Shown here one piece after another: positions 1 through 25,122 of a stretch of 25,122 nt of DNA. The number at the start of each line of letters is the position of its first letter. The first letter of the stretch is position 1. The position numbers and the translations under genes were made by a program. Location: positions 1 through 25,122 of the IMG/VR virus record IMGVR_UViG_3300049782_000061; one strand, given 5' to 3'. Under the pieces are notes generated by a model. That model ran no database searches, had not been told where the DNA came from, and saw only the letters and a list, made by a program, of their open reading frames with translations. This stretch comes from a virus. Its lineage: Duplodnaviria; Caudoviricetes.

Positions 1-67
1 CCCGCACCGACACCCGCCTCGCCGCCTAGCCGCCGCAGCGCGTACCCCTTGACCCCGGACACGACGA

Positions 68-100
68 AGGCCACCGTCCCCGAACTGGGGTCGGTGGCCT
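68..100 (+). terminator. Stem-loop, probable intrinsic terminator
   Basis: AGGCCACCG-T-CCCC / GGGG-T-CGGTGGCCT with a 5-nt loop, downstream of a TAG at 27-29 that probably ends an upstream ORF. Confidence 0.6.
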
Positions 101-152
101 CAAGGTCACACGCATTGCGCACGCGCAGCGTACCTGAAGAACTCGTCACGCG

Positions 153-196
153 CCTAGGCCCAAAGAACGAACCTAGGCTCAAAAGACGAACCTAGG
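153..196. repeat. Three CCTAGG palindromes at 19-bp period (operator- or iteron-like)
   Basis: CCTAGG at 153, 172 and 191; units CCTAGGCCCAAAGAACGAA and CCTAGGCTCAAAAGACGAA. Confidence 0.75.
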
Positions 197-217
197 TTGA
201 AGGGGGAAGCTGTCCCT

Positions 218-409
218 ATGGCCAGCAGACAGCAGAAGACGCTGCTCATCGACCCCGGCGCCCGCACCCGCGTGTGGTGCCGCGAATGCGGCGCCGAACT
301 GAAAGACCCGGTCTCTCGCAGCCGGCTCTTGGGCCCCGAATGCGACCCCGAGCCCCGCAACAGCTACGAGCGGCACGACGTCGACCAGGAGCCGATACCC
401 GGCCTGTAG
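218..409 (+). CDS. Small zinc-binding protein, DUF6011-like
   Basis: CRECGAELKDPVSRSRLLGPEC matches the CxxCGxxLxDPxSxxxxxGPxC pattern; purine-rich RBS before ATG 218. Confidence 0.75.
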   Translation: MASRQQKTLLIDPGARTRVWCRECGAELKDPVSRSRLLGPECDPEPRNSYERHDVDQEPIPGL

Positions 410-420
410 GAAGGAACGCT

Positions 421-858
421 GTGGACACCACCCGTGACTGGAGCTGGGTCACGCACTGGACCGATCTCCTCAACCACGACGAGGTCTGGTGCAACGCCGC
501 CGGTGAGATCCTGCGCTTGGACGACATGGATCCCGGCTACTGCTCACGCGTGCACGCCTTCTGTATGAGGCAGGCAGAGGCCGTGTACGACCTGATCGGC
601 ATGCAGGCCGCCGCCGCACCGACCGACATGAGCGAGCAGGCCACCATCGACTTCGACCGGGCCTTCGACGAGTTCCTCGACGCCGGCGAAGATCCGGCCG
701 CCTGGCTCGCCAGCTCCCCGCTCCTCGTCGCGTTGAAGTACCGCTCCGAAGGGCTCCCTGCCCGGCCGACGCACTGCCACTGCGGCTACCCGTTCACCGG
801 GGACGACGGCGCCCGGTGGGACCACAGCGCCTGCTACCCCGGCATCATCGTCGACTGA
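421..858 (+). CDS. Hypothetical phage protein
   Basis: AGGAAGGA RBS before GTG 421; GC-rich third positions; C-terminal Cys/His cluster. Confidence 0.7.
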   Translation: MDTTRDWSWVTHWTDLLNHDEVWCNAAGEILRLDDMDPGYCSRVHAFCMRQAEAVYDLIGMQAAAAPTDMSEQATIDFDRAFDEFLDAGEDPAAWLASSPLLVALKYRSEGLPARPTHCHCGYPFTGDDGARWDHSACYPGIIVD

Positions 859-993
859 CAGCCCGAGCGCGCCGTCTGCCCTGACACGCCGCCGTCGCGC
901 AGGGGGAACGCCGGCCGCGATCCGTCATACGGTGCCTCCAGAAGCCAGCGCAGGGCGTCCCGCAGGAACCCCCACCCCACCCCAACCTGATCT

Positions 994-1114
994 TTCCGTA
1001 AAACCTCGGGAGACCTCAGCCCCCGTTGCCCGTCGTGGTACGGAGCGCGGAACCAGCCCGGCCCCTCGCGCCCGCGACCTCCCCTTAGTGGGAGGGGCCC
1101 GAGGTTTTACGGAA
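994..1114. repeat. Perfect 17-bp inverted repeat pair with an 87-bp spacer
   Basis: TTCCGTAAAACCTCGGG (994-1010) and CCCGAGGTTTTACGGAA (1098-1114); both extend outward into GATC with a 1-nt indel. Confidence 0.85.
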
Positions 1115-1153
1115 GATCTTGAACCAGGATTCCGGGCAGGCAGAATATGGGCC

Positions 1154-2011
1154 ATGGACCCGCGCGCACTCCTCGACACCTGGCTCGACACCGCACCCCT
1201 GCGATCCTCCAGCCGCATCGAGTACCAGCGCGAAGTCACCCGCTGGCTCACCTGGTGCGACCAGCAGAAGCCGCCCGTCGACCCGTACGACTGCGGCATC
1301 GAGCACATCGCCGCCTGGGCCGGTACCTACCTCACCACCCAGCTCGACGGCCGGCCCTTCAACGGCCCCGACGCCCTCGCCCACATCGCCCAGCACCACC
1401 CAGCCGCAGCCCTCACCCACGACCGGCGCATCACCGCCATCACCCAGTACTACGAAGCCGCCCGAGACCACGGCGCCATCCGCCTCGTCCCCGACCTCAC
1501 CCTGCTCCGCACCGGAGTCGACCGCGACGCCCGCCCCCCACGCCGCCTCACCCCCCAGGAACGCTCCGTCCTGCTGTACTGCATCGGCATGTGGGGCCCC
1601 GACCACGCCCGCCACTACCTCCGCGACCGCCTCGTGGCATTCCTCCTCCTCGAGGGTCTGCGCCCCGCCGAGGTCACCCGCGTCGACATCCGCCACCTCT
1701 ACGACCTCGGCAACGGCACCTGGGAGATCCGCGCCCCCGACTACGCATACGAAGCCGTCGGCAAGAAGCACGTCCTCGAGCCCCTCACCGTGGCCGCGCT
1801 CAAGGCGTACCTGCCACGCCGGATCCGCCCCGCCGAAGGCGTCCACGCCCTCATCATCGGCCAGGGCGGCCGGCCCATCGGCAGCGACTACCCGAACAAG
1901 CTGATCCAGCAGATCTGCTCCACCGAGCCCCTGCTTGCCAGCCGGCAGCCCCCGGTGACCGCGGACGCCGTCGCCCACACCGGATTCTGGGACACGCCTG
2001 CGGCGGGCTGA
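1154..2011 (+). CDS. Tyrosine-recombinase-like protein, C-terminally truncated and apparently non-catalytic
   Basis: N-terminal core-binding-like region (SSRIEYQREVTRWLTWC) and box I RDRLVAFLLLEGLRPAEV. The HxxR position reads TADAVAHT and the ORF ends with no catalytic Tyr. ATG 1154 chosen because the upstream extension overlaps the inverted repeat and contains a TTA codon. Confidence 0.75.
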   Translation: MDPRALLDTWLDTAPLRSSSRIEYQREVTRWLTWCDQQKPPVDPYDCGIEHIAAWAGTYLTTQLDGRPFNGPDALAHIAQHHPAAALTHDRRITAITQYYEAARDHGAIRLVPDLTLLRTGVDRDARPPRRLTPQERSVLLYCIGMWGPDHARHYLRDRLVAFLLLEGLRPAEVTRVDIRHLYDLGNGTWEIRAPDYAYEAVGKKHVLEPLTVAALKAYLPRRIRPAEGVHALIIGQGGRPIGSDYPNKLIQQICSTEPLLASRQPPVTADAVAHTGFWDTPAAG

Positions 2012-2256
2012 GGCAGCAGTCACGGGGGCGGAACTTTTTCAATTCGTGAACCCCGTTGGGATAGACCCATCTTCATCGTCCACGGTGCGCTCACCTGCAT
2101 AGATGCCCCTTGCGGGACCACGATCGGGCAGGCACGCTTCTGTGACGGGCACTCAGCCCGACCGCGCATCGGGATCTCCCGCCCCCTCAAAGCCTGGCCG
2201 GGCAACAGGGCGGCAGATCCCCACGCGGGTCCCCTACACAGAACGGGAGACCAGTC

Positions 2257-2442
2257 ATGCACAACGACACTAGCAAGACGGATACCGAAGACAACGACGA
2301 CCAGCCGGCGGACAGCAGCACCCAGACCCCCCAGCGAACGTCGGGGTGGCAGATCCGGCAGCACGTCGCCCGCGGGGTGGCGTACGGCGTCGGCAGCGGC
2401 GCCGTGAGCCTGCTCGTCCTCTGGGTGCAGACCCGGTACTGA
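2257..2442 (+). CDS. Small membrane protein
   Basis: GGGAG RBS; acidic N-terminus and one C-terminal hydrophobic helix. Confidence 0.6.
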   Translation: MHNDTSKTDTEDNDDQPADSSTQTPQRTSGWQIRQHVARGVAYGVGSGAVSLLVLWVQTRY

Positions 2443-2535
2443 CGCTAGTCGTCTCCGCCGGGGAGGCGTTCTGCGATCCGGGCGGCGATGCGATAGCCGG
2501 GGCTGTTGTCGAGACGGCCCCGGCGCCGGTCGTGG

Positions 2536-3159
2536 TCAGACCAGTAGCGGATGCCGCAGGTTGAGCAGCAGGTATAGATCCGTGCTGCCGTACGCCCAGC
2601 GGGCCACACCGCCGTCCTGTTCGAGGTGCATCAGGGTACGGCTCGGCATGGTGGTGCCCACCTCCAAGGGAATCCGGGAGGGCGGCACGGTGGCGGGTAC
2701 CGTCAAGGGCTCCGTCTTCCGGCATCCCGCAGAGAACGCCACGCCCGTCGACCAGACCACGGTGATGGGCGCAGACCACGCCACCTCACCGTCCTCGTCC
2801 GCGCCGCTCTGGTCCATATCCAGGGTCGCGGTGAACGGCTCGGGAAGGTCGGCCAACGCGGCCGCGTTCGCCTCGCGCTCTGCATCGGCGAGCGGCGCGG
2901 CACCCACCTCGACTTCAATCAGGGCGTAGCGGCCGGCACCAACCGCGGCGTGGACCTCGAGGAAGGCTGCCACCTGGTGGATGGGCCAGTTCCCGGGGTC
3001 GACGCGATGCATCTGCCCTGCGGCGGCGACGTACTCGGGGCTGAAGTGACCGCCCGCTGCCAGACGCTTGCGCGTGCGGACGAACGCCACGGCAGAGCCC
3101 TCGGTGCTGAGCATGCGATCCAGAACAGCGTGGGCGCCGCGTTCATGGGACGTGGGCAC
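2536..3159 (-). CDS. Hypothetical protein downstream of the recombinase
   Basis: 207-aa ORF, GTG start with GGAGAG RBS, 16 nt after the recombinase stop. Confidence 0.7.
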   Translation of the reverse strand: MPTSHERGAHAVLDRMLSTEGSAVAFVRTRKRLAAGGHFSPEYVAAAGQMHRVDPGNWPIHQVAAFLEVHAAVGAGRYALIEVEVGAAPLADAEREANAAALADLPEPFTATLDMDQSGADEDGEVAWSAPITVVWSTGVAFSAGCRKTEPLTVPATVPPSRIPLEVGTTMPSRTLMHLEQDGGVARWAYGSTDLYLLLNLRHPLLV

Positions 3160-3175
3160 TGAGTCTCTCCGTTAG

Positions 3176-4237
3176 TTAGGTGAGGTCGGCGGTGGAGTTG
3201 TCGTCCCAGCCGTCTTCAATCTGGAAGTAGCCGTTCATGGAGCGGGAGTGGCGTGCCCAGCCGCCCTGGTCGGCGATGACGACGGCGTCCTTGCCCTGCT
3301 TGCGGGCAGTCGTGGCGTGGCCGATGCGGAGGCTGTGGCCGGTCCAGGCGAGTTTGACGCCGGCGCGGACGCTGATGCGTTTGATGGCGCGGGTGACGGA
3401 GTCGGGGACCATGCCCCCGGTAACAGCGTCCCAGCGGTTGATGCCGACGAACGCGGGCGCGTCCGGCTGCGACCACTTGGGGTCGGCCTCGGCGGCGAGC
3501 CGTTCCCGGTACGCCTTCCACGCCTCGACAGGGCAGATCTCTGGGTCCTTCTGGTAGAGGATTTTGGCGTCGCGGACACTGTGCTTGGTCTTGCCAGTGA
3601 GGATGGAGACGATGAGGCCGCGCGGGTGGAGGGTGACGTCCTGGGCGAGAAGCCCGGCCGGGTCCTGGGCGCGGGCGGCGTAGTGGAAGCTGGTGAGGAC
3701 GAGGGCCTTGTCGCGGGCGCCGGCGAGGGTGTCGGGGCAGGCGCGGACGACGCGGTAGAGGTCGGGGACTTGGGCGGCGGGGGCTTTGCCGCGTCCGCGG
3801 CGTTCTTTGTTCTTCAGCAGCTTGACGGCGAGGCCGTCGAGGGCTTTGCGGGCTTCGGCTTGGTCGTCGCGGGTGACGGTGACGCCGCGGCGGCGGAGTT
3901 CGACGACGGTTCCGGCGAGGATGGTGGAGGCGGAGCTGGGGGCGTAGCCGGTGCCGTTGGTCTGGCCTTGGCGGAGCATCCAGGTGACGTAGGTGACGAG
4001 CGTGCCGCGGGTGCCTTCGAGGAGGGGAAGTTTCTGGGTGGTGGTGAAGCGTTTCCAGACGCGCCAGGCTTTGGTGTAGGTGTCTTCGGTGTTTTCGGCG
4101 GCGATTTCGCGGCGGACGGCGTCGGCGAGGTCTTCGGCTTGGGCGAGGCGGTGGGCGGTGTCGATGCCGTGCCGTTCGGCCCACTTCTGGATGAGGGCGG
4201 CCCGCTCGGGCTGAACGGCGGGGAGGTGCTCGGTCAC
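3176..4237 (-). CDS. Cre-like tyrosine recombinase or resolvase
   Basis: RDKALVLTSFHYAAR (R), KTK (K), GHSLR (HxxR), QGGW (Trp as in Cre), MNGY (Tyr). Start is probably GTG 4237, overlapping the upstream stop as GTGA; ATG 4246 is the alternative. Confidence 0.9.
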   Translation of the reverse strand: MTEHLPAVQPERAALIQKWAERHGIDTAHRLAQAEDLADAVRREIAAENTEDTYTKAWRVWKRFTTTQKLPLLEGTRGTLVTYVTWMLRQGQTNGTGYAPSSASTILAGTVVELRRRGVTVTRDDQAEARKALDGLAVKLLKNKERRGRGKAPAAQVPDLYRVVRACPDTLAGARDKALVLTSFHYAARAQDPAGLLAQDVTLHPRGLIVSILTGKTKHSVRDAKILYQKDPEICPVEAWKAYRERLAAEADPKWSQPDAPAFVGINRWDAVTGGMVPDSVTRAIKRISVRAGVKLAWTGHSLRIGHATTARKQGKDAVVIADQGGWARHSRSMNGYFQIEDGWDDNSTADLT

Positions 4238-4626
4238 GGCCGCCATGCCTCGTTGTAGTCGGGGTGGCCGGAGTAGGGCAGAGCGAATGCTCTCAGAATC
4301 GTTTCGAGGGCCCAGACGCCCGTCATGTCGTCCGGCATCACGTCGTACTTCAGGTGCTCGTACTGGCGCAGCAACTCCCGTTTGGCTTCCACCTCCTCGA
4401 GGACGCGTTCGGCTTCTCCGGGGGCGCGGGTGCCGGTGCGGGTGAAGAGGGTGAGGGCATCCACAGTGTCCGGGTCACTCATGACGACGTCCATGAGCGC
4501 GAAGGCGCCCTCTGTGGCAGCGGGGGAGGCTGTTACGGCTCCGCTTTCACGGAGGCGGATGGCGGCGTGCATGAAGGAGACGTCATCGTTTAGTCGGTTG
4601 CGCAGGAACTGCACCAGGTCGTCCAC
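4234..4626 (-). CDS. DUF6221-family protein
   Basis: DDLVQFLRNRL...RVLEEVEAKR...ALPYSGHPDYNEAWRP, the typical DUF6221 termini; GAGGG RBS before GTG 4626. Confidence 0.85.
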   Translation of the reverse strand: MDDLVQFLRNRLNDDVSFMHAAIRLRESGAVTASPAATEGAFALMDVVMSDPDTVDALTLFTRTGTRAPGEAERVLEEVEAKRELLRQYEHLKYDVMPDDMTGVWALETILRAFALPYSGHPDYNEAWRP

Positions 4627-4648
4627 GGAAGCCCTCGTCCCTATGTGA

Positions 4649-4671
4649 TCGGATAAGGAGAGGTTATCCGA
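4649..4671. promoter_or_regulatory. Candidate tyrosine-recombinase core (res/lox/dif-like) site
   Basis: TCGGATAA-GGAGAGG-TTATCCGA: perfect 8-bp arms around an asymmetric 7-bp spacer, just upstream of the DUF6221-recombinase operon. Confidence 0.55.
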
Positions 4672-4703
4672 CGCGATTACTTCAGAGCGATCCTGAGCGT
4701 GGG

Positions 4704-5159
4704 CTACTCCGCCGGCTCGGGACTCGCTGTGTCGCGATTGTCGTACGCCACACCCGCCTGAAAGGAGCGCATCGCATCCACCAACTGGCCAGACGACTCC
4801 AGTGCGTCCCGCAGGTTCCGGGCACGCGACTTCGGGTCGTTGATCTGCCGGCACGTCTCGGCGTCCGCCAGGTTGGCCCACACCATCCACGCCTTGTCCA
4901 GAACCGCCGCCAGGCTGCCGGCCACTGAATCTCGGTTGATCAGGGACTCGGTCGTCAGCTCCCCGTTCGCCATCAAGGTCTGTCCTGGTGCGATCGCCGC
5001 CCAATGCCGGACTGTGTACGGCTGGTTGTCGAGGTACAGCAGCAGCGATCCGTCGTCCATCGTGATGCCGTGGGCGATGCGCCAGGGCGTGTCCTGCAAG
5101 AAGGCTTCGAGGGCGTCGCGGTCGCCAGTGAAAGTGAAGGAGGGGGCGGGAGAGGTCAT
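4704..5159 (-). CDS. Hypothetical protein
   Basis: 151-aa ORF with a GAGGA RBS before ATG 5159. Confidence 0.7.
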   Translation of the reverse strand: MTSPAPSFTFTGDRDALEAFLQDTPWRIAHGITMDDGSLLLYLDNQPYTVRHWAAIAPGQTLMANGELTTESLINRDSVAGSLAAVLDKAWMVWANLADAETCRQINDPKSRARNLRDALESSGQLVDAMRSFQAGVAYDNRDTASPEPAE

Positions 5160-5352
5160 AGCGCCATCCTCTCAGGGCGGCCCGCACGCTGGGCCCGGTG
5201 ATGGAACATTATCCAGAGCTACGAGTTCCATTGCCCGGCTCAGGTGACGCGGGACGTGCACTGACGCTGCGTCAGATTCTTCGTCAGGAGCGATTCTGCG
5301 TTCAGGCCCCTCCCAGGCTCCGGGGGGTCCGAGCTCATCTTGCAGGATCACT

Positions 5353-5402
5353 TCTTGAATGTAAGTCTTGACTTGCAGTCTTGAATGGGTAGTCTTGACC
5401 TT
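5353..5402 (+). promoter_or_regulatory. Putative array promoter (leaderless) overlapped by four TCTTGA direct repeats
   Basis: TTGACT 5368-5373, 16-nt spacer, TAGTCT 5390-5395, then ATG 5403 with no Shine-Dalgarno. TCTTGA at 5353, 5366, 5379 and 5393. Confidence 0.6.
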
Positions 5403-5705
5403 ATGAGCACCGAGAAGACCCGCCTCATCCCCACCGGCACCTGCTGGTGCGGCTGCGGCCAGGACGCCAACATCGGCAAGTTCTTCACCCAGGGCCACGA
5501 CAAGGTCGCCGAAGCCGCGCTCATGGCCGTCCGCTACGACGCATCCGTCCCCCGTCTCCTCGCGGAGCATGGGTACGGCCCCGACAACTCCGTCCGCAAC
5601 GCCGCGCTCACCGAGGGCGGTTGGAAGGAGTGCCCGCACGGATGCGGCTACGTTGGCGCACCGACCAGCGTCCGCAACCACGTTCGCAAGTACCACGAGA
5701 AGTGA
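5403..5705 (+). CDS. Array gene 1: zinc-finger protein (CWCGCG plus C2H2-like C-terminus)
   Basis: CWCGCG...GHD and CPHGCGY...H...H; ends YHEK-stop in the repeat. Confidence 0.8.
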   Translation: MSTEKTRLIPTGTCWCGCGQDANIGKFFTQGHDKVAEAALMAVRYDASVPRLLAEHGYGPDNSVRNAALTEGGWKECPHGCGYVGAPTSVRNHVRKYHEK

Positions 5706-5712
5706 GGACGCT

Positions 5713-5892
5713 ATGACCCGCGAGGAGTACGAGGAGAAGCAGCGACGGCTGGTGGCCGACGCTGAGGACGCTCGGAAGGCGTACATCCAGGCCAAAGCCG
5801 TCTACGACGGCATCTGCGACGACATGCGGAACCTGCGCCTTGAGTGGCAGGAGCAGCAGAAGTCCGCCGTCGACCGCACCATCGAGAAGTGA
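5713..5892 (+). CDS. Array gene 2: small coiled-coil protein (59 aa)
   Basis: ATG after the repeat RBS; MTREEYEEKQ...VDRTIEK-stop. Confidence 0.8.
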   Translation: MTREEYEEKQRRLVADAEDARKAYIQAKAVYDGICDDMRNLRLEWQEQQKSAVDRTIEK

Positions 5893-5903
5893 GGACACCG
5901 ACC

Positions 5904-6161
5904 ATGGCCGCTTCGAAGCCGACGAAGGCGCAGGCCGACGCGCTCGCCCTGCTCGCCAACGGCGGCGCCTACCGCAGCACCCGCGCCTTCGCCGACAAAA
6001 CCGTCCACGCGCCCGGAGGACGCATCACCGCACCCACCGCTGCCGCCCTAGTACGGCACGGCTGGGCCAAGTGGGGGCCGGAGGAGCGCCTGCGGAAGCC
6101 GCTGCTGCTGACCGACGCCGGCCGCACCCACCTGCCCGCCGACCACACCACCGAGAAGTGA
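5904..6161 (+). CDS. Array gene 3: small basic protein, possibly winged-helix-like (85 aa)
   Basis: TKAQADALALL...TAAALVRHGW...LLTDAGR pattern; ends ADHTTEK-stop. Confidence 0.8.
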   Translation: MAASKPTKAQADALALLANGGAYRSTRAFADKTVHAPGGRITAPTAAALVRHGWAKWGPEERLRKPLLLTDAGRTHLPADHTTEK

Positions 6162-6172
6162 GGACACCGACC

Positions 6173-6424
6173 GTGAGGACCGTAGCCGAAGCCCGCAGCC
6201 GCGCCGAACTTGAACGCACCCGCGCTGCAACGCCCGCAGACCACGCCTACGCACAGGGCTGGCAAGACGCCGCCGACACCCTGCCCGAGGGAGCCCACCT
6301 GCTGAAGCAGGCGCTCATCCAGACGAGTGCGGCCGCCAGTGACTCTCCGTTGGAGCAGGCGCGTGTGCACGGCATGCGGCTGGCCACTGAGTGGATCACC
6401 GCCGACCGCGCCACCGAGAAGTGA
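6173..6424 (+). CDS. Array gene 4: hypothetical helical protein (83 aa)
   Basis: GTG at the repeat start position; ends ADRATEK-stop. Confidence 0.75.
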   Translation: MRTVAEARSRAELERTRAATPADHAYAQGWQDAADTLPEGAHLLKQALIQTSAAASDSPLEQARVHGMRLATEWITADRATEK

Positions 6425-6435
6425 GGACACCAATC

Positions 6436-7332
6436 GTGGGACGCGAAGTACGCCGAGTACCGCTCGACTTCGACTGGCCGCTGAACAAGGTCTGGGAAGG
6501 ATTCCTCAGCCCCGACAAGTTCGACGAGGACGACTGCCCCGACTGCCGGAACGGCTACTCGCCGCAGGCCCAGAACCTGTACGACCTCTGGTACGGCAAG
6601 CTGCCCTTCGACCCGGCCAGCACTGGGTCCACCCCGTGGCGGCACGACTCCCCGGCCGTCCGAGCTCTCGCCGAGCGCCACGTGTCCAACGCGCCGGACT
6701 ACTACGGCACCGGCGAGGCTGCCATCCTCCGTGAGGCTCAGCGCCTGGCGGACCTGTTCAACGGGCAGTGGTCCCACCACCTGTCTCAGGAGGACGTGGA
6801 CGCGCTGGTGGCCGGTGGGCGGCTCTACGACTTCACCCATAAGGTGGTTCCAGGGCAGGGCTGGCAGAAGATCGAGCCGCCTGTGCACCCGACTGCCGAG
6901 CAGGTCAACGAGTGGTCTCTTCGCGGTATGGGCCACGACGGGATCAATGCGCATGTCGTGATCAGCGCCCGCTGCGAGCGGGAAGGCATCGAGGAGCACT
7001 GCCCCACCTGTAAGGGGCACGGCAGCATCGAGAAATACGAGGGCCAGCGCGCCGAAGCTGAGGCGTGGAAGCAGAGCGATCCTCCGCAGGGTAACGGCTG
7101 GCAGTTGTGGGAGACCCTGTCTGAGGGCTCCCCCGTCAGCCCGGTGTTTGCCACGGCCGACGAGTTGGCCGCCTGGATGTCCGATCCGGCGCGCGGCGAC
7201 CTGTGGGTGCCGCCTGCCGCTGCCGCGAAGTTCATCGCGGACGGCTGGGCGCCCAGCTTCGTCGACACCTCCAGCACCGGCATTGTGTCCGGTGTCGAAT
7301 GGGTTGGGCACCACGCCGACGACGAGAAGTGA
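6436..7332 (+). CDS. Array gene 5: hypothetical phage protein with CxxC and CxxCxGxG motifs (298 aa)
   Basis: GTG at the repeat start position; GREVRRVP, CPDC, CPTCKGHG, WQLWETLSEGSPVSPVF; ends HADDEK-stop. Confidence 0.85.
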   Translation: MGREVRRVPLDFDWPLNKVWEGFLSPDKFDEDDCPDCRNGYSPQAQNLYDLWYGKLPFDPASTGSTPWRHDSPAVRALAERHVSNAPDYYGTGEAAILREAQRLADLFNGQWSHHLSQEDVDALVAGGRLYDFTHKVVPGQGWQKIEPPVHPTAEQVNEWSLRGMGHDGINAHVVISARCEREGIEEHCPTCKGHGSIEKYEGQRAEAEAWKQSDPPQGNGWQLWETLSEGSPVSPVFATADELAAWMSDPARGDLWVPPAAAAKFIADGWAPSFVDTSSTGIVSGVEWVGHHADDEK

Positions 7333-7343
7333 GGACACCGACC

Positions 7344-7649
7344 ATGCGGAAGTACCACAGGGCTGGGGACACGGTCCTTGTCCTGGAAGGCCCGGAAAAG
7401 GGGCGAGCGCTGACTGTCTCCTCCGTCCGGATGTTCGCCACGGACAACGGCTACTACCTCCAGGGCGGCAGCGGCCTCTACTCGCCCCAGCAGGTTGAGC
7501 TGGCTGCTGAACGCGCCGACGGCAACCCGTGCGGCACCGCGTGCGACGCGCGCAAGCACAGCGTCATCGACACGTGCGACCACTGCCGGGGCACGTGCCG
7601 CTGCGCCCTGTACCGCGAACTGGCCACCGACCCCGCCACCGAGAAGTGA
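7344..7649 (+). CDS. Array gene 6: KOW/SH3-like N-terminus plus Cys-rich C-terminus (101 aa)
   Basis: AGDTVLVLEGPEKG resembles a KOW motif; six Cys in the C-terminal third; ends TDPATEK-stop. Confidence 0.78.
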   Translation: MRKYHRAGDTVLVLEGPEKGRALTVSSVRMFATDNGYYLQGGSGLYSPQQVELAAERADGNPCGTACDARKHSVIDTCDHCRGTCRCALYRELATDPATEK

Positions 7650-7660
7650 GGACACCGACC

Positions 7661-7951
7661 ATGCCGACCAGCCTGAAGGCGGCCACCGACTGCCTCCGCG
7701 CCACCCTGACCTCTGCCCAAGAAGAGCGGAAGCAGCGACCCGACCTCGTAGACGGTCCCGACGGACCCGAGCGCGCATGGGCCACCTACGAGCGCACCCG
7801 CATGCACGAAAAGGTCAACGAACTCCGCGCCGAACGTGACCTTCCGCCCGTGCCGCTCACCGACATCGTGCGCGTCGAACGGCAGGCAGCCGGCCACACC
7901 GACTACATCCTCAAGTTCGCGTTCTACTGCGCCGAACTCGCCGAGAAGTGA
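7661..7951 (+). CDS. Array gene 7: hypothetical protein (96 aa)
   Basis: ATG at the repeat start position; ends CAELAEK-stop in a half repeat. Confidence 0.8.
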   Translation: MPTSLKAATDCLRATLTSAQEERKQRPDLVDGPDGPERAWATYERTRMHEKVNELRAERDLPPVPLTDIVRVERQAAGHTDYILKFAFYCAELAEK

Positions 7952-7965
7952 AATACTAAACACCA

Positions 7966-8004
7966 CGGTGCCCCCGACCTAGGGAAAGTAGGTCGGGGGC
8001 ACCG
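7966..8004. terminator. Perfect 16-bp stem-loop closing the array, probably bidirectional
   Basis: CGGTGCCCCCGACCTA-GGGAAAG-TAGGTCGGGGGCACCG between convergent genes. Confidence 0.85.
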
Positions 8005-8023
8005 CCATGCAGCGTACCGATGC

Positions 8024-8308
8024 TCAGGTCCGCATCGTGAACGAGCCACCCGCCGCGATTTGCTCTGCGTACTGCGTCAGTTCCGGCTCCGTGATCGATC
8101 CACCCGGCGTCACCTTCGCCCACCGCTGAGTCAGCACCGGCTTGATCTCCTCCACCGGCCGCCCCCGGAACTCGCGCGACATGCCGTTCAGCATCGTCTC
8201 CAGATCGCGCGCGAGCGGACGCAGCGCCTTCGCGGCCTGCTGCTGGAGCGCGCGTTCCATCTTCCGCTGGTCACTCGCCGAGAACCTGAATCCACCGCTC
8301 TTGGCCAT
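8024..8308 (-). CDS. Hypothetical protein
   Basis: 94-aa ORF with a GGGGAGG RBS. Confidence 0.75.
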   Translation of the reverse strand: MAKSGGFRFSASDQRKMERALQQQAAKALRPLARDLETMLNGMSREFRGRPVEEIKPVLTQRWAKVTPGGSITEPELTQYAEQIAAGGSFTMRT

Positions 8309-8415
8309 GGCAGCCTCCCCTCATGCAAGGAACCGCCGCCCGTCCATGAGCCCCCTTGGCCCCCGGCAGTCCGAACTGCCTCAACGTTACCCGGGGGCAC
8401 TGACAACGCTGAGGC

Positions 8416-9000
8416 TCAGCGAGTGAGGTTTTCCGTGCGGTGGAACCCCTGCCAGGACCGGGACGCGGTCGGCCCCCGCTGCCCCTGATACCGGGACCCG
8501 CGCACCGCGCTCCCGTAGGGGAACTCCGCCGGGCCGCTCATCTGGAACACCGCCAACTGCCCGACCTTCATGCCCGGCCACAGCTTGATCGGCAGAGTCG
8601 CCAGATTCGACAGCTCCAGCGTCACATGCCCCTCGAACCCGGGGTCGATGAACCCCGCCGTGGAGTGCGTGACCAAGCCCAGGCGGCCAAGAGACGACTT
8701 CCCCTCCAGTCGCGCCGCCAGGTCGTCCGGCAGCCGCACCCGCTCGAAGGTGGACGCCAGCACGAACTCCCCCGGATGCAGCACAAACGGCTCCCCGCCG
8801 TCGACCCGAACCGGCCGACCCAGGTCGTCCTGCTCCACCGCCGGGTCGATGCACGTATGCCGGTGGTTCTCGAACACGAGGAAGTCACGGTCGAGACGGA
8901 CATCGATCGACGCCGGCTGAAGCATCGCCTCGTCGTACGGCGTCAGGCCGAGCCGGCCGCCAGATATCGCTGCATGAAGGTCTCTATCGGAAAGGAGCAC
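8416..9000 (-). CDS. dcd: dCTP deaminase
   Basis: [61 protein letters not shown]. Confidence 0.97.
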
Positions 9001-9009
9001 GTCAGAAGC

Positions 9010-9204
9010 CTAGACGCGGCCCGACGCCGCCTTCCCCTGGGCTGCTCGCCACTCCTCCAGCTCCCGCCGGCACAGCACACACAGCGGGTTCCCGCCCGGC
9101 CCGTACCGGTGCGTCGGATGCTGGCACTTCGTACACGGCCCCACGTACGACGGGGCGCACTCCGGGGCCGGCGGAACAGGTCTGTCAGAGATCGGGCTGC
9201 TCAT
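9010..9204 (-). CDS. Small Cys4 zinc-binding protein
   Basis: CTKC...HRYGPGGNPLCVLC; ATGA overlap with the RHH gene. Confidence 0.7.
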   Translation of the reverse strand: MSSPISDRPVPPAPECAPSYVGPCTKCQHPTHRYGPGGNPLCVLCRRELEEWRAAQGKAASGRV

Positions 9205-9404
9205 ACCGCAGATCCTCCCTCAGCCCGAGCGGCCGTTGCCTGCTCCCGGCGCTTCTTGCGGATCCAGTCGTGCACAGCCTCGATCAGAACGTCAGATCGC
9301 GCACGCCCCTCGGCCTTGACCAGCTCATCCAGCTCTTCCCGAAGCGCTACGGGCGGGCGGAATGAGATGGGTGGTGTTTGTCCGGTAGCCGGCCTGCCGA
9401 CCAT
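9201..9404 (-). CDS. Ribbon-helix-helix (CopG-like) regulator
   Basis: GRPATGQTPPISFRPPVALREELDELVKAEGRARSDVLIEAV; GAGGAGG RBS. Confidence 0.85.
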   Translation of the reverse strand: MVGRPATGQTPPISFRPPVALREELDELVKAEGRARSDVLIEAVHDWIRKKRREQATAARAEGGSAV

Positions 9405-9421
9405 ATCCCCTCCTCGGTTGC

Positions 9422-9501
9422 TGTCATACAGAAACTAGCATCCATCTGCCTCTCCGGGTTGACAAGGGCACCCAACGGGAGCATTCTTGTAATACAGAAA
9501 C
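9422..9501. promoter_or_regulatory. Divergent promoter region with two operator-like boxes
   Basis: TGTCATACAGAAAC (9422-9435) and TGTAATACAGAAAC (9488-9501) flank TTGACA (9459-9464), a 17-nt spacer and CATTCT (9482-9487). Confidence 0.65.
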
Positions 9502-9525
9502 GGGCATGGATCAGGGGAGAAGCTA

Positions 9526-10137
9526 ATGGGTAACCAGGTCATCAGCGTCAACGGAACCGAGACCACCCTCACCGCGGCCGGCCTCATGACCTGGACCGCC
9601 ATGGACCTCACCCTCCGCCTCCGCCCCAACATGACGTGGCGCGCCACCCGCGGCGACCTCGCCGGCCACGGCGACACCGCCCAGGCAGCCACCGACGACC
9701 TGATCGCCGCTGAGAACAAGGTCGCCAAGGTCGTGCAACTGGCCGGACGCTCCACGAAGGGCCAGAACTTCGCCCGCGAGATGCGCGCCCACCTCCGCAT
9801 CGGCCCCCGCACCCGCCGCTTCAACAGCAGGAAGTGGACTGAGGATGGCCACCGCGACGTCATGCAGGCCATCGCTGATGCCAACAACTACCCCGGCAGC
9901 ACGACCGCCGAGCGAGAGGCCATCTTCCAGACCGCCTTCGCCGCCCTCTGCTCCTGGGAGAAGCACATCCTCGGCGGACGCGCTGACGCCAGCCTCGTCG
10001 CCCACATCAACCAGATGACCCCGTACCAGTTCGTCGCGCTCATCGGCGAGATGGTCGACGCGGGCATCAGCAACGTCGGTGAGGGCGAGCAGTTCTTCGC
10101 CAACATGGCCCGCCGCTACTACGCCCAGGCCGCCTAA
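9526..10137 (+). CDS. Hypothetical protein, independent transcription unit
   Basis: 203 aa, strong codon bias, GGGGAG RBS, candidate promoter upstream and hairpin downstream. Confidence 0.85.
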   Translation: MGNQVISVNGTETTLTAAGLMTWTAMDLTLRLRPNMTWRATRGDLAGHGDTAQAATDDLIAAENKVAKVVQLAGRSTKGQNFAREMRAHLRIGPRTRRFNSRKWTEDGHRDVMQAIADANNYPGSTTAEREAIFQTAFAALCSWEKHILGGRADASLVAHINQMTPYQFVALIGEMVDAGISNVGEGEQFFANMARRYYAQAA

Positions 10138-10143
10138 ATCGCC

Positions 10144-10178
10144 GAGCGTTGCTCCCGTATTGAGCGGGGGCAACGCTC
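10144..10178 (+). terminator. Stem-loop terminator
   Basis: GAGCGTTGCTCCCG / CGGGGGCAACGCTC, a 14-bp stem with one G:U pair. Confidence 0.75.
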
Positions 10179-10234
10179 CTGCTCCGCCGAATCACACTGG
10201 ATGCACCCCACCACGCAACGAAACGAGTTCACCT

Positions 10235-11722
10235 ATGCCCGCAGAGCCCACGTTCCGCAGTGACGTCACTGTCCATCTGGTCAAGGCCACCGCCGACGAC
10301 GCCCACGTCCTCTGGTCCGCCCGCGTCTCGACCCAGGGCGAGCAGTCCTTGGACCAGATCGGGGAGGACCCTGCCCGCTCGAAAGGGCTGATCAACTACT
10401 TGATGCGGGACAGGCACGGCTCACCGTTTGAAGCGACATCCATGACGTTCTTCGTGAACGCCCCCATCTTCGTGTTCCGCGAGTTCATGCGGCACAGAGT
10501 TGGTTGGTGTATCGCCGGAGACACCCAGATCACTACCGAGTCCATCAGCGCATCCGGCACAAGGACCACGAACCTAACGCGAATCGATGCGCTGTACGAC
10601 CGGTGGCACAACGGTGTTCGCGACAGCATGGGGCGGATACGGAAGCTCCCCAGCATTTACAGGCAGAAACTCCGAGTGCTCAATGAGGGCAGCATGCTCT
10701 TTGAGCTTGGCGGCATCTCGGACGTGATCCAGTCGGGTGAGAAGGAAGTCATCACGCTGCGAACGGAGACCGGCCAGCAGTTGGAGTGCACGGCCGATCA
10801 CGCCATCTTCACCAATGAGGGCTGGGTCAAGGCCGGCGAGCTGGAAGCCGACCACCTTCTTACCGTGGTCGGGAAGCGTCCCCGGCAGGCCGGCCACCAG
10901 ATGAGTAGGAAGCTCCGCGAGGGCATCAACGAGTGGACGATGGCGCAGAAGAACACGGTGGTGAAGCCGTACGACTGCTGCTACCTGTGTGGAGCTCGTG
11001 AGGAGCGGGAGCTACTGGGGGTCGACCACGTTGTGCCTGTCGCGGCGAACCTGACGCTGGCCCTGGACGTCAAGAACCTGGCGCCGGTCTGCCGTCCGTG
11101 CCACAAGGTGAAGTCTGCGACCGAGCAGAAACTCGCCATCCGTGGGAATACCTGCGGAGGCAAGTTCGTGCGCTACGAGCGCGTCGGAAAGCCGCGAGTC
11201 ACCATGACTTACGACCTGTCAGTGGATGGTCCCTGGCACAACTTCCTTGCCAACGGAATCGTCGTGCACAACTCATACAACGAGGAGTCGGGCCGCTACC
11301 GGGAATTGGAGCCGGTCTTCTACGTCCCGAACGCCGACCGCAAGCTGGTCCAGGAGGGCAAGCCCGGCCGGTACGTCTTCGTCGAGGGCACCGCGGGCCA
11401 GCAGGAGCTCGTCGGGCGCGCCATGGAGGACTCATACCGGCAGTCCTACGAGGCGTACCAGGAGATGCTGGCGAGGGGGGTCGCGCGGGAGGTGGCCCGC
11501 TCGGTGCTCCCCGTGGGCTTGTACTCCTCGATGTACGCCACCTGCAATGCGCGGTCGCTGATGCACTTCCTCGGGCTGCGCACCACGCACCCCGACGCCA
11601 AGGTTAAAAGCTACCCGCAGCGGGAGATCGAGATGGTCGGCGAGAAGATGGAAGCGGAGTGGGCGCGGCTCATGCCCCTCACGTACGCCGCGTTCAACGC
11701 CAACGGCCGCGTCGCCCCCTGA
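10235..11722 (+). CDS. thyX: Flavin-dependent thymidylate synthase with intein
   Basis: YLMRDRHGSPFE, FREFMRHRVGW|...|SYNEESGRY, REVARSVLP, NARSLMHFLGLR, PQREI. Confidence 0.95.
   Translation: MPAEPTFRSDVTVHLVKATADDAHVLWSARVSTQGEQSLDQIGEDPARSKGLINYLMRDRHGSPFEATSMTFFVNAPIFVFREFMRHRVGWCIAGDTQITTESISASGTRTTNLTRIDALYDRWHNGVRDSMGRIRKLPSIYRQKLRVLNEGSMLFELGGISDVIQSGEKEVITLRTETGQQLECTADHAIFTNEGWVKAGELEADHLLTVVGKRPRQAGHQMSRKLREGINEWTMAQKNTVVKPYDCCYLCGAREERELLGVDHVVPVAANLTLALDVKNLAPVCRPCHKVKSATEQKLAIRGNTCGGKFVRYERVGKPRVTMTYDLSVDGPWHNFLANGIVVHNSYNEESGRYRELEPVFYVPNADRKLVQEGKPGRYVFVEGTAGQQELVGRAMEDSYRQSYEAYQEMLARGVAREVARSVLPVGLYSSMYATCNARSLMHFLGLRTTHPDAKVKSYPQREIEMVGEKMEAEWARLMPLTYAAFNANGRVAP
10508..11272 (+). 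mobile_element. Intein (255 aa) carrying an HNH endonuclease
   Basis: Starts CIAGDT; block B ECTADHAIFTNEGW; block F TYDLSV; ends VHN followed by Ser. Internal CYLC...DHVVP...NLAPVCRPCH. Confidence 0.93.
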
Positions 11723-11731
11723 ACCCGCGGT

Positions 11732-12082
11732 TCAATCAGAAGGCGGCTGGTACCCGGCATGGCCGGCATCCTGCAAGGCCCCCTGACGCTGAGCCCTCAG
11801 GACCATCCGGGTCCGCTGCACCACGAGACCGGCGATGACCACCAGCAGCACCGTGCGGACGGCACGCAGAACCGCCGCGGCCGCACCATCCGGCCACACA
11901 GTGATCAGTACCGTGTACACGCCGAGCGCACCGATAGCCAGCGTGAACATCATGACGTGCCGGCCCACCGCCGTGGACCGCCACGGAGCATGCAGGTGAT
12001 AGACAGCCGCGAAAACAGCACACGTCAGGGCCACCAGGCCCGATGCTGCCGTGTTGGCCGCTTGAGCCCAGTCCACGTCCAT
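11732..12082 (-). CDS. Putative holin (about 3 transmembrane segments)
   Basis: Hydrophobic segments and a WRSTAVGRHVM motif; last gene of the lysis cassette. Confidence 0.75.
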   Translation of the reverse strand: MDVDWAQAANTAASGLVALTCAVFAAVYHLHAPWRSTAVGRHVMMFTLAIGALGVYTVLITVWPDGAAAAVLRAVRTVLLVVIAGLVVQRTRMVLRAQRQGALQDAGHAGYQPPSD

Positions 12083-12327
12083 CAGTGCTGCCCCCCTTCC
12101 AGAGCGGTCCTGAACGTCTCCGCGAAATGGTTCGCTTTCCGCTCACGCGCCAAGCGTGCGGCGATCTCGGCGACGGCGGGAGCGTGGGCTTCCACCTCCC
12201 GCCGCGCCCTATGGGCACGGGAAAGCGCCGACTCGGCTTCCCTCTGACCAGGTGTCGGTGTGGGCATCTCCGAGCGGTGTGGGGCGCGCTCAGGACGGCG
12301 GCGCAGCAACCGGCGTATCCATCGCAT
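12082..12327 (-). CDS. Lysis-cassette coiled-coil protein
   Basis: MRWIRRLL...RERKANHFAETFRTAL; GGAGG RBS; overlaps both neighbours. Confidence 0.7.
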   Translation of the reverse strand: MRWIRRLLRRRPERAPHRSEMPTPTPGQREAESALSRAHRARREVEAHAPAVAEIAARLARERKANHFAETFRTALEGGQH

Positions 12328-12622
12328 CCCCTGGCACCTCCCCCCGTATCGCGCGCAGGACCGTTTCAGCGGTGCGGGACAGCTCCAGCAGCTCCCCGAC
12401 CTGGTTTTGCGCTTCCATTCGTGCGGCTTCACTGACTCGGTACGCCTCCCGCCACGCATCCCTCTCCTGCATGAGCGCGGCCAAGCGATCGTCGCGGTCC
12501 TTACGGACGTCCTCCAGGACGGAGCGGGGGACGAGGCGACCGAGGATGATGAGCAGCACGACGAGAGTAACGATGGCTGCGGCGCCGCCTTGTGCGGCGT
12601 TGATTCCCAGCAGCTCGTTCAC
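12290..12622 (-). CDS. Lysis-cassette membrane protein (1 TM plus coiled coil)
   Basis: N-terminal hydrophobic helix, then GRLVPR and ERDAWREAY. Confidence 0.75.
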   Translation of the reverse strand: MNELLGINAAQGGAAAIVTLVVLLIILGRLVPRSVLEDVRKDRDDRLAALMQERDAWREAYRVSEAARMEAQNQVGELLELSRTAETVLRAIRGEVPGDAMDTPVAAPPS

Positions 12623-12699
12623 CGGTGCCGCTCCCTATCTGTGGTGGGGCACGCCTGTGCCGCTGCCAGTCGGGGTAAGGCGTGCCGGATGGTCATCGG

Positions 12700-13080
12700 T
12701 CAGACCGCGGTGGGGCGTGTCGGGGCCAGGGGGCTGGACTCCTCCAGCGGCGTGGTGGGCAGGGGCGGCGTCACCATGAACCGCTCCACGACCGCCACGC
12801 CCGCGGCGATGGCGGCCATCCACAGCGCCTGCCGGTCCGCGGACCAGTCCAGCCCGAGACCGACGAACAAACTCATGACGGCCTGCGCGGTCTGGAGCAG
12901 GGCGGCGGCCCAGGCCCCGTTGCGGGCGAGGATCGCGAGGATGAGGCCGACCACGGCGGCGGCGACAGCGTTGATGCCGGTCTGGACGCCTGCGGACACG
13001 TCGAACTCGTACCCGAGCACCTTCACGCCGGCGGCGATGAGGCCCAGCAGCAGGGCGGGCTCTCGGCCAAGGATCTTCAT
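12700..13080 (-). CDS. Holin (about 4 transmembrane segments)
   Basis: MKILGREPALLLGLI... with four hydrophobic stretches; ATGA overlap with the upstream gene. Confidence 0.8.
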   Translation of the reverse strand: MKILGREPALLLGLIAAGVKVLGYEFDVSAGVQTGINAVAAAVVGLILAILARNGAWAAALLQTAQAVMSLFVGLGLDWSADRQALWMAAIAAGVAVVERFMVTPPLPTTPLEESSPLAPTRPTAV

Positions 13081-13274
13081 TTCTGCGCTTCCTGTTCGGC
13101 GCGGCTCGCTTTGGCCGCGGAGAGATGTGCCGCCCCATTCGCGTACAGCGACATGAAGGCGACCCAGAGGACGCTGTTCTTCCAGATGAGAAGGGTCGGG
13201 ATGAGCAGCAGGGCCCAGACGCCGGCCATGCAGTAGTGAAGTAGCGCTGCCCGGCGCGGGCTGATCGCGACCAT
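13077..13274 (-). CDS. Small 2-TM membrane protein
   Basis: 65 aa, VWALLLIPTLLIWKNSVLWVAFMSLYAN, directly after the endolysin. Confidence 0.7.
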   Translation of the reverse strand: MVAISPRRAALLHYCMAGVWALLLIPTLLIWKNSVLWVAFMSLYANGAAHLSAAKASRAEQEAQK

Positions 13275-13279
13275 GCGGA

Positions 13280-14365
13280 CTACTTCCAGTACAGGCCGCG
13301 CAGGTACGCGGTCGTGACCTTGATGGACTTCTCGTCGTCCGACTTGGCCGGGTAGTAGATGACCTCGAATCGGAGCTTCTCGCTGGCGACGATGGATCCC
13401 GCGTTGTGGAAGTCGGCGAAGGTGGTGCCGTCGGTGCCGGTCCGCTCGACGATGGGCCCGGTCCAGCGGGAGCCGTCCGAGCGGAGGTGGTAGAAGCGGC
13501 CCTGAAGGGTGGCGCTGGGCGGGATGGTGGCCTGTACCTGGGCCATGGCCTGGTAGCGGGTCGCGCCGGTGAGCAGGTCGACGCCTTCGATCGGGAGAGT
13601 GGTCCACTTGCGGGGGACGATGGTGCGGTCGGTGGTGTCGTAGCGTCCGATCGGGTACGGCACGTGCTCCTCCTTCTGCGCGGGCTGGGCTGCGGGAGCC
13701 GAATCCCCTGGGCTCCAGGACGCCGGGTGCTTGAGCCGCTCGGCGACGTCGGCACGGAACTGCTGCGGGGTGAATTCGAACCTGCCGCGGGCGCCGTACC
13801 CCTCGACCGGGCCGCGGGGGTCGATCTTGCCTTCGACGGAGGTCTCCTTGTGGCAGCCGACCGACTCGGCTGACCATTCGTACTCGCGGCAGATCGCGGC
13901 GTTGATGCGGACCCACGCGTCGTACTGGGAGCGCGGGTAGGGGTCCTTGCCGTCGCCGAGGTTCTCGGTCTCGATGCCGTAAGCGATGTCGTTGCCGTCG
14001 ATCGTGCCCGACGCCTTGGACGGTGCGGGGTGGCTGGTCTTCTCGTCTCGGAAGGACTGGTAGGCGTTGACGGCCATCGGACCGGCGTGGTTCGCGCGGC
14101 CGGCCGAGCACATCGTGGCGACGCCATCCTTCGCCAAGTGAATGTGAGCGAGGGGCGGCGGGAGACCGGGGACGCCGGTCTTGGCGACGACGTCGCGGGA
14201 GTTCCGGCCAGCGGTGTGGTGGTTGAGGATCATGCGGACGGGGCCGAAGGCTATGCCGGTCTCGTCGTCGCGCTCGCGGGTGCGCCATCCCGGGTATTCG
14301 GAGACCTTCACACCCTCCGCTCGGAGGATGGCGATGAACCGGTCCGGGGACAGGGGCGAGGCCAT
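13280..14365 (-). CDS. Endolysin, N-acetylmuramoyl-L-alanine amidase (Amidase_2)
   Basis: HHTAG, RANHAG, GIETEN, HKE...KIDP zinc-amidase motifs. Confidence 0.92.
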   Translation of the reverse strand: MASPLSPDRFIAILRAEGVKVSEYPGWRTRERDDETGIAFGPVRMILNHHTAGRNSRDVVAKTGVPGLPPPLAHIHLAKDGVATMCSAGRANHAGPMAVNAYQSFRDEKTSHPAPSKASGTIDGNDIAYGIETENLGDGKDPYPRSQYDAWVRINAAICREYEWSAESVGCHKETSVEGKIDPRGPVEGYGARGRFEFTPQQFRADVAERLKHPASWSPGDSAPAAQPAQKEEHVPYPIGRYDTTDRTIVPRKWTTLPIEGVDLLTGATRYQAMAQVQATIPPSATLQGRFYHLRSDGSRWTGPIVERTGTDGTTFADFHNAGSIVASEKLRFEVIYYPAKSDDEKSIKVTTAYLRGLYWK

Positions 14366-14772
14366 CAGGACGCCTCCCCGGTCATGGGGCTGACGCGCGG
14401 GACGCGGAGCCGGTCCCAGGCCACCTGGTCGGGGATGCCGGAGACGTCGCCGCCCTCCTTGGGGCGCAGCGTGCGCTGCCAGGCCGCGAAAGCATCGCGG
14501 TGAGCGTTCGTCCAGTCCGGGCCCAGGTAGCGGCCGTCGGTGCAGCCCTCGGCCTCGAGGCGGGCGGCCATCGCCACGAAGATCATGGAGTGGCGGCCGC
14601 CGTGGAAGAACTCGGCGCCGGGGTACGGCTCGTACCGGGGCCCGCTGGTGTCGGTGTCGGGGGTCGGTTCGCTGGCGGGCGCCGGGGCAACCTCCTCAGC
14701 CGAGGTTGCGGTGGCGGTCTTCGTCTTCCGGGCAGCCGTCGGCTGGTCCTGCTCAGTGATGGGATCGGGCAT
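14365..14772 (-). CDS. Stand-alone peptidoglycan-binding domain protein
   Basis: YEPYPGAEFF...GPDWTNAHRDAFAAWQRTL...GIPDQVAWDRLRVP resembles Streptomyces phage lysin binding domains; TGATG overlap with the amidase. Confidence 0.75.
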   Translation of the reverse strand: MPDPITEQDQPTAARKTKTATATSAEEVAPAPASEPTPDTDTSGPRYEPYPGAEFFHGGRHSMIFVAMAARLEAEGCTDGRYLGPDWTNAHRDAFAAWQRTLRPKEGGDVSGIPDQVAWDRLRVPRVSPMTGEAS

Positions 14773-14895
14773 CGCCCGGTCTCCTGGATCTCCCCGCGCC
14801 CAGGTGAACAGTGCTGGCGGGCCGCTGCGCGGCCGTCCCTCGAAGGGTGGTTCCCGGGGCGGAGGGTCGCCCCTTGTGATCAGGCTAGGGCCTGC

Positions 14896-14917
14896 GGCGG
14901 GGGCTGTTGCCCCCGCC
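14896..14917 (-). terminator. Stem-loop after the tail operon
   Basis: GGCGGGGGC-TGTT-GCCCCCGCC, 10 nt past the stop at 14928. Confidence 0.5.
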
Positions 14918-14927
14918 TACTGGCTGC

Positions 14928-15269
14928 TCACTCCTCCGGCGGCTGCGGGTCGAGCTTGGTCGCGGTGAGGATCGTGGCGTCCTTCCCGCACGCGCCGTCC
15001 TGGGCGCACACGACACGGCAGTACCGGGGGTCGCCGTTGTTGGAGTAGAACATCGGGATATCAACGATGATGTTCTCCTGCCGGCATCCGGGGGTGCGGC
15101 ACGCTGCGGTGACGGCGTACCACGTCTGCGGCTCCCAGATGATGGGCTCCGGGTCGGGTATCGGATCCGGGGTCTCCGGCTCGGGGTCGACCGGCTCGGG
15201 CGGCGGATCCCCTTCAGGGGGCTGGGGCGGCTCGGTGCTCTCTGCCGATTGCAGCTCGGGCTCGGTCAT
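14928..15269 (-). CDS. Hypothetical Pro-rich, Cys4 protein after the tail fibre gene
   Basis: ATGA overlap with the upstream gene; CRTPGC...CAQDGAC. Confidence 0.7.
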   Translation of the reverse strand: MTEPELQSAESTEPPQPPEGDPPPEPVDPEPETPDPIPDPEPIIWEPQTWYAVTAACRTPGCRQENIIVDIPMFYSNNGDPRYCRVVCAQDGACGKDATILTATKLDPQPPEE

Positions 15270-16957
15270 GATGCGATCACCATCCAGTTGATGACGGTTG
15301 CGGTGGTGTTCTCCCGGTTGACCCAGACCAGCATGCTGCTGGAGGTCACCGAGGAGACGGAGACGCCGGTGACGCCTTGGGCGCCGACCGGGGTGCGGAC
15401 GCCGGGCACGGTGGTGACGGCGGTGGCGTAGCCGCGGAAGGTGGTGCCTTTCAGCGGGCCGAAGTTGACGCTGGCGCTGGTCGGGGTGTGGGCGGCGGAG
15501 GGGGTGATGGTGATGGTGCCGGACGCGATGTTCCCGGCCGTCATGATTCCCTTGATGTCGGTGTTGCCGTCCTTGTCGACGCTCATCCGGGTGGCGCCGT
15601 CAACGGTGAGGTTCAGCAGGTTGCCTGTGTGCCCCGCGACCACGCTGACGAGGACAGCGCTGGACGACGATGCGGGGGGCTGGACGCTGAACCTTCCGCC
15701 GCTGACGAAGGCGTGCCCAGCCTGTACGAAGAGCGTGCTGCTCTGGGACGTGCCGCCGGAGTCGCGGTAGCCGAGAGAGGCGGAGGTGCCGCTGAGGAAG
15801 AAACGCCCGCCCACCGAGTACTGATCGTCGGCGTTCCTGATTCGCTCGATGACCGCGAAGTCGTTACCCATGAACGTGCGCCACTTCATGTCCGAGAACC
15901 CGGACCCGGTGAACATTCCGGAGGTCAGGCCGAGGTCGGCGGCGCCCGGCGAGGTCTCGGAAACGTTGACGTAGGCGCTGTTCGTCTGGCCCGCGTTCGT
16001 GAACCGCAGGTTCGGATAAGCGCTGTCCGGGTCGAGCCACATGACGGCACCGTTGGTGCCCTGAAGCAGCAGGCCCCGATCCGAGAACTCACCGATCGCA
16101 GTGGGGGTGACGTCGTTGTACACGAGGACCTTGCTGAGGTTGTCCTCGTTGACAGTGACCCGGGGCCCGCTGATCGCGGTCTGGATGAGGGAGCCGGTGA
16201 TGGTGCTACCGGTGATGGCGCCGGTGAAGGTCGCAGATCCGTCAGCGGCGTCGAAGCGGATGACCAGTTGCCCCGTGTTGTTGTAGACGCGCAGCCCGTT
16301 CTCATTGAGTTCCACGCGCGCGCCGTCCGGGTTACCAGCCACCAGCCGCGTCACTAGCTGAAGGATCGCTTCGAGCTTGTCAGCCGTGACAGCACCGGCC
16401 GCAATCGCGGCAGCTTCGACAGAGCCAGCCTTCAGGTCCGGGCCTGCTACCTGGATCGGGGTGGCGGCGGTCTCTACGGATGGGGGCCCCGCGATGCCCG
16501 AGGTGTTCACGGCAGCCAGCACTACATAGTGCGGCTGGTATGGCAACGGGGTGACTGGCAGTGTGCCGCCCTCTCCGGAGCGGGTGATGGTGCCGACGAA
16601 CGTTGCTGCGGACGGTGTGAAGTCGCTGGTGGTGGAGATGTGGACAGCTACATGGTCGAAGTCCGCGGGCAATGGGCTGCCATCAGCTAGGGAGCCGTCC
16701 CAGACGACACGCAAGCCACCGATGGACGGTGTGATCACAGGCGCGGAGGGAGCGCCTGGCGGTGGGCCGTTCTGAGCAATCAGCCCGACGGTCCCATCGG
16801 GTTGCATGCCGATCACGGCGCGGATGGTGCCTTCTCCATCGCGGAACTCGAGGGCAGCGTCCTCGACGCTGCCGCCGTGGGCGTACCGCTGTCCTTTCTT
16901 GATCTCCTTGAGTTCGCGGGCGAGGCGGGCGAGCTCTTGGGCGATGTTGCGGGCCAT
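15266..16957 (-). CDS. Minor tail or tail fibre (receptor-binding) protein
   Basis: N-terminal coiled coil, FN3-like segment (PSAPVITPSIGGLRVVWDG...DFDHVAVH), beta-rich C-terminus; TGATG overlap with the upstream gene. Confidence 0.8.
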   Translation of the reverse strand: MARNIAQELARLARELKEIKKGQRYAHGGSVEDAALEFRDGEGTIRAVIGMQPDGTVGLIAQNGPPPGAPSAPVITPSIGGLRVVWDGSLADGSPLPADFDHVAVHISTTSDFTPSAATFVGTITRSGEGGTLPVTPLPYQPHYVVLAAVNTSGIAGPPSVETAATPIQVAGPDLKAGSVEAAAIAAGAVTADKLEAILQLVTRLVAGNPDGARVELNENGLRVYNNTGQLVIRFDAADGSATFTGAITGSTITGSLIQTAISGPRVTVNEDNLSKVLVYNDVTPTAIGEFSDRGLLLQGTNGAVMWLDPDSAYPNLRFTNAGQTNSAYVNVSETSPGAADLGLTSGMFTGSGFSDMKWRTFMGNDFAVIERIRNADDQYSVGGRFFLSGTSASLGYRDSGGTSQSSTLFVQAGHAFVSGGRFSVQPPASSSSAVLVSVVAGHTGNLLNLTVDGATRMSVDKDGNTDIKGIMTAGNIASGTITITPSAAHTPTSASVNFGPLKGTTFRGYATAVTTVPGVRTPVGAQGVTGVSVSSVTSSSMLVWVNRENTTATVINWMVIAS

Positions 16958-18057
16958 CAGAGTGCCTCCGGGGGGCCGTAGTGGTAGGAGTCGGCGCGTT
17001 TGAGGGTGAGGACGGCCTGGTCGGGCGCCCTGTCCGGCCGGTAGGAGTCCGCGATGACCCGGGCCCAGCCGGACCAGGACACCCACTGGTTGTTGACCGT
17101 GACCTGTACGTCGTCGCCGATCTGCCACGAGCCGAGGGGAGCGTTGGGATGGTCGCGGATGGTGATCGTCTCGACCTGTCCCATGATCTTGCGGCGCTTC
17201 AGCTCCGCCCCGGCGCGCTTGGCGAGGACGTCGTTGCCGTTGACGGTCGGCAGGGACAGGACGTGCTCCATGCGCAGCCCGCCGTCCCGAGATGGCACCT
17301 CCGCGCGGCGGGTCGCGGTTCCCTCACCGGAGCCGGTGGCGAGGATCACGTTGGCGTAGTCGTCCCCGGAGTACGCGACGGGCGGTGAGTCGACGATGTT
17401 CACGCCGGTGCGGAAGGTGATGTCGGTACGGCGGGCACCGAGCCGCGGGTAACCCAACCGGATGCGCTTCTCCACCGTGCTGTTGCCCAGGTAGCGGCAG
17501 GTATTGGTGTACTGGGGGGCGCCGTCCTCGGAGACGAGATCGTCGACCTGGTCGCCGAGATTGGGCGTCTCATACCAGTACGAGTGCCACGGCTCGGCGG
17601 GGGTGCCCACCTTCATGCTCGAGGTCGTCGTGTCGACGACGACGCCGAGGTTGCCGTCGGGCTGGGCCTGCGCGTAGGCCCAGATGTCCCGGATGATCTT
17701 GCAGGGGTCTGTGTTCACATAGGGGCCGCGGCCCGCCAGCTCGCCGTGAAAGTCATGGCGGGCGTTCAGGTACGACGACCAGGACGCCGCCTCCAGCCGG
17801 TACTCGCCGTCCTCGACGGTGACGTCCCAGATGAGTCCGCCCCAGCGGAGGATCCCGTCAGCCTCGGCGTAGATCAGCGCCTTACCCGGCAGCAGCGACG
17901 ACGCGTTCGCTTTGACGAAGCGCGGGGTGAGGGTGCCGCGGAGCTCCCCGGGCCCGTTGAGTTCGTTGCCGAACTCAACGTCGGTCAGCGGCAGTGCGGG
18001 GTGCAACATCACCCCGGTCAGGGCGTGCTGCGTCCAGTACCTCCAGCGGCCGGTCAC
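16957..18057 (-). CDS. Minor tail (baseplate hub-like) protein
   Basis: ELNGPG, WGGLIW, GYPRLG, YANVILATGSGEG, WQIGDDV; position in the tail module. Confidence 0.85.
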   Translation of the reverse strand: MTGRWRYWTQHALTGVMLHPALPLTDVEFGNELNGPGELRGTLTPRFVKANASSLLPGKALIYAEADGILRWGGLIWDVTVEDGEYRLEAASWSSYLNARHDFHGELAGRGPYVNTDPCKIIRDIWAYAQAQPDGNLGVVVDTTTSSMKVGTPAEPWHSYWYETPNLGDQVDDLVSEDGAPQYTNTCRYLGNSTVEKRIRLGYPRLGARRTDITFRTGVNIVDSPPVAYSGDDYANVILATGSGEGTATRRAEVPSRDGGLRMEHVLSLPTVNGNDVLAKRAGAELKRRKIMGQVETITIRDHPNAPLGSWQIGDDVQVTVNNQWVSWSGWARVIADSYRPDRAPDQAVLTLKRADSYHYGPPEAL

Positions 18058-19004
18058 AGGCGGCCCTCAAGGAACTCGACGTCGATCTTGAAGGTGGTGC
18101 GGTTGTCGACACCAATCGTGCCGTCGTTGAGGGGGTCGGTGCGCATGCGGGCCCTGACCGGCTGGGTGGTGCCGCGCATCGTCGAACCCGCGGGGGAGGT
18201 CAGGCTGATCGTCTCGGCCATCTCCACGTACACCCGGCGGGCCACACTGCCCTGGTTGTCGTCGATCCAGACTTCCTGGGCGGCTTCGACACCACCGAGC
18301 ATGAACCGGAACGCCCCGAACACGGCGCCGCCAGCGAGCCGCAGGTTGATCGCCGAGAACACGATCTTCGCGGTGGCCGCCCAGGACGGGATGACCAGGT
18401 TGGCGAGGATCACGTTGGGGTGTGACTTCCACGTGCTGGACGTGCCGCTGATCTCGGTGAGAGACCCGGAGTAGTAGTACGTCTCCAGGATCCGCTCCCG
18501 CCGCGGGTTCGCGATCTGCCGCAGATCCTTGATCATCGCGTTGGTGATCGTGGCCGTGGACGGCGGTATGTCGATCCGGGCCAGTGGGATCGCCGAATAC
18601 CCGGCCGGGACCGTCGTGGCGGACGAGCTGACGTTGGGGATGACCTCGAAGAACACGATCGGATCAACAGCGGGGTCGCGGTTGCCCTCGTACTCCGGGT
18701 CCTCCACCCGCAGCACGAGCATGTCGGAGCGGGACGTGCTGCCGGTGGCGGCGATGTCCACGGCGTCGGAGCCGATGTTGTAAGCGTTGTAGTAGCCCTG
18801 CACGGGGCTGACCTTGCCTGCGATGACAGCGGACCCGTCGCCGATCTGCACGGCGCCGCCCGGCGTCGCCAGCGCGGTCACCTTCAGGTCGCTGCCGGTG
18901 GTGACGCCCTGGTTGTCCCGCGCCAAATCCTTGATCATCATGCGGAACTGCTGTGCGGAGTGCTCGGCGCCCATCGTCGCAATCGGTACCGGTACGAGTG
19001 CCAT
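18054..19004 (-). CDS. Minor tail protein
   Basis: RSDMLVLRVEDPEY, AIPLARIDIP, ITNAMIKDLR. Confidence 0.85.
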   Translation of the reverse strand: MALVPVPIATMGAEHSAQQFRMMIKDLARDNQGVTTGSDLKVTALATPGGAVQIGDGSAVIAGKVSPVQGYYNAYNIGSDAVDIAATGSTSRSDMLVLRVEDPEYEGNRDPAVDPIVFFEVIPNVSSSATTVPAGYSAIPLARIDIPPSTATITNAMIKDLRQIANPRRERILETYYYSGSLTEISGTSSTWKSHPNVILANLVIPSWAATAKIVFSAINLRLAGGAVFGAFRFMLGGVEAAQEVWIDDNQGSVARRVYVEMAETISLTSPAGSTMRGTTQPVRARMRTDPLNDGTIGVDNRTTFKIDVEFLEGRL

Positions 19005-19011
19005 CAGTTCC

Positions 19012-19908
19012 TCACAGGGCCTTGTAGGCCGGCCACCAGGTGACGGCCAGAGAGCTGGTCAGGGTCGGGTCGGTCGCAGTCCAGTGGATTTCGTTCATGC
19101 CGGGCAGCAGGCGGAACAGGTCGATGCGGGACTGCGGAGTCAGGGGCATGCCGCCGCCGTTGTCACGGAGCACGGTCCGCCAGCCGGGCCGGGTGTCGAT
19201 CTCCACCCATTCGCCGGCCGCGAGGGAGCCCTGCACGGTCAGGGACCGGCCGGTCTGCACGTGGGTGATCTTCGGGTTGGCGCACGGCCCGTTTACCCGC
19301 AGCACCGGCCACGTCGGGGCGGTGCCAGCCACGTCGAGGAACCCGGGCCTGCCGACCGCACCCGCGGTGAGCTCGATCGTGAACGGGAACATCAACGGGA
19401 ACGTGAGGCCGCCGCGGGTGAGGGACCCGAGCGGGATGGACGTGGTGTCGGCCGTGTCCGCGTAGAAAAGTTGGTCGGCGGCGGTGAACTCGATGTCGAG
19501 GGGGATCCAGCCGTGCTTGGCCTGTGACAGGTCCGCATCCAGTTTCCGGACCCGGCCCCGCACGGTACGCACCGGGCGGCCGGGGAACTTCAGCCGGAGC
19601 GTGGTCGTGGCGCCGCCGGCCAGCCGGACCGCTTCATCGTCGGCCGCGTTCTGTAGCGCCTCGTGCACCGCCAGAGCACCGGCTTCGTCGCCCGGCACCT
19701 TGATGGAGGCATCGATGCGGACCTCGCGCCCACCAAACAGGTCGAGGCCGAGCCACAGCCCGTCCGCGCCGGGCGGCTCCGTGTCCGAGGTCCGCACCGG
19801 CGCCCGGCCCAGGCCCTCGATCGTCGCGATGACGACCGGGGTGTCCTTGCCGATCAGGTAGCCGGCCAGGTCGTGCTGACCGTCGATCAGCTCTACCGGT
19901 GTACTCAT
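19012..19908 (-). CDS. Distal tail protein (Dit-like)
   Basis: Directly after the tape measure gene; GTAPTWPVLRVNGPCANPKI, LLPGMNEI. Confidence 0.85.
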   Translation of the reverse strand: MSTPVELIDGQHDLAGYLIGKDTPVVIATIEGLGRAPVRTSDTEPPGADGLWLGLDLFGGREVRIDASIKVPGDEAGALAVHEALQNAADDEAVRLAGGATTTLRLKFPGRPVRTVRGRVRKLDADLSQAKHGWIPLDIEFTAADQLFYADTADTTSIPLGSLTRGGLTFPLMFPFTIELTAGAVGRPGFLDVAGTAPTWPVLRVNGPCANPKITHVQTGRSLTVQGSLAAGEWVEIDTRPGWRTVLRDNGGGMPLTPQSRIDLFRLLPGMNEIHWTATDPTLTSSLAVTWWPAYKAL

Positions 19909-22900
19909 CGGGCACCTACTCCCCCGCGCGCCAGGCGCCTGAGCTGGTATGCCTGCCGCGCCTCCACGGCACGGGCCAGGTCTTGGTCGGCGGCGCGGCC
20001 GCTGATGTGGAAGTGGGATTCGCCGACCAGCGGGCCCTGCTCGCGGATGATGACGACCCGCTGCCCCTGCCCGTCGGTCAGGCCGAGCCCGAAGCGGCCG
20101 GCGACGTTGGACAGGACCGCGGTCGCCGAGCTCCGCTTGGACGGGCTGAGCGGAATGTACGCCTCGCCCCGCGTGGACGGCTCCGCGAACCGGATGATCC
20201 CGCCGCGGGTGCCGTACAGGCCGGCGCGGATGCCGCCGTTCTCGTAGGCCATGCCCTTGTTCGCCTTGAACAGATCACTCAAGAATCGTTCGGCACGGCC
20301 GCCGAGGAACTGCATGATCTGCACCTTGGCCTTGTTGGCGACGTCGATGATGACGTCCTCGCCCAGGCCGGTCGCATCGGCGACCGCGTGGATACCAGTG
20401 TTCTTGTTTTTGATCGCGGCGATGATCTGGATGAGGTCGGCCTGCTCCTCGCCGGTGAGCTGGCTGTTCGCGCGCTTCGCCTGCTCGTTCGCCGCTCTGG
20501 CCTTGCCCTTGTCCTTGGCTGCGGAGTCCGCGAGTTGCATCGCGGCCTCGTCGCCCTGCGCGGCGAGCTGGGAGGCGAGGTCGCCGTAGCCCTGCGCCGC
20601 GAGCTGTGCGAGGTCCTTGGAGAACTCGCTGTTGACCTTGTTCGCCTCGCCCATCTGACGCGTGTAGTCCGTCAGCGACGCCTTGGCCGTCTTCTGGAGA
20701 TCGCGGAGGGCCTTCGCCATTTCGTTGATGTACTTCGTGGAGCCCTTGGCCATCTTCTCGGCGAGCTTCATGCCGTCCTCGCCCATCGAGGCGAGCGCCT
20801 CGACGACGTCCCCACCGACCCGGTCCGCGACCTTCTCCAGGTTCTTGTTCCAGACCGTGGTGGCCTTCGCTGCGGCCTTCAGCTTCTTCTCGACCGCGGT
20901 GATGTCGAAGTACTCGACCTCCTTGGTCTGCCACTTGCCCTTGACCTTGACCTTCACCTTCTTGGTCTTGTGACCGGCCTGCCCGGCGTCCGAGGCTGAG
21001 TAGAGGGATCCGGAGACGGGGTCGTAGCGCCAGTCGGTGATGTTGCCGTTGGCGTTCCACTGGATGGTGGCGGGGTCGCCGCCCAGGCGGCGGATGGTCT
21101 CCTCGGCGATGGCGCGGGAGCGGACCCGCTTGGACCGGGCGAAGGGAATGTAAGCTTCGCCGCCGGTCTCGTCCTCGGCCCACACCCGCCACGCCCCCGA
21201 CGGGGCGATCTGCGCGACGTGGTTCTCGCGTCGCATGCCGCCGCGGGCGTAGAAGTCGATGGTGCCGCCGTCCGCCTGGGCGAACCGCTCGGCCTGCTGA
21301 CTGATGAGGTCGGCGGTGGTCTGCGTGTTCTTCCGGACCGTCTCGTGGATGCTGACGTGCCGGGTGGTGATGGTGACCGTCTTGTCCCTGAGCCCGGCGA
21401 TAGCGGAGCCGAGCGCCCCGACGTTGGCGCGCTGGGTGCCGGTGGGAACGGTGATGACGACGTTTTTGCCCTTGGTGTCGCGGATCTTGAATCCGAGCAG
21501 CTCGAGCTGGTGCCGGGCCTCCGCGGTCGGCGCCTTCATCGTGATGGTCTTGCCGTTGGTGGAGGCGACCTTCTGCTGGACCGCTTGCAGGTCGGCGATG
21601 GTGCTGGCAACGGACGAGTTGATCACGATGGTTTTGTCTTGCAGCCCGTCACGCTTCTGCCGGACCTGGTCCAGATTCGTGCTGGCGGTGCCGGTCTCCG
21701 CGGTGACCGTGAACCGGCCGTCCTTGAGCTCGGTGACCTTGTAGCCGAGCGCCTCGAGCATGATGACCGCATCGTCGGTCAGCGCGTTCACCGTAACGCT
21801 CTTGGCGTCCGGGGTCCGCTGAATGGCCGCGATGACGGAGTCCAGGCTGGCGACCGCGTCCTCAGTCCGCATCTCCAGCGTCATCGACTTGGTGTCCGGG
21901 ATCTTCAGGTAGGAGTCGGCGAGCGCCTCCGCCTGCGCCTTTGTCAGACCCATCGCGTCGGCCGCGTCGATGAACGCGCTTCGGCCCTTGTCGAAGATTC
22001 CGTTGACGTGCTCCCACGACTTGCCCTGCTCCCGCGCGGCAGCCGCAGCGGCATCGGTGTTCGCGGCCAGCTCGGACAGCACCTTCTCGGCGTCCCGGGC
22101 CTTCTGCGAGCCGAGATCCAGCTCCCCGTCCCGCATCCTCAGCGCACCGGCATGGTTCTGGGTCGCCTTGGTGACGTCGTCCAGAGACTGCTCGAACGCC
22201 GACATGGCGGAGCCGGCGGCCCGGTTGACCTCGTTCAACGCGAGGATCGACTGCCGCAGCCCATCAGCGGACTTCTTCTGCGCCTCCAGCTTGGCCTGGG
22301 TGTCCATGGCCGCCCGGCCGAAGATGCCCATGCTGGCTGCTGCCAGCTCCTGCTCGAACCGGGCATCGGCGACGGCCGACTCGTAGTCGTCGAGCTGCTT
22401 GGTGAACTGGCTGGTGTCCCGGCCGCCCTTCCCGTACTCGGCCGTGAGCCGCTTCAGCGCCTCCGCCGCAATGTCCGCCTGCCCGTTCTTCACCAGACCA
22501 GCGAGCGCCTTGTCGACGGCGTCGAGGTCCTCTTTGGCCCGCTTGACCGGGGTGGAGTCCCAGTCGCCCAGGCCGCCCAGGGTGACGATCCACTGCTGGA
22601 TGTCGTCCACGGCGGACGGATCGGTCAGCGCCCGGACCTTCTCGTGGAGGTCGCCGAGGTCCTTCCCGAAGACCCTGGCGGCCTCCCCGGTGACCTTGCC
22701 GGTCTGCCCCAACTGCTTGAGGGAGGAGGTCAGCTTGTCGACGTCCGGCGGGGCTTCCTGCCCGATCTCGGATAGCTCCATGAGGACGTAGACCAGGGCG
22801 CCGATCCCGGCGAGCACGACGGATGCCTTCGCGGCGGTACCGAGGGCGAGAAACGCGGCACGAAGACCGGCGATACCGCCCCCGGCGGCGGCAGACGTCG

Positions 22901-24131
22901 CGCCCACCGCGGCGATCTGCGTACGGACCCGGCCCAGACCGGCCGCGAGGACGGCCATGCCCGCCCCGGAGAGCTGGAGCAGCTTCAGGGCGGTGGCGAC
23001 CTGGATGATGATGCCGACCAGCTCGGGCGGCAGCGCGGCCACCAGTCGGGCCGCCGCGGTGACGAGGGTGAGGATGGTCGGGCCCGCTTCGGATGCGCCC
23101 TCGGCGAGGACCATGACCGCCTGCCCGATCGCCTGGATCGCCGCCCGCGCTTCCGGCCCGTTCTCCCGCGCGTAGTCGAGGAGCTGCCCGAGCGCACCGT
23201 CACCGGCGTCGCCTTCGGAGACGACGCGGAGGAGGTGGATGACGTCGTCGGTGAACTCGTCCAACTGCTGGTCGGTGAGGGTGGCGACCTTGTCGGCCAG
23301 TGCGTCGAAGCCGGGTGTGGTGATAGCTCCGCCGGCAACGTTCATCAGCCGGTCCAGCTCGCGGGAGAACGACTGCACGTGCGGCGTCATCTGGGGGATG
23401 AGCTGCTCGAGGAGCGTGAAGCCCTTGGTAACCGGGGCCATGGTGAAGCCGGCCATGTCGTCCGACCAGCCTTGGAACTCCTGCTTGAGGCTGGACAGGG
23501 CGATTGCGGCCTGCTGCGCCTCGGGCGGCAGGCTGGCGATGATCTGCTGGTACTTGAGCTGGGCCTGCATCGCCTCGGCGGAGGACCGGCCGTGCTCCCG
23601 TACAGCGTCCTGGTATTTCTTCTCCGCGTCGGCGGCTTCCGTGAGGGGCTCGATCTGCCCGGCCAGGGCGACACCGAACGCGGTCGCGGCGGCGCCACCG
23701 AGAGCGAACTGCCCGGCGAGGGCCGCGACGCCCGTGGACAGGCCGGCGACGAGCGGGATCGCCGAGGGGGCGAGCATGAGCAGCCCTTGCAGCATGCCGC
23801 GGGAACTGCGGGAACCTCCCCTCAAGCCGCCGAGGGACTGGGTGAGTCCGGTCAGTGCGCTGGTGTCCGCGTTCACGCGGACGGTGATGTTCTGGTTCAT
23901 CGACGCCCACCGCACTGCCGCGGCCACGTCACGGCGGAGCTGCATGGGGTCGTCGAGTCGCAGGCTGAGGCGGATGCCTTGGCTGGCTTCCGTGCGCAGG
24001 TGGTCGATGTCGCGGCGGAGCGCGTTGACGTCGCGGGAGGCGTCCCGGGCCTCCCGGGCCAGGGTGCGCAGGGTGCGGGTGAGGCCGGAGCCCTGTCCGG
24101 TGAGGCGCACGGAGAGGTTCCACTGGCTCAT
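19905..24131 (-). CDS. Tape measure protein
   Basis: 1408-aa Ala-rich helical ORF after the tail chaperones; two ...GG...AE...GEAYIP motifs in the C-terminal third. Confidence 0.93.
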   Translation of the reverse strand: MSQWNLSVRLTGQGSGLTRTLRTLAREARDASRDVNALRRDIDHLRTEASQGIRLSLRLDDPMQLRRDVAAAVRWASMNQNITVRVNADTSALTGLTQSLGGLRGGSRSSRGMLQGLLMLAPSAIPLVAGLSTGVAALAGQFALGGAAATAFGVALAGQIEPLTEAADAEKKYQDAVREHGRSSAEAMQAQLKYQQIIASLPPEAQQAAIALSSLKQEFQGWSDDMAGFTMAPVTKGFTLLEQLIPQMTPHVQSFSRELDRLMNVAGGAITTPGFDALADKVATLTDQQLDEFTDDVIHLLRVVSEGDAGDGALGQLLDYARENGPEARAAIQAIGQAVMVLAEGASEAGPTILTLVTAAARLVAALPPELVGIIIQVATALKLLQLSGAGMAVLAAGLGRVRTQIAAVGATSAAAGGGIAGLRAAFLALGTAAKASVVLAGIGALVYVLMELSEIGQEAPPDVDKLTSSLKQLGQTGKVTGEAARVFGKDLGDLHEKVRALTDPSAVDDIQQWIVTLGGLGDWDSTPVKRAKEDLDAVDKALAGLVKNGQADIAAEALKRLTAEYGKGGRDTSQFTKQLDDYESAVADARFEQELAAASMGIFGRAAMDTQAKLEAQKKSADGLRQSILALNEVNRAAGSAMSAFEQSLDDVTKATQNHAGALRMRDGELDLGSQKARDAEKVLSELAANTDAAAAAAREQGKSWEHVNGIFDKGRSAFIDAADAMGLTKAQAEALADSYLKIPDTKSMTLEMRTEDAVASLDSVIAAIQRTPDAKSVTVNALTDDAVIMLEALGYKVTELKDGRFTVTAETGTASTNLDQVRQKRDGLQDKTIVINSSVASTIADLQAVQQKVASTNGKTITMKAPTAEARHQLELLGFKIRDTKGKNVVITVPTGTQRANVGALGSAIAGLRDKTVTITTRHVSIHETVRKNTQTTADLISQQAERFAQADGGTIDFYARGGMRRENHVAQIAPSGAWRVWAEDETGGEAYIPFARSKRVRSRAIAEETIRRLGGDPATIQWNANGNITDWRYDPVSGSLYSASDAGQAGHKTKKVKVKVKGKWQTKEVEYFDITAVEKKLKAAAKATTVWNKNLEKVADRVGGDVVEALASMGEDGMKLAEKMAKGSTKYINEMAKALRDLQKTAKASLTDYTRQMGEANKVNSEFSKDLAQLAAQGYGDLASQLAAQGDEAAMQLADSAAKDKGKARAANEQAKRANSQLTGEEQADLIQIIAAIKNKNTGIHAVADATGLGEDVIIDVANKAKVQIMQFLGGRAERFLSDLFKANKGMAYENGGIRAGLYGTRGGIIRFAEPSTRGEAYIPLSPSKRSSATAVLSNVAGRFGLGLTDGQGQRVVIIREQGPLVGESHFHISGRAADQDLARAVEARQAYQLRRLARGGVGAR

Positions 24132-24147
24132 CGGCGGGCTCCTTCCT

Positions 24148-24522
24148 TCAGGGGTGGGTGTGCTGGAGTTGCAGTGCGGCGTGGACGCTGGTCGGGATCA
24201 GCAGGACTTTCACGCCGTGCCCTTCGTCGCCGTCGGGGACGGTTTTCTGCTTGTCGGCGATGAGCTGGCAGCCGATGCAGCGGTGGGTGATGGCGCGGTA
24301 GGCGTCCTCGTCGCCCCCGAGTGCCTCGTCCCATTCCTCGGCGCGGGTGCCGCAGGAGGGGCAGACCTGCTTGAGGTAGTGGGCGTAGGCGAGGGCCTTG
24401 CGGCGGTCGAGGCTGGTCCATGTGCCGTCGCCGTGCCCGCGGAACTGCGAGTGGGGGATGCCCCACTTGTGGCACAGCTCCATCTCGGCTCGGAAGACGG
24501 CATCATCGATCAGCCTTTTCCC
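24148..24522 (-). CDS. Tail assembly chaperone, frameshifted extension (gpGT-like)
   Basis: The -1 frame after the slippery site reads RLIDDAVFRAEMELCHKWGIPHSQF...CPSCG...CIGC. Confidence 0.8.
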   Translation of the reverse strand, partial: GKRLIDDAVFRAEMELCHKWGIPHSQFRGHGDGTWTSLDRRKALAYAHYLKQVCPSCGTRAEEWDEALGGDEDAYRAITHRCIGCQLIADKQKTVPDGDEGHGVKVLLIPTSVHAALQLQHTHP

Positions 24523-25031
24523 AGGTCGGTCCGCTGGGTGTGCTGCACGGACCAGGCCGCGTTCCACAGGGCGCGGGCGTCGGCCGGCGTCCACGTCTTC
24601 AGGTAGCGGGTCGCGGCCTCGACGGGCATGCCGTCCAGGGATGCGGCGGCGATCAGGGCGGGCATGAAGGTGCCGCTGTCGAACTCGGCGCCGTCGGCTT
24701 CGTCCTGCTCGGTCGGCGGGTGCTCGGCGAGGAGGGTCTCGAGTTGCTGCTGTTCCAGGGCCTGGAAGCGCAGGGTGACGGTGTGGGCGTCGTAGTCCTT
24801 CTTCGCCTCGGCGAGTGCGGTTTGGGCGTCCTTGACCTGCTTTTCCACCAGGGCGATGGCTTGGGGGTCGGCGTCCGGGGAGAGGGATTGCAGGTAGGTG
24901 TCGGCTCGTTCGGCTTCGCGCTTGGCGGTGAGGTAGCGGTCGCGGATGTCGGGGTCGTCGCACAGTGAGAAGGTCCGGATGGGCTTCTTCACGCGGTCGA
25001 GGCGCTTGGCGAGGGCGTCCCAGGTGGTCAT
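24510..25031 (-). CDS. Tail assembly chaperone (gpG-like)
   Basis: GAAGGA RBS, ends LGKG-stop, upstream of the tape measure gene. Confidence 0.85.
   Translation of the reverse strand: MTTWDALAKRLDRVKKPIRTFSLCDDPDIRDRYLTAKREAERADTYLQSLSPDADPQAIALVEKQVKDAQTALAEAKKDYDAHTVTLRFQALEQQQLETLLAEHPPTEQDEADGAEFDSGTFMPALIAAASLDGMPVEAATRYLKTWTPADARALWNAAWSVQHTQRTDLGKG
24516..24522 (-). other. Programmed -1 frameshift site GGGAAAA
   Basis: CTG GGA AAA GGC TGA at the end of the chaperone gene; the -1 frame is open to 24148. Confidence 0.85.
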
Positions 25032-25122
25032 GGCGGGTGTCCTTCGGGAAGGCCCGGCCGGGCGTCGTGGCGCCCTTCCCGTGTACGTCACGGGCCCGGC
25101 CGGGGGCTGGTGGGGTGGCGGC

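Follow-up and report, generated by a model that had tools for sequence, protein, structure and literature searches.

The 25,122-nt stretch of phage DNA analysed here (the window) carries a seven-gene array, g1 to g7, that is probably an accessory operon in which single genes are separated by one stop/ribosome-site/start linker. Its genes are probably swapped between related phages at that linker by homology-driven crossover, for which a single-strand annealing protein encoded by the phage itself, and not a site-specific integrase, is the likely catalyst. The linker supplies the in-frame stop of the upstream gene, base-pairs with the 16S tail and sets the next start mostly 11 nt past the stop, and identity between relatives begins and ends inside it.

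The array is headed by g1 (5403-5705, + strand like all genes and junctions of the array), a Cys/His-rich ORF of 100 aa. The cassette genes g2 (5713-5892, 59 aa), g3 (5904-6161, 85 aa), g4 (6173-6424, 83 aa), g5 (6436-7332, 298 aa, two CxxC motifs) and g6 (7344-7649, 101 aa, Cys-rich in its C-terminal half) follow in a layout with 11-nt gaps between stop and next start, and g7 (7661-7951, 96 aa) is the final gene. GC3 of the seven genes is 0.80-0.90, and a comparison of their products with each other, the last 8 residues trimmed, gave no similarity better than E=0.19. Junction 1 (5696-5715) consists of the core plus a short spacer, junctions 2 to 6 lie at 5869-5906, 6138-6175, 6401-6438, 7309-7346 and 7626-7663, and g7 keeps the left half only (7942-7951). 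What the sequence-only reading gave for the five 38-mers, for both partial junctions and for the distances from stop to stop (187, 269, 263, 908, 317 and 302 bp) all agrees with the sequence; junctions 2-6 match at 27-34 of 38 positions. Within the window, CGAGAAGTGA occurs in seven copies, on the + strand only and each terminating one ORF, while CGAGAAGTGAGGAC has six exact matches against an expectation of 0.25 even when two mismatches are allowed, a count reached by none of 100 shuffles.

The window represents part of a ZL12-like soil Streptomyces phage, and its parent element is likely a phage-plasmid. Compared with ZL12 (NC_013420.1), the tape measure is 55% and g1 44% identical, and the homologues of tape measure, lysin, recombinase, g1 and the 8024-8308 gene keep the same order; the recombinase, divergent small operon, hairpin, lysis and tail genes are likewise ordered as in the window, but ZL12 has only two genes at the array locus and no scoring junction there. 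A second relative, G002, has a tape measure 95% identical to that of the window and encodes ParA/ParB and plasmid replication genes. The repeat goes unmentioned in the available portions of two accounts of ZL12/pZL12-like phage-plasmids (PMC4487206; 10.1101/2020.11.09.375378). The junction recurs in 47 arrays of related elements, mostly with different small genes, and in whole elements of 85-90 kb it is restricted to one or two clusters. Eight of 46 viral loci were excluded as chance matches (six with less than 62% GC, plus L018 and L039), and two near-duplicate arrays were excluded before counting. Mosaicism of the surrounding region extends beyond the array.

Across these arrays the junction core is nearly invariant (most positions between -6 and +4 agree in 122-128 of 129 junctions, in part an effect of ascertainment), and the conserved stretch extends some 20 nt back into the gene upstream. 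Pairing of the core with the 16S tail spans 9 positions (-9.5 kcal/mol), of 128 core matches 125 end a long open frame, and the spacer measures 11 nt in 86 of 114 cases. Conservation acts at the nucleotide level, since synonymous codons are nearly fixed: junctions use GAG in 70/70 cases versus 75% in gene bodies, ACC in 48/49 versus 63%, GCC in 28/29 versus 59% and CGC in 36/38 versus 50%, while the enrichment of AAG (67/70 versus 92%) is not significant (p=0.15). Members of one gene family differ in the in-frame point at which the junction tail is joined to them. The suggestion that the junction lacks an attC-like dyad was borne out by folding four junctions on both strands (z-scores of -0.86 to +1.47 versus shuffles); a scan of 5100-8100 together with these folds found no promoter-like site or fold inside junctions, and there is one hairpin per array.

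A candidate leaderless promoter (5353-5402, + strand) precedes g1, with TTGACT (5368-5373) and TAGTCT (5390-5395) separated by 16 nt and placed 7 nt upstream of the ATG at 5403; it was picked up with a custom pattern and scores too low for the promoter scan of 5100-8100, which listed no sites, and a generic promoter pattern matches just 3 of the 47 arrays. Four TCTTGA repeats (starting at 5353, 5366, 5379 and 5393) overlap this candidate, and such a cluster is present in all 13 arrays with a g1 homologue and in none of the remaining 34. The repeats are likely the g1 operator and g1 is likely an autoregulator; g1 homologues stand at or near the array head and at the same locus in ZL12. The sequence-only description of the cassettes as promoterless thus holds for g2-g6 by layout and fails for g1, which travels with its own candidate promoter-region repeats. 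Further upstream, a conserved 25-bp element (5275-5299) is found with at most 4 mismatches at 17 of 47 array loci, 357-2366 nt upstream of the first junction, and as a single copy in each of five of nine whole elements; it is a possible left homology anchor. Downstream, a GC-rich hairpin of 17 pairs (7965-8005) closes the array, in agreement with the terminator that had been claimed there, and is likely both terminator and right homology anchor. In 38 of 47 arrays a perfect stem of at least 11 bp lies no more than 1.3 kb past the last junction, and two-sided changes affect 10 of 13 stem pairs in 25 of those 38. Eight arrays finish with a junction and then the hairpin, with no gene between. An Rfam search of 4600-8500 gave no match.

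The proposal that genes are exchanged as junction-bounded units is upheld by comparison with relatives. At g3, identity to locus L010 is 99.3% over exactly 5883-6175, starting inside junction 2 and flanked by differing neighbours, and it resumes at 7634, inside junction 6. Contigs from four sequencing runs (X6-X9) also begin matching at 5883. Three of these join g3 directly to g7 at junction 3, from 6172 to 7637 in X6 and X7 and from 6165 to 7655 in X8 (255 nt on the shorter side); in X9, a 7.5-kb contig places a near-identical g4 ahead of g3 through a joint at junction 4 (6414 to 5883, 17 shared letters, 255 nt on the shorter side). Among 1081 array pairs, which are phylogenetically non-independent, 933 have no gene in common, 136 one, 11 two and one three. 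Of 126 gene adjacencies 124 are distinct, and the order of shared genes is kept in 13 of 14 comparisons; a tally in which 2 of 166 same-family pairs have the same next gene is inflated by single-linkage families, and the stricter array comparison is preferred. Homologues of g2 (50-73% identity) occupy other array positions, a 74% homologue of g6 in L026 is flanked by other genes, and a g7 homologue is also the last gene in L010 and L042. Rather than the same genes in the same order with breakpoints outside the repeat, relatives therefore show different cargo and breakpoints inside it. The wider claim that cassettes are added, excised and reordered stands for junction-bounded exchange, whereas no circles were seen and reordering is rare (one of 14 comparisons plus the X9 contig). 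Signs of circles were sought as terminal repeats in 37 metagenome loci, none of which had them, these being assembled contigs that drop rare forms. Four runs holding the array gave no long-sided joint; in every listed joint the shorter side measures 22-33 nt, and these joints are taken to be junctions of other elements. When crossovers were mapped by shared variants, tail variants tracked the upstream gene and spacer variants tracked neither neighbour, so that the mapping yielded no cut point.

A tyrosine recombinase gene (3176-4246, - strand, PF00589, E 8e-8) is encoded nearby, the ORF running to 4246 from an ATG and to 4237 if a GTG start is used. The link between this enzyme and the array that had been raised is unlikely, because the junction is constant across elements whose same-slot recombinases are 18-36% identical to the 3176-4246 product; from these sequence comparisons, it is probably not the cassette enzyme and was rejected as its integrase. 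Profile hits were limited to the generic PF00589/phrog_1, and the comparisons gave no sign of a conserved IntI-type integrase linked to the array. A recombinase-like protein is encoded at 1154-2011 (+ strand); it keeps the first catalytic motif (GLRP) and is without the C-terminal HxxR and Tyr. Five aligned copies are 66-81% identical and end equally early, and homologues give a weak PF00589 match. The family, conserved at 61-81%, adjoins the array in the window and in 6/8 whole relatives; no homologue was detected in G007, G008 or ZL12, and the single-sequence model of the 1154-2011 protein, with a pLDDT of 36, is unusable. Single-strand annealing protein genes of three profile types (RecT, Rad52/22 and phrog_3290) occupy one slot in G001-G007 and ZL12; such a gene is present in 7/8 whole relatives and was found neither in G008 nor within this 25-kb fragment. 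According to the accessible part of PMC3945230, Rad52-like phage recombinases work on short, diverged homology, the shortest of which far exceeds 17-38 nt.

Crossover at the linker would take place when related elements meet in one mycelium, or when sister copies are misaligned during replication. If linker i then anneals with linker j, the head of A would be joined to the tail of B, and such products would add, drop or replace genes with their order mostly kept; the order observed in 13 of 14 comparisons is what crossover between colinear arrays predicts. Every product would have a correct stop, ribosome site and start, allowing recombinants to be expressed at once, and selection for expressed recombinants plus repeated crossover may keep the linker uniform. 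Acquisition of new genes would be rarer and would rely on imprecise fusion between a gene's 3' end and the coding tail of the linker. The head gene is predicted to repress its own promoter and so set expression of the entire operon, which in one relative appears to be transcribed in the carrier state. A junction that stays constant while recombinases vary, and that has no hairpin, favours homology-driven crossover. Against it, the best-resolved joint (X9) falls within the invariant 17-nt core, as would be expected also from a site-specific enzyme, and every whole element checked has a tyrosine recombinase no more than a few kb from its main array; the role of the annealing protein is further weakened by G008, which has a three-junction array and no annealing gene that could be found.

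One alternative is a non-integron site-specific system, in which the junction core is recognised and cut at a fixed position, to excise or insert cassettes, either by a phage recombinase or by the truncated recombinase-like protein together with a partner. The near-invariant core (partly ascertainment), the recombinase near every main array, the conservation of the 1154-2011 family beside the array, the eight gene-less terminal junctions resembling empty sites and two order reversals are all in keeping with it. We nevertheless consider such a system quite unlikely: the junction has neither dyad nor fold, the neighbouring recombinases come from unrelated lineages, and G001 and G002, whose recombinases are 93% identical, have main arrays with one family in common. 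In addition, the 1154-2011 family lacks HxxR and the invariant Tyr and is undetected in G007 and G008, both of which bear junctions, the second arrays of G002 and G006 are distant from any recombinase gene, and tail fusions are imprecise. A dedicated form of non-integron capture, in which the truncated 1154-2011 protein attaches to the junction and guides a partner enzyme there, with entry at the empty terminal junction, seems a long shot; if true, it would let these phages insert single genes into operons headed by a regulator and remove them again.

It is also unlikely that the junction is mainly a translation or regulatory signal, for coupled re-initiation or as an SAS-like protein-binding site, with breakpoints clustering because gene-boundary recombinants survive. 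The 16S pairing, the closing of long open frames, the 11-nt spacer and the mosaicism outside the array fit such a signal, as do the SAS-type motifs known in actinophages (PMC3203893 and PMC7302621, in their available sections). Yet 35% of 438 other called ORFs match or exceed this 16S pairing using other sequences, the junction occupies only one or two clusters per element, the spacer is retained at terminal junctions without a start codon, and two intact junctions lie after genes that stop 7 codons earlier. Moreover, unrelated genes have a coding tail of about 15 nt with fixed synonymous codons in common, which needs copying by recombination. The repeat might instead encode a C-terminal peptide tag (ADRATEK-like) that sends small proteins to a protease, partner or capsid, given that EK ends 67 of 82 junction-bearing termini (seeds removed) and that the stop is nearly always in frame. 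This is very improbable, and the tag was rejected as the main function: synonymous positions are fixed, last genes bear the junction in just 13 of 46 arrays versus 66 of 80 internal genes, the same family is tailed when internal and tail-less when last, and EK ends just 12 of the top 120 g5 homologues.

Integrons are characterised by attC sites, IntI and cassette arrays. The present array resembles them in its single upstream candidate promoter, tandem single promoterless genes (g2-g6), variable content and nearby tyrosine recombinase; it differs in having no palindromic attC fold, a recombinase that is not conserved with the site, a mostly kept order and a repeat that overlaps coding sequence. 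Without an attC-like fold or a linked, conserved IntI-type integrase, integron membership was rejected. Mosaicism in actinophages is usually attributed to illegitimate recombination at gene boundaries. In T4-type phages, PeSL comprise a promoter plus a terminator hairpin, so that every cassette forms a separate transcription unit, and mini-circles have been demonstrated; in the available text, the authors propose homologous recombination and draw the comparison with integrons (PMC2839356, PMC4122927). As far as those portions go, PeSL and the junction are alike in being short conserved repeats set among the small unknown genes of a variable region, with indel or replacement breakpoints in the repeat, but the junction is a stop/ribosome-site/start linker inside one operon, without promoter or hairpin; it also includes coding sequence of the upstream gene, and its hosts are temperate Streptomyces phages. 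On the best reading of these comparisons, junction shuffling would work like T4 PeSL but through a translation-coupling linker. The Botstein-Campbell module model and the T-even IP-locus repeats, as presented in the accessible part of PMC2839356, have conserved linkers that position exchanged modules by homology; here, in contrast, one linker carrying translation signals is tandemly repeated between single genes, so that gene number changes and not just the allele. The SAS/ESAS of cluster K mycobacteriophages and cluster EF Microbacterium phages (13 bp, at many genes, proposed to be regulatory), as far as the available sections of PMC3203893 and PMC7302621 describe them, are similarly conserved asymmetric motifs at the ribosome-binding position of non-structural actinophage genes. 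The junction, unlike these, marks exchange points and includes the upstream stop and coding tail; its confinement to one or two tandem clusters per element and its conservation some 20 nt into the upstream gene led to rejection of SAS membership.

The cargo consists mostly of small proteins, with a median unit size of 80 aa. No Pfam, PHROG or PADLOC match was obtained for g1-g7; among relatives, Pfam matches were limited to 8 of 117 unit proteins (six HTH- or Phd-type, two DUF6354) and PHROGs matches to 10 of 73 queried. The Atlas structure neighbours of g3 (TM 0.64-0.78, under the naming bar) include YjhX-toxin and MarR, and suggest, as a lead only, a winged-helix-like fold. The g5 family is widespread in phages (1828 homologues among 8000 candidates scored); its model (pLDDT 88.9) gave no Foldseek match at E<=0.001 against PDB and BFVD, and every Atlas match is unnamed. 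The idea that the cargo serves anti-defence or host takeover found no direct support in these searches. In one relative, the array is transcribed at a time when the virion and tail genes are nearly silent.

Overall, the junction array offers an unusually clean natural example of the linker model for phage modular evolution, in which one short sequence gives exchange homology and ensures a translated product; the principle of linker shuffling has a precedent in PeSL. The defined 17-38 nt site makes the question of the enzyme directly testable. Additionally, the junction provides a search handle: across 47 arrays it marked out about 94 families of small proteins, mostly without annotation, which would be usable as a library for defence, anti-defence and host-modulation screens in Streptomyces.

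Recounting within the window reproduced exactly the junction sequences and stop-to-stop lengths that the sequence-only reading had listed for the array at 5403..8004. All seven open reading frames, from the head gene g1 to the last gene g7, terminate in CGAGAAGTGA, a 10-mer absent from the rest of the window, and they have high GC3 and no mutual similarity. A 14-base junction core occurs in six exact copies, against 0.25 expected even when two mismatches are allowed. No folding of the junction was found, in agreement with the earlier statement that it lacks a dyad of the integron attC type, and the single terminator proposed to close the array corresponds to a 17-pair hairpin at its end (7965-8005). 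The promoter proposed upstream is plausible by eye but falls below the threshold of the promoter scan, and it stands as a candidate only.

Comparisons of sequence across related elements indicate that the junction is a real, well-supported gene-exchange linker. After two near-duplicates were dropped, 47 arrays were retained, whose 173 automatically called units, with some errors among the calls, have a median length of 80 aa and comprise 65 singletons plus 29 single-linkage families. Adjacencies among these arrays are distinct in 124 of 126 cases. When genes were paired more strictly, no gene was common to 933 of the 1081 array pairs; a single common gene was seen in 136 pairs, two genes in 11 and three in 1. 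At L010, a locus with flanking genes 95-97% identical to those of the window, the g3 copy shows 99.3% identity over exactly 5883-6175 of the window, and the match restarts at 7634, from where it takes in g7 and the hairpin; all three identity ends fall inside junctions. Same-gene pairs (77 compared downstream, 50 upstream) average 0.83-0.84 identity within the unit and 0.55 past the junction; these pairs were picked for differing neighbours, and the informative part is that identity extends up to the junction. Additionally, contigs from other soil sequencing runs, representing related elements rather than variants within one population, join the genes differently: g3 is fused straight to g7 (joint 6165 to 7655) in X8, g3 is followed by 149 other bases and then g7 in X6 and X7, and g4 stands ahead of g3 (joint 6414 back to 5883, 17 shared letters) in X9. 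No such gene-to-gene joint was found in the four runs that hold the window's array, possibly its source. Where two genes are shared, their order was kept in 13 of 14 comparisons, and in just 2 are they direct neighbours in each of the two arrays. The earlier proposal that cassettes are added, excised and reordered is upheld as to differing content and breakpoints within junctions, whereas reordering is rare. At the DNA level, a stretch of g5 (6668-7172) is related to sequence in the Microbacterium phages Big4 and Zooman, and short matches occur in Caulobacter jumbo phages (ON637770.1, OK040793.1, JX100810.1), which shows that array cargo comes from a wide phage pool.

Exact pattern scans returned 46 and 15 viral, 16 genome and 37 metagenome stretches, all 16 genome stretches carrying Streptomyces titles. 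A weight matrix, built after 8 of the 46 viral stretches were removed as chance matches, gave 227 forward matches with duplicates counted, a circular figure for which the opposite strand (0 of 546,875 positions) is the control. Whole elements have the junction in no more than two clusters, almost every one of which is followed by the conserved hairpin; the main cluster is flanked by the recombinase region on one side and by the dCTP deaminase/lysis genes on the other. The whole relative G008 (L116:1598-1980; L118 near 1020) has a three-junction array despite an integrase/excisionase-type layout, so the linker extends past the closest ZL12-like group; GTDB matches on 394-kb and 464-kb contigs (L048, L059) point likewise.

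With one seed match per array removed, proteins ending in EK show nearly fixed junction codons relative to gene bodies (GAG, 70/70 vs 75%; ACC, 48/49 vs 63%; GCC, 28/29 vs 59%; CGC, 36/38 vs 50%), with no enrichment of AAG. The near fixation of these synonymous codons indicates conservation at the nucleotide level, and that the junction serves as a peptide tag is very improbable. Only 12 of the best 120 g5 homologues have an EK terminus, and the tail is joined at varying in-frame points inside one family. The coding tail goes with internal array position, as a junction ends 66 of 80 internal genes vs 13 of 46 last genes, and in eight arrays the last junction lies 16-25 nt ahead of the hairpin with no gene in the gap. 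A pure translation signal is also unlikely: the core forms 9 pairs (-9.5 kcal/mol) with the 16S tail that 4 of 5 host genomes contain, the mature 16S end including the pairing bases, but other sequences pair equally well in 35% of 438 other called ORFs. At one locus (L003, junction near oriented position 3492) the stop codon has disappeared, so that two cassette genes would be joined into one.

Homology-driven crossover at the junctions is the favoured and probable mechanism, because annealing proteins recombine short, diverged sequences, as described for such types in PMC3945230, and the recombinase evidence points away. One shared slot holds RecT in G001, Rad52/22 in G003, G004 and G006, and phrog_3290 in G002, G005, G007 and phage ZL12; no single-strand annealing gene was found in G008, and phrog_3290, the sole annealing profile tried there, had no match in G009 and G010. 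Proteins of the three types have a common N-terminal leader of ~20 residues (L082:12975-14204, L086:2218-3105, L092:3258-4223, L098:11749-12663, L108:5122-5946, L078:19294-20544), which suggests a second swap point inside this slot. Site-specific recombination at the junction is considered quite unlikely. A tyrosine recombinase does lie near the main array in every whole element checked (3176-4246, minus strand, in the window), but the relatives' enzymes are only 18-36% identical to the window's, and a link to the nearby enzyme is unlikely; those of G001 and G002 are 93% identical, yet just one family is common to their main arrays. The protein family represented at 1154-2011 (plus strand) stops short of the catalytic Tyr and HxxR motifs; no member of it was detected in G007, G008 or ZL12. 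This family is highly conserved and recombinase-like, and its pSAM1 homologue is transcribed.

Pfam matches among unit proteins are mostly DNA-binding types at array heads. At least three YCTTGR-type repeats occur within 55 nt upstream of 13/13 arrays with a g1 homologue vs 0/34 others, and a different palindrome marks arrays headed by an HTH_17-type gene (7/7 vs 0/40 others); these motifs were picked after the loci were viewed, and linkage alone would yield co-occurrence. Such patterns may reflect autoregulation of head genes. In 38 of 47 arrays a perfect stem (11 bp or longer) lies within 1.3 kb downstream, with two-sided changes at 10 of 13 pairs across 25 aligned stems; one terminal hairpin (L032:5547-5599) carries the usual loop in reverse-complement orientation, as though inverted between its arms. 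A conserved 25-bp element (5275-5299) precedes 17 of 47 arrays, at distances that vary and with one copy per element, and could be a resolution site or part of a promoter. In some relatives it follows GTTCGA repeats that resemble an actinobacterial SOS box. A 103-nt contig from X9 matches 5269-5300 (32 nt) between the same repeat-like letters on either side; it looks like a CRISPR spacer directed at the conserved upstream element.

The window is a complete 25-kb virus record encoding tail, lysis, ThyX, dCTP deaminase and recombinase genes, and its gene order is common to ZL12 and eight 85-90 kb relatives (G001-G008). Because the tape measure of G002 is 95% identical to the window's and G002 encodes ParA/ParB, the window probably comes from a phage-plasmid. 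At the array locus, ZL12 has a two-gene operon in which no junction scores; a single weak junction lies elsewhere in ZL12. ThyX (10235-11722) is split by an intein with an HNH endonuclease (Pfam Intein_splicing, HNH), which is missing in G001 and G002, although these align to both flanks. Just before thyX, an Arc/RHH-type repressor is divergent from a 203-aa gene of unknown function (9201-9404 and 9526-10137), possibly another swappable regulator-headed unit.

The junction linker is a variation on already known repeat-based gene shuffling. Shuffling works alike in the PeSL of T4-type phages, but the junction repeat has neither promoter nor hairpin and so falls outside the PeSL definition as given in PMC2839356 and PMC4122927; it also differs from SAS motifs as described in PMC3203893 and PMC7302621, and it does not qualify as an integron. 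No published account of the junction was found in the literature searched, which covered a minority of subscription papers, and an earlier description may exist.

Profile, structure and defence-system searches yielded no functional assignment for g1-g7. The record pSAM1 (NZ_CP012383.1) has a g5 homologue and six junction cores that separate independently annotated genes, and a bet gene lies close by. According to PMC11302927 (supplementary file 18 for the RNA-seq), expression of the eight pSAM1 array genes in HT medium is log2 9.1-12.7 reads per kb, 1.7-5.6 log2 above MP24, tail-region genes (n=8) reach only 2.1-5.8, and pSAM1 DNA is nearly absent from virions in BM medium. The HT rise covers much of pSAM1, and induction is not array-specific. 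High array, low tail and near-nil virion signals indicate that carrier-state expression of the array takes place in pSAM1; the earlier suggestion of anti-defence or host-takeover cargo has no direct support, and moron-like accessory genes fit the expression better than lytic host takeover.
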